From positions 9,496 to 73,495 of IMG/VR virus record IMGVR_UViG_3300031673_000022: DNA of 64,000 nucleotides. One strand, 5' to 3'. Positions 1-64,000 of this stretch are shown here, piece after piece; position 1 is the stretch's first letter; each line of letters starts with the position of its first letter. A model generated the notes under the pieces. That model did not search any database, was not told where the DNA came from, and saw only the letters and a program-made list of their open reading frames with translations. The DNA is from a virus. A program made the position numbers and the translations under genes.

Positions 1-444
1 TGGGTCCTCCACACGAACCTGACAGGCGAGAAGGCCAAGTCCACCGCGAAGAAGATCCGCGAGAAGGACCCAATCCTATTCGGCGCATTCTCCTACGAAG
101 AGGGGGGTCGCTTCTTCTACATCGACGACTGGGTCGACGAGTATTGCGACCTCACGTTCTCCGAGTTCACGCGGATGATGAAGGGCGTGGACAAGGACTA
201 CGAGCCGTCGGAGATGCGGGAGCCGACCGCCGATGAGGTGAAGGCCATCCTCGACGAGGTGAAGACGCACCACAGGAAGTGGCAGGACTCCTACAGACGT
301 GACTGGCGCAAGGTCGCGGATGAGGCTGAGAACATCGACCGCGCTCTGGGAGCGAAGCCGGAGCCGGAGGTGGTGGAGCCGGAGGTGCCAGATGTGATCG
401 AGGAGCCCGCGCCGGCCAAGAAGCCGTGGTGGAGGTTCTGGTGA
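1..444 (+). CDS. 5'-truncated conserved phage hypothetical protein
   Basis: Frame 1 is open from the window edge (WVLHTNLTGEKAKSTAKKIREKDPILFGAF...FFYIDDWVDEYCDLTF) into ORF 175..444 and ends in KKPWWRFW. Confidence 0.7.
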   Translation, partial: WVLHTNLTGEKAKSTAKKIREKDPILFGAFSYEEGGRFFYIDDWVDEYCDLTFSEFTRMMKGVDKDYEPSEMREPTADEVKAILDEVKTHHRKWQDSYRRDWRKVADEAENIDRALGAKPEPEVVEPEVPDVIEEPAPAKKPWWRFW

Positions 445-454
445 AGGCGCTGTC

Positions 455-883
455 CTAGGGCTCTTGCGAGGGAGGTTCTGTCTCCCCCTTCAGAGGCTCT
501 GAGCGCCTCCCTGACGCGCGCCGCTTGGTGTCGAGCATCGCGGCAAGGGGAGCGGGGAGAAAGCTCCTGAGCGTCTTCTGAGAGTGTCCTGCGACGAAGC
601 CGCACAGGACCCCTAGCATGACCTTCTGACCCAAGGACAAGCTGGAGTCGATCCATGGTCCGGGGATGAACACGTAGCAGAACGTGCATGCCCAGATCGG
701 GTACACCGGCAGTAGCCGGTGAGGCATCTTCTGCCACAGCGGAGCCTCGGGCGGTTGCTTGGCAACGGCTTCAGGGAACACTTCGCCGAAGACCTTGATG
801 CCGGCGACCACGCATACCATGAGCACGACGTTCCAGGCGTTGAACGTCTGGTTGTACAGATGCAGGATCTCGTCAGTGCTCAT
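455..883 (-). CDS. small multi-pass membrane protein (holin-like)
   Basis: Two or three hydrophobic segments (VVLMVCVVAGIKVF; VYPIWACTFCYVFI; VMLGVLCGFVAG) and a basic C-terminus. Confidence 0.5.
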   Translation of the reverse strand: MSTDEILHLYNQTFNAWNVVLMVCVVAGIKVFGEVFPEAVAKQPPEAPLWQKMPHRLLPVYPIWACTFCYVFIPGPWIDSSLSLGQKVMLGVLCGFVAGHSQKTLRSFLPAPLAAMLDTKRRASGRRSEPLKGETEPPSQEP

Positions 884-900
884 CTAGGTGGACTTCAGCT

Positions 901-3531
901 TCATGAGCTTGGGATGTTGCGTAGCACGGATAGAATCTTCGCCTTTGCAACACGTCCTTCCCACAGCTCGAAGGCAGTCGCGCCTGCTACCAAACCAGCA
1001 CGCCAAACATCAACGTCCGACAGAGGCTCGACTTCGTAGACGTATGGCACGCCGCCTACAGACCCCCAGTGAGCCGCGCGTGCTGCGTTCGATGTAATGC
1101 TCACAGCGTTGCCAGACTGTTTGTAGTTCTTCTTTGTCTGAGGCGTCAGCACTGTTCCCACAGTCAACTTGTGTGGGCTGCCGTGGTAGAGCTTGCCTCC
1201 ATGCAAATCACCCAGGCGGAAGTCTTTGCCCATGACGTGGACTTCTTGTGCCCGCCAATCGAAGCTGGACTTGATCAACCCTGCTTGCCTTGTCATCTGC
1301 AACTCGCCCTTAGGGTTGAGCACCTTGACGGCAGCCGTCAAGGCTCCGTCTGATGCGCGCTGCTGCGTCACGGGATCCAGATCGGCTTGCTGGCGCGGGA
1401 GATGTCTGCCGTGGGGTCCGCCGGGTCCTCGACGCTGGATTATCGAATCGTCCAACACGATCAAGTCGTGCTTGTTACCAAACAATGGCTTCTTAATCGC
1501 CTTATATCCAAGCTTCTTAATTCCCGTGTTGTCGTTACCAAAGAGATAAATTCTGGCGTTCTCGCCATTCATTAACACGGACTTCTCGCCATGCTTCTTA
1601 ATCAAGTCATCGACCCACGACGCGGATGAAAAGTCACGGAGGTCGAAAGTTTCCCCATAGTCCCATACCTTGATTCGGGACAGGTCTATCGCTACTTCCG
1701 TTATGTGTGCTGCACGGTCCTTACCCGATGTGTCGCGTTTTCCATACATCTCGGCGCGTTTAAGATCGCTGGTTAGATAAATACCTTTTCCGTCTACGCC
1801 GTCACCGGGCCGCAAGCGATCATATCTTTTCGCGCCGCCGTGATAATACGTCGTTCGACTAGACTTGATCAACCCTGCCTGGACCGACGCCGCCGCCTTC
1901 TGTCCTTCGCTAAACAACTCCGTCAACTCGGTGACGAAGATGTCCAGCCCGTGACCACGCCAACTGGAAGTCCACCGCTTAGAGGTCATGCCGTACCGGG
2001 AGGACAGCCCCGTGAGCTTACTTGGGTTTGAATAGGAAAGGTCTACGTAAACCTCGCCATCAGTCGGTTCCGCGACCAACGTGAAGGCTGCATACTTCTC
2101 CCCGTCCTTGACGACGACCTCTGCTTGCAGCTTCTTGCTTCGGCCATTGCCAGCCACACGCGGCCCCTTCACCGTCACGGAGCCCAGCGCTTTCAAGGCA
2201 GAAGCAAGCTCCGTCGCGGCTTGCTTGACGTCGCGGAACCCAGATCCCTTCTTCTGGTTCAGGTCTACCCGGTCAAGCACTACGACTGCTTTTGGGTTCA
2301 AGACAAGGAGCTGAACCTCAGCGTTGTGAATCGATCCAGTGTCGTCGAACACGGCATCGTACCCGAGCTTTCGGAGCGCCTTGTTCCAAGCTCCGGGCTT
2401 GCCCATGAAGCGCTGAACCAAGTCCTCCCAGACCAGATCGATTGCTTTCTCGGGCTGGCTGGACAAGATATCTTCTGCGGAATGCATCTTCGGGTCGCCT
2501 CCCAATGCCTGCGAAAGCTCCAACGCCTGTGCGCTCGTGAGCGTAGCGAGGTCGAGTACCTTCGCAGAAGGCTTCAGCTTGACGACGTACTGGTACCGCA
2601 GCTTCTCCCACATGGCAGAGCGGTCGTTGAAGCGCTCGGGAAACAGATAGATCCCTGCCGGATCTTGATGGTGCTGCTTGACGTTGACCTTCAACATCTC
2701 GAAATCGGAGAAGTGGAACCAGTTGCCACGCCAGTCAGACAGCTTCGCCGCGAGCTTGTGCATCTTGCTCATCGAACTGCCGGTCGCCTTCGCCGGGGGC
2801 CAGTCCTGCTCGCGCACAAGCATGAGCTTAGCTAGAGGCACACGCTGCTTCTGGTTGTCACCCTTCGTCGAGATATGCCACGCAGACCGAGTTGCAGTAG
2901 CGGGGCTGACGTAAGGTCCATACCAAGTAAAGTCACTTGCGACAATGACCATCTCGGTGTCGTCTTCCCACGCATCGGTGTCGCCTAGGTCGGCCCAGGG
3001 CTGTACGGGGATGCGCTTGCCCATGTACTTGATGATGCGCTGCTTCGGGAGCAGCTTGTTCTTCATCTTCTTGGCAAGCTCTACCAAGTCAGGCAGGCCA
3101 GGGAAGTCAGGAAGCGAAAGCTCCGGGGCGAGGGTGATCTGCGCAGCTTCCAGCGCCAATGCAGCGCGTTGGATGAGGATGGCTTCCGTCTCGCCATCCT
3201 CGTCATCGTCGATGTATTCCTCGACCTCGACGGGCTCAAGGACCATCTCCTCGTCGAGCAGTGCCGCCAGGTCACTGAGCGCGCTGAGCGCTCCGCACAG
3301 GGACACATCGCTCATGTTGCCCCAAGGAAAACGCTCGACGTAACTCAGCGCCTTCTTCCGCCGTGCATCATCTTGCATGGTCTGGCTCGATTGCTCGAAC
3401 TTCCATGCAATCTGGTCCATGAGGTGCTGCTTAGCCGCCGGGTCCGCAACATCGATACCCGTCACCACGTCCCCGAAGCCCAGGGAACGGAGAACCTTCC
3501 TCAGTCCATCAATGGTGGTTGGTACCCGCAT
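901..3531 (-). CDS. 876-aa polyprotein with three ADP-ribosyltransferase-like domains
   Basis: Motif sets NWFHFSD..GIYLFP..GYDAVFD, YYHGG..GKGIYLTSD..GYKAI and LYHGSPH..AVSITSN..VYEVEP (the last Arr-like). QAGLIKSS occurs twice at domain starts. Confidence 0.65.
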   Translation of the reverse strand: MRVPTTIDGLRKVLRSLGFGDVVTGIDVADPAAKQHLMDQIAWKFEQSSQTMQDDARRKKALSYVERFPWGNMSDVSLCGALSALSDLAALLDEEMVLEPVEVEEYIDDDEDGETEAILIQRAALALEAAQITLAPELSLPDFPGLPDLVELAKKMKNKLLPKQRIIKYMGKRIPVQPWADLGDTDAWEDDTEMVIVASDFTWYGPYVSPATATRSAWHISTKGDNQKQRVPLAKLMLVREQDWPPAKATGSSMSKMHKLAAKLSDWRGNWFHFSDFEMLKVNVKQHHQDPAGIYLFPERFNDRSAMWEKLRYQYVVKLKPSAKVLDLATLTSAQALELSQALGGDPKMHSAEDILSSQPEKAIDLVWEDLVQRFMGKPGAWNKALRKLGYDAVFDDTGSIHNAEVQLLVLNPKAVVVLDRVDLNQKKGSGFRDVKQAATELASALKALGSVTVKGPRVAGNGRSKKLQAEVVVKDGEKYAAFTLVAEPTDGEVYVDLSYSNPSKLTGLSSRYGMTSKRWTSSWRGHGLDIFVTELTELFSEGQKAAASVQAGLIKSSRTTYYHGGAKRYDRLRPGDGVDGKGIYLTSDLKRAEMYGKRDTSGKDRAAHITEVAIDLSRIKVWDYGETFDLRDFSSASWVDDLIKKHGEKSVLMNGENARIYLFGNDNTGIKKLGYKAIKKPLFGNKHDLIVLDDSIIQRRGPGGPHGRHLPRQQADLDPVTQQRASDGALTAAVKVLNPKGELQMTRQAGLIKSSFDWRAQEVHVMGKDFRLGDLHGGKLYHGSPHKLTVGTVLTPQTKKNYKQSGNAVSITSNAARAAHWGSVGGVPYVYEVEPLSDVDVWRAGLVAGATAFELWEGRVAKAKILSVLRNIPSS
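1268..1878. repeat. 17-bp direct repeat GACTTGATCAACCCTGC at 1268-1284 and 1862-1878
   Basis: Read directly. On the minus strand it encodes the AGLIKS core of the repeated QAGLIKSS, once in front of each of the last two ART domains. Confidence 0.85.
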
Positions 3532-3537
3532 GTGTCC

Positions 3538-4275
3538 TCAGTGAACGATGGCGTCGGCTTCTGAAGACTTGCTTCCAGACATCAAGGACGGCTCGGTACT
3601 GTCCACACCCTGATCCAAAGCGCGCATACGGGCCTTGGCCTCAAGCTCAACCTTGTAGTATTCGCAAAGAGACTTGAGGCTCTCGTTGAGGCTGTCGCGC
3701 AACACTGCCGAAATCCGGCTGAGGCTCGACTTCAACTGCGAGTCGATGAACGCCTTGTGGTTACGGTCAACCAAGGGATCCAACTGGGTGCGAAGGGAAC
3801 GAAGTTCCTCGGCAGCGGCAGCCAACATTTGCCTGCTGAGGGAGTTTAGCACCTTGTCCACGATGAACTCGACCGTGACCTCGGGGTCTGTCTGCCCTTC
3901 GATGTCTTCGGCGAGCGCGCGCCACTGAGTCAGTAGCTGGGTGTACGCCGTAGAATTCTGCATCGTCGGGTTTCCCATGTACTCCTGATTGGCAGTAGAC
4001 AAGGCATCCGTGATGCTCTTGAACTCCTGGAAGCGCTGGTCTTGGATCTCAAGATCCAGCATGCACTCCTTGAGGTGGTAGCGCAGCGAGTGGGGTGCGA
4101 TCCCTACCCGATGTGACACGCTGTCGAAGCGGGAGTCACGCGCCTTCGGCACCTCGCCAGACGCTTTTACCTCGGCCAGAAGGGGAGCGAGCGCCACGTT
4201 GATCTCGTCAACCTTGGCGGGAGTGCAACCCACACACACGGGGCACTTGCGGGATTTCTTCTTGGAGAAGGCCAC
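3538..4275 (-). CDS. Zn-finger/HTH protein, possibly terminase small subunit-like
   Basis: CPVC..C near the N-terminus, an HTH-like VSHRVGIAPHSLRYHLKEC, then a helical coiled region. Confidence 0.4.
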   Translation of the reverse strand: MAFSKKKSRKCPVCVGCTPAKVDEINVALAPLLAEVKASGEVPKARDSRFDSVSHRVGIAPHSLRYHLKECMLDLEIQDQRFQEFKSITDALSTANQEYMGNPTMQNSTAYTQLLTQWRALAEDIEGQTDPEVTVEFIVDKVLNSLSRQMLAAAAEELRSLRTQLDPLVDRNHKAFIDSQLKSSLSRISAVLRDSLNESLKSLCEYYKVELEAKARMRALDQGVDSTEPSLMSGSKSSEADAIVH

Positions 4276-4655
4276 TACGGGTGGTTCTTCCCGAGGATCT
4301 GCATAAGCTCGTCCAGACGACGGGCCATCTCGGTGATGGTCCCTTCGATCCGTCCAAGAGACTGACGCAGAGCTTCCACAGATTCGACCGATGCCTTCTC
4401 ACGAAGACGGTGGTTCAAGTTCTCCAACTGAGAAGCACGAGCCACATCTAGCTTCTCAAGCTCCGTCACCTTGTCAGCAAGTTTTTCGCGAAGGTGTGCC
4501 TTCTCACGGAACTCTTTGGCTAGTTCGTCATGACGACGCTCCAGGTCGACACGGGCCTGCCTCTCCTGACCAACGCGGATGAGAACCGAGGCCAACGCGA
4601 CGAGGCCAACGCAGATGCTCACGATTGATAGGATGGTGGAGAGGTTCATGTCCAT
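4275..4655 (-). CDS. N-terminal TM plus coiled-coil protein
   Basis: Hydrophobic ILSIVSICVGLVALASVLI followed by a heptad-rich region. Confidence 0.6.
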   Translation of the reverse strand: MDMNLSTILSIVSICVGLVALASVLIRVGQERQARVDLERRHDELAKEFREKAHLREKLADKVTELEKLDVARASQLENLNHRLREKASVESVEALRQSLGRIEGTITEMARRLDELMQILGKNHP

Positions 4656-4696
4656 GGTTTCCTCAGTACGGAGGCCAGTGCTGGCTCAGAGTGCGA

Positions 4697-5194
4697 TCAT
4701 CCCCAGCGCGAGGAAGGCATATCGATCACGTCTGGCGTTTCTCCCACGTCGATCACATCGAATACGTCGCGGAGCGCCTGGCCGATCGTCTCTGCCATAC
4801 GGGGGTTAACTCGCTTGACCTTCAACGCCTCCTCAAAGGCGAGCACGACTTCGTGTGCTGTGACGTGGCCCTGCTTGATGACGCGGAGGAGCGCCTTGAG
4901 GTTTGGCTTGGTGGCCATAGCGCGCAGGATCTGCTGACGGTGAGCAGCGGTCACACGCGCCGACCCGCTGAGACGACCCTTCGGGATCTCCTTCAGGCCC
5001 GACGACTTCCGCTTGGGGACTACCTTCTTCGCTGTCTTCTTCTTCTTGACAGGGGCCTTCTTCTTGGAAGCCTTCTTCGCCGTCTTCTTCTTCTTGGAAG
5101 CCTTCTTCTTGGACTTCTTCTTCTTCTTCTTCTTCTTCGCGGCGGCGGAGAGAAGGGAGTCAACCTCAGACAGTGCTTCGACGATGTTCTTCAT
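4697..5194 (-). CDS. Lys/Ala-rich histone H1-like basic protein
   Basis: KKKKKKKKSKKKASKKKKTAKKASKKKAPVKKKKTAKK tract after a short helical leader. Confidence 0.65.
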   Translation of the reverse strand: MKNIVEALSEVDSLLSAAAKKKKKKKKSKKKASKKKKTAKKASKKKAPVKKKKTAKKVVPKRKSSGLKEIPKGRLSGSARVTAAHRQQILRAMATKPNLKALLRVIKQGHVTAHEVVLAFEEALKVKRVNPRMAETIGQALRDVFDVIDVGETPDVIDMPSSRWG

Positions 5195-5209
5195 AGCGGA
5201 CCTCTGTTG

Positions 5210-6199
5210 TTAGAGAATGTCGTCGATGACAGCATCTCTGAAAATCAATGGGGTAGGGGCGTCATCCGAACCTTCGTACCAGCCAGGGATACTCGCGGCC
5301 CAGTCTTCGATCCCGGCGATATCCGTGCGATGACAGACGATCATGGGGTCCTTGTTACGGATGATCGGGAGTAACTGGTTCGGCAAGTCGTGGGCGATGC
5401 GCGCGTCATCCCACCAGCCCTGCTGTTGGCTGTTGTAATCGACCTCGACAACCGAGAGTAGCGACACGACGTGGCGAACAATGGCTGTGGTGTTGACGCA
5501 GGCAGCCCACTGGCCCTGGACACCAGACACCACCATCGTATCAGCCAGGGTTCCCGATTTCTCGTCAGAGACTTCCCACAGGACACCGGACTCTCGGAGG
5601 GAAGACGCGCAGCGGTCGACAGCGCCCGGAACCTTACGCGCAGCTTCTACCAGCTTACGCAAGTCTGAAGGATTCAGATGGGCAGTGATCGGGCCTGGGG
5701 TCTCGTAGCGCATGAACACGAGGTCGGTCTCGACGTCGACATCACCCCAGTTCTTCGCCTCGTACTGAGCCACGAAAGCACGCATGATGTCTGTCTGCGA
5801 TAGGTTGTTCTCGGTACATGCCTTCAAGCACCGTTCGTAGGTCTGGGTCGCGGTGGTCGGATCGAGTTGGATGGTACCCGATCCCTTGCGCGTCTCCTGA
5901 ATCATCTGCTTGGAGAGCAGGAACCGGAGAAGCTCCTCCAAGCGGGTAATCACGCGCGCCCTGAAGCTCTGTGGGTCGCTTTCCTCGAACTGCTTGGCCT
6001 GGGCGGCGGCGGCGAACAAGAACTCGCGTAGCGCCCTCTCAGCAGGCGCTGCGGCTACCGTGTCCGGGCGGTCGGCGTTTCGGTTGCGGGGAGCAACGTC
6101 GTCAGTCGAAAGACGTACAAGGGCCTTCTCCGCCGAACGGAGAGCCCGTTGAGCGGAGCGGAGGGTCTCCAGTACGTCGTCCCGCTCCTGCGCGTCCAC
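5210..6199 (-). CDS. hypothetical protein (329 aa)
   Basis: Long ORF collinear with neighbours, with a leader-like LETLRSAQRALRSA. Confidence 0.65.
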   Translation of the reverse strand: MDAQERDDVLETLRSAQRALRSAEKALVRLSTDDVAPRNRNADRPDTVAAAPAERALREFLFAAAAQAKQFEESDPQSFRARVITRLEELLRFLLSKQMIQETRKGSGTIQLDPTTATQTYERCLKACTENNLSQTDIMRAFVAQYEAKNWGDVDVETDLVFMRYETPGPITAHLNPSDLRKLVEAARKVPGAVDRCASSLRESGVLWEVSDEKSGTLADTMVVSGVQGQWAACVNTTAIVRHVVSLLSVVEVDYNSQQQGWWDDARIAHDLPNQLLPIIRNKDPMIVCHRTDIAGIEDWAASIPGWYEGSDDAPTPLIFRDAVIDDIL

Positions 6200-6287
6200 T
6201 GTCTTCCCCGTCAGTCGTCGTGGCGGTGGGTTAGTACCGAGTTACTGGCTGGCCCTTGTACGCGAGCCTTCGCTATCGAGGAAGGGT

Positions 6288-6794
6288 CTAGTAGCCCATC
6301 GCGGCGGCCTGTTGGCTGGCCTTAATGAGGACGCCCATCGCCTTTGCGGCGAGGGTCGCGGAGTCCAGCAAGACGCCCCAGTTGTTCCCTTCCTCGCCGT
6401 ACCAGATGCGGATTCGTCCACCATCCTTCTTGGGAAGCGCGAAGTGAAGCTCTCCCATTTCCAACGTCACGTGCCCACTGCGGGTCCGCTCGTCGTAACG
6501 GACATCTTCCCCGCTTTTGAGTAGAGGCTCAAAGAATGGGGCGAGTGCCTCTTCCGCTTCCGGCGTGTCGCGAAGCGACGTTCTGCTGGCCTTGAGCGGC
6601 TTGCCGTCCTTGAAGGAGGCTTCCACGACGTCGTCGTAGTCGTCGACGAGCGCAGCCGCACTCGACTCGTAGAGGGTCTGCTCGGTCAGGTCGAGACCGC
6701 GACGACCGGCGGCCTTCACCTTCGCAGGCGGGTCGAGCTTGTCAGCAGCAGCGCGGAGAGAAGCGACGGTCTTAGCGCGGGTCTTCGAGTTCAT
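6288..6794 (-). CDS. leader-bearing hypothetical protein (putative internal virion protein)
   Basis: Starts MNSKTRAKTVASLRAAADKLDPPAKVKAAG. Confidence 0.7.
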   Translation of the reverse strand: MNSKTRAKTVASLRAAADKLDPPAKVKAAGRRGLDLTEQTLYESSAAALVDDYDDVVEASFKDGKPLKASRTSLRDTPEAEEALAPFFEPLLKSGEDVRYDERTRSGHVTLEMGELHFALPKKDGGRIRIWYGEEGNNWGVLLDSATLAAKAMGVLIKASQQAAAMGY

Positions 6795-6799
6795 TCGTG

Positions 6800-8620
6800 T
6801 CATCCGATCTTGGCAGCGTTCTGGACAGCTTTTGCAGCCGAGGCCAGACGATTTTTCTCGTTCTCCAGACGCGAGGCGAGCCCCTTCACCTGGAGGTCCA
6901 TTTCTACGAACTGCTGCTCCAACGCAACCGACGCCGCGAGCAGCGCTTCCATCGTCTCGACCGTCGCCATGAGCGGCGGGAGCATGGTGTCGATGTTGGA
7001 GCGCATGTTGTCGATCTCAGCCTGCGCCATCACGGCTTCCTCGGACTTCGAGGGAGCGGAGTCGAGGCGCATCTGAGCTTGGTCGAGACGACCGGAAAGC
7101 TCAGACAGCGACTTCACGGCGGCGACGGCGCCCTTCACTTCCGGGAACCCCTCGGCTCCCGTACCCGTGATCATCTCTTCGAGCAGGTTGGCAGCGGTGA
7201 TCAGCTTCGTCAGCGACGAGCGACGACGCTTGTCACCAGTCTTGTCGCCAACATCCTTGGCCGCAGAGATCGCCTTCACGAGGTTCTTGGGGGCGCGGCT
7301 TCCTGCCGTCACCTTCTCGGCCCCATTCATCTTGCCACCCATGAATTCATGAAAGCTACCCTCATCAAAGGAGCCTCCACTTTCATCCAGGTACTCTTCC
7401 ATCATCTCGGCTTCTTCATCAGACAGCGGAGCAGTGAAAAGCTCAACCAGCGCGTCCTTGACCTCGTTCGGAACCTCTGAGTCAGCGGCCCACAGGACGC
7501 GAGCCTTGACCGCCTTTCGAGAGGCCCAGCTTCCAATGGCATCAAGCGCAGAGGCCCCTGCCATACCTGCCAAAGACGACAAGCCAAACAAGGCACCAGC
7601 CGCGCCGATAGCGCCCTTGCTGAGTGCGTTCAGCTTGACGGAAGTGGAGTACGCCCGCATGGACATGGCCAACTTTGTTGCTGCCGGCTTATCGATGTCG
7701 GTAGTTACCTTGTCGGAAACCTTCAACGAATCCAAAAGCTCCTTCTCCGTGCCTGTAAGGGCAGCTACCGCCATGGTTGTGAGGGCGGCAACCGCTGGAG
7801 CAATCCCTTTCGCTTCGAGGGTTCGGTCAGACAAGGCGTCACTCAATGACGAAGCCGTCTTGTCAATGGCACTGAAAAAGGACTTCTTCAGCTTCTTCAG
7901 CATACCTCCCTTTTTCCCATCAGCGGCTTCCTCATCCTTTTCGCCGTAGATGTAGGGCTCACCGTCCTTTGGCTTCACCATCAACTTACGGCTGCGGATC
8001 GAGAGCTTCGCAGGTGAACTACCCACGTTGATCATGGAGGAGTGTTTATTGTCCTTCTCAGGACCCTTCTGCCAGTGGAACGTAGCGCGTCCAACGTAGT
8101 TGCCGCCCTTCGTCTTCTCCGGCTGCGAGGTGACCTCGACCCAAACCTTGTCTCCGTACCTGTCACCACGCTTCTCCGCAGCGCGCTCCATCTTGGTTTG
8201 GTCGGACTTCGACATCTTGGCCGCACGGACCTTGAACGCCGACCCGGCGATGGCGTTCTTGGGGGCGTTCTTCTTGATGGCCCGTTGGACGATCTGGCCT
8301 GACCTACTGCCTGTGTCGTTGAGGACGATCTTACCGCCCTTCCACTCGGCGATATTCTTGCCGCCCATCCAGTTGCCGTCCAAGCGCTTGCCATCGGTCG
8401 TGAGCTTCTTGCTCTCGGCGGCCTTCTTGGAGGTGAAGGCGTCGATGACTTGCTTGTCGCTCTTGCCGAGCTTCACGTCAGCCTTGACGGTTGTGCCGCC
8501 CTTGATCATCCGCTTCGCGCGCTCTACCTCAGTAAGAGCCGAGTCCGTCTTCGACGTGATGAGGGCAGCGCGGGCGCCGAGGACGCGATCAAGGGCTGCT
8601 TTTGCGTTGGTCTTCATCAT
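6800..8620 (-). CDS. 606-aa multi-segment protein with C-terminal coiled coil (putative internal head protein)
   Basis: VKA, VRAA, VKAR and VTAG linkers. One segment is paralogous to the N-terminus of 30089..31726. Confidence 0.7.
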   Translation of the reverse strand: MMKTNAKAALDRVLGARAALITSKTDSALTEVERAKRMIKGGTTVKADVKLGKSDKQVIDAFTSKKAAESKKLTTDGKRLDGNWMGGKNIAEWKGGKIVLNDTGSRSGQIVQRAIKKNAPKNAIAGSAFKVRAAKMSKSDQTKMERAAEKRGDRYGDKVWVEVTSQPEKTKGGNYVGRATFHWQKGPEKDNKHSSMINVGSSPAKLSIRSRKLMVKPKDGEPYIYGEKDEEAADGKKGGMLKKLKKSFFSAIDKTASSLSDALSDRTLEAKGIAPAVAALTTMAVAALTGTEKELLDSLKVSDKVTTDIDKPAATKLAMSMRAYSTSVKLNALSKGAIGAAGALFGLSSLAGMAGASALDAIGSWASRKAVKARVLWAADSEVPNEVKDALVELFTAPLSDEEAEMMEEYLDESGGSFDEGSFHEFMGGKMNGAEKVTAGSRAPKNLVKAISAAKDVGDKTGDKRRRSSLTKLITAANLLEEMITGTGAEGFPEVKGAVAAVKSLSELSGRLDQAQMRLDSAPSKSEEAVMAQAEIDNMRSNIDTMLPPLMATVETMEALLAASVALEQQFVEMDLQVKGLASRLENEKNRLASAAKAVQNAAKIG

Positions 8621-9162
8621 CCGTACCTGCGCGCGAGGGTGTACTCCACGAAGTGGCCTGAGCCCTGCTTCGCGAGAAGCTCCTTCGCGTAGTCATGCAT
8701 GAAATCTTCGACGTTGGCTGCTGTGAGCTTGTAGGGCTCGATGGCAGTCAGGGTGTGGGCTTTGAGGCGCTGACGCGCCGTACTGGCCTCGACCTCTGCT
8801 GTCTGTGTCGCTTCTGTCTGGTTGTCCGCACCGAACACCTGGGCCAACACCTTCCAGCCCCCAGCATCCTGCGCGACCGACCACACGCGGAAGTGGCCAC
8901 GACCGAGCATCGTGGCGAACATCCGCACTTCCGTAGGAACCGCAACAGCACCGAAGTACCACCCGAGGTGATGAGGAGCAGGAAGCGGATTCGGTACGTG
9001 GTCGATACGCATGTTCGGTGTCACGCGCTCGATAGCCGAGAACGTTGCACGGACCAAGCGGTCGGTCACTTTACCTTCGGCCTTGCCCCAGGAGAGAGCG
9101 AGGTCGAAGGCACCGATGCTCTCACGAAGAGCTTCGCTGTGACGCCCGGGAGCGTTCTTCAC
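8617..9162 (-). CDS. hypothetical protein
   Basis: Its stop overlaps the start of the downstream gene (ATGA coupling). Confidence 0.6.
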   Translation of the reverse strand: MKNAPGRHSEALRESIGAFDLALSWGKAEGKVTDRLVRATFSAIERVTPNMRIDHVPNPLPAPHHLGWYFGAVAVPTEVRMFATMLGRGHFRVWSVAQDAGGWKVLAQVFGADNQTEATQTAEVEASTARQRLKAHTLTAIEPYKLTAANVEDFMHDYAKELLAKQGSGHFVEYTLARRYG

Positions 9163-9275
9163 GAGCCCGATGACACCGGAGAGCAGCGCGCAGTCCAGAG
9201 GAGTCGCGTCACGCTCCTCAAGAACCGCCTTACGCGGCTTCCGCCTTTTCGCTGACGAACGTCCAGAGCCGGCGG

Positions 9276-10196
9276 CTACTTGGACGTCTTGACGAAAGGG
9301 CGAGCAGACCCCGAGACACGAGCCGAGCCTGTGACCGTCGAGATCGGCTTGATGGGCTCCTCACCCGGAGGCGGACGGTTGTCAGTGACCGGGAGGGTCG
9401 AGGACGGCGAGATGATCTCGGTCATCTTCGGGTTACCCGGATAGACGAGCGCGTGGTAGCGCCGCATTACGTCGTCGGTCTCCTTCATCGCTGCCGGGCT
9501 CTTCTCGACCACGTATGTGATCGCTGCCGGGTCCACGGTGAAGGTGCCGCCGCCGCCGAGGCTCGTGATCTTCACGCCGGCTGCGCCGGAAGTGCTGACC
9601 TTGCCACGGTGAATCTGGCCGTTGTGGTAGAAGTCCACCACGTCGCCAAGGTCCACGCTCGCGAAGCCGCCTGAGACCACCGGGATGGCCGCCGCTGACG
9701 CCAGTGTCACATGCTTGCGACCCGAAGCGCCGCCACGAAGGGCATCGCGACGAACGCTGAGCATCTCCTCGATCGAGGTCGACTCCTTGCGGACGATGTA
9801 GTCCGGGCCGTCCTCGGCAGAGACCACTTCCCAAAGCTGGTTACCAGCGTCGAGGAACTGGCCCATGCCTGCCTTGAGCATGGTTGTGGACGCGCTGAGC
9901 GGCTGCCGGAGTCGCTTCTGCTCGACCACAAAAGTGAGAAAGTGTCCGTCGGGGTAAACCGACGTGGTGTCTGCACGCGCCTGGACGTTGCCACCGAAGG
10001 CACCCATGCGTGAGGTGAGCCAGGACTGGACATCCCAGATCGAAGGCACACCGAACAGCGTGGAGTATGTGGCCAGCACCCGAGCAGCGGTACCACTCTC
10101 GATGACTTTGACATCGTGAAGCTCCAGGTCAGAGCGAGCAACGTCACCCTTGGCCTTCAGCTTCGCCTGCATACGCTCGCGAAAGTTGTCCTTCAT
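9276..10196 (-). CDS. hypothetical protein, possibly virion/head-associated
   Basis: 306-aa ORF with a good RBS (AAGGA) and strongly biased codons. Confidence 0.6.
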   Translation of the reverse strand: MKDNFRERMQAKLKAKGDVARSDLELHDVKVIESGTAARVLATYSTLFGVPSIWDVQSWLTSRMGAFGGNVQARADTTSVYPDGHFLTFVVEQKRLRQPLSASTTMLKAGMGQFLDAGNQLWEVVSAEDGPDYIVRKESTSIEEMLSVRRDALRGGASGRKHVTLASAAAIPVVSGGFASVDLGDVVDFYHNGQIHRGKVSTSGAAGVKITSLGGGGTFTVDPAAITYVVEKSPAAMKETDDVMRRYHALVYPGNPKMTEIISPSSTLPVTDNRPPPGEEPIKPISTVTGSARVSGSARPFVKTSK

Positions 10197-10247
10197 CGCT
10201 TTGGTTCCTTTTGACGCGGTTGACTCGGTGTGAGTCCTGTGAGGTGT

Positions 10248-10748
10248 CTAGTGCAGACTGTCCTTTGAGTACGCTTCTTTGACTGAAAACAACTCGGGTA
10301 GGACCACCGATCCCAGATAAAGGGCAATCCCCGCAGCGTCTGCCTCGTGCGGTGTTGGTGTACCAAAGAAGCTAAGAGCACCACCCTGGTCTTTTGGACA
10401 CACGTTCCGGTGCAACCAGTTTTTCCATTCGGTGTTCCGGAAGTAGAAAGTGTTTGGTCCTGCCATCGCCGGGAGACGCAGGTTGATATCCTCGGCGCTC
10501 GCACCTTGTCCACCTGGACGGTAAGTGAATCGCTCTGCTGCCATGGCTGTAGGTTTCAAGTCCCTATAGACGAAAGTCCAGAAGAACGATTCCCACATAC
10601 GCAGCGACGCACCAAAGAGCTTGGTGCTACCAAGGTCAGGAGGGTACAGTAGGCCGTGTCGGTGGAGGAGGAAGCCACGCTCAACAGAGCCGCGCAGGAC
10701 GGCCCAAGCAATGTATTTCCTCCCCATGTCGAACCCGACGACCTTCAT
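10248..10748 (-). CDS. ruvC: RuvC-like Holliday junction resolvase
   Basis: VVGFDMG (catalytic Asp), AAER (Glu) and HEADAAGIA, the RNase H-fold RuvC pattern. Confidence 0.75.
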   Translation of the reverse strand: MKVVGFDMGRKYIAWAVLRGSVERGFLLHRHGLLYPPDLGSTKLFGASLRMWESFFWTFVYRDLKPTAMAAERFTYRPGGQGASAEDINLRLPAMAGPNTFYFRNTEWKNWLHRNVCPKDQGGALSFFGTPTPHEADAAGIALYLGSVVLPELFSVKEAYSKDSLH

Positions 10749-10779
10749 AAGCTCCTCTACACAGGTACGGTACCCTTAT

Positions 10780-11571
10780 ATGGCGTCTCAGAGGAAGAAG
10801 AAAGTAAGCGGCAGTACGAAGCAGGTCAACACCGGGTGGCTACAAGTCATCGAGTCGGAACCACCTCGCTTCTTCTGTCCTGTCACCTCCGAAAACCTCA
10901 CTGGTCCATGTCAGCTAAGAGGATGCCCTCTCTGGACATCGAACAGTAAGGTGTATTGCTGCGTTGGTGCCTTCGGCGGAATGAAAGCAGCCAACAGCGA
11001 GGAGCGGTTGCAGGCGACATCGGCGAACCAACGCGAGAAGCGCGGTACCCTCCGCTCCGCTGCTGATGGGAAGCTCAGCTTCTACGACCTCGCCCACCTA
11101 TTCGGGTTCAGCCGTCAGCGTGTGGAGGGCTTTGTGAGCTTCGGTAGAAGCATCATCGAGACTTTGGCCCCACTGTTTGCGAACATCGATGTCACGCCGG
11201 AGCGTGACCGCTCCCAGGCGGAGCGCCGTCTCGGTAGCCCTACTCTGTTTACGTACTCTGCGCCCTCGTCCCACACAGACGAGGACGGTGATGAGACCCG
11301 CGTGTGCATCTGCTGCGAGACCATCATCGAACCCGACGACAATGAGCTGGTGCTCGCAATCCTCGATCGGGCTGAGGTGGCGTGGTGCTCCCGCGAGTGC
11401 GCCCGCGAGTTCCCCATCGACGCCTACCTCGTCGCGAACCGCTACAAGCGACATTGGTCCCAGGTCGCGCTCGGCAAGGACACCATTGACGAGCGTAGCC
11501 GTGTACGCGAGATCACTGTCAAGCGCATGCAAGCCCTCAAGGAGCTTGCCGAGAAACAGGGGTATGCGTAG
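10780..11571 (+). CDS. Cys-rich Zn-binding protein with sigma region-4-like HTH
   Basis: CPV..C..CP..CC cluster, LSFYDLAHLFGFSRQRVE HTH, and a CICC..WCSREC finger. Confidence 0.55.
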   Translation: MASQRKKKVSGSTKQVNTGWLQVIESEPPRFFCPVTSENLTGPCQLRGCPLWTSNSKVYCCVGAFGGMKAANSEERLQATSANQREKRGTLRSAADGKLSFYDLAHLFGFSRQRVEGFVSFGRSIIETLAPLFANIDVTPERDRSQAERRLGSPTLFTYSAPSSHTDEDGDETRVCICCETIIEPDDNELVLAILDRAEVAWCSRECAREFPIDAYLVANRYKRHWSQVALGKDTIDERSRVREITVKRMQALKELAEKQGYA

Positions 11572-11602
11572 ATGAGCGACACGCGGCTGATCATCAACTA
11601 GA

Positions 11603-11679
11603 TGGTGCGGGAGGGAGGACTCGAACCTCCGACCTCCTGACGCAAGCGCCAGGCGAGCTACCAACTGCTCTACTCCCAC
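11603..11679 (-). tRNA. tRNA-like gene with non-canonical 8-nt anticodon loop (identity undeterminable)
   Basis: GTGGGAG/CTCCCGC acceptor stem plus ACCA, D arm GAGC-AGTTGGTA-GCTC, T arm GGAGG-TTCGAGT-CCTCC, anticodon stem CCTGG/TCAGG enclosing CGCTTGCG. Confidence 0.8.
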
Positions 11680-11682
11680 AAG

Positions 11683-11760
11683 TGGTTGGGTGAGAAGGGA
11701 TCGAACCCTCGACCTTCCGGGGGCTTAGTCCGGACGCTCTACCAACTGAGCTATCACCCA
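11683..11760 (-). tRNA. tRNA-like gene with non-canonical 9-nt anticodon loop (central AAG)
   Basis: TGGGTGA/TCACCCA acceptor stem plus ACCA, D arm GCTC-AGTTGGTA-GAGC, T arm GAGGG-TTCGATC-CCTTC, anticodon stem TCCGG/CCGGA enclosing ACTAAGCCC. Confidence 0.8.
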
Positions 11761-11830
11761 TTAGGTTCCCTTCGTGCATTACAGTGCATGAAAGGCGGGC
11801 TGATTAGGCCCGTCGATGCATTTCAGTGCA

Positions 11831-12175
11831 TCATGCCGTCGCTGACTGCGGGGAGGTTACCACGCGCGTCGTGTTTATCTCCTCCCGTTCTTCCAAGAAC
11901 TGACTGAGGAACGGCTCCGCCTTCTTCAGCCACTCACCTTGCTGCGCGTAGTCCATGTCATGGCAGTGGGTTCTGCCTCTCTTGTGCGCACGCAGCGCGT
12001 ACAAGAGCGTCAGGTACACGCAGCCAGCGCCGGACGTGCGTAGGTTCCACTCGTTGAGCACCTTGCGGAAGGCTTCCCATGCCTCGCCGTTCGGTTGCTG
12101 CAACTCCGGGTACCGCCGCTGTCGCGCTACGTCCCACTTGGCTAGATCCACAACGTAGTCTTTGCTGTCAATCAT
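11831..12175 (-). CDS. hypothetical protein
   Basis: MIDSKDY start with AAGGAG RBS, overlapping the pth2 stop. Confidence 0.6.
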   Translation of the reverse strand: MIDSKDYVVDLAKWDVARQRRYPELQQPNGEAWEAFRKVLNEWNLRTSGAGCVYLTLLYALRAHKRGRTHCHDMDYAQQGEWLKKAEPFLSQFLEEREEINTTRVVTSPQSATA

Positions 12176-12482
12176 CTTTGTCTCCTTTTGTGTAGAGCTT
12201 GAGGTTCCCCAGGGCCTTGCACCTAGGCCCTGGGGGCAAGCCGATAGCCATCGCCTGCCCGAAGTATGGCGCATCGGGCTCGACGACAAGATGATGAACA
12301 TGCCCACGAGCCGCCAGGGCCGAGGACAAGTTCATCAGAGATTGTTCGTTGGGAACCGAGAGGATGACAGCGAAGGTGCCGACCTCGGTAGGTCCGGTCT
12401 CTCCTGCTGCATGACAGATCATCGCCGCAGCCACGCCTACCGAGAGGTCGGCGCGTACGATGATTTGGTGCCTAAGGGGCAC
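12168..12482 (-). CDS. pth2: peptidyl-tRNA hydrolase type 2 family protein
   Basis: QIIVRADLSVGVAAAMICHAA..AVILSV..LVVEPD..GQAMAIGLPP..LGNLKLY matches the Pth2 fold pattern. Confidence 0.75.
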   Translation of the reverse strand: MPLRHQIIVRADLSVGVAAAMICHAAGETGPTEVGTFAVILSVPNEQSLMNLSSALAARGHVHHLVVEPDAPYFGQAMAIGLPPGPRCKALGNLKLYTKGDKDD

Positions 12483-12525
12483 GCCCGCGACGGGCTGCGT
12501 GTCAAGCTCGCTGGTTCATGAGATC

Positions 12526-12554
12526 AGTATGCGCACCAGAGCACACGCCGTCAA
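12526..12554 (-). promoter_or_regulatory. sigma70-type promoter of the pth2-tRNA operon
   Basis: TTGACG-N17-CATACT on the minus strand. Confidence 0.55.
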
Positions 12555-12560
12555 GAGATC

Positions 12561-13292
12561 CTATGAGTTGATCCGCTCTTCCCAGGTTAGGTCGACCGAA
12601 GAGAGCGCTGGCTCAGAGGTCAACGGCGTCCCCGCCGGGGTAACGGCTTGGACGCGGAACGATATGTAGTAGCTGGCCGGAACGTTTGGGATCAGGACGT
12701 CCGCTGTTCGGTGCAGGATACGGGTGGTCGTCCCTGCGTCGTCATAGATGTCCTCGACGAAGAGCGTGCCTGTGAGCCCATCGTTGATGTTCTGAGAGCG
12801 TCCATCGTAGACGGTGTACTCGACCTGCCACCGAACCGCCTTGCCGCTCTCGTTCAGGTCCCCAGTCTTCGTCCAGTGGATGTGAAACGATGGCTCAGTC
12901 ACGGCGTAGGCCGGCAACTTTAGCTGCCGGAACGCTTCGTCAACGTTCGGTGTGAACTGGAGCACCACCGTTGTGCCATAGACAACGATGCCGGGGATGG
13001 TTCCGCCTGCCCAATGTGCCGAGGTAGGCGACAGCACCGGGATGTGCTGCAAGCGCGTCACGTTCGCCACGACCTGGTTCGGCACAACCTCGGTGTTGTC
13101 GTTCTCGTCCGGGTCGTTAGCAGCGGTGATGTTGATGAGGCCGCGCGCCTGCATGTTTGGGATGTCCGACTCGTCCATCTTCGACGCCGGGAGCGTGCGG
13201 GTTACCTCCCCGTAGGCCGGGATGTTGGCCTTCACCGGGAGCGGGATGGCGAGCACGGAGCCGAGCAGGTTCTTGATTGTGTACGTTGCCAT
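12561..13292 (-). CDS. putative virion structural protein
   Basis: Beta-rich, Thr/Val/Pro-rich sequence starting MATYTIKNLL. Confidence 0.5.
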   Translation of the reverse strand: MATYTIKNLLGSVLAIPLPVKANIPAYGEVTRTLPASKMDESDIPNMQARGLINITAANDPDENDNTEVVPNQVVANVTRLQHIPVLSPTSAHWAGGTIPGIVVYGTTVVLQFTPNVDEAFRQLKLPAYAVTEPSFHIHWTKTGDLNESGKAVRWQVEYTVYDGRSQNINDGLTGTLFVEDIYDDAGTTTRILHRTADVLIPNVPASYYISFRVQAVTPAGTPLTSEPALSSVDLTWEERINS

Positions 13293-13386
13293 GTTGAGCC
13301 TCAGCGGGACTATTTCGTTCTCAGGTGCCACTTGCTTCGGGCCGCTGCCATCTTATTGGGATCGATGCGGCGGACCTTCACCGGAT

Positions 13387-14337
13387 CTAGAGCCCGTGGT
13401 ATTGCTCAGTCTGCCTACCGGATGGAGCCGCCTCGACACCTAGCTTCTTCAGGGCTTCACGCAACACCAGCTTGGCGACCGAGTATGGGAAGCTCTCATG
13501 TGAATAGGAACCTAACCCAATCAGAGCCTGAAGCTGAGCCTCATAGGTGCTTTCGCGCCCAAGTGTCCTCTTGAGGATGGAGTAGATGTTCTTCTTTGGA
13601 GAATCATGCTCCTGCATAAGGCGAGATACGTACTCATCAAAAGAGATGCGCTCCTGCGGCTCTGCCAGCCACTCCACCTTAGTGACCTTCCCGGGGTTGA
13701 CCTCAGTCATTGACTCAAAGTCCTTTGGGTCGATGGAAAAGTACAAGATACCCCCTGCCGTGCCCTCCTTGAACGGAATGCCCGCCTTCTGGATTTTGCC
13801 CCCCCAGTTACTGTAGCTCTTGCTGTGTAGGTACACGCGCTCGATGGCACGAGGGGACACGAGGCCCCGGAAGAGCGCTTGTGGCTCATTCCCCCATGCC
13901 TTCCCTGAAAGATAAGCCGACGTCGAGGGGCGGAATGATTGTGGGAACTTGGACCCCCACGTCCCATCCTCTTTTCGCATCGCATCGGGAGACGGAAACG
14001 GAGGAAATAGGTTCTTACCCAAAGCCTTAAAAGATACAGCTATGCCACCAAACATCCAAGTATTCCCGAGGTTGGGCGCCACAAAGAGGCCACGATTCAC
14101 TACGACCCGCTTGCCACCGACGTTCACCCAGTGCGGGTACTTCCGCCGCGTCGGGCGTCGGGCATCGATGCCGTTTTTAATGAAGTCGGCGATATCGTCA
14201 GCGTCCGATGCGTGGAACACACGGAGAACAGTCGTAGGCTTCAGGTTCGCAACGTCTGAGCGCTGACCAGCTTCAAGTAAGGACCGTGCCTCGATGAGTG
14301 CATTCATAGCTGCTTGAATCTTGTTAACTGTGCTCAT
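13387..14337 (-). CDS. ADP-ribosyltransferase-like protein with leader-like N-terminus
   Basis: LRVFHAS..KNGIDA..GLFVAP..EPQALF..VSPRAI, after N-terminal AAMNALIEARSLLEAG. Confidence 0.55.
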   Translation of the reverse strand: MSTVNKIQAAMNALIEARSLLEAGQRSDVANLKPTTVLRVFHASDADDIADFIKNGIDARRPTRRKYPHWVNVGGKRVVVNRGLFVAPNLGNTWMFGGIAVSFKALGKNLFPPFPSPDAMRKEDGTWGSKFPQSFRPSTSAYLSGKAWGNEPQALFRGLVSPRAIERVYLHSKSYSNWGGKIQKAGIPFKEGTAGGILYFSIDPKDFESMTEVNPGKVTKVEWLAEPQERISFDEYVSRLMQEHDSPKKNIYSILKRTLGRESTYEAQLQALIGLGSYSHESFPYSVAKLVLREALKKLGVEAAPSGRQTEQYHGL

Positions 14338-17300
14338 TTGATGACCTTCTCGATCTCGATCACAGCGGCAGGTGCCGCTCGTACTTCCTTCTCGCCACCG
14401 TGGAAGGACACGCTCGGGTGGTCCATGTTCACCTTGGCTACCACGATGCCGACATTGCGGAGGTTGGCGCTCTTGAATGCCTTGGTAGAAGAAGCAAAGA
14501 AGATTGGGTCGAACCTATAGCGCGACTGCTGAAGGTACTTCTTGTAGAGCCAAAACACCATTTTCGGGTCATCTAGTTTCTTCAGAAACTCGGAGGTGGC
14601 CCGTTCCCCGTCGACGGAGTTCATGTGGTTGAGGAGCTTGTCCCATGTCCCCCGCTCAGCCTTAATGTGGCGGACAAGCTGCTCCCCTGTGTACGCGCCA
14701 TGCATGATCATGACTGCCTCTTTCAAGGCTCTGGAAATCTCTTTGGCAGCGTGCAAGTCGTGGGTGAAGGAGATGCCCTTCTCCCCTGTCCTGGTTGCTT
14801 GCGATCCTCCAAGACCGCCTTCGTTGGGGACCTTCTCCGAGAACCCATTTCGCCCGATGTCAACTGCGTTGATCGAGGCGTGGTACAGCGTCTCCACGTC
14901 TTCGTGCGTAGGGATGTCTTCGGCGCTCTTCTTGGCCTGTTCGATCTGCTTCTGGACTTCTTGCAAGTCCATCTTGCTAATAAGCGCTGGTACCTGCGTC
15001 TGGAACAGCTTGATGAGTGCGTACGCTTTCGCGTTGTCCTCTGGACGCCAAGTGAGGTCGACTTCGTCTTCAAGCTCCTTCAGGACTTCGTTCAGCGACT
15101 TCGTGAGCCTGGCCGACGCCTTCATGGCTTCTTGGTGACGGTAGCTCATGCCGGAGAACTCTCGCAGTGCGGTCATCTCCACAACTTTGAAGGGCGAGAT
15201 ACTTAGCTCCTTCTCGGTCTCATCAAGAACCTTCTCGTAGTCGCTCAGAAGAAGGTCGGCTCCCTCGACGTACTTTTCCAGAGCGACCGAGACGTTGTAG
15301 TCAAGGTCGATTCCTTGGTCGGACAAGGCTTCCTTCATGCCTGACATATCGATCAGCTTGTTTAGCTTGCCAGCGGCAACCAATGCGATCTTGAACTGAG
15401 CCAGCAGGTTACGCGGGGGACGTTGAATCCGGCCACGGACCCTCGCAGCAGGCTGAGAACGATTCGTCTTTTGGAGCTTCTTCTGCCGCTCCGCTACCGA
15501 CTTCTTGTAGTGCGGCAGCGCCTTCTTCAACCCGAAGTGCAACGGGCTCGGCAGATCGTCGATGTCCGTCCAGACGTGGTCCGACGACTCCCAACCGTGC
15601 TTGGGCTCGAACTCCTCGGGAACGATGATGAGGTAGTTGTGGTACCGGAACTTGGCGTCCTTGAAGACGTACACGAGGTCAAGCTCGAAGTGACCGCGAT
15701 AGCCCGCTTCCTCAGTGACCTCTCGCCGAAGGGCGTGGCTCGGGTCTTCACCATCGTCGATGGCCCCGCCCCACACGCCCCAGGTGTTCGGCTCGTTCAC
15801 CTGCGAGCTACGCTTCTGGACGAGCACGCGACCCGTGTCCTTCGCGTAGAACAGACCGCCGGCCCCCGCGTTGCCCCAGAACTTCCCTGACTCGTCAGTG
15901 AAGATTTCTCCTCCCAAGACCTCAGCGGCCTTCAGCTCTTTACCGGCGGCGAGGTTCGCTGCCTTCTTCAGTGCCTCGCGAATCTCGCGGCTGGTCATGG
16001 CTTTCTGAAACTTGGCCCTGTCGAGCATCACGACTTTGTAGCGCTTTGAGATGCCTAGCTCGTCGAGAAGGTAGTTCTTGCTGTTTCCTTCATAGCGGTA
16101 GATGATCGTGCCTTCGGGGAGATTGAGCACGCCCTTTTTGGTCCGCCATTCCGCCTCGCTTTTGAACTTCTTGCCAAAGTCGCGAAGCCCCCACTCAGCC
16201 ATCCGGTAGTAGAGCGCGTCGCTCGCGTCGCCCCGACTACGCAACTTGCTCAAGTCATAGGCGTCGATGGATTCGACACCCTTCTTCAAGATCCTTGCGA
16301 GGTCTTTGACACTCCGAACCTGCGCTCTCCCCTTTTCCAACTGCTTTGCGACCTGCTGGAGCGCGTCACTATTGAAGTACAACTCGCGCAGGAAGCCGTA
16401 CTCGCTCGACCACTTCGCCCCGTACTCCTTGCCGGAGGCAAGCTCCTTTTGGAGTGCATCAGCCGCCGCTCTATTACCCCCGCCGAAGAAGAGACTGAAC
16501 AATCTATCTGCCACAGCAAAGTGCCCTGTCGGCGTGTCCGTGTCCGCGTTGGCAATACGGTAGACAGCCTCTAGTCCCTTGCTGGCGAGGTACTCTGGCT
16601 TCTCGTATAGGACGCGCGAGACCTTGTTCGCCTCGACGAGAGCTTGGCCGGGGATCTTGAGGATGGTGTCGCCGATTGCATGGAAGTAGACCATGATGAG
16701 GCTGGAGCCGGAAACACCAGCGACCCCTTCGAGCTTCCCTTTCGCCAGTTGCTCCCAACGGTCGCTGGTCTCCGGCAACTCCGTGACCATGTAGAAGTGC
16801 TTGGGCACATCCGGGGTCGCGTATGACTTCGCGTCCAGCGCTCCCGCAGCGGCGGTGACGATCCCGTTGGCGACCAGCAAGAGGCCGCCCGACAACTCCT
16901 TATCGGTGATGCGGTCATCACCGGACAAGATCCTAGATGTGATCGGAGACTTGACGCGCATGCCTGCCGCCAGCAGCGCCCCAACCGCCTTACGAAGTTC
17001 CCCCTCGTCGATGTCGGAGTGCTGGATCGCGATGGCGCGGCCGACCTTGGTGACGTTGATGCCATGACGCTCGACGCCGCGTGTGTGGCGTTTCACCGAG
17101 CCGTGGCGCGAAAGCGGGATGCCAGCTTTCCGTAGAACCCCCATCACTCCCTGGACGCTAAGAGGACCTGCCGCTAGAAGCTCCTGAGCCGCGCTCAGAG
17201 CGACGGAAGCGACTACTGCCTGCCCCTTCAGGGTGAGCGTGTACTTCCCGCCACGCGACGACACAGCGCCCAGGAACAGCAACCGCGTCAGGTACGCCCG

Positions 17301-17417
17301 GATCGCCGTCTGCGACTGCCCTGTCCACTTGCGGATCCCCACGATACTCATCGGCTGACGCTTGAGCGTCCGCAGGATGTCTACAAGAGCAGGCTGAGTG
17401 ATTTCAGAAGTCGCCAT
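14334..17417 (-). CDS. approx. 1030-aa polyprotein: N-terminal wHTH, Nudix hydrolase and C-terminal ART-like domain
   Basis: Nudix box GGAIDDGEDPSHALRREVTEEAG, ART-like LYHAS..GISFT..EKEV, and HTH-like N-terminus IRKWTGQSQTAIRAYLTRL. Confidence 0.75.
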   Translation of the reverse strand: MATSEITQPALVDILRTLKRQPMSIVGIRKWTGQSQTAIRAYLTRLLFLGAVSSRGGKYTLTLKGQAVVASVALSAAQELLAAGPLSVQGVMGVLRKAGIPLSRHGSVKRHTRGVERHGINVTKVGRAIAIQHSDIDEGELRKAVGALLAAGMRVKSPITSRILSGDDRITDKELSGGLLLVANGIVTAAAGALDAKSYATPDVPKHFYMVTELPETSDRWEQLAKGKLEGVAGVSGSSLIMVYFHAIGDTILKIPGQALVEANKVSRVLYEKPEYLASKGLEAVYRIANADTDTPTGHFAVADRLFSLFFGGGNRAAADALQKELASGKEYGAKWSSEYGFLRELYFNSDALQQVAKQLEKGRAQVRSVKDLARILKKGVESIDAYDLSKLRSRGDASDALYYRMAEWGLRDFGKKFKSEAEWRTKKGVLNLPEGTIIYRYEGNSKNYLLDELGISKRYKVVMLDRAKFQKAMTSREIREALKKAANLAAGKELKAAEVLGGEIFTDESGKFWGNAGAGGLFYAKDTGRVLVQKRSSQVNEPNTWGVWGGAIDDGEDPSHALRREVTEEAGYRGHFELDLVYVFKDAKFRYHNYLIIVPEEFEPKHGWESSDHVWTDIDDLPSPLHFGLKKALPHYKKSVAERQKKLQKTNRSQPAARVRGRIQRPPRNLLAQFKIALVAAGKLNKLIDMSGMKEALSDQGIDLDYNVSVALEKYVEGADLLLSDYEKVLDETEKELSISPFKVVEMTALREFSGMSYRHQEAMKASARLTKSLNEVLKELEDEVDLTWRPEDNAKAYALIKLFQTQVPALISKMDLQEVQKQIEQAKKSAEDIPTHEDVETLYHASINAVDIGRNGFSEKVPNEGGLGGSQATRTGEKGISFTHDLHAAKEISRALKEAVMIMHGAYTGEQLVRHIKAERGTWDKLLNHMNSVDGERATSEFLKKLDDPKMVFWLYKKYLQQSRYRFDPIFFASSTKAFKSANLRNVGIVVAKVNMDHPSVSFHGGEKEVRAAPAAVIEIEKVIK

Positions 17418-17431
17418 TAAGTACACCCACA

Positions 17432-18745
17432 CTACACCAAGTTCAAATAAATCAATGTATCGGTGAGGGTGAAACCAACATTGACACCAGGTCCTCGGAA
17501 CTGTGTGGGGTCGTAGATGTTCGGAGACCCTGCCCCGACGCCACTTGAATACACCTTGTAGGTGTACTGGTTCATGCCGTACTTGCCCATGAGGCGATTG
17601 GCAACATGCGCAATCGGCGTAGCCTGGCGGATGATGTCGCGCTTCGCGCTAGGCCATGCACCGGGGTCAGTACCACGCAAGTCCTCCAGCAGCTTAGAGG
17701 CAATAGTGTCATAGACACCCTGCTGGTCGATGTCGAGTGTAACCGATTGCCCGGAAAACGAGAACTGTAGTTCTCCAGCCAGGAGTTGCTGAGCGTGCAT
17801 AGCCCAGAGGGCAGCAGCCTCGATGAGGAACCGGGTAGTGGTCGAGGCGTAGGGGAAGTTCAACAGCGACCAGTCGGAGGCCGGGGTTGTGCCGTTGAGA
17901 ATTCCCAAGCCGCGCTGGAAATACTCGAAGAGGTCCGAGTCCGGGTACGACTGGATTGCTCCTTGTCGCTTCTGCAACTTGTCGATGAGGACGCGGAGCG
18001 ACGGACCTAGTGACCAGAAGACGGAGGGCGGGACAAAGATGCGCTGTACCGTCGTCTCGGTGGGGCTCGTGATTGTCTGCCGGTAGTTCCAGACAACCTG
18101 GATCTCTCCGAAGTCGGTGAGGGCCGGGGTATCGAAGATGTACGCGAAGAGGTTCTGCTCCTCGACCTCGACGATGGTTCCGCCCGCCAGGGAACCTGTG
18201 AACAGTGCCGTGTCCGAGGGGCAGGGGTTCGTCAACGACGACGACATGAACCCCTGGATCGAGATTTCGTCAGGACGACGAGGCAGCCGAAGCACAACGC
18301 GCTCCGAGTTTCCTGCGTAGACCATGTAAGACTCGGCCCGAACGTCATCGAGCGTGTCAGGTGTCCGCAGTTCGATGACATCGAAGGGCAGCGTCTGCTG
18401 AAGCTGCCTTGCCGTTTGCGCCACCATGTTCCAAACGATGCGCCACTTGTTCGACTGCGTGGACAGTGGAGCATCTTGCGGAACCGCCCATGAGGCTGTC
18501 CAGCGTCCTGGCTGCGAGCCGGGGGTACCCACGCCGGAGTTCACCTGGACACCGGAAGGGTCCACGATGGTGTACGAAGGCGACTCCGCCGGGTTAGCAG
18601 GCACAGCCGGGGTCGTGTTGTTGGGCGCGTCGTCGAAGAAGTCGGCCTCGAACACAACGCCAATTCCTCGCGCGTGTTGCGCCAGGTTAGGAGCAATTAC
18701 TTGGTTGGTGGTACCACCGCCGGTTGCGTTCGTAGGGAAGGCCAT
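17432..18745 (-). CDS. putative head-tail connector/neck protein with Ig-like N-terminal domains
   Basis: Beta-rich N-terminus, then LRVLIDK..SDLFEYF..LLAGELQFSFSGQSVTLD, resembling myophage neck proteins. Confidence 0.45.
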   Translation of the reverse strand: MAFPTNATGGGTTNQVIAPNLAQHARGIGVVFEADFFDDAPNNTTPAVPANPAESPSYTIVDPSGVQVNSGVGTPGSQPGRWTASWAVPQDAPLSTQSNKWRIVWNMVAQTARQLQQTLPFDVIELRTPDTLDDVRAESYMVYAGNSERVVLRLPRRPDEISIQGFMSSSLTNPCPSDTALFTGSLAGGTIVEVEEQNLFAYIFDTPALTDFGEIQVVWNYRQTITSPTETTVQRIFVPPSVFWSLGPSLRVLIDKLQKRQGAIQSYPDSDLFEYFQRGLGILNGTTPASDWSLLNFPYASTTTRFLIEAAALWAMHAQQLLAGELQFSFSGQSVTLDIDQQGVYDTIASKLLEDLRGTDPGAWPSAKRDIIRQATPIAHVANRLMGKYGMNQYTYKVYSSGVGAGSPNIYDPTQFRGPGVNVGFTLTDTLIYLNLV

Positions 18746-18826
18746 GTCGTTCCTCGCTGATTCAGGATGCCGAGTTGGCAACCTATGAGGAGAGGAACCA
18801 CCCCACTCTCGGGAGAACCCCATCTA

Positions 18827-19771
18827 GTGCCAGCACGCATCTACCGACCCGAGTATGATCAGTCACGATTCGACAACTCGACAGTCGGGGGCGATCACTA
18901 TCGCCAAATCGCAGAGCGTGAACTCATCCCGCGCATCATCGAGCGTCAGAAGCAGGCACTGAACGTCGTCCCGGACTTCTTCCGCTTCTACCAGAGAGCC
19001 TATACTGGCCGTCGCTGCTCCTGCTTCTCATCGATCGAGACTTCCCCTGCGGCCTCTTGTGGGGTGTGCTTCGGTACTGGCAACACGGGCGGCTACCAGT
19101 TGTACGGCCATGTGACGGATGTCTTTGATGCGACGGCTCCGTCCACGGCTATCTCCGTCGTGCAGGACTTCGACCAGATCACGCGCCCCATCCAGTTCCG
19201 CCTCACCCATAGCGCGGTACGCGGGTACATCGACTTCACGATGCCTGTGCGGGGCGGCATCAACCGTTGCACGCTGGCCAGCCTTCACGCGGTAGCTCCT
19301 CGCGGAACACGGGTACGTGCCGGGGTGAAGCTGTTCAGCGAGCCTGATTTCGTCGACCTCACCGTGGAGGCAGTGACCGCACGCTTGCAGGCCGCTCAGA
19401 CCTCGGGCGGGCTACACCTACGGGTTACCCTGGAGCGGGATTCGATCTCGGCTGAGAGCCCGCGCTTCTCGTTCTTGCGCGTCCGTTACCAGACGCTTGA
19501 CGACGACACCGTACGTGGAGACATCCCGCGCAGCACCGAGGCCAACCGCTCGTCGGAGTTCGGTTGGTTCGAGGATGTGGCCACGCGATCGATGTACCTC
19601 GACTCTACGCTGCGTTCTGTGACGACGGAAGACCTCTTCCGTCAAGTGAATACAGGCAGGTTGTGGAAGTGCTTCTCGACCAACGCGAACGCGCCGGGCG
19701 GTCTTCTCACGTCATGGGATCTTGAAATCCGTCTCGTCCAAAACAGCGAGAAGTACGCGAGCATCCCATGA
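18827..19771 (+). CDS. putative head-completion/neck protein with Zn-binding motif
   Basis: GRRCSC..CGVCFGTGNTGGY motif, seen in large myophage head-tail proteins. Confidence 0.5.
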   Translation: MPARIYRPEYDQSRFDNSTVGGDHYRQIAERELIPRIIERQKQALNVVPDFFRFYQRAYTGRRCSCFSSIETSPAASCGVCFGTGNTGGYQLYGHVTDVFDATAPSTAISVVQDFDQITRPIQFRLTHSAVRGYIDFTMPVRGGINRCTLASLHAVAPRGTRVRAGVKLFSEPDFVDLTVEAVTARLQAAQTSGGLHLRVTLERDSISAESPRFSFLRVRYQTLDDDTVRGDIPRSTEANRSSEFGWFEDVATRSMYLDSTLRSVTTEDLFRQVNTGRLWKCFSTNANAPGGLLTSWDLEIRLVQNSEKYASIP

Positions 19772-21168
19772 CCCCCACGTCCCGACGCCAAGTAGCCCGT
19801 GCCCTTCGTGCGGCAGCCAACGCGCTTAGTGCGGGCATCGTGAAGCACCCGCCCGCTATGCACGCGGAGATCCTTGAGTGGGTTCACGCTGTCGCCGCCG
19901 CGAACATGGTAGAGGCAATCAAGACGAAGATTGCCGAGACAAAGAAGGCGAAGAAGGAAGCGGCAGAGCGCTACGACAAGGTGCGCGAAGCGATCGACGA
20001 CATCAAGGCCAACCCGACAACGTGGTCAGCATACAAGGCGTTCGACGAAGCGATGTGGGCTTTCGGCGCGCGGAGCCGTCGCCCCGTCCGCGACTTCCAG
20101 AAGCTCACGCCAGAGAGGAAGAAGGCGCTTGAGAAGACGGTGTGGGCCGAGATAGAGGAGGCTGAGGATCGTCTCAAGGGCAGCCTCGGGATCTACGACG
20201 AGTGGGTGAATGAGTTTCATCAAGAGCTGAATGCGCTCCATACGTACCTACGCCACGGGGTTGGTCCCGTTGATGATGAGGAAACCAAATCCTTTCCCAT
20301 CAACACCGAAGGCTGGGACTATGGCACTAAGGAGTACGTCGAAAGGCTCAACGACCGCCTGGTTACTATCACGCAAGGAAATATCGAATCGTACAAGGAA
20401 GCACTCAAGCTCATTCCAGCGGACAAGAGGAGGCGCCTTGAGCACCATATCGCCTTTGCGGAAGAGGATCTCGCAGCCTTGATGAAGGGTGAGCGCGCCG
20501 ACTGGAAGAACATCACCGTCACGCTCGCCCTGGAACCAATCCAGAGTGAAGCCGCCTCGTGGAGTAGCGGGCGAAAGAACCTGCGCATCGTCATCCCGCG
20601 CATGAGCCCAGACCAGTTGAAGCATCTCTCAAAGGCACTGCGTCACGAGCTTCAACACTTCTCGCAGGCGTGGCTATCGTTCATCGCGGGCTGGACAGCA
20701 TACCAGCTAACCGAAGGCGGTGAACAAGCCCCGCCTCTGGGGGGCTTGCCGACGAAGCGCTCTCAAACGCCCGAGTTCCAGCAGGAGATGTCCCCCGGCC
20801 GCAGCAAAGCCGACGACCCCAAGACCAAAGCGCTACTCAAGAAGCTCCGCTCAGAGGGCGTCAACACCAAGCTCATCGACTTCCACGACCTCGACGACAT
20901 CGAGTTCTACACCGAGTTGCTCGACGCCATCGAACGGTTCAACGACAGGTTGGCGCACAACCCGCTCGACGCCAAGAAGAAGCGGCTCGCCATCAAACTC
21001 TTCGTAGGCGAGGGCGTCAACAACCCGGAGTTCTATCGCAAGACAAGCGACGTGCTCAAGTACCCGTGGGGTGAACCCGACAAGTTCTTCGCGAAGCTGT
21101 CGAGGACGAAGCGCTCTGCGCGCAAGCTCCGCGAGGCGCGGTCAGAGTTCGTCAAGGCTGTGCTGTAA
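19768..21168 (+). CDS. leader-bearing zincin-like metallopeptidase
   Basis: Leader [23 protein letters not shown], then LRHELQHF (HExxH) with a downstream IEFY. Confidence 0.7.
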   Translation: MTPTSRRQVARALRAAANALSAGIVKHPPAMHAEILEWVHAVAAANMVEAIKTKIAETKKAKKEAAERYDKVREAIDDIKANPTTWSAYKAFDEAMWAFGARSRRPVRDFQKLTPERKKALEKTVWAEIEEAEDRLKGSLGIYDEWVNEFHQELNALHTYLRHGVGPVDDEETKSFPINTEGWDYGTKEYVERLNDRLVTITQGNIESYKEALKLIPADKRRRLEHHIAFAEEDLAALMKGERADWKNITVTLALEPIQSEAASWSSGRKNLRIVIPRMSPDQLKHLSKALRHELQHFSQAWLSFIAGWTAYQLTEGGEQAPPLGGLPTKRSQTPEFQQEMSPGRSKADDPKTKALLKKLRSEGVNTKLIDFHDLDDIEFYTELLDAIERFNDRLAHNPLDAKKKRLAIKLFVGEGVNNPEFYRKTSDVLKYPWGEPDKFFAKLSRTKRSARKLREARSEFVKAVL

Positions 21169-21170
21169 AC

Positions 21171-21428
21171 CTACCCCGGCGGCAGGCCCGTCTTCACGAA
21201 GCGGTGGACGGCGGAGTTAGGCACCTTGCTCAGCCAGTAGGACTTGGCGGACTCGTAGTTGTTGAAGTTGCGGTACGCCGTCATGGGCTTCTCTTGATGC
21301 CCGCGACGGAACGCACAGACGTAGACCTTACGCGGTGACCACCAAGCGAACCCGAATGGCCCGACCAGCACCCTCCCGCGTTTCGGGTCGTTCACCCAAA
21401 TCGTCGCTGTCTTCCGCCACTTCGACAT
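21171..21428 (-). CDS. small hypothetical protein
   Basis: 85-aa ORF filling the gap between convergent genes. Confidence 0.5.
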   Translation of the reverse strand: MSKWRKTATIWVNDPKRGRVLVGPFGFAWWSPRKVYVCAFRRGHQEKPMTAYRNFNNYESAKSYWLSKVPNSAVHRFVKTGLPPG

Positions 21429-21451
21429 TCATGCTTACGGGTTCAGGCAGG

Positions 21452-23149
21452 CTAGCCCTGCTTCTTCAGATTCGCCTTTACGCACTTCTTCCCGTCAAAG
21501 TGGAAGCCATCGGGGCACCGACCTTGTTTCTTCCGGTAAGCGTCGGCCTTCATATTCTTGTCTTCCGCCTTGCGCTTCTCGCGGTCGTTGTGGATGTTCT
21601 CTTCAACCTCGGTACGCTTCGGCTTCGGCTTCGGCGCGAAGTACCTCTCGGCGCTCTCTTCGGCTTCTTTCTCTCGGGCCTTGCGCTCCTTGCGCTCCTT
21701 GAACCAGTCAACAGCATCGTCGATGACGCCTGTTCCCAGCCCTGTCCCCTTTGGTGTGCCGGATCCGGGGCCTATGCGCGCCTGCAATGCGACCTCGATG
21801 TCTGCCTTCTTCTCTGAGTCATAGGTCTGCGGCCACAGCTCCCCCGTCTTGTTCGATACGACGCGCCACTTTCCATCACGTTTCACAACACAGCCACCGG
21901 AAGGGCACTTCCCTTCCTTCGCTAGGAGGACCTGGCCGGCAGCCTCGACGAGTGACCGCACGGCGTTCATGTCTACGGCTTCCCCGTACAGCACGTCAGC
22001 ACGGGCGTCAGCGATCCAACCCCGCAGCAAGGAAGCGGGGCCGCGAACCGAACCAAGGACGGGGGAGAGGTTCCGCAGCGAGTGCTCGATGGCGCTTCGG
22101 TGGTACACAAAGCCGGGCTCGCTCGCGAGAGACGGGTCCTTGAGCAGCTTCATAGAGTGCTCAAGTTCCTCCTTGATGAACTCAGCGGCCTCTCGCGAGA
22201 CGGTGATCCGATCGCTACCCCGTGCGAGCGCTTTCAGGACTTCCTTGGCGAGAGCGGGGGCACGGCGGCGGCGTCCTAGTACCGTGAGCTTTGTTTCAAG
22301 CTCCTCTTTTGCGAGTGGGGTGATGTCGAACGTGACCTCCGCTGCGGCTCTAACGTTTGCCACTATATCCTCGAATCCTGGGAAGTCGCCGCGAGGCAAC
22401 TTCACCCGTGTTTGGTCTGGCTGTGGGAGTTTCTTACCGCTCATCTTCTCAGCCCACGCGATGGCCTGAGCGATAGCTGCGGGACCCTTCGGGTCTTTAA
22501 GGACGGAGCGGATGCCCGCATCCTTCATCCATCCCTTCCCCTCCTGCCAACCACGCGAGGACTTCTTCGGGTAGCGGCGACCATAGGGGTCACTACCCCG
22601 ATCTCCGCCTGAGGTCTGAGCCTTCGCGTTGTGGTACGGGATGGGGTGCATCGACGGCGGGAACTGGCTTGCCGTGGGGTCGATGATGGCCTTCGCGGAC
22701 TTGGGGTCCTTGCCCCAGAACACGAAGAAGTGGCTACCCTCACCGAGAGCAGGCCACGTATCGCCCGAGAGTCTACCCGTGCGCCAGCCAAGCTGGACAC
22801 CGCCAGCCAGGAACTTGAACATCGAGGCTGCGTTGTCGCACTGACCAGTGAGGGAGAGCCCTTCCTTTGAGGTTCCCTCTGGAGGAGGGAACTTCTCAAG
22901 GTACGTAAGGCTTCTTCCCCCCTTGTCTGGGTAAGTCGGAAGCGAACACCCCTTGACGTACTTTGCGACGAGCTTCAGGAGGGCTCTAAGCTCACGGGGA
23001 ATTCTCGGCGTACTCGCGCTCACCTTGCCAGCGCGAGTACACCGTTGCCCACCAAGCCCCGCCCGATATTCATCCCAGAGGCACTCAACTTCGTCGAGTG
23101 ACGGGAGACCGGGCGGGGTCAGTACGGGAGTAGTGCGTCGTCGTGCCAC
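21452..23149 (-). CDS. 565-aa polyprotein with YunG-like papain/transglutaminase-fold domain
   Basis: GQCD..GSHFF..IIDPTASQF (Cys-His-Asp), a VRAAA linker, internal leader-like MNAVRSLVEAAGQVLLAK, and C-terminal CPDGFHFDGKKCV. Confidence 0.55.
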   Translation of the reverse strand: MARRRTTPVLTPPGLPSLDEVECLWDEYRAGLGGQRCTRAGKVSASTPRIPRELRALLKLVAKYVKGCSLPTYPDKGGRSLTYLEKFPPPEGTSKEGLSLTGQCDNAASMFKFLAGGVQLGWRTGRLSGDTWPALGEGSHFFVFWGKDPKSAKAIIDPTASQFPPSMHPIPYHNAKAQTSGGDRGSDPYGRRYPKKSSRGWQEGKGWMKDAGIRSVLKDPKGPAAIAQAIAWAEKMSGKKLPQPDQTRVKLPRGDFPGFEDIVANVRAAAEVTFDITPLAKEELETKLTVLGRRRRAPALAKEVLKALARGSDRITVSREAAEFIKEELEHSMKLLKDPSLASEPGFVYHRSAIEHSLRNLSPVLGSVRGPASLLRGWIADARADVLYGEAVDMNAVRSLVEAAGQVLLAKEGKCPSGGCVVKRDGKWRVVSNKTGELWPQTYDSEKKADIEVALQARIGPGSGTPKGTGLGTGVIDDAVDWFKERKERKAREKEAEESAERYFAPKPKPKRTEVEENIHNDREKRKAEDKNMKADAYRKKQGRCPDGFHFDGKKCVKANLKKQG

Positions 23150-23208
23150 TACCCAGTATGCCGTTATCTAACACTTCTCGCGGGTTAGCTGCGGGCTCCT
23201 ACCTAGAC

Positions 23209-23988
23209 TCAGGCTTCTTCCTGCTCCTTCGCAGCCGCCGCGTTGGCTCGCGCGTTATCGGCCTTCATCTGGTAGGCGATGCGATCACGCGCCCACACCT
23301 GAGCGTCATGCGGCCAGAAGGAGCCGGAGGCTACACCCTGGAGGTCCGCGACCGTGAGGTCCGCGAGCATGAGCGAAAGCTCACCAACCACCGCTGTGGA
23401 AGGAGTCGATCCGCTCTTGACGCGAGCTTCCAGCGCCGTGAGGCGGGTGCTGCGGTTGGACTCCAACTTCGGGTCAGCGCGCTGACCGTCTGCGTTCATG
23501 AGGTTGAGAGCCTCCGCGAGCTTCGGGTCCATGGCGGCGATGATGTTCTTCATGCCTGCGCTGCTCGCCTTCTGGCGCTCCGCCTTGTCACTCGCTGAGG
23601 CTTCCTTGTTCTTGCGCTTCTCGTCGGAGCGCGCGACGTAGGTGTTGTTCGCCTCGTTGTACGCGGCGCGGAACGACGCTTCCTGCGCCGGGTCGCCACG
23701 CTCGATGAGGGCTTCCTCCTCGGAGACGACCTCGATCGTTCCATTGTTCAGCAGGCGACGGAACGACTCGGACTGCCGAAGGGCATCGGGGTCGATGTGG
23801 TCGCAGATGTTGAAGGCAATCGCCGTCCGGGGGATGTTGAACGAGCGTCCACCTTCCGCCGTCGGGAAGTTGAGGACCGTCATCATCTGAGCACCAGTCT
23901 CACGGTGCCGCGACTTGTTGCGGATGTAGAGGGGCTTGCGCTCCTGGAGGGTCTTGTCGATCTCGAAGAAGGAAGAATAGACGGTCAT
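23209..23988 (-). CDS. hypothetical protein (259 aa)
   Basis: GGAG RBS and highly biased codon usage. Confidence 0.7.
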   Translation of the reverse strand: MTVYSSFFEIDKTLQERKPLYIRNKSRHRETGAQMMTVLNFPTAEGGRSFNIPRTAIAFNICDHIDPDALRQSESFRRLLNNGTIEVVSEEEALIERGDPAQEASFRAAYNEANNTYVARSDEKRKNKEASASDKAERQKASSAGMKNIIAAMDPKLAEALNLMNADGQRADPKLESNRSTRLTALEARVKSGSTPSTAVVGELSLMLADLTVADLQGVASGSFWPHDAQVWARDRIAYQMKADNARANAAAAKEQEEA

Positions 23989-24051
23989 GGAATACTCCGG
24001 GCGTTGGTGTCTGGGTCAGAGTTCATCTACCACTAGCACACCCCAAACGAC

Positions 24052-24087
24052 TAGGGCCTTCTCCGACGACAATCGGAGAAGGCCCTA
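24052..24087. terminator. 15-bp stem hairpin, probable terminator
   Basis: TAGGGCCTTCTCCGA-cgacaa-TCGGAGAAGGCCCTA between two minus-strand genes. Confidence 0.6.
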
Positions 24088-24119
24088 CTTCTAGGCAAGC
24101 ACGACCGCCGGATCACATA

Positions 24120-27100
24120 CTAAGCGCTACGCTCAGTACGGCTGTCCAGCACCTCGCACACCAAAGGTGAAATCTGCGCGGTCTGTCCGCCAGACTTGTC
24201 TGCTAGGTACCCAAACTTTGCCATCCCACGAAGGGCGCGCACAGCAAGCCACCCGGGGACAACGGTCGCGGGGACGTCGTTTGAGGCGAGCAGCAGCGCG
24301 GTGCGCAGGTCTCGATCTCGAAAGACGATGCGGGCCAGGACGTGTCGTTGTCGAACTCCTGCTTGAACGGTGTTCGGCTTGTCGAGCATCTGGTTGATGG
24401 CGCGGGCGATCTCACTTCTCGTCAACGACGCGATGACAGGTTCTAGGTCAACCGCGCCCTCGACCGCCCGCGTAAACTCAAAGCCAGCTAGGCGCTTCTT
24501 GCATACCTCGTAGACGTGCCATGCCTTCTCGCCGTGGTAGTTGGCGAGTTCTTCGAGCTTCTTCAAGCCCTTCCGCACAGTCTCCTCCGGAAATCCGATA
24601 CCGAAGGCCGCTTCCAACAGCGCTGCTCTCTTGTATGGGCAGAGATGAATGAGACCGACCGTGCGACGAGTTCCGCCAGATAGAAACGCGGAAGACTCCA
24701 ACAGAGGAGCGTCTGGTCCCTCGATCAGAAAGCTGTACGCCTGAGCCGTACGAAGTAGAGGAGCCACCTTGCTTGGACCGAAGTGGTTGTCGTGGTCATT
24801 GATGGGAATCGGACGAGAAGGCGCACCGGAACCGGAAATCCTACCGGTGCGTCCGGTATTCCGTCCCTTGCTGCGGCTCTCGGCAATGTTCGTGACCACT
24901 GTCTTGCCTCTCCTCGTCTTTCCAAGGTTGCTTGGATCGAGGTCTCTATGCTTGACATTGTTCTGCTTCAAGAAGCTGAGGATGGACTTTGCCCAGCGCA
25001 CCTTACGCTCTAGTCCTGGGTCTCTCCATACTGACTGCCTCGCTTTCATCAGGTGGTCACCACGCTCCTTCTTTGCGAAGGGGATCGCCTGGTCAGGTCG
25101 TCGACGCCGCACTTCCGACGGGTCATAGACGCTCGGCTCGTCAACCGCAGCGACGTACTCAAGGAACTCCTGCACGTCCTCAGGATCAGCCGGACGTAGA
25201 CCACCATATTGCATAGCCCGCCAGCGGAAGAAGGTGTCTACAAACAACAGCCAGTCTTGCTCAGGAGGCCAGCGAAGGGTGTCGTGATGGATGGCCCACA
25301 TGGGCTTCTTCCCACGAAGTCGAACCTCGAACACGTCATGGACAACAGGCATAGCGGGGTGCCGCTTGCTCTTCATGCGGTTCCACGCCTTACCCTCCAT
25401 CTTGTCGGGGGTGAGCGTGATCGAGCCGGCTTGTTTTGGTAGCTCCCACGTCGTCAACGGACGGTGATGGTAGCGGCGGCGCCCTCCGATGACGGGTGCC
25501 CGTTGGCGAACACCCCTCTCAGGATCGATTCCAAGACGTTTGGCGATACGCTTCCACATCTTCGGGTGCTCGACGAACTCGTCCGGCTGGTCGAGATTGC
25601 CGTGCTTGATGTGCTTCCAGGCGTCGTGGGGGACTTTGAACGCAGATGACACTCGTACACCATGTTGGGCAACCGCGTTGCCGATCTCTCGTAACATGCG
25701 CTTCTTGTTCTTTGGAGTCAGGTGGTCCTTGACACGCAGCCAAGTACCGCTCTTCTTCAGGGCCTGTGAGAACGAGAGCCCGCTATCGATGACGCCCAAC
25801 ACCTCGTCGACGGCCTGCTGAATGAAGGCGCGCAACTCGACGGGCAGGTTGTGGTACCCCTTCTGGCCCAACCCTGTCGTCTCACGCACGTCGTCAGCCA
25901 GCTTGAGTGGGTTGAGCATTAGCTCAGTACCGTGTGTCACCTCGTGGATGAGGACGGAGTAAATCTCCTTCTCCAGTTGGTCTTCCTGATCGTGAAGCTC
26001 GGCACACGTCAGCTTCCCGAACAGCGAGATCACGATCTGAGTGTCCTCGGGCAATGAGTCGCCCCATTCGTCGGTGGCTTGCCGCCAAGCGGCTTGTTGC
26101 ACAAACTTGCGGTGTCCTGACTTGAAGGATAGCTTGTTCTTCGCCGTCACCACCACGGGAATCTTGTAGTTGACGTCGACGAAGCCCTTGCCATGCTTCA
26201 ACGCCTTGGCGAGGGCGACGAAGCCAGCAGTGAATTTCATGCCAGGACCACCGGGATACCCGGAGTAGGTCGACAACGGGCGATACTTCCACGCCGTCTT
26301 TTTGTGGTCACCAACGGCTATCTCGCACCCCTTGAGCACGGCCTGCGCGACCTGCTTAGCGACGGCCTTCAGGTGCGTTTTGTCGATGGGGATGATTCCC
26401 GCCGTCACTGCGAAGGCGCCCTGGACAGGAGCAGATTCTAGTTGCTCTCTGTGCATCTTGATAGCGTCCACACGCTCCTTCTGTACACGCCTGCGTTCAT
26501 CATCTTGCCACCGTCGATCGTCGTCGATCCGCTTACCGAGGGCATCCTGTGGATCGCTCTTCTCCCACCCACGAAAGTCCTTCATGTACTGCGGGCTCCA
26601 CCAGACCTGATCGTTCTCTAGGACGGCCTCTGAGCCTGGGAGTACAGCATCCACTGTCCACTCGTCGCTGTCCGGGGAATCGGGATGGTCATCCCCGAGA
26701 TCGGGCGTGAACTTGATCTTGGCCGGGCGGTAAGTGCTCCGCTTAGCGAAGTCCTGTGCCTGCTTCTCATTCCCGAACGTCTTGACCACGCGCATAGGAA
26801 CAAATGCCCTGTCCTGCTTCTGGTAGCGGGGGTCGTTACGCACAAGGAATTCAATGTAGTTGTCGTTCTCCCGTGAGAAAAACACCGCGATGATGTCGTC
26901 AATATTCACGTCCGCCCCGAGAACGTGGCGCCACTCGTCGTTGCTTGAGGCACCGAAATGCGCGGCGATCGTCGGGTCAGATGACCATTGGAGAAACTTG
27001 CGTGAGAGCTTGGGCGCATTGACGGGCTGCCCTCGGTACAGACGAACCTTCTGCCCTTTCTTACGCAAGCGCTCTCGAAGGGGCACGAACGCCTCGTATA

Positions 27101-27290
27101 GCTCCTCTGCGTACCGCTCAAGGGGAGGTACCTTCCCTATAAAGACACCATGTAGGAAGCTCTTGACATCTTGACGAATGGTAGCTGGGAGGCCGTCAAG
27201 GATCTGCTTGGCCAGGGGACGGAGGCTCCCGTACCGCTGCGCTGTTGCAGACACGCTCTCTACGTTGGATCGTCTCACTGCCATGCCCAT
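24120..27290 (-). CDS. 1056-aa polyprotein: ART-like, zincin and kinase-like domains
   Basis: RLYRGQP..QWSS..IEFLV (R-S-E ART), LIHEVTHG plus VELRAF (zincin), and VKHRDLDPSNLG (kinase catalytic-loop-like). Confidence 0.65.
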   Translation of the reverse strand: MGMAVRRSNVESVSATAQRYGSLRPLAKQILDGLPATIRQDVKSFLHGVFIGKVPPLERYAEELYEAFVPLRERLRKKGQKVRLYRGQPVNAPKLSRKFLQWSSDPTIAAHFGASSNDEWRHVLGADVNIDDIIAVFFSRENDNYIEFLVRNDPRYQKQDRAFVPMRVVKTFGNEKQAQDFAKRSTYRPAKIKFTPDLGDDHPDSPDSDEWTVDAVLPGSEAVLENDQVWWSPQYMKDFRGWEKSDPQDALGKRIDDDRRWQDDERRRVQKERVDAIKMHREQLESAPVQGAFAVTAGIIPIDKTHLKAVAKQVAQAVLKGCEIAVGDHKKTAWKYRPLSTYSGYPGGPGMKFTAGFVALAKALKHGKGFVDVNYKIPVVVTAKNKLSFKSGHRKFVQQAAWRQATDEWGDSLPEDTQIVISLFGKLTCAELHDQEDQLEKEIYSVLIHEVTHGTELMLNPLKLADDVRETTGLGQKGYHNLPVELRAFIQQAVDEVLGVIDSGLSFSQALKKSGTWLRVKDHLTPKNKKRMLREIGNAVAQHGVRVSSAFKVPHDAWKHIKHGNLDQPDEFVEHPKMWKRIAKRLGIDPERGVRQRAPVIGGRRRYHHRPLTTWELPKQAGSITLTPDKMEGKAWNRMKSKRHPAMPVVHDVFEVRLRGKKPMWAIHHDTLRWPPEQDWLLFVDTFFRWRAMQYGGLRPADPEDVQEFLEYVAAVDEPSVYDPSEVRRRRPDQAIPFAKKERGDHLMKARQSVWRDPGLERKVRWAKSILSFLKQNNVKHRDLDPSNLGKTRRGKTVVTNIAESRSKGRNTGRTGRISGSGAPSRPIPINDHDNHFGPSKVAPLLRTAQAYSFLIEGPDAPLLESSAFLSGGTRRTVGLIHLCPYKRAALLEAAFGIGFPEETVRKGLKKLEELANYHGEKAWHVYEVCKKRLAGFEFTRAVEGAVDLEPVIASLTRSEIARAINQMLDKPNTVQAGVRQRHVLARIVFRDRDLRTALLLASNDVPATVVPGWLAVRALRGMAKFGYLADKSGGQTAQISPLVCEVLDSRTERSA

Positions 27291-27345
27291 AGAGTGTCAC
27301 GCGCGCCGTCGATGAGAACCGCATCCTGAGTCTAGGAGGTCTTCC

Positions 27346-27822
27346 ATGCCCATCTCGAAGCGTAAACCTGCCCGTAAGCGGCTCAATCGTGCCGCGACTG
27401 CTGCTGCGCTTCGTGCGGCTGCCGACAAGATCGAAGCTACAGGCGTGGTTTCTGCCAAGTACACCATCCCCCAGGTGAACAAGGCGCAGGAAAAAGTCCT
27501 CGACCTGATCGACGGGATCGGCGTAGACCCCAGCCGCGTCAAGGTCGCCGTGGTGGGAGAGGATGGGGCCGACCCAATTCTCTCGGTCACCTCGCGACGA
27601 GACATCCTGGCCAAGATCAAGGAAGTCCTTTCCAAAGCATTCCCCATCGTGTCCAGCGACCATGGTGAGGTGAGCGTCCGCGTTCGGCAGGTGCTCGCCG
27701 CAAGCGTTCGTGCAGAAATGGTCGACGACTACGAGGACGAGGACGAGTTCGACGACGCGGACGAGTTCGACCTCGACGAAGACGATGAGGCGAGCCTGCT
27801 TCTCGACTACGAGCCCAGTTGA
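27346..27822 (+). CDS. leader-bearing small protein with acidic tail
   Basis: RAATAAALRAAADKIEA, and VRA followed by a D/E-rich tail. Confidence 0.7.
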   Translation: MPISKRKPARKRLNRAATAAALRAAADKIEATGVVSAKYTIPQVNKAQEKVLDLIDGIGVDPSRVKVAVVGEDGADPILSVTSRRDILAKIKEVLSKAFPIVSSDHGEVSVRVRQVLAASVRAEMVDDYEDEDEFDDADEFDLDEDDEASLLLDYEPS

Positions 27823-27860
27823 GGGAACCACTAACGCGAGTCTCGCGTTTGGGGTAGGGG

Positions 27861-28412
27861 ATGACGGACGTAGAGTGCTTCTGGTTGGAGCCTATCGATC
27901 AGGTGCGCGTTTCGCTGCGTAGGTATGGTCGAAACAGTCGTTGTGCTGCGGGCAAGTCGTACTGCAATGCCGAAGCTCCTCTAACCACGGTCAGTGCCGA
28001 AGACGCCAACCCCACTGGAGACCTCTGGCCTCACGAGGATCCTAGGTGGCCCACGCGCTGCGCCTCGTGCGGCCACCCCTTCAAAGACCACGACCACTGG
28101 CAGCTACGCCACGCTCGGCTCTACGGGTCAGAGGGATACACCATGACGCTCCATGAGGCGCCCCCAGGCGCGATGTGGAGCGCTGACTGGTACGAGGGAG
28201 GCAGAACCCCGGGACCCGATGGAAGATGGCTTGTGGTCCGTCTCCCGAGCGGACAGGACTGGTTCATCGATGGGAACGCGAGCGGGCACCCCGAGCACGT
28301 CGCCTCTTGGACCAGAACAGGGGAGGTTCCCTACGTAACCGTCACGCCTTCGGTGAAGACCGGTGAGTGGCATGGCTGGCTCGTGAACGGGGTGTTCAAG
28401 AAGTCGGGCTGA
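27861..28412 (+). CDS. Cys/His-rich protein (DUF6527-like C-terminus)
   Basis: CASCG motif and WTRTG..VTVTPSV..WHGWLVNG. Confidence 0.55.
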   Translation: MTDVECFWLEPIDQVRVSLRRYGRNSRCAAGKSYCNAEAPLTTVSAEDANPTGDLWPHEDPRWPTRCASCGHPFKDHDHWQLRHARLYGSEGYTMTLHEAPPGAMWSADWYEGGRTPGPDGRWLVVRLPSGQDWFIDGNASGHPEHVASWTRTGEVPYVTVTPSVKTGEWHGWLVNGVFKKSG

Positions 28413-28812
28413 GCTTGTCGCGGCCTATGATCTTGATTTGCTTTGGGTCGAACACGAAGCCGGTGAAAGTACCGTCTCGTTCACGTAGCAAGGCCCCGTC
28501 GAAGCCATCCCGACGAAGCTCACCAAGCCCAAGCTGGTTGTACTCGTCCCACCCAGCAGGGTTTCGCAGGTCGACCTTCAACGTAAGGATCTGCCCGCTG
28601 CCTTGCGCCCCCGCATCACCAGACTCGATGGATGCTCGGTCGGAGGTGAACCAGATGATCCCCATCGTCGACTTAGCCAGGCTGAACCTGCTGAACGTGG
28701 CTCCAGTTCCATGAAAGACGGGCTTGGTAACCACTGATCCAGAGGCCGTGAGAAGACACGACGCCGCCGCCCTGAGTGCTAGAGCGACCTGGTCCTTGGT
28801 TACTTGATCCAT
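28396..28812 (-). CDS. leader-bearing ART-PolyVal-like ADP-ribosyltransferase
   Basis: Leader MDQVTKDQVALALRAAASCLLTAS, then VFHGTGATFSRF..IIWFTSD..DLRNP..GFDGALL..FVFDPKQIK. Confidence 0.75.
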   Translation of the reverse strand: MDQVTKDQVALALRAAASCLLTASGSVVTKPVFHGTGATFSRFSLAKSTMGIIWFTSDRASIESGDAGAQGSGQILTLKVDLRNPAGWDEYNQLGLGELRRDGFDGALLRERDGTFTGFVFDPKQIKIIGRDKLSPTS

Positions 28813-28816
28813 ATCG

Positions 28817-29527
28817 TTACCAGTACAGCGGTAGGTGACTCTGAAGCGCGAACACCGTATTGGTACACCAAGGCATCGACCAGCGAAGTACCTGAGGGTT
28901 GTCCGGCGTTCCCTCGGAGATACCCTCGGTCGCAGGCCAGCGTGGGGTCTCACCCGGCCCGAGGCTATGCAGCCCCGACTGGAACAGACCGATGTTGTAC
29001 GTGTGAGCAGCCACGCGACAGTTCATCTGGTTGGCCCACTCGACGGCAAATTCCTGCCCACGCACCGCGCAGAAGGTCGCGCAGGTACGGAACCAGAGTA
29101 GAGACTCCGTTGTCAGCCGATCCTTGATCTGCATGAGCGGACCAAAGAAGTTCGGGTCCTCGAAGGCACGCTTCGTCATGGGTGAGTTCTTCATCCAGAC
29201 CTTACCTGGGCTGCCATGCCCCCAGAACTGGACCTCGCGCAGTGCCTTTGCGCCACCGACAGAAGCTACCCAGGCCAGCGCGTCTGCCCAGTTGTCGAAC
29301 CCGGCTACATGGTCGAACCGACGCAGCTTGCGGAACAGCAGGCCACCCGCCCACCAGGAATGGGACAGGCCGAGGTCGATGTCGAGCGAGTCGATCAGCG
29401 AGTCGAACGGATCAGGTGCGGCCTTCTTCAGCGCCTTAGACACGGCCTTCCGATCGCTCGTGTCGTAAATCATGAGACGCAGCCCACCATCCAGGGCCGC
29501 ACTCTCTTTGACTGCCAAGGCAGTCAT
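28817..29527 (-). CDS. DUF4347-like clan-CD (caspase-hemoglobinase fold) peptidase-like protein
   Basis: EVQFWGHGSPG and LWFRTCATF give a His-Cys dyad pattern. Confidence 0.5.
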   Translation of the reverse strand: MTALAVKESAALDGGLRLMIYDTSDRKAVSKALKKAAPDPFDSLIDSLDIDLGLSHSWWAGGLLFRKLRRFDHVAGFDNWADALAWVASVGGAKALREVQFWGHGSPGKVWMKNSPMTKRAFEDPNFFGPLMQIKDRLTTESLLWFRTCATFCAVRGQEFAVEWANQMNCRVAAHTYNIGLFQSGLHSLGPGETPRWPATEGISEGTPDNPQVLRWSMPWCTNTVFALQSHLPLYW

Positions 29528-30081
29528 GCCGGATCCAGAGCGTCCGCCGCCGCACGGAGAGCGGCCACAACCGAAGCGGTCGATGGTTGCTTCTTGCGCT
29601 TGTTCATGAGCGTGCGGGCGTCTTCGACGAAATCACGAAGGAATTCTTCGGCATCATACTCGTCGATGCCCACTGTCGGACCCCATGTATCGTACCCCTC
29701 ACGGCCGCCGGGATCGCTTCCCGGCATCATGCTCAGGGCATGCTTGAAAGCCTCGCTGGCCATCTCCTCGCCGACGAGGAAGCTGAACACGTCGCCGTCA
29801 CCCTTGGGATCCTCGATACCGAAGTTCTCGTACCTGGGGTCGGCGCGCGATTCCTCGATCTCTCCTTCGATCAGGGCCATGAGCTTGCGGTCCCGCAGGA
29901 GCTTCTGTGCAAGATCGCGAGGCTTGGTCTTGAGTTCGTAGTAATCTGTTTCCTGCCCGCGGTCGTACTCGTGATGAATCTCGATGCCATCATCAAAGAA
30001 GCGGATGAACTCCTTATCGATGGGGGCGCTTGCCAAGATCGAGGACAGCGCCCGAAGCGCTCGTTTGATTTCGTTCTTCAT
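29524..30081 (-). CDS. acidic protein with leader-like motifs at both termini
   Basis: N-terminal MKNEIKRALRALSSILAS and C-terminal STASVVAALRAAADALDPA. Confidence 0.65.
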   Translation of the reverse strand: MKNEIKRALRALSSILASAPIDKEFIRFFDDGIEIHHEYDRGQETDYYELKTKPRDLAQKLLRDRKLMALIEGEIEESRADPRYENFGIEDPKGDGDVFSFLVGEEMASEAFKHALSMMPGSDPGGREGYDTWGPTVGIDEYDAEEFLRDFVEDARTLMNKRKKQPSTASVVAALRAAADALDPA

Positions 30082-30088
30082 TGGTTCC

Positions 30089-31726
30089 TCAAACGCGCAG
30101 CTTGCGACGTAGCTTCGCGGGGTCCACGTCAAAGTTCCAGTAACCGTCTGCGTCCTCGTAGGCGGTGTACTTGCCGTCCTTGCTCTCGAAGTCGAGCTTG
30201 ACGTTGAGGTCATCGAAGCCGTCAAGGAACTCCGCGAAAGCAGCGACGCTCACGTCTCTGCCGTAGGGGTTGTCCAGATTGAGGCGCTCGGTGTCGATCT
30301 CGATCTCGATCTCGCCGGTCTCCCCAAGGCTGAAGCCGCGACGAGCACGAATGCCGTCTACGAACTCCATCTCGCCAACCTCGTCGATGGCTTCCTGGAT
30401 GTCGCGCTCGTCCTTACCTGCCGCGAAGGCGTCGGCGATGGCTTCCGCCAGGTCCTCGTTCTCACGCTCACGGTTGGAGGACGCGAAGTCTTCGAGGCTG
30501 TTGTGCGAGTGCGTGATGGCATCACCAAGCCCCTGGGCGACTTCACCTGCCATGTACCCATCTGGGTCCTTGTAGTTCTCCATGTACTCGTCGACGGCTT
30601 CTCGCACGAGGTCGTTGCTCATGCTGGCCAGCGCGTCGGCGGCTTCCTCGACGCTCTCGTAGGCGTTCTCCTCGACGGCAGTACGAAGCTGTACGTAAGC
30701 GGACCCGAGACGGGTGTGCTTGTCCAGCGCGCCACGAAGAGCCTTGAGATCGAGTCCATCGATGTTGTCCAAGTCGCCGTCATTGATGCCGACGCCGTGG
30801 CCTTCCTGCGTCATGAACATGAGGAACGGGGCATCGTTTTGGAGTGCCTGAGAGGCAGCATCGGGGCCAGCCAACTCCGTCAGCACCTCTTCTGCCGCTG
30901 CCTGATACTCACCAGCCGCGCGCGTCACCTCGGAAGACAGTTCGATGTCTGACCCACGGATGAGGTTGTTGAGGATGTCTGAGCCGTACTCGTCAGAGAA
31001 CATCGTCTCGACGGCCATCCCGACAAGCTGTTCCAGCGTGCTGTTGCCGATCTCACCGCCGCTGGCAATGAGCTTGGACAGCGCGGACGCACGTACGCCC
31101 TTGGTCTTCTTGGTCTTCTTCTTGTTGAGCATGGAAGCTGATCTCCGAACGTGAGATGCAAACGCGAGGTGCGCCGCCTTGTGGTCGCCGTCAGTCAAGA
31201 CTGCGCCGTAGAGCTTAGCCAAGGCGCGTTTCGCCACCTTGGACTTCATTTTGTTGTGCGCGATGATGAAGGAACGAGCCATCGTCTTGCCTGCCGCGCG
31301 ATGTCCTTTGGCCTCAATGAGAGAATCCAGCTTATCACGGATCTTCTCGACCATGTGCTGGACTCGCTTGCCTTGCTTCTTGGAGACAGGGCGCTTCTTG
31401 GTCTTGCCCTTCTTTTGGAGCCGTTCGCTCTCGCGCTCGTCCGCCTCGCCCCAGGTATAGCTGTCCGCGCCCTGCGGGACGATGACTACGTTCTGTCCCT
31501 GGATGCGGATGCGGAACTGCGAGGGCAGCGTAACGGGCTGGCTGAACTTCTTGCCCTTCTCGGGGCCGCTGGTCCACTCGAAGGTCACGCGACCGTGGTA
31601 CGCACCCCTGGTCTTCTTCGGCTGTTGCGTGATGCGGATGGGCTTCTTGCGCCACGTCTTACGCCGCTCAGCCCGCTGCTCAGCTTGACGTCGCTGCGTC
31701 TTCGTTTGTTTGAAACGTTTGGGCAA
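30089..31726 (-). CDS. 545-aa protein with basic N-half and acidic C-half (putative internal protein)
   Basis: N-terminal domain paralogous to part of 6800..8620. A VRAS linker marks the charge switch. Confidence 0.7.
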   Translation of the reverse strand: MPKRFKQTKTQRRQAEQRAERRKTWRKKPIRITQQPKKTRGAYHGRVTFEWTSGPEKGKKFSQPVTLPSQFRIRIQGQNVVIVPQGADSYTWGEADERESERLQKKGKTKKRPVSKKQGKRVQHMVEKIRDKLDSLIEAKGHRAAGKTMARSFIIAHNKMKSKVAKRALAKLYGAVLTDGDHKAAHLAFASHVRRSASMLNKKKTKKTKGVRASALSKLIASGGEIGNSTLEQLVGMAVETMFSDEYGSDILNNLIRGSDIELSSEVTRAAGEYQAAAEEVLTELAGPDAASQALQNDAPFLMFMTQEGHGVGINDGDLDNIDGLDLKALRGALDKHTRLGSAYVQLRTAVEENAYESVEEAADALASMSNDLVREAVDEYMENYKDPDGYMAGEVAQGLGDAITHSHNSLEDFASSNRERENEDLAEAIADAFAAGKDERDIQEAIDEVGEMEFVDGIRARRGFSLGETGEIEIEIDTERLNLDNPYGRDVSVAAFAEFLDGFDDLNVKLDFESKDGKYTAYEDADGYWNFDVDPAKLRRKLRV

Positions 31727-31961
31727 GGCCGCTCCCTTGCTATAGGGTGGCTACCTACGAACAGGATGGGCACATGAAACGACGTGGGTTCCTGGGAATG
31801 CTTGGGATCGCCATACCATTGTGCAGGGAGTGACGTTGAACTCCATCTACCTGTACTGGTCAGGATTGAGGCTCTGCTTAGCGAGCAGCAGGGCTGCCGT
31901 TTTCCTGAGCGTCTCGATCTTTTGGGCGTCTCGATCCATAGGTTAGGTTGCATACTGGCAT

Positions 31962-33212
31962 ATGACCCCAGCCGAACGTACCCAGACTGCCCGTGTTCTC
32001 AGAGCAGCTGCCGCCGTTTTGGCGGCCCCTTCGGAGGTAGCTGTTCTCAAAGAGCTAAAGAAGCTGGCAAGCAAGAAAAAGAGCAAAGCGCTCTTTTCCC
32101 CCGATGTGCTAATCGAGGCGCTAAGGAGGACAGACCCGGCCTGGAGGCTGGAAGGCAAGGTTACCTTAGACGGACTGGACAGCGAGAACCTGCGCTACGC
32201 TCTTCTGCGCGCCAAAACGCCTGAGTTTTACAGCACTAAGATTGACGACGTCGGAAGTTCGGCCCATTTCGCCTTCCAACCTAGTAATAGGGCGGGCGTA
32301 TCCTACGAGGAATGGAAGGAGGCCGTGGGAACGGCTATAGAAAAGAAGTCAAAGAAGGGCCTGCCAACACAGCCAAAAGAGGGCCAGATCTACTACGAAG
32401 ACCTGGAGGTACGCCCCCTTCTCAGGACGACCTCTGGCATCTTTGATGGGTGGGTGTTTCAAAACGCTAAGGTTGGCATTTGGCAGTGGACCTTCCTCGC
32501 CCCTGGCGGCCACACCTATCACGTTTTGGGCGGCAAAAATGCACCGGTAGACGACCCCGCGATTTGGGGGTGGCTGTACAAAACCGTCAAGGACCTGCCT
32601 GACCGCGCCCAGGCCACACTTGATGGGGTAGATGTGGCGGGCATAGAGAAGGAACAAAATACACGCTCTAGGCTCGGGCTCGGGGACCGTCCGGTAACTG
32701 TGGGGGCGGTGGGGACATGTGCGGTATGCGACAAGGTGCAAAAGCTGCGCAATGGGCGCATGGTTCATCACGGCTACCTACGGCCCGGCTACGGGTCCAT
32801 CTATGGGACATGCGCCGGTTCAAAGCAGCCTCCCTACGAGGTTAGCCCCGAAGGCTGCTACTTGGCGGCTGCGCACTACGAAAAAGTAGCCAGAGGCATC
32901 GACGAGGCTATCGCCCACGTAAAGCAAGGTAAAGGCTACCAGGTGGTCAAGCTCACAAGCCCAGGCGGAAGCCAGAAGCCGTACCGAGTATCGCCTACCT
33001 CCGTTGCCGAAACAAGCGAGAGTCTTAGCCGTGCCGAGATGCGGTCGCTCCCTAACCTCTACGTAGGCACAGACCCGGCGGTCGCCTGGCCCGCAGTCGT
33101 TACTGACTACGTGTCGTCTAGGAAGAAGGAGCAAACGCAGCTGTACTCAGAGGCAAAGCGAATGAAGAAAAAGGCGGCGGCGTGGGTGCCTACGCCGCCC
33201 CTGGGGGCTTGA
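31962..33212 (+). CDS. leader-bearing protein with Zn-binding domain
   Basis: Leader MTPAERTQTARVLRAAAAVLAA, then GTCAVC..MVHHGY..GTCAGS. Confidence 0.7.
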   Translation: MTPAERTQTARVLRAAAAVLAAPSEVAVLKELKKLASKKKSKALFSPDVLIEALRRTDPAWRLEGKVTLDGLDSENLRYALLRAKTPEFYSTKIDDVGSSAHFAFQPSNRAGVSYEEWKEAVGTAIEKKSKKGLPTQPKEGQIYYEDLEVRPLLRTTSGIFDGWVFQNAKVGIWQWTFLAPGGHTYHVLGGKNAPVDDPAIWGWLYKTVKDLPDRAQATLDGVDVAGIEKEQNTRSRLGLGDRPVTVGAVGTCAVCDKVQKLRNGRMVHHGYLRPGYGSIYGTCAGSKQPPYEVSPEGCYLAAAHYEKVARGIDEAIAHVKQGKGYQVVKLTSPGGSQKPYRVSPTSVAETSESLSRAEMRSLPNLYVGTDPAVAWPAVVTDYVSSRKKEQTQLYSEAKRMKKKAAAWVPTPPLGA

Positions 33213-33330
33213 TGAGACAGTTACAGCGCACACAAGTTGCCCGCGCGCTCAGAGCAGCTGCCCGCGTTTTGGCTAGCGAGCTGGCGTACCCGAAAGAGAT
33301 GCGCGACAGCATCATGCGCAAGGTCAGGGC

Positions 33331-33530
33331 TGGTCCCGATGAGCGGCTTGCGCGCGAGGACGATCGGCTCCGGCACGAAGCTGTCCCACGACTTGCCCAT
33401 GAAGCCGGCGCCCTCGTGCTCGTAGTCGTCACCGGCCAACCAGTGCCCCAACACCTCGGCGATGTCCGGCTCTTTCGACAAACCGTAAGGCGGGTCCGTA
33501 ACAACCGCGTCCACCGCGTTGTCGGGGAGA
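33331..33530 (-). pseudogene. fragment of N6/N4 DNA methyltransferase (DPPY motif) with internal deletion
   Basis: [30 protein letters not shown] is joined directly to [13 protein letters not shown], which normally lies far downstream. Confidence 0.7.
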
Positions 33531-33625
33531 GCGCCGTTCTTGGGCAAGCGCCACATGCGAGGCTTCGGGTTGCCCTCCTGCACCCGCGCGGTCACCGAAC
33601 CGATCTCGATGAAGCCGAAGCCCAT
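33526..33625 (-). pseudogene. pyrD: fragment of dihydroorotate dehydrogenase
   Basis: [27 protein letters not shown] matches the class-2 PyrD signature. Confidence 0.7.
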
Positions 33626-33678
33626 TACCGCGGGCTTGAAGAAGCTGGGTTCCCTCGCTCAAAGGCGAAGATGTGGTG

Positions 33679-34176
33679 ATGGACGCCCGGACCCGAGCCT
33701 CTGTTGTTGCCTCACTGCGCTCTGCTGCCGCGGCAGTCCTCGCGCGCGAGGAACCCGCGGACATCACGTACCGGGGCCGTTTTAGTGGGGGCTGGAACCC
33801 CGTCTACAAGCTCCTCGTGTACGAAGGTGGCAAGAAGGTCGGCGGCATCCTCCTCATCGAGGGATTGAGCCCGTGGTCCCGACAAAACATCCCTTGCCCC
33901 GACGACGTGAGGGCTCTCATCGATCATGGGGCTGACGAGAAGGCAAATATTTGGATGGTCGACGGAGCGTTCTTGGACGAGAACCTGCACAATCAGGGCA
34001 TCGGCAAGGAGATGTACCGCCGTGCCTTCGCGGCCATCGTCAAGAAGAAGGGTCCTTGCTTCTTCGTCCCGACCTACTGCGAGCTTGGCAGCGGTACCTC
34101 GAAGGCTGCGCGTCGAGTGTGGAAGTCCCTGAGTCGGGAGTTCACGTCCTCGGGCGACGTCTTCTACGTGAAGTAA
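33679..34176 (+). CDS. leader-bearing GNAT acetyltransferase
   Basis: Leader MDARTRASVVASLRSAAAAVLA, acetyl-CoA motif LDENLHNQGIGKEMY, and TSKAARRVWKSL. Confidence 0.75.
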   Translation: MDARTRASVVASLRSAAAAVLAREEPADITYRGRFSGGWNPVYKLLVYEGGKKVGGILLIEGLSPWSRQNIPCPDDVRALIDHGADEKANIWMVDGAFLDENLHNQGIGKEMYRRAFAAIVKKKGPCFFVPTYCELGSGTSKAARRVWKSLSREFTSSGDVFYVK

Positions 34177-34220
34177 TCCCTATAGGGACAATCTCGGGGG
34201 TTGCGGGCTGGATTGTCCCC

Positions 34221-34251
34221 AAAAGGAAAAGGGGAGCCCGAAGGCTCCCCT
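34221..34251 (-). terminator. rho-independent terminator (UUCG loop)
   Basis: AGGGGAGCC-TTCG-GGCTCCCCT followed by TTTCCTTTT on the minus strand. Confidence 0.7.
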
Positions 34252-34273
34252 CTCCCAAGGCCACGAGCCCGAA

Positions 34274-34615
34274 CTACGCGACGACGATGCGCGAGTCAGT
34301 GGCAGCGAGGTTGCCGAGCACCGCAGTGCCCGCCTCCCACGACGCGGCGATGACGAAGGATCCGCCCGCGGTCGACTGCACCGCGAGGGCCTTCTTTTTG
34401 TCAGAGCCAGTCAGCGACGCGGGAGCGCACAAGTTGTGACCGAGAACTGCCCGTTGCGCGTGTCCCCGACCTTCATGATGAAGTCGCCATCGGGCACCGA
34501 TACTCCGATGAGTCTGGAGCCGACGTCGGCAGTCACCTAGCGCTACAAAGTAGTTCCGCTTGCCGTCTATGACCTGTTGGATAGCCTCAGACGCTGATTT
34601 GTTCTTCTTCTTCAT
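34274..34615 (-). pseudogene. mosaic ORF: methylase N-terminus fused to unrelated gene fragments
   Basis: IQQVIDGKRNYFVALGDCR resembles an MTase N-terminus. The middle reads naturally in another frame (IGVSVPDGDFIMKVGDTRNGQFSVTT), and the 3' end looks like the tail of a different gene. Confidence 0.5.
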
Positions 34616-34814
34616 TTGCGTCCTTAGCTTCGACGACGTCTGTGGCTCTGTCTGCGTTCTCGATTACGGATTCGATCTCGTCGCCAAGGCGATCGAACGC
34701 CTTGGGAGCTTCATCAAGCGCGTCCACAAAAGAGCGAAGCGCCTGACGCGAGGCACGAATGCCCCGCGTCAGCGCTTTCTCGACAAAGCGGACAGTCTTT
34801 CGACCGGCGCTCAT
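34587..34814 (-). CDS. small hypothetical protein
   Basis: ATGA-coupled to the upstream gene. Confidence 0.55.
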   Translation of the reverse strand: MSAGRKTVRFVEKALTRGIRASRQALRSFVDALDEAPKAFDRLGDEIESVIENADRATDVVEAKDANEEEEQISV

Positions 34815-35116
34815 GCCTTGCCTTGCTGCTCCAAGCGAGTGACGCAGAGCTTGCGCTGGAGCTTGATGCCCTTGAGCGTGTCCTTGTACGGGCCTTCGGC
34901 CTGCAAAAGCTCCGCCTTCAGGTCGAGGACAGCCTCGTCGTTGGCGCGCGCGTCATCGGTCTCCTTCTCGTGCATTGAAAGGCGCACAAGGCGACCCTTC
35001 AACTCCTTCTCACCCTCACCCAGGATCGAGTCCACGACTTCCTGGCCGCAGGCATCCGCGACCTTCTTCTCGAACTTCTGCGCGGGACTGAGGGCTTCCT
35101 TCTTCGGCTTAGCCAT
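34811..35116 (-). CDS. small coiled-coil protein
   Basis: 101-aa ORF immediately downstream of recA with biased codons. Confidence 0.65.
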   Translation of the reverse strand: MAKPKKEALSPAQKFEKKVADACGQEVVDSILGEGEKELKGRLVRLSMHEKETDDARANDEAVLDLKAELLQAEGPYKDTLKGIKLQRKLCVTRLEQQGKA

Positions 35117-35128
35117 GACTGATTACCC

Positions 35129-37819
35129 CTACTTGGTTTTGACGGTCCACTTGGTGACCTTTTTTGTGCTGCTTTTCTTAGCAGACTTCTTCTTGGTGGT
35201 CTTCTTCTTCTTGCTCTTGTCCTTTGCCTTCTTGCGGGCAGCACCGAGGAGAGCGGGAGTCTCTTCATCTTCGGGAGCGCTGTCCTCTTCGGGCGTGCTG
35301 TCCTCGGCAGTCTCCTCGGATGCCTCTGAGGCTTCCTCAGATGCCTCGTCGTCCTCGTAGAGTTCATCGTCGAGGTCCTCGTCACCCGCGATGGTCTTCA
35401 CCTTCTCACGCTTGGCTCCGACCGTGGAGACGTCGCCCTCGTCGGTCACGAGGGTGTTCTTGCTCTCACGGTACTTCTTGATCGCCTCGCCGTTGATCAG
35501 CTTCGAGCGGCACATCTGGTAGATCGGTCCTTCGCGTCCCTGCTCCTGCAAGACTTGCTCGAAATGGGAACCAGACTTGAAGTCCATATCCACCGACGGA
35601 TCGAGTCCCACGATGCTCGGCAGCTTGCCGCGCTTCACGAGGTACCCAGCGAGCTTGCAGAAGTTCAGCACGTCGGAGGCGATGTCGATGCCGACACCAA
35701 GGTTCAGGTGGATCTGTACCTCTTGAAGCGGGATGAAGTTCTTGTTCTTCTGTGTCTTGAAACGCATGAGTTGGAGGCTACGACCATCCGGTGTATCCAC
35801 ACTCTTGCCGCGACCGACGCGCACGAGGTTCGTTGTGGCGAACTTCCAGGCGTTCCCGCCGGGGAGGTTCTCCGGTGCCTGGTACGGGTTACCGACGTTC
35901 GCTCGGATCTGATTCATGGCCACGATGCTCACATGCTTGTTCGAGATGAGCGTCTGGATGCGCTTCCACCCGAGCGAGTGCATCGCGGCATCACGGCCGG
36001 GCTGCTTGTTACGCGGGTCATCGACCCACACCTGCGGGAGCATCGCAGCGACGGTGTCGATGAAGATGACCGCCTGGGGAAGACCAGCGTGCTTGTCCGG
36101 CAGGCTGTCGCAGAAGTTGTAGATGAAGTCGTACCCAATCTCACCTGTCTTGGGACGGAAGTACCGGACGCGGCTGTAGTTGACACCGATCCCGGGCTGC
36201 TCGGTGTACTTGCGGTCCGTGGTGCCCTCGTAGTCGAGGATGGCCACGGGGATACCCAAGCCAGTCAAGTAGGCAGCGGACGTATAGCCCAAGGTGCTGT
36301 TGTGCGTGACGAACCCGTTCGCGATGAAGGAGTGGGTCTCCGGCATCTCCACGTCGAACACGGGCTGCTCACCAGCGTCTTCGACGCCCTCGACCTGGTC
36401 GTAGAAGTAGCCGGAGGACTCGATCTCTTGTAGGCGTGCTCGGAGAAGCGGGTCCCAGTCACCCGTCTCGGTCGCGTCGAGAATCTCCGTGAGGCGCCGG
36501 TAGCTCAGCCTCACCTTGGGGGAGGCACCCATCACGTCGTAGAAAAGCCGGTTGTGGTCGCGTGTCGTGCCGCGGTTGGAGTCATAGAAGTCCCGCAGCA
36601 TCAGACCGAGGTTGGGGATCGAGTGACGGCGGGAGTTGGCCTCCTTGCCTTCCATGTCAGACAACGCGGCGACGTAACGCTCCTTCACCTTGGCCGAACG
36701 GGCTCCGATCTTCTCGATGAAGGAACGGTAGTCCTGGCCGGTCAGGTGCAGACGCCAGTAGTCCGTGTTCGGGTAGTTCTTAGCTACCTTGGGAGCTATA
36801 GTACCGATGATGCCGAACATCTGAAGCATTAGCTTCACATCGTGCAGAAGCTCAAAGCTCGCGGAGGTGACCTCGATGGAGGTGGGGCTGGCAAAGCTCT
36901 CACAATCGAAGTAGCCACGCAGGAAGGAGGCGGATCCTTCCTTATCGAATCCACGAACACGGGAGGGTACGCGCTTGAACCGGGCGACACCCACCTCACT
37001 TCCCCAGGTCTCGTAGAAGGCGGTTACGCCCTCCTTCGAGTTGAAGTGATAGGACGTGCTAGTGGACGTCTTGTCGTATGTCTTTGGGTCTACGCCGAGC
37101 AAAGCGGGGCCGTGAGACTTGATCACAGCCTCGACGTCGGGGTCGTCGTTGGTCATCAACAGACGCCGCTCGCCGAAGTGGGCATCAGCGACCAGAGCGC
37201 CCAGCAGGTATGCCTGCTCCTCCGCGACCTGCTCCGGACCGAACGACGGTGCCGTGGAGCGCAGGAGATAGTCACCGGGGCGCAGAGCGGCAGTTGTTCG
37301 CCACACCCAGTTACCGCCGTCGGACATGACGAGGTGCGGGTGGTTGGCTGTGGACTCGATCCGACCACCGCTAGAGGTCATGATGCGAGTAACGGGCTTC
37401 CGTCCGTTCATGAACAGACGGGCGCTGCGCTCAGCGTGCCCATGCCTGTTGATGAGAGGCATGCCGAACTCGACAACCTTGTTCGTACAGACTGCCTCGT
37501 GGTCGGCTCGCTTGAACACCTCTTCAAGCGTCAGTAGCCCCAGTCCGGTGTGGATCATGCTTGATTTTACAAGGCATTTCCCTGAGTGCTCAGGACCGTA
37601 GAATTGGATGACCTGACCACCGTAGTAGCCGCCACCCAACACGAGGTCGAGCCCGAGGCAGCCGGTGGAGAGGAAGTCCTCTGACCTCTTGACCTCAAGC
37701 TCGATCGACTTGAGTTCACCCTCCTTCTCCAGCTTGCCCATGAGAGCAAATACGTCGGCGTTACCAAGCGCCTTGTTGTCGGGGGAAGGCTTGATCTTGG
37801 CTTTGGCTTTCTTAGCCAT
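35129..37819 (-). CDS. recA: RecA/UvsX recombinase containing an intein
   Basis: STGCLGLDLVLGGG..GPEHSGK|intein|STL, Walker B VIFIDTVAA, MNQIR, PGGNAWKF. Confidence 0.92.
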   Translation of the reverse strand: MAKKAKAKIKPSPDNKALGNADVFALMGKLEKEGELKSIELEVKRSEDFLSTGCLGLDLVLGGGYYGGQVIQFYGPEHSGKCLVKSSMIHTGLGLLTLEEVFKRADHEAVCTNKVVEFGMPLINRHGHAERSARLFMNGRKPVTRIMTSSGGRIESTANHPHLVMSDGGNWVWRTTAALRPGDYLLRSTAPSFGPEQVAEEQAYLLGALVADAHFGERRLLMTNDDPDVEAVIKSHGPALLGVDPKTYDKTSTSTSYHFNSKEGVTAFYETWGSEVGVARFKRVPSRVRGFDKEGSASFLRGYFDCESFASPTSIEVTSASFELLHDVKLMLQMFGIIGTIAPKVAKNYPNTDYWRLHLTGQDYRSFIEKIGARSAKVKERYVAALSDMEGKEANSRRHSIPNLGLMLRDFYDSNRGTTRDHNRLFYDVMGASPKVRLSYRRLTEILDATETGDWDPLLRARLQEIESSGYFYDQVEGVEDAGEQPVFDVEMPETHSFIANGFVTHNSTLGYTSAAYLTGLGIPVAILDYEGTTDRKYTEQPGIGVNYSRVRYFRPKTGEIGYDFIYNFCDSLPDKHAGLPQAVIFIDTVAAMLPQVWVDDPRNKQPGRDAAMHSLGWKRIQTLISNKHVSIVAMNQIRANVGNPYQAPENLPGGNAWKFATTNLVRVGRGKSVDTPDGRSLQLMRFKTQKNKNFIPLQEVQIHLNLGVGIDIASDVLNFCKLAGYLVKRGKLPSIVGLDPSVDMDFKSGSHFEQVLQEQGREGPIYQMCRSKLINGEAIKKYRESKNTLVTDEGDVSTVGAKREKVKTIAGDEDLDDELYEDDEASEEASEASEETAEDSTPEEDSAPEDEETPALLGAARKKAKDKSKKKKTTKKKSAKKSSTKKVTKWTVKTK
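36299..37576 (-). mobile_element. 426-aa intein with LAGLIDADG homing endonuclease inserted in the RecA P-loop
   Basis: Begins CLVKSS, block B TANHP, endonuclease motifs LLGALVADA and FLRGYFDCES, ends VFDVEM..FIANGFVTHN before Ser. Confidence 0.92.
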
Positions 37820-37831
37820 GTGGGGTCTCCG

Positions 37832-38332
37832 CTAGGTGCGCAGCTTGTCTATTTCCGAAGACAGCGCGTCAAAAAGGTTCACGAATCCTGTGAGGCTGTA
37901 TTCAGCCCTCCGCCGGAAAGACCGGCCCCCGACGTCTTGCGCCAGGAACTCCCCGTTGTCACCGACCGACACCGAGGAGCGGAACAACACTCGTGAACGT
38001 CGCACCAAGCGGACCTGAGGTAGCCAACAAACACCAAGCTGCGTCATGAGCTTGGTGTTGTCGCGGTCAAGGAGTAGACGCTGGTAGACGACGCTCGACG
38101 GGCGTTGTTCCGCCCAATTCGAGAGGGACTCATCGAGAGGCCCTCCACGCTCAGTCAGGACGTCCGTTACCTTCAATGAGAGCGCAGGCAAGCCCGGCTT
38201 CATCTTGGGAACGTCCTTGCTGTTCTCCGTAAGGAGAAGAAGTAGGTACTTACTACCAGCACGAGTGAACACGTCGTTCACCTCGTCTAAGGCAGTAGGC
38301 GCCTCTTCCTCACTCCTTAGGAGAACCAGCAA
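37832..38332 (-). CDS. thioredoxin-fold-like hypothetical protein
   Basis: LDRDNTKLMTQLGVCWLPQVRLV resembles the thioredoxin cis-Pro region. No CxxC is present. Confidence 0.4.
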   Translation of the reverse strand: MLVLLRSEEEAPTALDEVNDVFTRAGSKYLLLLLTENSKDVPKMKPGLPALSLKVTDVLTERGGPLDESLSNWAEQRPSSVVYQRLLLDRDNTKLMTQLGVCWLPQVRLVRRSRVLFRSSVSVGDNGEFLAQDVGGRSFRRRAEYSLTGFVNLFDALSSEIDKLRT

Positions 38333-38335
38333 GGG

Positions 38336-39322
38336 TCAGTCCTCGTCGTCTTCGTCGGCGGGGGCATCGTCTTCGTTCGCCGTGGCGTACGTGCGCGAGA
38401 CTCCCTCGTCCTCGTCTTCCTCATCCCAAGGGAGGTCTCCGTCATCGTCATCGTCGACGACGGACTCTACGACCTTGCGCTTCTTGCCAGCAGGCTTGTC
38501 CTTGCTGGCGGGCTTCTTCTTGGTATCCTCCGAATCGTCATCCGGGATCTGCTCGTCATCGTCATCGTCGAACGAGTCGTAGTGCTCGGCAGACTTGGCC
38601 TTCGTCTTCCCCGGCTTCTTGGCAGCGGCGGCCTCACCACCACCAGCCAGGCCAAGCTGAACGAGCTTGGCTTGCACTTCGGCGACGCTGGGCTGGCCCT
38701 TCTTTGCCAGTTCGGCGAAGTTCACCTGGGAGTAGTAGGTCTTGAACGCGCGGAACTCCTCCTTCGTGAGAGACACGAGGGGGTTCTTCGTGGCGACGTG
38801 TACGGGGTACTCCGTCTTGCTGTTCTTCTCCTCGATGTTGATCGTGATGTCGAACCCGAACTTCGGGTCGGTCGCGTCGGGAAGATCGTCTTCCTCCCAA
38901 CCTTCGGGCGGCTCATCCTCGAATGCGTTGTTGGAGAGCTTGACGATGTCGTTGGTCGCCTTCGGCGTCAGGCGGATCGGCTTGATCTGCAAGTTGCCAC
39001 GGCGCTGCTCCGAGCGGTCGAGGCAGTAGGCGTAGCTGTACTTCGTGACGCTGTACCCCAGCGCGCACAGGGGGCAGCCGCGAGTGTCGTCGCCAACTTC
39101 CTCGTCGTAGTCGTGGTTGATACAGAGTTCAAAGAACCCTGTCTTCTTCCCCTTCTGCTCGGAGAAGAACTCAATCCAGTGCATCGGGACGACGCACAAT
39201 TCGTCCCCCAGGCGAATCCGCTTGGGCTTGGATGGGTACTGGAACTGCTCGTCCTTGAACGACTCGTCCCAACGTGTCCGCTGTCCGTAACCTTGCTTTG
39301 CTGCTGCCTTCAACTTTGCCAT
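38336..39322 (-). CDS. gp32-like single-stranded DNA-binding protein
   Basis: H..C..CPLC Zn motif, DATDPKFGFDITI, long acidic C-terminal tail, located next to recA. Confidence 0.75.
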   Translation of the reverse strand: MAKLKAAAKQGYGQRTRWDESFKDEQFQYPSKPKRIRLGDELCVVPMHWIEFFSEQKGKKTGFFELCINHDYDEEVGDDTRGCPLCALGYSVTKYSYAYCLDRSEQRRGNLQIKPIRLTPKATNDIVKLSNNAFEDEPPEGWEEDDLPDATDPKFGFDITINIEEKNSKTEYPVHVATKNPLVSLTKEEFRAFKTYYSQVNFAELAKKGQPSVAEVQAKLVQLGLAGGGEAAAAKKPGKTKAKSAEHYDSFDDDDDEQIPDDDSEDTKKKPASKDKPAGKKRKVVESVVDDDDDGDLPWDEEDEDEGVSRTYATANEDDAPADEDDED

Positions 39323-39335
39323 TGGCTCTTTTCCT

Positions 39336-39376
<41 letters not shown>

Positions 39377-39387
39377 TTTTGTTTTTG

Positions 39388-40773
39388 TCAGTAAAGACTG
39401 TGATGGTGGTTGGTCTGTTTGACCTTTTGGTGCCGTGCTTTCTCTTCAAGACAAGCCTGCTCGCTGACGAACATCGGAGCGATGACCTCAGCGAGCATGC
39501 AGGCATCAATACCCGAGTTTAGCGCCCACAGCAAGACTGGAAATAGCAGGCTCGGATCTTCGCTTTGAAGAAGGGAAGCAACGTCCTCAAGTAGCTGCCG
39601 GCCTACCGCAGCCGAGTCCCTCTCCTCGTATTCCTCCTCGACCGCCTGAGCATGTAGGATCGAATCCCCGAGCACAGCCACGGCGTCCGGTGATGACACC
39701 AGGATGCTCTCGAAGCCAGCCTCGTCGCCGCCTTCGTCCATGTCCTGAGTAGACTTGTTGGCGTTAGCGCTGTTCGCGTAGAACATCTCAGCTCGCTCAC
39801 GCAGGTCGGACACACGCTCGCTTGAAAGTTCGATCTGTCCTTTCTGTAGAAGCGATAGCTGGTACCAGGTCGTGGTTGGCAGCGAGATCACCGAGGAGAG
39901 TCGCTGCCTTTGGAGCACCGCTGAGCGGACCCACCACTGACAGTGCGCAGTGAAACTCGATCCATCGACCGGGTCATAGTTTCTGGCCGCACGGATCATC
40001 CCTTCATACCCCGCAGAGAAGTTCTCCTCCGTCGTGGTCACGCCACGGTAGCGGTGGGCGAAGCGGAAGAGGAGACGGGCATACGCCATCGTCACCTTCT
40101 GCACCATCTTCTCGATCTGGTCGTAGATGGACCTGACGTTTACCGTTACGTACCAAGCGTCATCGCGGTGGATCCCAACCTCAGCTTCCAGGACCTGAAG
40201 GAAGGAGTCGATCTGGACCATCGCTTCGTGGTCCCCCTCCGCCTTCGCTGCGCACCAGTCGGCCACCATCGTGGGGTAGCTGTTCATCAACGCCGTGAAG
40301 TAGGCGCCCATGTCGTCGTAGACGAGCCTAGACACACCAAGCGCGGCGACCTCCTCCGCGTTAGGCACGGTTCCCATAGCATCGTACTTGTGTAAGATGT
40401 GGAACATGTTGCTGAGGAAGTTGGTGTGCCGAGGTTTGATCGTGTCTGCCCAGTCATTCTGCCCCGCCGTGCTCATCCCCTCGAAGTCGGCTTCCGTGCT
40501 CTTGCGGTAGCGGGACGTGAGGATGAGGCGGTTACGGTCGGTACCCGCCAAGAGGTCGCGGGCCTGGTCACGTAGCCACGTTCGTGAGAATCTCGTGTAA
40601 GGGAAGAGGAGGAGCCGAAACACGAAGTTGACGACGAGATCGTCGTACACGGAGTATAGGTCAAGCAAGTCCTCTACCTTGAACTTCTTGGTCTTGCTTA
40701 CCAGCTTTTCAAGATAGGTATGTGACTGCGAGTCCTTCTTGGACCGGTGCTTATTCGACTGAGCTGATGCCAT
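39388..40773 (-). CDS. phage-encoded RNA polymerase sigma-70 family factor
   Basis: Region 2: AYARLLFRFAHRY..ENFSAGYEGMIRAARNYDPVDGSSFTAHCQWWVRSAV. Confidence 0.8.
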   Translation of the reverse strand: MASAQSNKHRSKKDSQSHTYLEKLVSKTKKFKVEDLLDLYSVYDDLVVNFVFRLLLFPYTRFSRTWLRDQARDLLAGTDRNRLILTSRYRKSTEADFEGMSTAGQNDWADTIKPRHTNFLSNMFHILHKYDAMGTVPNAEEVAALGVSRLVYDDMGAYFTALMNSYPTMVADWCAAKAEGDHEAMVQIDSFLQVLEAEVGIHRDDAWYVTVNVRSIYDQIEKMVQKVTMAYARLLFRFAHRYRGVTTTEENFSAGYEGMIRAARNYDPVDGSSFTAHCQWWVRSAVLQRQRLSSVISLPTTTWYQLSLLQKGQIELSSERVSDLRERAEMFYANSANANKSTQDMDEGGDEAGFESILVSSPDAVAVLGDSILHAQAVEEEYEERDSAAVGRQLLEDVASLLQSEDPSLLFPVLLWALNSGIDACMLAEVIAPMFVSEQACLEEKARHQKVKQTNHHHSLY

Positions 40774-40802
40774 GGTGCGTACTCTGATGTGAAGAGGGAT
40801 AG

Positions 40803-41354
40803 ATGCTGCCGCTATCGAAAATCCTGCAAGCAACGCCAGAGAAGACGCGCCTAAGGGCAAGGGACCAGTGTTATGGGCAGAGCTACGCGCCACCTCGACG
40901 GAAGTCGGCGCTACGCTCACTCACGAAGAGCGGCGGTTACGCGGTCGAGGATGAAACGGGTTCGTACCGGGAGTTTAAGTACCGCACCAAGTGTACTGAT
41001 GGCTGGCGCCGCGTGGTGGTCCGTTTTTACGGTTCACTCAGTAAACACACTCGTGTGTGGTGTTGGTGCGACTGCCCGTACTTCAAGTACCACTGCGAGG
41101 TCGCCCTCGCGTCGAAGGGCTCGTCAGCGGTGATCCAGTCAAACGGACAGCGCCCCCGGTTCACGAACCCTCGTCTGGAGCCCCGTATCTGCAAGCACGT
41201 CTATCTTGTGATCGCTCTAGCTATGCGTAAGCGCAAGCCAGGTGAGCAAACCAAGAACCAGCCCAGCGGTCGTCGTCAAAAAAACATGACGATCAGAGCG
41301 GTGTGGGCCGGCGATGTCCTTGGGGGAGCAACCCGCCGCGAGGTGCCCGACTAG
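40803..41354 (+). CDS. SWIM zinc-finger protein
   Basis: VWCWCDCPYFKY..ICKHVY. Confidence 0.7.
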   Translation: MLPLSKILQATPEKTRLRARDQCYGQSYAPPRRKSALRSLTKSGGYAVEDETGSYREFKYRTKCTDGWRRVVVRFYGSLSKHTRVWCWCDCPYFKYHCEVALASKGSSAVIQSNGQRPRFTNPRLEPRICKHVYLVIALAMRKRKPGEQTKNQPSGRRQKNMTIRAVWAGDVLGGATRREVPD

Positions 41355-41482
41355 GGATTAGCCATCCTTCTCGTCGGACTTGTCATCTTCCTTCTTCTCT
41401 TCGTTCTTCTCCTGCTCCTGCTCCTGCACCTGAGGCGCGGGAGCGTTCCCCTGCTCGGGAACCATCACGTCTGTGGCGTCGA

Positions 41483-42601
41483 CTACGTCTCCGCGAATAA
41501 TGCCGCCCATGCTGCTCTCTCCTGGGTCAAAATGTCTTCAAGATTAGAGTGCGCTGCTGTGTCATACAGAGCATCACTTGTGTAAGCTACGTTACCTTCG
41601 GGCTTCAGGCACACTTCCTTGTGGCTGCACCATCGGCAGGTAGGGAGCGAGGCGATGTCGGCTTCGTTGCTGGCGAAGCCTCGCGGTAGAATCTGTAGGT
41701 CGCGGGCCTTTTGGGCCATGAGGATACGGCACCGGATCTCGCCCCACCACGAGTTGTCCTCTGGTACGGGCAAGGAGAACGACGCCACCTTGCCGGGGCT
41801 GTCGCGCGACGCGATGAAGTAGTCGACCCGCTTGATCGGTGGCAGGCTCGGGTACTTGAGTCGTAGCAGCGAAGCGTAGCTGGCTGCTTGGTGCCAGTAC
41901 CCGTACCAAGGGGTCTCACTCTCGAAGGCGGCGGAAACCTCTTCGTCCGTCATAGACAGGAGCTTCTCCACCTTGTCGTCACCAGCGGTCTTGACCTCAA
42001 GGACGACCGAGAACGTCTTGAAGACGATCACACCATCGGTGTGCCCACGAAGGCCGATCTTGGGGTCGCTGATGACAAGCTCTTCGTACTCGAATCGATC
42101 CGCCTTACAGGTTGGGCACCTCTTGTCCGTGGGGTAGAATCCAGGGACACTAGATAAAGGCTTGCCTTGGATTCGATCCTGACACGTAGGACGGGCGCAC
42201 AACCAGAATCCCCACAGCCTGCCAGTCCGCGCGAAGGCGTTTTGAATGACGTAGTGGACAGCCTTGCCGATCTCGGTGTAGTAGTTACTCTCGACGGCGA
42301 AGTCAGAAGGCATCCGCAGGCCGAGGCGTTCCATGACGTAGCGCCGGGGGCAGAACGGGAACGAGGATGGTCTTACGTCGGCAGACTTCCTCCACTGGTT
42401 GGGGTCGCTGTAGCTGACAGGTGGGTCCGCCAGCAGCGCCTTCCACGTCTTCTCCATCTTTACGTTTCGGGAGAGCTTCGGACGTGGTCCAATCGGGATG
42501 AGGTCGTTCTTACGGCAGCGCTCCAGCAGCGCTAGTGACGAGGCAGCGTTGCTGTTCTTGATTGTCTTGGTGATCTGTTTCAGACCGCGCGCCATCAACA
42601 T
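41483..42601 (-). CDS. Cas4-like PD-(D/E)xK exonuclease
   Basis: PSSFPFCPR, GKAVH, GHTDG..LEVKT, QAASY and C-terminal CRWC..C. Confidence 0.8.
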   Translation of the reverse strand: MLMARGLKQITKTIKNSNAASSLALLERCRKNDLIPIGPRPKLSRNVKMEKTWKALLADPPVSYSDPNQWRKSADVRPSSFPFCPRRYVMERLGLRMPSDFAVESNYYTEIGKAVHYVIQNAFARTGRLWGFWLCARPTCQDRIQGKPLSSVPGFYPTDKRCPTCKADRFEYEELVISDPKIGLRGHTDGVIVFKTFSVVLEVKTAGDDKVEKLLSMTDEEVSAAFESETPWYGYWHQAASYASLLRLKYPSLPPIKRVDYFIASRDSPGKVASFSLPVPEDNSWWGEIRCRILMAQKARDLQILPRGFASNEADIASLPTCRWCSHKEVCLKPEGNVAYTSDALYDTAAHSNLEDILTQERAAWAALFAET

Positions 42602-42616
42602 CCCTGGGAGCAGAGT

Positions 42617-43621
42617 TTGAAGAGTAGGCTAGCTGACTTCCAAGAGAAGACAGCATCCAAGGTAGAGGAGAAAGATGAGGACTGGTTCCTTCATCAACTC
42701 GTTTCTAAGTGTCCAGATGTGGTGGTCAAGGGACGCTTCTTTGAGATGCTATGCCCCTTCCATGCCGATAGCAACATAGGATCGTTTGGGGTTAGCCGTT
42801 CTGGCGGCTTCTACAAGTGTTTTTCATGTGGTGCCAAAGGTCCTTGGAACAGGCTGGCTGCGCACATAGGAATGGAGAAGCTAGCAGTAGGGGGAGGGAG
42901 TTCCTTCGCGTCCACCCAGGATATGAAGGACGACATGACTCGCGCCCTGAGCAAAGCAGGAGTTTCGGGCAAGCGAAAAGAGAACAAACTCCGCCCTATC
43001 GTCGAGCCTTGGCCGCGCGATCGGAACTGGCGTGAAGTCGATGGTCGCATCCTGTCCCGTATCGGATGTGTCCGTGTAGTCGACCTAAAGAGGAACGTCC
43101 TCCGCATTGGACTTCCTGTACGCAACATCGAGGGGTACCTGCTCGGGTACACCTGCCGCTCTTTGGAGCCTGAGGATGCGGAGCCCAAGTACGCCCCGCT
43201 CGCTGCTGACCGCGTGACCTGGCGGAAGAAGGAGCTACCTACAGGGGATGCTCTCTTTCTCGTAGACAGGGCTCTTGAAGAGGATTGGCAGTACGTTGTC
43301 ATCGTAGAAGGCCCGTACGACGCTCTTCATCTCTACGCGCAGGGCATCCCTGCCGTGTCTATCCTCGGGACGAACAACTGGACGCCACAGAAGGCATCCA
43401 TGCTTGCGGCGCTCTCGCTCCGGGCGGTGCTTGTGATGATGGACAGCGACAGGTCTGGGCAGGAAGCGCAGAGAATCGTCGTCGACGACATGTCCCACGT
43501 CACCCGCTGCAAGGGTCTTAGGCTACCCAAGCCCGGCATGGACCCAGGAAAGCTGTCGTTGAAGCAGGTGCTGTGGGTAAAGAAAAAGGCCGAGTCGATA
43601 GTCTTCGGATCGACTACCTGA
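42617..43621 (+). CDS. dnaG: DnaG-type DNA primase
   Basis: CPFH..CFSCG Zn finger, TOPRIM VEGPYD and MDSDRSG. Confidence 0.85.
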   Translation: MKSRLADFQEKTASKVEEKDEDWFLHQLVSKCPDVVVKGRFFEMLCPFHADSNIGSFGVSRSGGFYKCFSCGAKGPWNRLAAHIGMEKLAVGGGSSFASTQDMKDDMTRALSKAGVSGKRKENKLRPIVEPWPRDRNWREVDGRILSRIGCVRVVDLKRNVLRIGLPVRNIEGYLLGYTCRSLEPEDAEPKYAPLAADRVTWRKKELPTGDALFLVDRALEEDWQYVVIVEGPYDALHLYAQGIPAVSILGTNNWTPQKASMLAALSLRAVLVMMDSDRSGQEAQRIVVDDMSHVTRCKGLRLPKPGMDPGKLSLKQVLWVKKKAESIVFGSTT

Positions 43622-43749
43622 TTTGTCTCCCTGGAGGGCTCTGAATGTTCAGTGCCATTACAGGCAACATAGTCTTCCTATTGAATTGTGCATGACGTAG
43701 GTAACTCAGGTATTGACCTGGTGCGGCAGAAGTCTTTAGCTGCTGGTCG

Positions 43750-44376
43750 ATGGCAAGAGTTCCACTCATCCCCTACGAAAGACCTGTACCCCAGGTCCTT
43801 CGTGATGCGCAGGCTACTACTACACCTAGAGGTAAGAAGCCTGCTTCTACAAAGAAGAAGGACGTCATGGCTGCACCCAAGAAGAAGTCAGTCGCGCGTT
43901 TCATCGCGCACAACAGCGAAGACATCGAGTCCAAACACAAGGCACTGCAATCCCTGTGGCGGATCCTGTCGAAAATGGATGAGAAGGGCACCGTATTCGT
44001 CAACGACATAGGCATCATCGGCCTCGACGGTGACGTGCCCAGTGACCGGACTCCAAAGAAGCTAGGTCTGAAGAACGACGAGATCGCTCTCATCCAGCCC
44101 TATGCGATCTACGATGGTCCCGAGGCCGATGATCAGGAGTCGGCGACGGGCGTCATCCTCACCACCTACCAACTTCTCGAAGCGGCCTTCGACCTCGGCG
44201 CACAGTCGGAGTCGGCCAAAGTCACCGCTAGTATGACTCGCGCAGCCGACGCGAATGGCGCTGAAGAGGAAGCAGAGGAAGAAGAATCGGAAGAAGAAGA
44301 AGAAGAAGAAGATGAGGACATGGATGTTCTCGATGAGGACGATGATGAGTACGATAACGATGAAGATGAAGACTGA
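43750..44376 (+). CDS. hypothetical protein with very acidic C-terminus
   Basis: Basic N-terminus and E/D tail after VTAS. An alternative start exists at 43867. Confidence 0.65.
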   Translation: MARVPLIPYERPVPQVLRDAQATTTPRGKKPASTKKKDVMAAPKKKSVARFIAHNSEDIESKHKALQSLWRILSKMDEKGTVFVNDIGIIGLDGDVPSDRTPKKLGLKNDEIALIQPYAIYDGPEADDQESATGVILTTYQLLEAAFDLGAQSESAKVTASMTRAADANGAEEEAEEEESEEEEEEEDEDMDVLDEDDDEYDNDEDED

Positions 44377-44395
44377 CTCGTAGTACCATCGATCC

Positions 44396-44423
44396 TTGCA
44401 TTTCCGCACAGTAGCAGTACGAT
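44396..44423 (+). promoter_or_regulatory. sigma70-type promoter upstream of HU gene
   Basis: TTGCAT-N16-TACGAT. Confidence 0.45.
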
Positions 44424-44458
44424 ACCCAACCGCCTGCCAGGCAAAAAACGGAGAAACA

Positions 44459-44992
44459 ATGCTGGACGCACGTCGCAAGCAGAAGAGTGCAGCCTCAACC
44501 ACTGCCGCCCCCAAGAAGAAGAACGAGTCCAACCTCAGCGGCCCCATGCGTTCGATCGCCATCGGTCGCAAGTATCGCGAGTACGATCCCCCGATGGACG
44601 AGGACGGTCACCCGGTGTTCCGCTCGACCTTCGACCCTGCCGGCCACTACGCCAAGGTCATCGGCGACGAGGTGAGTAAGGATCGGGTTGTGAACAACTC
44701 CGATTTCTTCAAGCACATCAATGCCACGGTGTTCGGTCCCGTGTTCGGTGCTCCGCTCCGTGGTCGCGTCGCGCGTCTGCTCATCGAGGGCATCAGCGAC
44801 CAGTGTCTCGAACTGGTCGAGAAGGGGTACCGGGTCAAGATCCCCAACCTCGTCACGTTGGAGCGCAAGGAGCGCAAGGCTCGGAAGGCTCGCAACCCAC
44901 GCACGGGTGATGAGGTCAGTGTCCCAGCGCGTACCGCGCTGTCGACCAAGCCGACACGCTCGGCGAAGGCGTACATGGCGAACGCCGACTGA
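44459..44992 (+). CDS. HU/IHF-family DNA-binding protein with N-terminal extension
   Basis: VKIPNLVTLERKERKARKARNPRTGDEVSVPAR. Confidence 0.85.
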   Translation: MLDARRKQKSAASTTAAPKKKNESNLSGPMRSIAIGRKYREYDPPMDEDGHPVFRSTFDPAGHYAKVIGDEVSKDRVVNNSDFFKHINATVFGPVFGAPLRGRVARLLIEGISDQCLELVEKGYRVKIPNLVTLERKERKARKARNPRTGDEVSVPARTALSTKPTRSAKAYMANAD

Positions 44993-45017
44993 TCGTTCGA
45001 CCTAAGTCGATCGAAAG

Positions 45018-45057
45018 ACAAAGAGCCCCTGCCACTCTGGCAGGGGCTCTTTGTTTT
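45018..45057 (+). terminator. rho-independent terminator
   Basis: ACAAAGAGCCCCTGCCA-ctc-TGGCAGGGGCTCTTTGT followed by TTT. Confidence 0.8.
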
Positions 45058-45066
45058 GGAGGCTAC

Positions 45067-45945
45067 GTGCCGCAGGTCGATTTCTCTGACATCTCCCGTC
45101 TCTTCCAAGAGAAAGGGTCCGACCGAGTATCGCCAGGAGACCCGGGCATCGCAGCTAACCACCTAGCGGAGACTGCCGCTAACACGCCGCCGCAGCCGTC
45201 GTCGCTCGACCGTGTGGTCAGCAGCACCAAAAAGAGGGTCAACTCGATAGCTACGGAAGAAGCCTTCCGGATACAGCAAAACATTCCATATCTAGGCCAG
45301 AATATCGTTGGCGAGCGCATGCGCAAGCCCTACGCGGGAGGGCTCCAGCAAGAGCGTGTTGGTTTCGTGTTGACCTCTGACCTATGGAGAGAGAACAACA
45401 AGGCGCTGGCGCTCCACGCGGGTCCTTCCTCCGTGGAGTGGTCATTGGCTCTGCGAGCCCAAGACGAGGAGATCAAGGGAGGTCATGCCCGGTACGCGCA
45501 GGCAAGAAACGCACATGCCCATGGAGCGCATGGAGGGGAAGACCTAACCTGGTTCGATCTACCTCGCGTCAGCTTCCAGTTTCAGGCAGGTAACCTGATG
45601 CCTATCCCCGGTATCCAAAATGAAGTAGGTATCCCTTACGGGCTACAAGACTTCTACCTGTTCCTCGAATTGTTGAACCAGCCTCCTCTCCTGCCATCAG
45701 GTCAGAACGAGGGTAAGCACAACTACGTCTGGGTCTTCTACACAAGCCTTCAGTTCCCCCAGGTAGTCCTCCGAGGATACTTCGAGCCCGAGGGCGTTTC
45801 ATGGTCGGATAACGCGGATGAGCCCACTGATCTCAAGTGGAGCGCGAGCTTCGTTGTTCACCAGATGAGCCCAAACATCTGGGACTCTGGCGAGGTGTTC
45901 AACGCCTACAAAGAGTTCATGAGGGACGCGGTTACATTCTTCTGA
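45067..45945 (+). CDS. putative baseplate/tail-tube initiator-like protein
   Basis: Adjacent to the tail tube. The pattern LHAGPSSVEW..VLRGYF..WSDNADEP..WSASFVV resembles tube-fold baseplate proteins. Confidence 0.45.
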   Translation: MPQVDFSDISRLFQEKGSDRVSPGDPGIAANHLAETAANTPPQPSSLDRVVSSTKKRVNSIATEEAFRIQQNIPYLGQNIVGERMRKPYAGGLQQERVGFVLTSDLWRENNKALALHAGPSSVEWSLALRAQDEEIKGGHARYAQARNAHAHGAHGGEDLTWFDLPRVSFQFQAGNLMPIPGIQNEVGIPYGLQDFYLFLELLNQPPLLPSGQNEGKHNYVWVFYTSLQFPQVVLRGYFEPEGVSWSDNADEPTDLKWSASFVVHQMSPNIWDSGEVFNAYKEFMRDAVTFF

Positions 45946-46026
45946 AAACCGAGCGTGGAGGAAGACAAGGGGCACCAAAAGCAGAAGCAAGACACCTCTC
46001 TATAGAACCAAGAGAGAGGTCATCCA

Positions 46027-46548
46027 ATGGCTATCCGTGCCTCCAACGCATTCGCTGTCGAAGCCCATCGGGTCCAACCGGTTGACTTTACTGCCGAACA
46101 CGCACCCACGACACAGACGTACCACGGCTTTTCAATCCAGATTGCGGGCGTAACCATCGGCAGGATCACTGAGTGGACTCCGGTTCAGATGGACCGTGAC
46201 GTGACGCTCCTCTACGAACTGAACGCCAAGACCTGGGGGCAGCCGGTGGATGCCGTCCCCGGTAAGGCCAACTCCTTCACGATCGCGTTCACACGCGCAG
46301 AGGTGTGGGGTGAGGAGATCGAGAAGGCGTTCGGCGCTACCGACGTCTATACGCTGCTCACGAATCAGAGCGCGCCCTTTGCTATCGATGAAGTGTACAT
46401 GAAGGGTTCTCAGCGGTACCGGCACTTCCGATACCTGGGGTGCTGGTTCTCCTCCAAGGGTACGGAGGGATTCAGTTCCGAGGGCGATGCTATCATCAAG
46501 GTGTCCGGAGACATCACCTTCGTGAACCGCGTCCGCCTGGACGGGTAA
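46027..46548 (+). CDS. contractile tail tube protein
   Basis: 173 aa; IQIAGVTIGRI..YELN..VPG..YLGCWFSS..IIKVSGDITF, a gp19-like pattern. Confidence 0.7.
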   Translation: MAIRASNAFAVEAHRVQPVDFTAEHAPTTQTYHGFSIQIAGVTIGRITEWTPVQMDRDVTLLYELNAKTWGQPVDAVPGKANSFTIAFTRAEVWGEEIEKAFGATDVYTLLTNQSAPFAIDEVYMKGSQRYRHFRYLGCWFSSKGTEGFSSEGDAIIKVSGDITFVNRVRLDG

Positions 46549-46598
46549 CGAGGACCTTGTTCTGATTGACGTCTCGCGGTGTAGTATGGGACACACCG

Positions 46599-46964
46599 AT
46601 GCCGAACCTTATCGTCTACACCGAGTTTACATACCACACAAAAACACCAACCGGGAAGCTACTACGCGCTTCCCGGTTGCTCAAATACAGTGATGAGGAC
46701 GAGTGGGAGCTGACCGTCTACGACAGCGGATTACAGCCCCTTCGTGAGTTCTATGGGTGGGATGAAGTGCGTGTTCTCCGCTTCATGGAGTCGTACGACG
46801 AGTATAGTCACGACATTACTCTTGAAGAGAGCAGTTTCTCTGTAGGGGTATATCGTGGACATCTTTCGCGCTATCGACGCGCCCGTTCTCCTGTTTTTAG
46901 TCGTGGTTGGTATCGTCGGTTGTGTGACGCCTGTCGTCCATACTCAAGCTCTTCCAGTAGCTGA
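46599..46964 (+). CDS. hypothetical protein
   Basis: ATG start after the tube gene. The 3' end overlaps the next ORF. Confidence 0.4.
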   Translation: MPNLIVYTEFTYHTKTPTGKLLRASRLLKYSDEDEWELTVYDSGLQPLREFYGWDEVRVLRFMESYDEYSHDITLEESSFSVGVYRGHLSRYRRARSPVFSRGWYRRLCDACRPYSSSSSS

Positions 46965-47196
46965 GCTGGAGACGTACGACTACTGCGGCTGCGTTGCGCA
47001 GTGCAGCGGTGGTGGTGATCCACAGATCGTCTCAGACATGCCTGAGGAGGTATGCAAGTCTCCTCCTCCGCAGTGCTCCAGCATGCCGCTGTACTGCGGA
47101 GTGCGCGTGGATCGGCGTGGGGAAGCTAGCAAGGGTGCGCAGAGGACCCCGCAAAGTGATTCCTCGTCCGGCAGTGTGAGGGTTTACGAACTCTGA
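46855..47196 (+). CDS. putative Cys-rich lipoprotein
   Basis: VLLFLVVVGIVGC lipobox-like signal and several Cys residues. Confidence 0.4.
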   Translation: MDIFRAIDAPVLLFLVVVGIVGCVTPVVHTQALPVAELETYDYCGCVAQCSGGGDPQIVSDMPEEVCKSPPPQCSSMPLYCGVRVDRRGEASKGAQRTPQSDSSSGSVRVYEL

Positions 47197-47214
47197 GGGG
47201 AAGGAGCCCCCAAC

Positions 47215-47766
47215 ATGAGTGACGAAGACAAACCCAAAGGGTTCGCGGATAAACTGAAGACGGCCTTCACCTCTGGGTCGAAGTTGGCTGGCGTGGTCCT
47301 GACCATCGCGAAGTCGAGCGCGCTCATTGGTGCCTACGGCATCGGGTTTTACGCAGAGGCACAGGCCGACCATGCGAAGACCAAAGTGGATAACAGGACT
47401 GAGGCCACTTACGAGGCCCTGCGCGACGAGGTTGAAGCTCTTTGGGCAGCGCACGAGAAGATGTCCACCGACGTAGGGGATGTCCGTGTTGACCTGGGGC
47501 AGATCGTGCGTGACGTTAGGGGGATGGACCTGAGGGTCCGCGACATCGCCCTAGAGGACCGCCTTGCGTCCCTCGAAAAGAGGCTCAGCGGAAGGAGCGT
47601 CGGCCCTCAGAAGCGGTCTGAGGAGCCCTCAACAGGTACTCCGCCCCGACCACCCGTTGCACAGGATGCGCTCCAGCGAATCTACGAGTACCACCCCGCT
47701 GCTCAGCGCGAGAAGCTGCCATCAGCCGAAGCGTTTTTTGATCAGCAGAAAGATCAGAAGAAGTAG
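47215..47766 (+). CDS. membrane-anchored coiled-coil protein
   Basis: AAGGAG RBS, hydrophobic N-terminal segment, then heptads. Confidence 0.6.
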   Translation: MSDEDKPKGFADKLKTAFTSGSKLAGVVLTIAKSSALIGAYGIGFYAEAQADHAKTKVDNRTEATYEALRDEVEALWAAHEKMSTDVGDVRVDLGQIVRDVRGMDLRVRDIALEDRLASLEKRLSGRSVGPQKRSEEPSTGTPPRPPVAQDALQRIYEYHPAAQREKLPSAEAFFDQQKDQKK

Positions 47767-47826
47767 TTGACGGGAGGTATTTGGACAAGGTATCTCGACA
47801 GGAGAGGCGACACCCCCCTTCGCTTC

Positions 47827-47866
47827 AGCCCCCTCGGCTCCCCCCTACAGCCGAGGGGGCTTTTTT
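47827..47866 (+). terminator. rho-independent terminator
   Basis: AGCCCCCTCGGCT..AGCCGAGGGGGCT followed by a T-run. Confidence 0.8.
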
Positions 47867-47920
47867 ATGCACGAAGCCGGTGAAGGCGCCGCGCAGGTTG
47901 GTGTTGGTTTTGCTGGACGC

Positions 47921-49219
47921 TTAGAAGACCAGCAAGAGCTTATCAGAAGCTCTAGTCACTGCCGTGTACAGCCAGCGTCGGCGTTCTTCGTCGTCGAGGT
48001 TGTCGAGAGCCCACTCCACGTAGACAGCCACGTTTTCGGCTTGGCTGCCTTGCGATTTGTGACACGTCAGTGCGTACCCGAAGTCGAAAAGAGCCCCGAC
48101 AGAGAACCACGACGTGTGGTCCCCAGGAACCTGGTCGAACCCCTGGAAGGTTTTGTCACGGAGGAACTGCCACTTGCTGACGAAGATGTCCTTGACCACC
48201 CCTAGAGGATCGTCGAACTCCGCTGTCATAATATAGCAGTCCTTCGATACGACCCCGATCGACTTCACCACCCCACGCATGCCGTTAGCAACCACCCGGC
48301 CATCGTCGAGTCTGGTGTTCTTCAGGCAGATGACCACCTCACCTACTTGCGGGTCTACGTCGTCATCGTAGCCGTAGACCTCATGACGAACATCGCGATT
48401 CAGCTTCGTGCGCGTCTTGTTCGTATAGGTGATGATCATGCCAGGGGGCTTCGCGAAGTGGATGCCCTTGTCCCGGATCTTGGTCCAGAGGAGCCTTTCG
48501 TCGTCGACGTCTGAGATGAAGTCCTGAAGAAGATGGTCGGGGCATCCGTTCCGAATCAGCGTCGAGAGACGAATGATGGGGCTCCCCTTGGCCTGACGGT
48601 GGATCTTCTCCAACCGGAAGTCCGGATTACGCATCAGCGAGGCTTCCTCCCCGACCGGAGGAAGCTGACCATGATCGCCAATGGCCAGGATGGGACGCCC
48701 GAACATCTGAAGGTCGGTGAGCATCTGCTCTGACACCATGCTAGCCTCATCAATGATGATGAGGTCTACGTCAAGCATCTTCCGACCTTCCCAGCCTACA
48801 ATACGTCCTGTCGACCTGTCCTCGACCGGGATGTAAATCAGACTGTGGATGGTGGACACGTTAGCGTCGATGACCCCAGAGGCTGCCATGGACTGACGAA
48901 GTACCTGAGCAGCCTTACCAGTAGGTGTGGCAAATACGACGTTGACGTCGTTGTTCAAGAGGTCGTAGGAGAGCTTGCCAGCAAGTCGTGTTTTTCCTGT
49001 ACCCGCGAAGCCCCCGACAGCGAGGACCTGCGTCGGCTGGTTATTCAGCCAGATCATGATGCCATCGAGCGCTACCTGCTGGTCTGGTGATGGGTCCCAT
49101 GCCGGGGGCTCATCGGCAAGACGCATGACCGGAGGGGCAGGCTTTTCGGGCTGCTCAGGTGCCGGCGTCTCGTTCGTCTCGGTTACCGGCACATCGGGTG
49201 CTTCAATTAACTGCGTCAT
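47921..49219 (-). CDS. Dda/RecD-like SF1B DNA helicase
   Basis: GFAGTGKT, IIDEASMV, IGDHGQLPPV, HRQA, YALTCHKSQGS, LYTAVTRA. Confidence 0.9.
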   Translation of the reverse strand: MTQLIEAPDVPVTETNETPAPEQPEKPAPPVMRLADEPPAWDPSPDQQVALDGIMIWLNNQPTQVLAVGGFAGTGKTRLAGKLSYDLLNNDVNVVFATPTGKAAQVLRQSMAASGVIDANVSTIHSLIYIPVEDRSTGRIVGWEGRKMLDVDLIIIDEASMVSEQMLTDLQMFGRPILAIGDHGQLPPVGEEASLMRNPDFRLEKIHRQAKGSPIIRLSTLIRNGCPDHLLQDFISDVDDERLLWTKIRDKGIHFAKPPGMIITYTNKTRTKLNRDVRHEVYGYDDDVDPQVGEVVICLKNTRLDDGRVVANGMRGVVKSIGVVSKDCYIMTAEFDDPLGVVKDIFVSKWQFLRDKTFQGFDQVPGDHTSWFSVGALFDFGYALTCHKSQGSQAENVAVYVEWALDNLDDEERRRWLYTAVTRASDKLLLVF

Positions 49220-49429
49220 GGTTTTTCCTTTGTCTCACGGTCACGGTCGAGCACCGTCACCCAGCACAGGGGGTCGTTGTCTCGGTCAAGGCCCACAGAG
49301 AAGTCGCGGCAGTCGTGACACAGACCGTACTCGCCAGCGGACATGTACTTGTCTTCGCAGTAGCCGCAAACGTAGGTCTGCTTGATCATGGTCAGCGCTG
49401 GCACGGCGACGCTAGTGGTGCCAGACACG

Positions 49430-49702
49430 TTAGTCGTGACCTTTCCTTGCCATCTGGCCCATTGCGAACAGCGTGTCGCTGCGCTCCTGCTCGGCGCGGT
49501 TGGCGCGATCCTCCGCCTCGGTCGCTCGATGCGTAGCGGAGGCAAGATCAGCGCGGGCCTGGATTAGCTGCTCGGAAAGCTCCCGTAGCGACGATACCAT
49601 CCCGTCATGCCGTTCGATGGCGCGGTCTCGGTCCCTACGTGCGGAGACTTCTCTTTCAACCGCATAGGTCCTATCCGCCTTACACGGCCATAGAAACCTC
49701 AT
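49430..49702 (-). CDS. small coiled-coil protein
   Basis: ATGA-coupled chain of early genes. Confidence 0.45.
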   Translation of the reverse strand: MRFLWPCKADRTYAVEREVSARRDRDRAIERHDGMVSSLRELSEQLIQARADLASATHRATEAEDRANRAEQERSDTLFAMGQMARKGHD

Positions 49703-50232
49703 GCCTGCCTACCCAACTTCCGCAGAACGCGGCGGTAGATCGGGCTACCGCTGGCGACGGCATCGTAGCAAGCGACGAGGAGCGTCACCTGTGCGGCGCG
49801 GGTGTTGTTCACGACGTACGCCACCGCGCCCGCAGGCGCTCCGTACACCGTGTCTGGTGCTCCCCCCAGCAGCGTGTCGAGGAAGAGGATGCGGTCGTCC
49901 TGGGACGGATCAGGGCGCTCATAGAAGGCGATCTCCAAAGGGAGCGAGTTCTCCGGATGCTGGGTCTTCACCGAGCCACGTCGAAGGAATTCGACCGCCG
50001 ACCGGCAGACGTCGTTGACCCTCGTCGTGATGGTCTCGTCGGTTACGCTGTACGCCCGTCCGTCGTGTACCTTGCTGTAATCGGAAGTCAACATCCGGTG
50101 GTCGGCCACATCGCGACGCACCACGGCGCTGCCTGTCCCTACCCAGGAGACAGGCCCCCGCAGTTGCGCCGTCCACTGGCGAGGCTCCACATAGAGCCGC
50201 TCGCCCGTTGTGAATATGGGTCCGTTCATCAT
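49699..50232 (-). CDS. hypothetical protein
   Basis: Translationally coupled on both sides. Confidence 0.55.
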   Translation of the reverse strand: MMNGPIFTTGERLYVEPRQWTAQLRGPVSWVGTGSAVVRRDVADHRMLTSDYSKVHDGRAYSVTDETITTRVNDVCRSAVEFLRRGSVKTQHPENSLPLEIAFYERPDPSQDDRILFLDTLLGGAPDTVYGAPAGAVAYVVNNTRAAQVTLLVACYDAVASGSPIYRRVLRKLGRQA

Positions 50233-50516
50233 GACCTCTTGAGGTTCACGAGTTCCTGAAGGGCTTCCCGAGCAGAATCGATCCGCTCAAGGTGGTCGGC
50301 AGAGCCCGCGAGAGTGACGAAATCGTCATCGCTGCGGAGCTTGTCCGCCATCACACGGAACGCCTCGTCCGCCTCATCGATCGCTTCATCTACTGTGTAG
50401 CACTTTACTGCGTCTTCCTGGATGAGAGCCACCCAGCGGATGAAGGTTTCGCGGTCAGGAGGCCAAGGTGCGCCGTCATCGACCCACTCTGAGGGTGTCT
50501 TCATATCGCTATTCAT
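50229..50516 (-). CDS. hypothetical protein
   Basis: Coupled small ORF. Confidence 0.5.
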   Translation of the reverse strand: MNSDMKTPSEWVDDGAPWPPDRETFIRWVALIQEDAVKCYTVDEAIDEADEAFRVMADKLRSDDDFVTLAGSADHLERIDSAREALQELVNLKRS

Positions 50517-51081
50517 AACCTTCCCATTCCACGATAACCGCGCGGAGGTGCTTTGCTGTGACACGAAGATTAGCCTGGGAGTGGCAGGCTTCGTTGGTTA
50601 GAATGTACTTCGCGATGGCGGCAATGTCATCACCTGTCGCACCTCGTGTCCGCGTTAGGTTACTCGTGGTGTTGGCATTCTGTCTAAACTTGAGGCCAAG
50701 AACGTCGCGGATACGACGCACCGTCTCTACATGAACCATGAGAATGTCGGCCACCTCCTGGTTCGTTATTCGTCGTTTGTGAAACGAGATTTTGTTGACC
50801 ATCGCCACCTGTGCCACACTCGCCCGCGTGCGACCGAGTTTGATCGCGGCAGAAGCGATCGTGTGTTTTTCGGCGAGGCTCGCTAGCACACCTATCTCCG
50901 CCTTCGTCCAGCCCTTACGACCGTCCTTACCTCTGAGAACGCAGCGCACTTTCTCGTACGTGGCTTTCTGAGTCACAGCACGCTGTGTCTTCTCAAGTCG
51001 CTCGGCAATCTCCAACGACGTCAGAGTCTTGTGGTTGGCGTAGAGGAACTGCACCTCGCCTTTCGTCCAGCGTGACGGCAT
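50509..51081 (-). CDS. tandem HTH DNA-binding protein
   Basis: Repeats WTKGEVQFL..EIAERLEKT and WTKAEIGVL..AIKLGRT, plus a third HTH EVADILMVHVETVRR. Confidence 0.7.
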   Translation of the reverse strand: MPSRWTKGEVQFLYANHKTLTSLEIAERLEKTQRAVTQKATYEKVRCVLRGKDGRKGWTKAEIGVLASLAEKHTIASAAIKLGRTRASVAQVAMVNKISFHKRRITNQEVADILMVHVETVRRIRDVLGLKFRQNANTTSNLTRTRGATGDDIAAIAKYILTNEACHSQANLRVTAKHLRAVIVEWEGYE

Positions 51082-51485
51082 TATTGATTGGTGGTGCCAT
51101 CGTGTGGAACGACAGCCTCGTAGGTCGCGGCGAAGCTGCCTCGGAGGGCGTGGCGCTCGCGCCGGTCGAGGGTGGCGAGCAACGCCCGCAGCCGCTCGAT
51201 CTCGGCGTCGCGGGCGTTGATGGTGGCGAGCCAGCGGGCTTCGTCGTTGAACGCCGGCCCTGCGCCGTCGAACTTCCCTCGGTGGTCGTACTCTGACAGG
51301 GACGGCCTAACTAACGGCTTAGTCACGGCGTACCCCTGCCGCATCCCGCACCGCCGCCAGCGTCGCGCGGAGGTCGGCGAGCGCCGCGTGGTTGGCCCAC
51401 CGGGCGTCACGCTCTGCTGAAACCTCCCGCTCGGTCTCGTCGAGACGGGCGCGGAGGTCGAGCACCGTTTCGTCATCACTTTCCA

Positions 51486-51740
51486 TCACGCGCCACCTCC
51501 CTTAAGGGCGGCCATCACCATCACGCACGCGGCCTCGTACCCGCCGGTGTAGTCGAGGCCATCCACCGCGACCGCTTCCACCCGGTCCAGCACCGCCCGC
51601 AGCCGCTCGATCTCGGCGCGTGCCTTGTCGTAGTCATCGGCACGGACCCAATCACCGTCCGGTGCATCGTCCATGTACACGGTCGCGTAGGACTCCGATG
51701 GGTCCACATCGGCGAAGTACCGCTTCACGTCGTCAGTCAT
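51486..51740 (-). CDS. small early protein (AEIERLR module)
   Basis: DGDWVRADDYDKARAEIERLR. Confidence 0.55.
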   Translation of the reverse strand: MTDDVKRYFADVDPSESYATVYMDDAPDGDWVRADDYDKARAEIERLRAVLDRVEAVAVDGLDYTGGYEAACVMVMAALKGGGA

Positions 51741-51790
51741 CACCCACCTCCTTCTTGCATGGCCTTTCTCCGTCCGACTCCCTAGCAACT

Positions 51791-53131
51791 CTAGTGCGCG
51801 TTGGCGAGGTTGGAGACGATACGAGAGAACAGACGCTCGATGGCGCGCTCATGCCCGACAGCACCGTCGATCCCCTTGTCGTGGGCGACCTCATGAACAA
51901 CGGTGCTGAGGGTCTCCTCGAAGGAGGTGAGGAGCTTGCGGGCGATCTCGATCACTCCTCCCTCGTCGTGGCGGTGCAGCCCCATGACGATGGGATCGTT
52001 GAAGTCGACAACGGTCAGCCGCGCCTCCACCGGCATGTGACCGAGGGCGGTAGACGCGGGCTCGACGAGGGCGATGACACGAGAGTAGACACCCTGCTCT
52101 TCAGGCGAGAGGTCATCCCAGCCGTAGGTCTTCGCTACCGAGAGCTTGAACATCTGACGAGCGGAATCGACCGACCCGATCTCCTCTTCCAGCACCTTGG
52201 CCAAGGATCGCGGGACGACGATGCCACGCTTGCCAAGGTGCTCGACCTCGCGGGATTCCGCCATCGAGGTGACCGGGATTGCAGACTCGCCATGCTCCGC
52301 TTTGAAGTGCTCGGCGACCTTGGCCGCGATCGCCTTGTTCACCCCGCCGTAGGAATCACCCATCTGCTGGACGTCGGTGTCTCCTCGGTTGAGCATCGCG
52401 ATGACCCGCTTGACGAGCTTGGGAGTCGCTCCCGTTTGCGTCATCGCCTCTTGCCACGCCATCGCCGCGTTGTACTTGAGATCCCAGTCCGCAACCATCT
52501 TGCGGTCCCGGTCAGTGTCGACGTGGTGGAAGTTGTAGCCGGCTGCGAGGTCCGCCTTGTGCTGGACGAAGATGCCCTTGACGAAGACCTTGCCCTTGAA
52601 CGTCTTGTCGAGGATGACCTCACCGCGCGACGTCGTGACCGCGTTTTTCGGCTGGACGAGGTGGAGGAAGCGAGGCTTGAGCATCGCCCAAGTCTCCTTC
52701 GTGATGCCGCCGATCTCGACCGTGAACCGTCCCGCCGGTATCTGACGCTTGTGCGTGTAGATGGTGAGAACATCGGCGCCGCCGAAGGTCTCGGACTCCT
52801 CGATCTTGGGGGTCCAGGACTCGTCGTCGTTCACGATCTTGACGTCGTGACCGGCGCGCACGAGAGCAAGAACGCCCAACTTCAAGCCCTCGCCAAAGTG
52901 GCCGCGATAGTTTCCGCTTTCCTTGCTCGTGGTCCCGAGCAGCCAGACGTTAGAGTCGAGCTTCACGCCCTCGGAGGAGACGCGGAGAACGTCCTTTCCA
53001 CTATGGCGGATGTCCAGAGCGAACCCGTCGTCCAGCGCATCCAAGCCGTTCTGCACGACCTCACGCACACCTTCCCAGGCGCCCCAGGAAGAAACGTAAC
53101 CCGTCGAAAGCGTCAACTGAATCTTTGCCAT
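51791..53131 (-). CDS. GHKL-ATPase fused to C-terminal zincin-like domain
   Basis: REVVQNGLD, LLGTTSK and GHFGEGLKLG (GHKL), then VVHEVAH..GH (HExxH). Confidence 0.75.
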   Translation of the reverse strand: MAKIQLTLSTGYVSSWGAWEGVREVVQNGLDALDDGFALDIRHSGKDVLRVSSEGVKLDSNVWLLGTTSKESGNYRGHFGEGLKLGVLALVRAGHDVKIVNDDESWTPKIEESETFGGADVLTIYTHKRQIPAGRFTVEIGGITKETWAMLKPRFLHLVQPKNAVTTSRGEVILDKTFKGKVFVKGIFVQHKADLAAGYNFHHVDTDRDRKMVADWDLKYNAAMAWQEAMTQTGATPKLVKRVIAMLNRGDTDVQQMGDSYGGVNKAIAAKVAEHFKAEHGESAIPVTSMAESREVEHLGKRGIVVPRSLAKVLEEEIGSVDSARQMFKLSVAKTYGWDDLSPEEQGVYSRVIALVEPASTALGHMPVEARLTVVDFNDPIVMGLHRHDEGGVIEIARKLLTSFEETLSTVVHEVAHDKGIDGAVGHERAIERLFSRIVSNLANAH

Positions 53132-53155
53132 TGTTTACTGCCCTCCGTTGGGAAC

Positions 53156-53183
53156 ATTGTAGTCCATAAGCCAGCCCCGTCAA
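53156..53183 (-). promoter_or_regulatory. early promoter
   Basis: TTGACG-N16-TACAAT upstream of a GGAGGG RBS. Confidence 0.65.
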
Positions 53184-53220
53184 GCGTTAGTAGACGGATT
53201 TCTTTGGTACCTAAAGAAAC

Positions 53221-53520
53221 CTAGTAGCCGAGGTAGTCGATCGCTCGCCTCAGAGCCTCGGGATCGTCCCGGAACAGTCCCAGGGCTGTGTTGCACCGGG
53301 CACAGAGCAATCCCCGCACCTTGATGACGCCGGTATCGCGCTCCGTACGATGGCAGTGGTCTACGCTGAGGGGCATCTCGGTGCCGTCCGCGCGGAGTCG
53401 ATCCTCTGTCTCTAGGCAGATCGCGCAGGCGTACTCTTGAATTTCAAGCATGGCGTCAAAGTCATCTTGACTAAGGCCATAGCGTTTGAGGTTGTGTAGC
53501 TGGCGAATGCGGCGAGACAC
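53221..53520 (-). CDS. endonuclease VII-family (His-Me) nuclease
   Basis: YGLS..CAIC..VDHCH..VRGLLCARCNTALG. Confidence 0.85.
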   Translation of the reverse strand: MSRRIRQLHNLKRYGLSQDDFDAMLEIQEYACAICLETEDRLRADGTEMPLSVDHCHRTERDTGVIKVRGLLCARCNTALGLFRDDPEALRRAIDYLGY

Positions 53521-53555
53521 GCCGCCATCGTACAGCTACAGGCACTCAAGCTGAA

Positions 53556-53834
53556 TCACCCTCGCCGGTTGATCGACGCAAGGCACCAATCGCAATCGAC
53601 GTCCGACACAAGGTCCACCAGCGTGTCCTCGCGCGACCAGTAGCCACAGATCGTCTGCCCGTACACCCACGCCATGTGACGGCGCACCTTGTTACGTTGA
53701 GCGCCTTTCTTTTGTGGTCCGCACGCGCAAAGCGGCGTTTTCCAGTAGCCACAGACAGAGCACGTCTCCGGCTCCGGTCCGTCTTCGCTACCATCCATGA
53801 TCGCCTCGCCGCTCATGTGGTCGATCAGGCTCAT
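53556..53834 (-). CDS. small Cys-rich protein
   Basis: CSVC..CAC..H..C..CDWC. Confidence 0.5.
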   Translation of the reverse strand: MSLIDHMSGEAIMDGSEDGPEPETCSVCGYWKTPLCACGPQKKGAQRNKVRRHMAWVYGQTICGYWSREDTLVDLVSDVDCDWCLASINRRG

Positions 53835-54244
53835 CAGACTTCCCCAGGGGCAGGCTGAACAGTCACGCGGTGACCATCATCGCGGAGCAAGCCAACCATG
53901 CGATTCGCGCCTTCTGGGTTCCAGGAATGAACCCAGACATCGGTAGGCGCGGTGTTGCGGTTGCGTAGGAAGTGGCAGAAGTCCACCCCGTCAAGGAAAC
54001 CACCACGCCCTCCCGCGTACCCCGTTGCAGCAGGCGAGCGGGTTGCGACCTCCGGGTCGTAGTCGCCGAGGTCATGGTCGAGGCACAACAGATCGAACGG
54101 CCCCTGTTCGCGGAATTGCGTCACGCCCTCCAAGTACGTCTGGGCGCTGAACCACTCAAACTCCGTTCCGATGTTGCGAGACCGCAGGTAGAGCTTGATG
54201 TTGTCGTGACGCTGCGGGATGTCGTCGAGGATGAAGACGCGCAT
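53834..54244 (-). CDS. cyclic-phosphate-processing receiver-like domain protein
   Basis: FILDD..LDHDLG..G..VHSWNPEGANRM. Confidence 0.7.
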   Translation of the reverse strand: MRVFILDDIPQRHDNIKLYLRSRNIGTEFEWFSAQTYLEGVTQFREQGPFDLLCLDHDLGDYDPEVATRSPAATGYAGGRGGFLDGVDFCHFLRNRNTAPTDVWVHSWNPEGANRMVGLLRDDGHRVTVQPAPGEV

Positions 54245-54349
54245 CAGGTCAGCCGAACCTTGCTCGCAACCACTGGGTCAGTATCTCTAACACCGGAGCC
54301 AGGTTCGCGAGATCGACATAGTGCTGGACGTGGAACAGGTGATCCATCT

Positions 54350-54925
54350 CTAGTTATCCTCGCGCCACTCGTTCCTGCGCTCCATGAGGGCATCTTCAAC
54401 CCCCATGAGGAACTCGCCTGCCTCCGCTGCCTCTTCGATGACGGCGACGGCGATCACACCGATAGCGTCGTCGTCTGTGCGCTCGATGTCAACACCGTAT
54501 TGGGCGCAGAGCGCTTGCCAGTCCGACTCGGGGTGCAGCCACTCGTCGCAGTCCTCGTAGTAGGCGATGCGGTAGCTGAGGTCGTCCTCCAGCCGGTATT
54601 CGATGTCGGAAACCCTGTCATTGCCCCTGTCGTGCTTGAAGCAATCAGCCAGGGTGCGGAAGTCCTCGGCGTGGCTGCTCATCCAAGCTGCCACAGTGCC
54701 CCCGACGACGTAGTGCGCGTAGTTGGCGACCTCGAACCAGCGACCATCCTGCCCCTCCTGGGGCTTCTCCCCACGCACGACCTCGAACGTGATCGAGTCG
54801 CCACGCTTCTCGGGCGGAACGAGGTACAGCCGGAACACAAAGTTGCCCTCTCCGGGGGCGTCAGCCGTGTCCAAGGACTCCGCGCTCGGGTAGACGATGG
54901 GGGTCTTCTGGGTCTCGTCGTTCAT
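54350..54925 (-). CDS. hypothetical acidic protein
   Basis: AGGAG RBS downstream of a promoter. Confidence 0.6.
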   Translation of the reverse strand: MNDETQKTPIVYPSAESLDTADAPGEGNFVFRLYLVPPEKRGDSITFEVVRGEKPQEGQDGRWFEVANYAHYVVGGTVAAWMSSHAEDFRTLADCFKHDRGNDRVSDIEYRLEDDLSYRIAYYEDCDEWLHPESDWQALCAQYGVDIERTDDDAIGVIAVAVIEEAAEAGEFLMGVEDALMERRNEWREDN

Positions 54926-54957
54926 GGCTGACTACCTACTTGTTACAGTGCTCCCAT

Positions 54958-54985
54958 AGCATAAGCCCCGCTATTGGTGAGACAA
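54958..54985 (-). promoter_or_regulatory. possible early promoter
   Basis: TTGTCT-N16-TATGCT. Confidence 0.4.
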
Positions 54986-54988
54986 GCC

Positions 54989-55378
54989 TCAGTTGATCTC
55001 CGTATCGTCGATGTAGTCGTCGAGCGGAGCGAGGCGATCGATCGCCACACCATCGGCTTCGAGTTCCTCGATCTGGCTCTCGGTGGCGATGCCTGCGACC
55101 GATCCCATAGGCACCTGACCCGCCTTCATGGCGTTCACCGTGTCGTAGAAGCGGGTACCTACGTACTCGTACTCCGGGATCTCGTCCCGGCGCTCCTGAC
55201 GGTCACGGGTCTTCGATGTCTGCGGATCACCCGTCGTGTAAACACGCTCCACGTTGCTCGTCTCACACAGCGGGCAGGTCAGGTCTCCGTCGTGAACGAT
55301 GGTCTGGTACTCCGTACGGTCCTCGTACCATCCCTCAAAGGAGTGCCCGTTGCCGCATTTCAAGTCTACTACGTACAT
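54989..55378 (-). CDS. DUF1178-like zinc-ribbon protein
   Basis: DLKCGNGHSFEGW..CPLC..EYVGTRF..IAT. Confidence 0.7.
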   Translation of the reverse strand: MYVVDLKCGNGHSFEGWYEDRTEYQTIVHDGDLTCPLCETSNVERVYTTGDPQTSKTRDRQERRDEIPEYEYVGTRFYDTVNAMKAGQVPMGSVAGIATESQIEELEADGVAIDRLAPLDDYIDDTEIN

Positions 55379-55716
55379 CAGGTCAACCTCTCTGCCAACC
55401 GTGGGCAGTTGCTGGGGACCAATTTCCACGCCTCGTGGAAGCCTTGGTAGCTGAGGATCAAGTCCTCGGCGATCTTGCGGTGGCGCGCAAGCTCCCTCTT
55501 GGGGGTGCGCTTGACCATCTCCAGACGCTCGATCGTGGCAAGCTCGCACTCTATGGCAAAGGACAACGTGCCCGCCATTGAGATCACGTCGCGGGATAGT
55601 TGTCGGCAGGTACGGGCGACGTCACGGGCAGGCATCGGGTAGTTCGAGTCCATCACCATGCCCGCTTCCTGCATGACGAGGTCCAATCGGCTGTCCTTCA
55701 TGGTTACGTTGCGCAT
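55378..55716 (-). CDS. hypothetical protein
   Basis: Coupled small ORF. Confidence 0.55.
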   Translation of the reverse strand: MRNVTMKDSRLDLVMQEAGMVMDSNYPMPARDVARTCRQLSRDVISMAGTLSFAIECELATIERLEMVKRTPKRELARHRKIAEDLILSYQGFHEAWKLVPSNCPRLAERLT

Positions 55717-55719
55717 CTA

Positions 55720-56835
55720 CTACTCCCAATCCCAGGTGCGGTTGCAAGGTACCTTGCCGCCCTGCTCATATGTCTGGGTGATTACGCCAGCGTATTCGTC
55801 GGGCTTGCACCTAGTGCCTACGATAGCGTACCCGTTGGTGACGATGAGACGCGAGTGACTCTTTGCCCAGTAGCCAATCTCCTTGGCCTGCTCCCCCTTG
55901 TCCTCGGGGAAAACCAGGAGGGGGAAGAAGCGGGTGCCGAAGAGGTCGTCGCTGGCCTTCCCACTGAAGACAGTGATCGCATCTTCTGCTGTAGCGTAGA
56001 ACCCGTCATCGAAGAGGAACCTCGCGTCGTCCTTGTACACTTCCGAGTACCACTCCTCGGGAGCCTTCAATATCCAAGCGAAGGAGTCGATCTGAAAGTC
56101 GTCAAGCTCAGGTGCGCGGAGCTTTACGATCAGGTCTGCCTGGTCTGGATTCCCACGACCGGAAAGCAGAGCCTCGAAGCCCCCTAGCTGCCGCTTCTGC
56201 ACGCTCTTCTTCTGCTCGTCGTTGAAGAAATCGGCGTAGGTGCTCGCGGTACGCATGTTACTACGTCCACCGTTCATGTGCTCGATGAGATCGACACTCA
56301 GGATCTCGCACTCGATCTCTTCTCCCTCGCTACCCAAGGTATGGTCTACCCAACCACAGAGGTAGGTCCGCGCAGGATAGCAGGCTCCCCCATCAGCGAA
56401 CCCTTCGATCGAAATGTACTGGCTACCGCCGATAATGTGCTGGTGCCGGAGGGAGACGACAACCTTCCGACCAACGAAGTCGCGCCCGTCGAAGTCGCGA
56501 ATGTCCTGGCTGGGCTCGAAGCCCAACTTGGTAGGCGAAATCTCGCGAGACTTGGTGGTCCTTTGAAGGGCTTGCTCGACGAACGCTTTGGCGTCCTTCA
56601 ACCGTGTGAAGTCCTCCGACCGAAGCCCAGCCGAAGCGTGGTAGCACCGCTTGCCGTCGCTAACGCGAGGACCGATCACGTGTCCGTAGCCGCCCTTGGC
56701 GTTCTCGTAGTAGTGGTAGTCGTCACCGCGACGGTGCCTCCACCGCAACTTGCTCGGGTCCTCGTCCTTGACCAGCTTGTACCCAAGTGCCTTGGCTGCG
56801 GCGCGGGTTTTCTTCAGGTCTTCTTTCGTGGTCAT
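55720..56835 (-). CDS. hypothetical protein (371 aa)
   Basis: Start MTTKEDLK, long ORF. Confidence 0.6.
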   Translation of the reverse strand: MTTKEDLKKTRAAAKALGYKLVKDEDPSKLRWRHRRGDDYHYYENAKGGYGHVIGPRVSDGKRCYHASAGLRSEDFTRLKDAKAFVEQALQRTTKSREISPTKLGFEPSQDIRDFDGRDFVGRKVVVSLRHQHIIGGSQYISIEGFADGGACYPARTYLCGWVDHTLGSEGEEIECEILSVDLIEHMNGGRSNMRTASTYADFFNDEQKKSVQKRQLGGFEALLSGRGNPDQADLIVKLRAPELDDFQIDSFAWILKAPEEWYSEVYKDDARFLFDDGFYATAEDAITVFSGKASDDLFGTRFFPLLVFPEDKGEQAKEIGYWAKSHSRLIVTNGYAIVGTRCKPDEYAGVITQTYEQGGKVPCNRTWDWE

Positions 56836-56839
56836 GGAT

Positions 56840-57061
56840 TCACGGCCCCCAGTTGCGCGGATTGTTGTCATCCCACAGGTCACGTTCTTTCTCGTCCTCG
56901 TACTCGGCGCGCGCGTCCGCATCCTCTGCGTCCTGGCGCTCCTGCTCGTCATCGTCCCCGCTGCACGCGGGACGGTCACACAGCCCGCAGTCGCTTGGTG
57001 CCCCACACACGCGGCACTTGCCGGGAGCGTCGCCAATGCTCTGCCACGAGGCCCGGCTCAT
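56840..57061 (-). CDS. small Zn-finger protein with acidic tail
   Basis: CRVC..CGLC. Confidence 0.5.
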   Translation of the reverse strand: MSRASWQSIGDAPGKCRVCGAPSDCGLCDRPACSGDDDEQERQDAEDADARAEYEDEKERDLWDDNNPRNWGP

Positions 57062-57283
57062 GAGACCTCCTCGTCCCTGCTCACGATTTCCACGTCGTCG
57101 GCGCATGATCCGACGATCATCCGCTCGGTGTCCCAGCTCCACACGAAGGCCGTGTTCTCCAGGGCTTCGCCGCCGAACGTTGGCAGGTCATCCCATCGGC
57201 CCAGCGAGGGGTCGCTGCGCCGCATGGCCACCAGGAGCGCGTCAAGCGTGGCAGGCGGCTCAGAGGCCAGACTTGCGCGCACA

Positions 57284-57520
57284 TCAGTCATCACGGCCCC
57301 CGGTGTCGTCGAGGACGCGGCGCAGGGCACACCGTGGGTGTACGTCCTCGCAGCCTTCCCAGTGCGTCGTGCCTGCGTCCACGTCGTCGAGATGGGCGAT
57401 CACAGCCGCCACCTTCGCCCGCAACCGCTCGATCTCGGCGCGTGCCTTGTCGTAGTCATCGGCGCGAACCCATACGATCTCGTCGCCCGGGTTGAACACG
57501 GGCGCGTCACCGATTTTCAC
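57284..57520 (-). CDS. small early protein (AEIERLR module)
   Basis: WVRADDYDKARAEIERLR..HWEGCEDVHPRC. Confidence 0.5.
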   Translation of the reverse strand: MKIGDAPVFNPGDEIVWVRADDYDKARAEIERLRAKVAAVIAHLDDVDAGTTHWEGCEDVHPRCALRRVLDDTGGRDD

Positions 57521-57843
57521 GACTCACCTCGCGCCTTGGCGACGGCCTCTGCAAGCGCGTCCCGCGCGAGAAGGAAGCCGTCCGCGTCCAGGGGGGCGAG
57601 CAGGTGTTCTGCCGCCGCCAACAACTCGGGAGCGGCGGCGATCAGTCGGGCGGGGCATTGTGAGTCGTCACACCGCAGCCGCTCGATCTCGGCGCGGAGG
57701 GCGTCGACCGTGGCGAGCGCCGCCTGCATGTCGGAGCTACAGCGCTTCCGCAGATCGGACTCGTGCTCCGGCGTCATCGGCTCAGTCATCACGCCTAACA
57801 CATGCAAGTCGAACGTGAAGCTCGGGAGCTTGCTGTCGGTCAT
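57517..57843 (-). CDS. small early protein
   Basis: AEIERLR and ARLIAAAPELL..AVAKARG modules, common in phage early genes. Confidence 0.55.
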   Translation of the reverse strand: MTDSKLPSFTFDLHVLGVMTEPMTPEHESDLRKRCSSDMQAALATVDALRAEIERLRCDDSQCPARLIAAAPELLAAAEHLLAPLDADGFLLARDALAEAVAKARGES

Positions 57844-58046
57844 CAGAGCACCTCCGCCAGCGCTCGCGCTTTGTTGAGAGCGGCCTCAGTGAACCCCAGG
57901 GGGCAGGGCTCGGTCTCGGCGATGACACGCCCGTTGCCCGCCACCACCTGACCGACGCAACCGTAGCTCTGGCCCACGTTGCGGACACGCAATTTCAGCA
58001 CCCGCCCACTTGCCGTCTTCACAGCCTCAACGTCTTTGGTGTTCAT
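57843..58046 (-). CDS. small hypothetical protein
   Basis: Coupled ORF. Confidence 0.45.
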   Translation of the reverse strand: MNTKDVEAVKTASGRVLKLRVRNVGQSYGCVGQVVAGNGRVIAETEPCPLGFTEAALNKARALAEVL

Positions 58047-58229
58047 CGCATCCCTGCTTTCTTGATGAGGAGGTCGACCGCGCGTCGCGCGTCGAAGTTA
58101 CTATTGAACCCGTCGGCGCTGTGGACGAAGTCGCGGAGGCAGGCGAGCGCCCGGTGGACCTCGTTGTTGTGGTCGTAGCCAGGCGTGGCCTGCTCCGGCT
58201 CCTGCTTGTCTTTGATGGCGTCGGTCATC

Positions 58230-58458
58230 TCAGGATCCTTTCGCTTCGGAGAGGGGTTTCGGGGTGAAGTGAGCGTCGCGCTCGATGAGACGTGCGGCTT
58301 CCTCCAGGCGGCTTCGCGTGTCGGTCTCCTCGGCGCCTGCCAACTCACGCAGGTAGCTCGCGACGTCTTCTTGGCGCAGGTAGATGCTGCCGTTGGTCTT
58401 GACGAACCGGATGCCATACATGGTCAGGAGCCTTTCGCTTCGGAGAGGGGTTTCGGGG
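58230..58458. repeat. 35-bp direct repeat (58230-58264 and 58424-58458, one mismatch)
   Basis: TCAGGA(T/G)CCTTTCGCTTCGGAGAGGGGTTTCGGGG. Both copies encode the C-terminal PKPLSEAKGS*. Confidence 0.85.
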
Positions 58459-58726
58459 ACCACCAAGCGTCACGCTCGATGCTCATGCCCATGGGGAGCC
58501 GGAGAGACTCAAGCTCCGACTTCGAGATGTAGCCAAACTCCGCGCAGGCCGGGTCGCCGAGGTCAGCGAACCCGAAGAAGGTGTCTTCCCCGTCCCACTC
58601 GGTGATATACCACGTCCCAGCCCCGACCGGGTTGAAGAGCTTGAGGTAGACCATCGGGTCTTTCACCCCGTCCTGGGCGTAGAGCTTCGGGAGCTTGCGG
58701 GCGATCTCTTTGGTGATGAGTTTCAT
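58424..58726 (-). CDS. DUF2958-like protein
   Basis: LPKLYAQD..KLFNPVGAGTWYITE..FFGF..EFGYIS..IERD. Confidence 0.75.
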   Translation of the reverse strand: MKLITKEIARKLPKLYAQDGVKDPMVYLKLFNPVGAGTWYITEWDGEDTFFGFADLGDPACAEFGYISKSELESLRLPMGMSIERDAWWSPKPLSEAKGS

Positions 58727-58748
58727 GGTGTTCCCTTCCTTCCCAATC

Positions 58749-58776
58749 ATAGTAGACACCGTACTGTTGTCGTCAA
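58749..58776 (-). promoter_or_regulatory. early promoter
   Basis: TTGACG-N16-TACTAT. Confidence 0.65.
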
Positions 58777-58791
58777 CAACACCTTGACAGA

Positions 58792-59229
58792 TCAGCTAGC
58801 AGAATCGTCGGGGAGGTCTTTGATCAGGCTGGAGGCAAGCTCCGGCAGCGACTGCTTCACAACGGCCCGCAGGGCAACACGGGCGTTGTGCTCGGTCAGC
58901 TCAGTCAGGCGCCGGCCTTCCTCGATCATCGCCTCGATGGTTGTGTCATCAGGGAGGTCCGACCAACCGCTCATCTTGATGCTCATGTTTCCCGTGTCCT
59001 GAGACGAGTCGCCGGTCCGGAAAAAGTCCGGCCCGAAATGCGCCTCGACCCGCACGCGCCACTTACGGGAGTAGAGATCGAATGTGACCTCGCCCCCGTG
59101 GGTGTTGGCCCGAACCACATCCTGCACGCGCCGCTCATAGCGCTCCCAGCTAGTCACCTCATGGGGGTCAGGGGCGAGTACCCGGTCATCGTTCAGGCTG
59201 GCGATCTCGTTCTTGTTCTTGAGGCCCAT
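58792..59229 (-). CDS. hypothetical protein
   Basis: GGGAG RBS before MGLKNK. Confidence 0.55.
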   Translation of the reverse strand: MGLKNKNEIASLNDDRVLAPDPHEVTSWERYERRVQDVVRANTHGGEVTFDLYSRKWRVRVEAHFGPDFFRTGDSSQDTGNMSIKMSGWSDLPDDTTIEAMIEEGRRLTELTEHNARVALRAVVKQSLPELASSLIKDLPDDSAS

Positions 59230-59267
59230 GGTTTTCTCCCTGGTTATGCGTAAGCAACCCGCGCGCT

Positions 59268-59561
59268 TTAGGCGTTCCATCCGCGTGCTTTGAAGAAGCT
59301 GACTCGGACGTCGGCTTCGGCGCTCTCGCGCATGAAGTCGCGGTTCACTTTCTTGCTGCTGCTCGCGGTGTCCCAGTTAGATTGGTAGTCGCAGTCGTAC
59401 TCAAGGAAGTCCTCGACCTTCTTGCGCTCTTCCCGGTTGGCGCAAGTGATGTACGCGCGGGTAACATTGCCGTAGGTCTCGAAAACCATCTTGCTCGGCA
59501 GGCCGTTGTCGGCGAGGAGCTTGGCGAGCTTGGTCTTGCTGATGAGTCCCTTGATTTTCAC
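59268..59561 (-). CDS. hypothetical protein
   Basis: AAGGAG RBS downstream of a promoter. Confidence 0.6.
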   Translation of the reverse strand: MKIKGLISKTKLAKLLADNGLPSKMVFETYGNVTRAYITCANREERKKVEDFLEYDCDYQSNWDTASSSKKVNRDFMRESAEADVRVSFFKARGWNA

Positions 59562-59585
59562 TCTGTCTCCCTTGGTGGCATCTCT

Positions 59586-59613
59586 ATTGTAGACGCTCTG
59601 CTGTGGGCGTCAA
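59586..59613 (-). promoter_or_regulatory. early promoter
   Basis: TTGACG-N16-TACAAT. Confidence 0.65.
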
Positions 59614-59852
59614 GCATTCTTTTCATGCGTACCAAGCAACATTGAAGGTGGGACAAGTACACACAGCCACCTGAGACGCCCTGAGAGCCCCTCTGAGGCC
59701 CATAAGCCAGCCCCCATAGTGGCACCCGTAAGAAGGCCAGAAATCGATCCTGGGGCATCCTATGAAGCGTACCTAAGTACCCGATCCAAAAGGGAAATCC
59801 CTGAAAACACCGTGTCAAGAAGTTTATTACAAGTGTATCAAGATGAGACAAG

Positions 59853-59880
59853 AAAACAGGCCCCGTTTGGGGCCTGTTTT
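59853..59880. terminator. bidirectional-type terminator
   Basis: AAAACAGGCCCC-GTTT-GGGGCCTGTTTT. Confidence 0.75.
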
Positions 59881-61621
59881 CAGGTTTGGGGCTTGTCCCA
59901 GGTGAGAGGTAGGTGGGCCGTCGCCCGTGTTAGCGCCGCTGTCCGCAGCAACCGACAATCGTGCGACCATTCAACTATCTGCGCCATGTCGGCGTCGGCT
60001 TCCAGCGAGAAGACCGCCTGCTCGACGACGAGATTACAATCGGGGCTCGCGGCGATCAGCAGCCAGAGGAGTTCATCGTCGTCGGCGAACAGCAGGGTCT
60101 CTGCTGTGTACGTGTACGTCACAAAGACTCCTGGGCTTCGCTAGCCCACCGGGACAAATGTGCTTCGTACCCCTCAGCCCACCGAGACAACGCCATCAAC
60201 GTCAACTCCACCCCACCCGGACCAGGAGGGAGGGAGGCCAGGTAGACAAGAGCTTCTTCCTCGGTCGCGAAGCGGTTGTTCGTGTGCTGCTTATCGGGGC
60301 TCATCACCACCCACACCTCACCCCCCGATGTCAGCATCGGGAAGGCGTAGTTACCCGAGGGGAGGTGCCGGTGGAGGACACGAGCGCCCGACCAAGTTGT
60401 GTAGGTCACAAGGTCATCCATCAGTGCCTCCTTGTCCCAGTGCCAGTGCGCGCATGTCCTCGACGTACTCCCGAACCGCTTCCTCGATCACAGGTAGCTT
60501 GTCCTCTTCGTCAGCGCCCAGGATGAAGAAGATGGCGGACCCGAAGTGCCCATCGTACTCCGGGTCGAGGGCTCCCAGGTCCATCAGGATCTCATGCAGG
60601 GGCTCGTACCTACTGTCGCCTTTCATCACGAGGAGAAAGTCCGCATCCGAAAGCGGTAGCTCGTAGGTGCGCGCCGTGACCACCGCCTTGCCAAAGGTCG
60701 CGGTCATGCTGCTTCCTCGTCAGGTTCCTCAGGATCAGCGTAAGCGGATTCGATCCGCTCCCCGGTGTGGTCGCAGTAGAGGTCAGGGTCCTCCCAGTTC
60801 GCGTCATGCGCCACCACGTACCAGCCCTTGTCATCCGGGTCACAGCAGGCGTCGAGGTTCTCCTCCACAGCCTCAGCACTCAAAACACCGCCGTCAGCAG
60901 TGACATAGAACAGCGGGTAGCAGCCGACCGAGCTGTACTTCACTACCTTGGGGATCGGTGAAGGGTCAGCCGCATATGGGTTCGTGTTGCGTACGTCCAT
61001 CATCACGATGGCAGGGTTACGCGGGTGTAGATAGCTCATTGGGATACCTTTGTGAGAGTCATGATGCCGGAGTCCGCCGCTACAGGTGACCCAGACGGGG
61101 CCTCGACCCAGCCCACGTAGCTCTGCGTGTACGGGGTGATCCACAGATGCGCATCGCTACCATCCGCAATGAGGAGATTGAAGCTCACCCTCTCGTGCTT
61201 GTTGAGGCTCGTGGGGTGGTCGCGACGCTCGCCGACGACGAACACACGGCGGTCATGGATCCCAACGCCGCTCGTGACCAGCATCCCCGTCTTCACATCC
61301 TCGAAATTAAGCGTCGACATCTCAATCCACCTTCCCGATGTAGAGCGCAGGGTCCAGTCCCCGCGACTTCAGAGCGCGCTTGATCTTCGCCGCACACGAC
61401 GAGCCTACCTGGAAACAGCCCTGAGAATCAGGGGTGTCACTGTCCAGGGGCACGAAACTACGGTCCGTGGTCATGTGCATGTAGACAGCCTTGTCCACCT
61501 GCTTCTCACTCATCCCGCGACGGCAGCAGATGCACTTCTCGTCGTTGCCACGACCCTGACCAGAACAGTCAGCGATCCCAGCCTCCGAAACCAGCGCATC
61601 CATGTGTACCCGGTCCTGCAT
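59880..61621 (-). CDS. operon of six small hypothetical early genes (59880-60122, 60119-60421, 60414-60707, 60704-61039, 61036-61320, 61322-61621)
   Basis: Tightly coupled ORFs between the promoter at 61655-61682 and the terminator at 59853. Confidence 0.55.
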
Positions 61622-61654
61622 CCCGAAACCCCGATGTTTCCTTGCTACCCAATC

Positions 61655-61682
61655 ATAATAGACAGTAGGCAGTAGGTGTCAA
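61655..61682 (-). promoter_or_regulatory. early promoter
   Basis: TTGACA-N16-TATTAT. Confidence 0.7.
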
Positions 61683-61777
61683 GCCTAACGCGACAGATCC
61701 GGTTCACCTACCTTTTGTCGGACCCTTTTGGCTAGCCGGCGGCCTTACTACGCATACTGTGGGTAGGGGGAAGTGAC

Positions 61778-62011
61778 ATGGCGAGCGAAGACACCACCGT
61801 CAAACTATTGAGCCTCCCGAAGTCTCGGGAAGTCGTCGCCCGCTTCGCGGGTATGCAAGACCTCTCCGCCTTCGCGGACCAACCAGAGAAGCTCAAAGCA
61901 CTCTGCGAAGCCCTACTCGACTTGGACGGCGTTCCACCAGCCCTCGACCAGTGGTCCCTCGGTACCATCCATAACGCAGCCAGACTCGTCAAAGCCTTCA
62001 TCGACGGCTAG
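61778..62011 (+). CDS. small hypothetical protein
   Basis: ATG start with purine-rich RBS. Confidence 0.45.
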   Translation: MASEDTTVKLLSLPKSREVVARFAGMQDLSAFADQPEKLKALCEALLDLDGVPPALDQWSLGTIHNAARLVKAFIDG

Positions 62012-62103
62012 ATCAGCACGCCTAGCTTCGTGCCCCAAACTAGGCATCCGCAGCCAAAGATGCCTAGTTTGAACGCAACTACTTGGCATCTTTCGCATTT
62101 CCG

Positions 62104-62131
62104 TTGTCGGGCAAAGACGAGCGTCTACTAT
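62104..62131 (+). promoter_or_regulatory. early-type promoter
   Basis: TTGTCG-N16-TACTAT, with the same GTC before the -10 as the minus-strand promoters. Confidence 0.5.
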
Positions 62132-62152
62132 GTTGGCAGGAGGACAGCCAAC

Positions 62153-62443
62153 ATGCTGCACAACATCGAAGACATCGCCAAGTACCTGGGGGCCAAGGAA
62201 GCCACGAACGAGTCGATCAGCCACCGGGTCTACAAGGACACCGAGTGCGGGGCCTGGGCGGAGGTCAAGAACAACACCTTCCGCACCGGGTCCATCGTGG
62301 AAGGTGCTGACGCCGAGACAACCATCCACACTGTCAAGTTGCCCGCCGAAGAAGAAGAGATCGACCAAGCCATCCAAGGCGTTGAAGCCGAGGCCGATGA
62401 CATCTGGGCGGAGCACCACGAAGACGAGCACGCTGAATCATGA
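62153..62443 (+). CDS. small acidic hypothetical protein
   Basis: AGGAGG RBS before MLHNIEDIA. Confidence 0.65.
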   Translation: MLHNIEDIAKYLGAKEATNESISHRVYKDTECGAWAEVKNNTFRTGSIVEGADAETTIHTVKLPAEEEEIDQAIQGVEAEADDIWAEHHEDEHAES

Positions 62444-62691
62444 GCCACATCCGAAAAGCACTCAGGGCCGTCGAAGAAGCGGCCAAAGTCATGGCCGGCA
62501 AACCACCGTCCAAAGCACAAGTCAACTACGTCCTCCACATCATCAGGCAAAAGGGGCTCAAAGAACCGACACAAGAGCAGGTGCAAGAGATGGACGCCGA
62601 CCAGGTCAGCGATCTGATCGATGGACTCAAGAGCAAACGGGGTCGAGCCGTCTGGTACGGCAACGGGCAGTTCTCTCACTGGCAACGGTGA
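62440..62691 (+). CDS. small protein with leader-like N-terminus
   Basis: MSHIRKALRAVEEAAKVMAG, then PSKAQVNYV..QVSDLIDGL. Confidence 0.6.
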   Translation: MSHIRKALRAVEEAAKVMAGKPPSKAQVNYVLHIIRQKGLKEPTQEQVQEMDADQVSDLIDGLKSKRGRAVWYGNGQFSHWQR

Positions 62692-62710
62692 GCTAGGGGC
62701 ACCCTGTCGT

Positions 62711-63484
62711 ATGGACAGCAAGACCCGAAGAACCATCGCCCAAGCACTCAGGGAAGCAGCTCACTCCTTGAGCGCGGCTAAGCTCGCCACCAAGGGAACA
62801 CGGGTCACAGGCACCTTCTACGGAGACGACCAAGGTCTGTGGGAATACACGGAAGGTTACCCTCTCAATATTCTAAAAATGGGTTGGTCGTGGGAGGGCT
62901 CGATCGCCATGTCATCTGAAAACCAATGGCGTAACCTGTCAGTTACAGGTGCTACGGAGCACAGCCGTGGATTTAGGAAGGCGCTGAAGGAGATCGTAAA
63001 GGAGTACCCAGAGGTCAGGGACTTCTTAATCTCTTTCGACGGCCCCTATAAAGAGGTGTCCGATCTCGTTGACGGGGAGGAAGAGGCAGACCTAAGCAAA
63101 GTTACCTTCTACCACGGCACGACTTCTACGTTGCTGGATGTAATCCAGGCCGAGGGGCTCAAACCTCGGAGCATAACGAAGCGCGATCCATCCTTCGGAT
63201 CTGAATTCAGGGCGCCAGATGGCCGAGACGACGCCATTTACCTCACGACGCAGATGGGTATGGCCCGCGCTGCTGCTTTCTCAGCCACTAAGAACGAGGT
63301 GAGGAGAAAAGAAACGCCGGGCAAGCCTGTCATCTTCGTCGTCAGCGGGCTCAACCCGCGCTACCTCGTAGCCGACGAGGACAGCGGGGAGACAGACCCG
63401 GTGAAGAGCTTGGAGCGCATCGGCTCCATCGCTTACACCAGGCCCATCCACCCACGCTTGATCAAAAAGGTTCTCAAGGTGTAG
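62711..63484 (+). CDS. leader-bearing Tpt1/KptA-like ART-fold protein
   Basis: Leader MDSKTRRTIAQALREAAHSLSAA, then TFYHGTT..IQAEGLKP..AIYLTT..A..GKPVIF..IHPRLI. Confidence 0.7.
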   Translation: MDSKTRRTIAQALREAAHSLSAAKLATKGTRVTGTFYGDDQGLWEYTEGYPLNILKMGWSWEGSIAMSSENQWRNLSVTGATEHSRGFRKALKEIVKEYPEVRDFLISFDGPYKEVSDLVDGEEEADLSKVTFYHGTTSTLLDVIQAEGLKPRSITKRDPSFGSEFRAPDGRDDAIYLTTQMGMARAAAFSATKNEVRRKETPGKPVIFVVSGLNPRYLVADEDSGETDPVKSLERIGSIAYTRPIHPRLIKKVLKV

Positions 63485-63721
63485 CTAGGACACCCGCCAA
63501 ACGTCGTACAAAGCCTTCTGGCCGCTCAGCGAGAACGAGACCCCGGGGATGAAGTGCCCTGCTCTCAGATTCTCAGGGCGGCAGCCTTCCGGGTAGCCAC
63601 CGTAAGTGCTGATGTAAACGTTGTCCTCGCCAACAACCCCGATCAGACCCGGCGTGTTGATGTGGCCGCTGCTGTCGCGGCCAGGCTCCCCATCCTTCGG
63701 GTTCCACAAGATGAACTGCAT
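63485..63721 (-). CDS. small hypothetical protein
   Basis: AAGGAG RBS before MQFILWNP. Confidence 0.5.
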   Translation of the reverse strand: MQFILWNPKDGEPGRDSSGHINTPGLIGVVGEDNVYISTYGGYPEGCRPENLRAGHFIPGVSFSLSGQKALYDVWRVS

Positions 63722-64000
63722 GTACGGACTCCTTGGTAGATGTACCAACACATAACACGTAACATTTGTCGACGGCAAATCCTCGCGCCAACGGTGAGCT
63801 AGAGCCACCCTTGACGACGCAGGGGAACCAGGTACCCTCACCCACGAGCTGAGCGACCAGGGGAAACGGCGAGATGGTCTGGGAAACCAAAACCACACAG
63901 GTCTACGAGGAACATTACCTCCAAAACCACCGCCACGAAGAACAAGCACTCCGATGGGTCGCCACTCAACACGCTCTCAACCCAAGACACGGGCACGGCG

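What the first reader, a model, noticed from the sequence alone, without database searches (positions are those of the whole stretch)
11603..12554. Two tRNA-like genes with canonical arms but 8- and 9-nt anticodon loops, in an operon with Pth2
Seen: both genes have intact acceptor stems, encoded CCA and canonical D and T arms. Their anticodon loops are CGCUUGCG (8 nt, self-complementary, no U33) and ACUAAGCCC (9 nt, no purine 37). They are 3 nt apart, downstream of one promoter, pth2 and a hypothetical gene. Damage confined to the same loop in both genes is not what random decay predicts. Known: enlarged loops can cause frameshift or quadruplet decoding, host anticodon nucleases (PrrC, RloC, VapC) cut this loop, and Pth recycles peptidyl-tRNA. 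Inference: non-decoding tRNA mimics (decoys, ribosome rescue or aminoacyl donors) or frameshift suppressors working with Pth2.
Basis: partly seen in the sequence, partly recalled or inferred. Interest (0 to 1): 0.75.

Follow-up and report, generated by a model that had tools for sequence, protein, structure and literature searches.

The report
Phage tRNA mimics linked to PTH2
A soil phage carries two tRNA-shaped genes with abnormal anticodon loops beside a peptidyl-tRNA-hydrolase-like gene, and the same pairing recurs in dozens of other phages, which suggests an undescribed way for phages to protect or tamper with translation.

Summary
Two adjacent tRNA-like genes (11603-11679 and 11683-11760, minus strand) are the only tRNAs in this 73.5-kb phage genome. 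They score 52-55 bits against Rfam tRNA.

- **B**: an 8-nt loop that closes into a 7-bp stem capped by a CUUG tetraloop, so it has no anticodon loop.
- **A**: a true 9-nt loop.
- **Upstream, same strand**: a divergent PTH2-fold gene and a small conserved hypothetical gene.

This is not decay.
- Of 34 informative non-redundant loci with a relative of the PTH2-like gene, 28 carry non-canonical tRNAs beside it.
- Only 5 of 55 adjacent tRNAs are canonical, against 71 of 84 elsewhere in the same phages.
- In 24 A-type tRNAs the stems covary and the loop is always 9 nt.
- Five tRNAs that are 55-70% identical elsewhere share the identical loop AGUAAUGAC.
- A search for that tRNA alone found a PTH2-like gene beside it in 17 of 20 viral stretches.

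The hosts appear to be Myxococcota.

The function is inferred, not shown. The most likely reading is non-decoding tRNA mimics working with a PTH2-like esterase against host attacks on tRNA. Ribosome rescue and special decoding remain open. I found no description of this cassette in the literature searched.

The parts
11603..11679 (-). tRNA-like gene B, 77 nt with encoded CCA. The cloverleaf is intact, but the anticodon arm closes to a 7-bp stem capped by a CUUG tetraloop. Formally this is the 8-nt loop CGCUUGCG, with no U33 and no usable anticodon.
   Evidence: ARAGORN. Rfam tRNA 52.4 bits. RNAfold minimum-energy cloverleaf with a 7-bp arm and 4-nt loop, 83% of the ensemble, z -2.25. The same G(CUUG)C cap occurs in the arms of L045, L050, L051 and L054 RNAs beside PTH2-like genes.
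11683..11760 (-). tRNA-like gene A, 78 nt with encoded CCA. It has a perfect 5-bp anticodon stem and the 9-nt loop ACUAAGCCC.
   Evidence: ARAGORN. Rfam tRNA 55.3 bits with 9 loop bases. Register scan. RNAfold. It aligns without gaps in the anticodon arm to 23 other 9-nt-loop tRNAs.
11775..11830 (-). Spacer between the hypothetical gene and tRNA-like A, holding two exact copies of the 14-nt motif TGCACTGWAATGCA. Its role is unknown; a promoter, operator or processing signal are possibilities.
   Evidence: the only 2 matches in the window (up to 2 mismatches allowed). Expected 0.44, and 8 of 100 shuffles reach 2, so this is suggestive only.
11831..12175 (-). Hypothetical protein of 114 aa between the PTH2-like gene and the tRNA-like genes. 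It has no known family.
   Evidence: ORF list. No Pfam, PHROG, NCBIfam or PADLOC hit. Two relatives at 57% and 49% identity. It shares a weak LRAHxRG motif with the gene that follows the PTH2-like gene in L034, L035 and L037 (hhalign probability 12%, E 0.0025), which is inconclusive.
12168..12482 (-). Divergent PTH2-fold protein of 104 aa, a peptidyl/aminoacyl-tRNA-hydrolase-like enzyme. It is the only protein conserved across the cassette.
   Evidence: Pfam PF01981 E 1.3e-4, 22.5 bits against a cut-off of 23. phrog_1866 E 1.9e-7. The family profile matches solved Pth2 structures over their full length, E 7e-5 to 1e-3. AlphaFold2 pLDDT 93.4. Foldseek top hits are Pth2 structures 3erj and 1q7s, TM 0.73-0.74, probability 1.0. 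It is 43% identical to the Mx1 'peptidyl-tRNA hydrolase'.
12526..12554 (-). Sigma-70-like promoter match upstream of the PTH2-like gene.
   Evidence: TTGACG-17-CATACT, 9 of 12 positions. One site found against 0.6 expected in shuffles, so this is not evidence of function.

Best explanation
**What it is.** The two genes are intact tRNA-shaped RNAs that belong to a conserved phage cassette. The cassette is a divergent PTH2-fold esterase gene physically linked to between one and five tRNA-like genes. The acceptor, D and T arms of these genes evolve under tRNA constraints. Their anticodon arms are non-canonical and stay so.

- **RNA A** belongs to a class with a fixed 9-nt loop.
- **RNA B** belongs to a class with no anticodon loop, because the arm is a closed hairpin capped by a stable tetraloop.

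**Shown here:** the structures, their conservation and covariation, and the two-way genomic linkage with the PTH2-like gene.

**Inferred:** the RNAs are made, processed and folded like tRNAs but are not ordinary decoders. The most likely role is as tRNA mimics that stand in for host tRNAs as targets or competitors of host tRNA-directed attack, such as anticodon-arm nucleases or toxins acting on the charged 3' end. The PTH2-like enzyme would strip acyl or peptidyl groups from damaged, blocked or mimic tRNAs so that tRNAs and ribosomes are recycled.
For: **The RNAs are real and tRNA-like.**
- Rfam scores 52-55 bits and ARAGORN calls both; both give cloverleaf minimum-energy folds.
- In 24 A-type sequences, 94% of cells pair and 21 of 22 pairs show changes on both sides. 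None of 500 shuffles reaches the observed values. The elbow bases (GG of the D loop, GTTC.A..C of the T loop) are invariant.

**The odd loops are selected.**
- The 5-bp stem covaries, and the would-be sixth pair is unpaired in 18 of 24 sequences. No indel occurs in the loop.
- Five tRNAs that are 55-70% identical elsewhere share the identical loop AGUAAUGAC.
- Eight RNAs in 7 non-redundant loci have arms capped by CUUG (5), UUCG (1) or GNRA (2) tetraloops.

**Linkage to the PTH2-like gene.**
- 28 of 34 informative non-redundant loci have at least one non-canonical tRNA within -200 to +1200 nt of the PTH2-like gene.
- Only 5 of 55 adjacent tRNAs are canonical, against 71 of 84 elsewhere in the same phage records (Fisher p = 9e-20). 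ARAGORN gives a loop length other than 7 for 16 of 55 adjacent tRNAs against 0 of 84.
- In Mx1, ARAGORN's 37 tRNA calls over the 25-kb tRNA region include just one with the shifted-stem (9-nt-loop) signature, the one beside the PTH2-like gene.
- In a complete 275-kb phage, Rfam finds 32 tRNA matches. The lowest-scoring one lies about 12 kb from the main cluster, beside the PTH2-like gene, and is the 9-nt-loop tRNA. None of ARAGORN's 35 calls in the main cluster has that signature.
- Three fresh non-redundant loci all repeated the pattern.
- A scan for the AGUAAUGAC tRNA alone found a PTH2-like ORF on the same strand, within about 400 nt, in 17 of 20 stretches.
- No other real protein family is shared by more than 6 of the 47 loci compared, which were not dereplicated.

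**Not codon supply.** The window phage has no canonical tRNA at all. Mx1 and the 275-kb phage already hold near-complete canonical sets.

**Context.**
- PTH2 in jumbo phages has been proposed to clear ribosomes jammed by cleaved tRNAs (PMC7824862, passages read).
- Phage tRNAs are known to counter anticodon nucleases through changes in the loop (PMC10264068, passages read; abstracts of PMC11555353 and PMC11464382 in the listing).
- The body of RNA A is closest to cellular tRNA-Lys(UUU) and tRNA-His, at 78-82% identity. tRNA-Lys(UUU) is a recurrent nuclease target in those papers.
Against: - There is no expression, processing, charging or binding data. No RNA run was available.
- No host defence system or target has been identified.
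- A passive decoy does not obviously need a 9-nt loop conserved at every base. That points to a specific reader of the loop which this model does not name.
- Tight linkage in either gene order suggests a direct enzyme-RNA partnership. That fits the rescue model at least as well as this one.
- Discriminator bases vary (A, G, U) within a class, so uniform charging is doubtful. This weakens variants of the model that need charged decoys.
- 6 of 34 informative loci have the PTH2-like gene without any tRNA.
- In the profile alignment, the Lys of the canonical GKGK loop and the Thr of the DAGRT motif of Pth2 are not kept. That these residues are catalytic is recalled, not tested, so hydrolase activity is unproven.
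- Several neighbouring tRNAs keep plausible anticodons such as UCU, UUU and GUA and might still decode.
Confidence: 0.4

Rival explanations
1. **Special decoders.** The RNAs are working tRNAs whose altered loops either make them resistant to anticodon nucleases or give unusual decoding, such as rare A/U-rich codons in a high-GC host, quadruplet or quintuplet reading, +1 frameshifting, or stop suppression. The PTH2-like enzyme would clear the extra peptidyl-tRNA drop-off that such tRNAs cause.
For: - Many cassette tRNAs keep anticodon-like triplets for A/U-rich codons: UCU, UUU, GUA, UAA, UAG, AAU. The likely hosts are high-GC Myxococcota, while the phage is 59% GC.
- 5 of 55 adjacent tRNAs are fully canonical, and four T-type loops read A-CUGUAGA-A, which is a normal 7-nt loop on a stem with one mismatch.
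- Enlarged loops can act on ribosomes in laboratory suppressors (search listings only: PMC4238358, PMC9094753). A 9-membered-loop precedent is recalled, not retrieved.
- A natural expanded-loop tRNA has been proposed to read a stop codon in an algal mitochondrion (PMC13449250, passage read).
Against: - RNA B and at least 7 relatives have tetraloop-capped arms and cannot decode.
- In the 9-nt class no register gives both U33 and a purine at 37 throughout.
- The 'Tyr(GUA)'-like members lack the long variable arm of bacterial tRNA-Tyr, and their discriminators vary.
- The window phage uses TAG for 28 of 83 stops. TTA is only 28 of 22,520 codons.
- No convincing in-frame interrupted genes were found.
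- Phages with complete canonical sets still carry the odd tRNA.
Confidence: 0.2
2. **Ribosome rescue by accept-and-release.** A charged tRNA-like RNA with no usable anticodon enters stalled ribosomes whose A site is empty or damaged and takes over the nascent chain. It then falls off, and the dedicated PTH2-like enzyme hydrolyses the peptidyl-RNA. This would be a two-part, tmRNA-like rescue system without a tag.
For: - It needs both parts, which fits the tight two-way linkage in either gene order.
- It explains strict conservation of the acceptor, T and D arms together with loss of the anticodon.
- tmRNA is a precedent for a tRNA-like domain that lacks an anticodon (established knowledge).
- One relative's locus has a tmRNA gene 1.1 kb from the PTH2-like gene. 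This could equally mark a prophage integration site.
- PTH2 was already proposed as a ribosome-rescue factor in jumbo phages (PMC7824862).
Against: - There is no evidence of charging. No G3.U70 or other shared identity element was seen, and discriminators vary.
- Entry into the A site without codon recognition normally needs a helper such as SmpB, and none is conserved nearby.
- The conserved 9-nt loop sequences remain unexplained.
Confidence: 0.15
3. **Other uses of a tRNA body.** The RNAs could be sponges or inhibitors of a host tRNA-binding enzyme such as a synthetase, a modification enzyme, the CCA-adding enzyme or RNase P. They could be aminoacyl donors for a non-ribosomal transfer. Or they could be RNase P/Z processing signals for the operon transcript.
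For: - Only the tRNA body is conserved across all classes, while the anticodon arms differ.
- A loop conserved at every base implies a specific reader, which could be a host enzyme.
Against: - No transferase or other partner gene is conserved beside the cassette.
- Plain processing signals would not need conserved loop sequences or linkage to a PTH2-like gene.
- None of these ideas has direct support.
Confidence: 0.15
4. **Decaying tRNA pseudogenes or assembly errors.** On this reading the genes have no function.
For: - ARAGORN's own rule would flag loops other than 7 nt as possible pseudogenes (help text).
- No expression data are available.
Against: - All four helices are intact with compensatory changes, and the loop length is fixed at 9 nt in 24 sequences.
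- Loop sequences are identical on diverged backbones.
- The enrichment beside one gene family is strong: 5 of 55 against 71 of 84, p = 9e-20.
- The reverse scan found the gene in 17 of 20 stretches.
- The same sequence appears in contigs of three runs.
Confidence: 0.03

Closest known systems
Phage tRNAs that evade or replace targets of anticodon nucleases (van den Berg et al. 2023, PMC10264068; T5 tRNAs against PARIS and retron Ec78, PMC11464382 and PMC11555353)
   Same: They are phage-encoded, the changes are concentrated in the anticodon loop, and the context is conflict over tRNA.
   Different: Those are 7-nt-loop decoders with base substitutions. The eLife text contains no occurrence of 'insertion', 'enlarged', 'loop size' or 'loop length'. 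Here the loop size is changed to a fixed 9 nt, or to 6 or 8 nt, or the anticodon loop is abolished by a tetraloop. The genes are also tied to a PTH2-like gene.
PTH2 of jumbo phages (Iyer et al. 2021, PMC7824862)
   Same: It has the same PTH2 fold, is phage-encoded, and has been proposed to release peptides from damaged tRNAs on jammed ribosomes.
   Different: The family here is distant: 22 bits against NCBIfam Pth2 equivalog cut-offs of 82-126, and below the Pfam cut-off. It is found in a 73-kb phage. The passages read do not mention linkage to odd tRNAs.
+1 frameshift suppressor tRNAs with 8-nt loops (SufJ, SufB2, sufD)
   Same: They have an enlarged anticodon loop on an otherwise normal tRNA.
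   Different: Those have one base inserted next to a normal anticodon and were selected in the laboratory (search listings only; details recalled). Here the 8-nt loop is self-complementary and closes to a tetraloop, the 9-nt loops lack a consistent U33 and R37, and no target sites were found.
tmRNA with SmpB
   Same: It contains a tRNA-like domain without an anticodon that acts on stalled ribosomes.
   Different: There is no mRNA-like tag region here; ARAGORN finds no tmRNA in the genome. No SmpB-like partner is present, and the partner is a PTH2-like esterase.
Bacterial and phage Y RNA (YrlA) tRNA-like modules with Ro60/TROVE (recalled, not retrieved)
   Same: These are tRNA mimics encoded near RNA-repair genes. 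Mx1 has a TROVE gene about 1.4 kb upstream of its cassette.
   Different: The RNAs here have no Ro-binding helix. Rfam gives only tRNA hits. No TROVE protein was seen among the window proteins scanned.
Expanded-loop tRNA-X of Vischeria mitochondria (PMC13449250)
   Same: It is a natural tRNA with an enlarged anticodon loop and an unclear role.
   Different: It is an organellar single case that was proposed to read UAA, a proposal the authors revisit with data from further species (passage read). It is not a gene cassette and has no hydrolase partner.

Membership tests
tRNA (Rfam RF00005) | Cloverleaf with a 7-bp acceptor stem, D and T arms and conserved elbow bases; score above the gathering threshold | tested here: met
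   52.4 and 55.3 bits against 29. ARAGORN scores 112 and 116. Cloverleaf minimum-energy folds. Covariation in all four helices of the A-type family.
tRNA (functional decoder) | 7-nt anticodon loop with U33 and a purine at 37 | tested here: not met
   The loops are 8 and 9 nt. B has G at the 33 position and closes to a tetraloop. A needs a shifted stem with an A.C mismatch to give 7 nt, and then has C at 37.
tRNA (functional decoder) | Aminoacylation by a defined synthetase | not testable with these tools
   Discriminator bases vary within the classes. The nearest cellular bodies are Lys(UUU) or His for A, and Pro(UGG) for B, at 74-82% identity. No charging data exist.
PTH2 (Pfam PF01981) | PTH2 alpha/beta fold | tested here: met
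   AlphaFold2 pLDDT 93.4. The 12 best Foldseek entries are Pth2 or Pth2-like structures, TM up to 0.74, probability 0.99-1.0. The profile matches six Pth2 chains over their full length.
PTH2 (Pfam PF01981) | Score above the curated family cut-off | tested here: not met
   Pfam 22.5 bits against 23. The window protein has no NCBIfam hit, and relatives score 20-22 bits against cut-offs of 82-126. This is a distant subfamily.
PTH2 (Pfam PF01981) | Catalytic residues of archaeal and human Pth2 (Lys of the GKGK loop, Asp and Thr of the DAGRT motif; their roles are recalled, not looked up) | tested here: inconclusive
   In the profile alignment the His of SHAA is invariant (H24) and an acid (E68) aligns with the Asp. 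The Lys falls in a gap or at a Val, and the Thr aligns with Pro. Activity was not tested.
+1 frameshift suppressor tRNA | One extra base beside an otherwise normal anticodon, with U33 kept, and target sites in genes | tested here: not met
   B has no U33 and its loop is self-paired. No interrupted genes were identified. In-frame CAAG occurs 91 times in ordinary ORFs, so general quadruplet reading would be harmful.
Nonsense suppressor tRNA | CUA, UUA or UCA at positions 34-36 of a 7-nt loop, and avoidance or recoding of that stop codon | tested here: not met
   The CUA in loop A sits one base from the stem, not at 34-36. TAG ends 28 of 83 ORFs. Long ORFs are intact under code 11.
tmRNA | tRNA-like domain plus a tag reading frame and pseudoknots | tested here: not met
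   ARAGORN finds no tmRNA in the genome. Rfam gives only tRNA hits in 11000-13000.
PTH2-like plus odd-tRNA cassette (defined here) | A PTH2-like gene with at least one tRNA-like gene bearing a non-canonical anticodon arm within about 1.2 kb | tested here: met
   In the window, the genes start 408 and 489 nt downstream of the PTH2-like gene on the same strand. 28 of 34 informative relatives show the same arrangement, and the reverse scan found it in 17 of 20 stretches.

The most novel reading that the evidence does not exclude
The cassette is a self-contained, phage-encoded peptide-release and ribosome-rescue device made of an RNA and an enzyme. A tRNA-shaped RNA without a usable anticodon, either tetraloop-capped or with a 9-nt loop, is charged and enters ribosomes stalled by host RNA-cleaving immunity. 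It accepts the nascent chain and leaves, and a dedicated PTH2-like esterase frees the peptide and recycles the RNA. This would be a tag-less, SmpB-independent analogue of trans-translation.
Probability: 0.15. Interest if true: 0.9.

Novelty: new variant of a known kind. Interest (0 to 1): 0.8.

Why it matters
Phage tRNAs are currently explained either by codon supply or by resistance to anticodon nucleases through point changes. This finding is a recurrent class that fits neither explanation. The RNAs are tRNA-shaped but have a fixed 9-nt loop or no anticodon loop at all, and they are genetically welded to a distant PTH2-fold enzyme.

The enzyme family is large, with 1,425 cluster representatives at E <= 0.001 and 721 at E <= 1e-10.

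The RNAs are easily missed. The Mx1 copy is unannotated in GenBank. ARAGORN labels others as ordinary 'Ile', 'Leu' or 'Tyr' tRNAs by shifting the stem.

If they are mimics or rescue factors, they open a testable new chapter in the conflict between phage and host over translation. Myxococcus phage Mx1 is a cultivable system that carries the cassette. They would also offer natural scaffolds of non-decoding tRNA bodies for tRNA engineering.

Tried and rejected
**Close relatives of the window phage**
- Single-protein scans of IMG/VR with the PTH2-like, hypothetical and 1032-aa proteins found none.
- blastn against INPHARED gave only generic tRNA similarity.
- Exact-pattern scans for tRNA B and for the loop of tRNA A in IMG/VR found nothing, so the exact loop ACUAAGCCC is so far unique.
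- The closest relatives are P0002 (68% identity) and P0010, both listed with a longest contig of 21,922 bases.

**Tools and papers that gave nothing**
- Expression: no RNA holder was listed.
- Read laying gave contigs only. Most short pieces were unrelated tRNAs of other organisms that match the T arm.
- Pope et al. 2014 on cluster M phages is not held, so my recollection that it mentions a possible frameshifting tRNA is unchecked.
- Supplements were not consulted.

**Ideas tested and set aside**
- Stop-codon readthrough or recoding: a scan for long in-frame ORF pairs separated by one stop gave only ordinary adjacent genes and noise.
- Other conserved partner proteins: none beyond the PTH2-like gene. 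The next two clusters are antisense-ORF artefacts over the same gene.
- PADLOC gave no hit.
- Homology of the 114-aa protein to the gene that follows the PTH2-like gene in L034, L035 and L037 is inconclusive.
- Six loci without ARAGORN tRNAs were re-scanned with Rfam at E <= 1. No tRNA was found, only a tmRNA in L037.
- attP-type partial tRNA copies were rejected, because both halves of every helix covary.
- A unifying 'NUA anticodon' or 'stop-codon-like loop' reading was considered and dropped. The triplet sits at different distances from the stem in each class.

**Method note**
- My first register script over-called 9-nt loops in some normal tRNAs. It was replaced by criteria based on ARAGORN's own structure.

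**Literature**
Searches for the cassette returned nothing relevant.
Full report
**1.

ARAGORN finds two genes on the minus strand of the window, at 11603-11679 and 11683-11760. They are the only tRNA genes in the whole 73,495-bp genome, which is 59.4% GC, and there is no tmRNA. Rfam's tRNA model scores them 52.4 and 55.3 bits against a gathering score of 29. The alignment shows 8 and 9 bases where the model has a 7-base loop.

Both genes have 7-bp acceptor stems, standard D and T arms, the common variable loop AGGUC and an encoded CCA. They lie 3 nt apart.

I call the upstream gene A and the downstream gene B.
- In the canonical register, A has a perfect 5-bp stem and the loop ACUAAGCCC.
- ARAGORN's label 'Leu(aag)' for A comes from sliding the stem by one base, which costs an A.C mismatch and a 2-nt spacer.
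- B has the loop CGCUUGCG.
- RNAfold folds both genes into cloverleaves. A has 5 bp plus 9 nt. B has a 7-bp arm closed by a CUUG tetraloop, and this structure takes 83% of the ensemble.

Upstream on the same strand lie a 114-aa hypothetical ORF (11831-12175) and a 104-aa ORF (12168-12482). One sigma-70-like site sits at 12554-12526, but one such site is about what chance gives.

Contigs of three soil-metagenome runs carry the tRNA stretch without a difference, although two of those runs may be the source of this DNA.

**2. The protein has the PTH2 fold but belongs to a distant subfamily.**

- Pfam PTH2 matches at E 1.3e-4, at 22.5 bits just under the cut-off of 23.
- PHROG 1866, of unknown function, matches at E 1.9e-7.
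- A 23-sequence profile of the family matches six solved Pth2 chains over their full length, with E from 7e-5 to 1e-3.
- The AlphaFold2 model has pLDDT 93.4. Its best Foldseek matches are archaeal Pth2 and human Bit1, with TM 0.73-0.74 and probability 1.0.
- NCBIfam's Pth2 equivalog models give relatives only 20-22 bits against cut-offs of 82-126, and give the window protein nothing.
- H24, E28, E46 and E68 are invariant in the family. The Lys-rich GKGK loop and the Thr of the DAGRT motif of classical Pth2 are not kept in the alignment. That these residues are catalytic is my recollection, not a result.
- The family is large: 1,425 representatives of 50%-identity clusters at E <= 0.001, and 721 at E <= 1e-10.

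**3. The phage is novel and probably infects Myxococcota.**

Few of its large proteins hit PHROGs. The portal is 21-23% identical to those of Erwinia, Dickeya and Pseudomonas jumbo phages.

The only INPHARED record with a relative of the PTH2-like protein is Myxococcus phage Mx1, at 41% identity by tblastn and 43% pairwise with E 2e-18. The three genome-collection contigs that carry the gene are binned as Polyangiaceae, Kofleriaceae and Myxococcales MAGs. The window DNA occurs in soil metagenomes.

**4. The key lead came from Mx1.**

ARAGORN finds 37 tRNAs across the 25-kb tRNA region of Mx1 that I fetched. In the GenBank record, the PTH2-like gene ('peptidyl-tRNA hydrolase') is followed by a hypothetical gene. 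After that comes a tRNA-like gene that the record does not annotate. That gene has a perfect 5-bp stem and the 9-nt loop AGUAAUGAC. Of the 37 calls it is the only one that ARAGORN fits by shifting the stem by one base, the signature of the 9-nt class.

**5. The pattern generalises.**

An alignment-based scan returned 37 metagenome loci and 8 IMG/VR loci with a relative of the PTH2-like gene. Most have one to five tRNA genes starting 16-650 nt downstream on the same strand, and almost all of these are abnormal.

After dereplication and the addition of later loci there are 38 non-redundant relatives. Of these, 34 have at least 400 nt of downstream sequence, and 28 of the 34 carry at least one non-canonical tRNA within -200 to +1200 nt. 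Six have none: L032, L034, L037, L038, L059 and L065. Rfam at E <= 1 finds no tRNA in them either.

I counted unique tRNA sequences using criteria taken from ARAGORN's own structure: a 7-nt loop, U33, a purine at 37, a spacer of at most 1 nt, and a closing pair that is formed.
- 5 of 55 tRNAs beside the gene are canonical.
- 71 of 84 other tRNAs in the same phage records are canonical (Fisher p = 9e-20).
- ARAGORN gives a loop length other than 7 for 16 of 55 adjacent tRNAs and for 0 of 84 others.

In a complete 275-kb phage, Rfam finds 32 tRNA matches. Thirty-one lie in a cluster about 12 kb away, and none of ARAGORN's 35 calls in that cluster has the shifted-stem signature. The remaining match, the lowest-scoring of the 32 at 44.7 bits, is the 9-nt-loop tRNA beside the PTH2-like gene.

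Apart from the PTH2-like gene, and two antisense-ORF artefacts that overlap it, no ORF family is shared by more than 6 of the 47 loci compared. Those loci were not dereplicated.

**6. Three kinds of RNA recur in the cassette.**

(I) Bodies like Arg(UCU) or Lys(UUU), with a short D loop and loops of 5-9 nt.

(II) The B type, whose anticodon arm is a closed hairpin with a hyperstable cap:
- G(CUUG)C in the window, L045, L050, L051 and L054
- UUCG and GCAA in L073
- GAAA in L118
- two further 85-nt RNAs with arms of 8-11 bp

(III) The A type, with 9-nt loops that fall into two sequence groups:
- NNNGUAGAN, in 15 sequences, one of which has AUAGA
- NNUAAKNNN, in 9 sequences, including the window's ACUAAGCCC

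**7. The odd loops are under selection.**

MAFFT aligns 24 A-type tRNAs with no gap in the anticodon arm. On that alignment the cloverleaf is 94% paired, and 21 of 22 pairs show changes on both sides. None of 500 shuffles reaches the observed values, and sliding the partner columns drops pairing to 34-45%.

The five stem pairs covary. The possible sixth pair is unpaired in 18 of 24 sequences, so the loop is truly 9 nt. The elbow bases are invariant.

Five tRNAs with the identical loop AGUAAUGAC are only 55-70% identical outside it.

**8. Replication and the reverse test.**

A second IMG/VR scan with the wider profile gave four loci not seen before, three of them non-redundant. All have abnormal tRNAs 60-565 nt downstream. 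These include a GAAA-capped arm, two more 9-nt loops and a further AGUAAUGAC.

In the reverse direction, a pattern that describes only the AGUAAUGAC tRNA found 20 stretches on 19 IMG/VR contigs. One of these contigs was already in my set, and near-identical copies were not removed.

A profile search of their six-frame translations found a PTH2-like ORF on the same strand, within about 400 nt, in 17 of the 20. The tRNA lies either before or after the ORF. The three without an ORF are L142, L149 and L148, and the last is cut 6 nt before the match.

**9. What the RNAs are probably not.**

*Codon supply.* The window phage has no ordinary tRNA. Phages with near-complete sets still keep the odd one.

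*Suppressors.* TAG ends 28 of 83 ORFs, and TTA is 28 of 22,520 codons. In-frame CAAG occurs 91 times. A scan for genes interrupted by single stops gave nothing convincing.

*Bacterial tRNA-Tyr or tRNA-Leu.* The 'Tyr'-like RNAs have short variable loops, and their discriminators vary between A, G and U.

*attP copies or pseudogenes.* Both strands of all helices covary.

The nearest cellular tRNAs to A are Lys(UUU) and His, at 78-82% identity. The nearest to B is Pro(UGG), at 74-75%. This does not fix an identity for either.

**10. Mechanism.**

Shown: the structure, the selection and the linkage. Inferred: everything about function. No RNA data were available.

My best reading, at about 0.4, is a counter-measure to host attack on tRNA. 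The RNAs would be tRNA mimics that are not meant to decode. The PTH2-like esterase would recycle tRNAs and ribosomes. This builds on two earlier proposals:
- PTH2 clears ribosomes jammed by cleaved tRNAs (PMC7824862, passages read).
- Phage tRNAs counter anticodon nucleases (PMC10264068, passages read; other papers seen as abstracts in the listing).

Two facts work against it. A loop conserved at every base implies a specific reader that is still unknown. And the tight linkage in either gene order suggests a direct enzyme-RNA pair.

That second point favours the bolder rescue model, in which an RNA without an anticodon accepts the nascent chain and the PTH2-like enzyme releases it. I put that at about 0.15. 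A tmRNA gene 1.1 kb from the PTH2-like gene in L037 is a weak hint in its favour, and could simply mark a prophage integration site.

The other readings and my estimates:
- special decoding with drop-off clearance, about 0.2
- other uses of a tRNA body, about 0.15
- decay, about 0.03

**11. Novelty.**

Eight full-text searches and the passages I read turned up no description of enlarged-loop or tetraloop-capped tRNA-like genes linked to PTH2 in phages. Supplements were not consulted, and Pope et al. 2014 is not held.

I file the finding as a new variant of a known kind, namely phage tRNAs and tRNA mimics in conflicts over translation. The interest is high because the class is widespread, is mislabelled or missed by annotation, and can be tested in the Mx1-Myxococcus system.

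Noticed in passing
window 11775-11788 and 11817-11830 (-): Two exact copies of the partly palindromic 14-nt motif TGCACTGWAATGCA lie in the 70-nt spacer just upstream of tRNA-like A. They are the only matches in the window. Chance expectation is 0.44, and 8 of 100 shuffles give 2. They could be an operator, a promoter or a processing signal.
   Followed up: partly
L037:7438-7829 (-): A full tmRNA gene (Rfam 123.5 bits) lies about 1.1 kb from the PTH2-like gene of this 55-kb metagenome contig, which has no tRNA-like gene. It is either a functional neighbour or the ssrA integration site of a prophage.
   Followed up: no
L031:19059-19133 (Myxococcus phage Mx1 OR576727.2, about 60058-60132): A tRNA-like gene with the 9-nt loop AGUAAUGAC is not annotated in the GenBank record. 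Rfam tRNA scores it 31.7 bits.
   Followed up: yes
window 11831-12175 (-); L034:5640-6284, L035:6285-6938, L037:6363-6800: The small gene that follows the PTH2-like gene in the window shares a short motif (LRAHxRG) with the gene in the same position in three relatives. hhalign gives only 12% probability, E 0.0025. It may be a second component of the cassette in this sub-clade.
   Followed up: partly
window 14334-17432 (-): A 1032-aa protein has a central NUDIX hydrolase domain (phrog_1198, E 4e-23, residues 521-637) within otherwise unmatched sequence. It lies next to the portal gene.
   Followed up: no
window 35129-37819 (-): An 896-aa protein combines a phrog_9666 region (E 2e-68) with a UvsX/RecA-like recombinase region (phrog_97, E 4e-37).
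   Followed up: no
window 17432-18823 (-): The only detectable phage relatives of the portal/head-tail connector (21-23% identity) are in Erwinia, Dickeya and Pseudomonas jumbo phages of about 260 kb, although this genome is 73.5 kb.
   Followed up: no
L031 and L107 (Mx1 and a 275-kb IMG/VR phage): Several phage tRNA-Leu genes (anticodons UAA, CAA, GAG, CAG) are only 72-77 nt long with a short variable loop, unlike the long-arm tRNA-Leu of bacteria.
   Followed up: no
window 11400-11553 and 12556-12659, run X3: One soil run holds a contig identical over the two tRNA-like genes. It also holds contigs of a diverged strain in the flanking genes, with 27 differences in 154 nt and 20 in 104 nt. The strain's own tRNA region was not recovered.
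   Followed up: no
L134, L139, L146, L147, L150: In several IMG/VR contigs, two copies of the AGUAAUGAC tRNA flank a tRNA with a 6-nt loop (UUUUAA or UCUUAA). All of these follow a PTH2-like gene directly.
   Followed up: no
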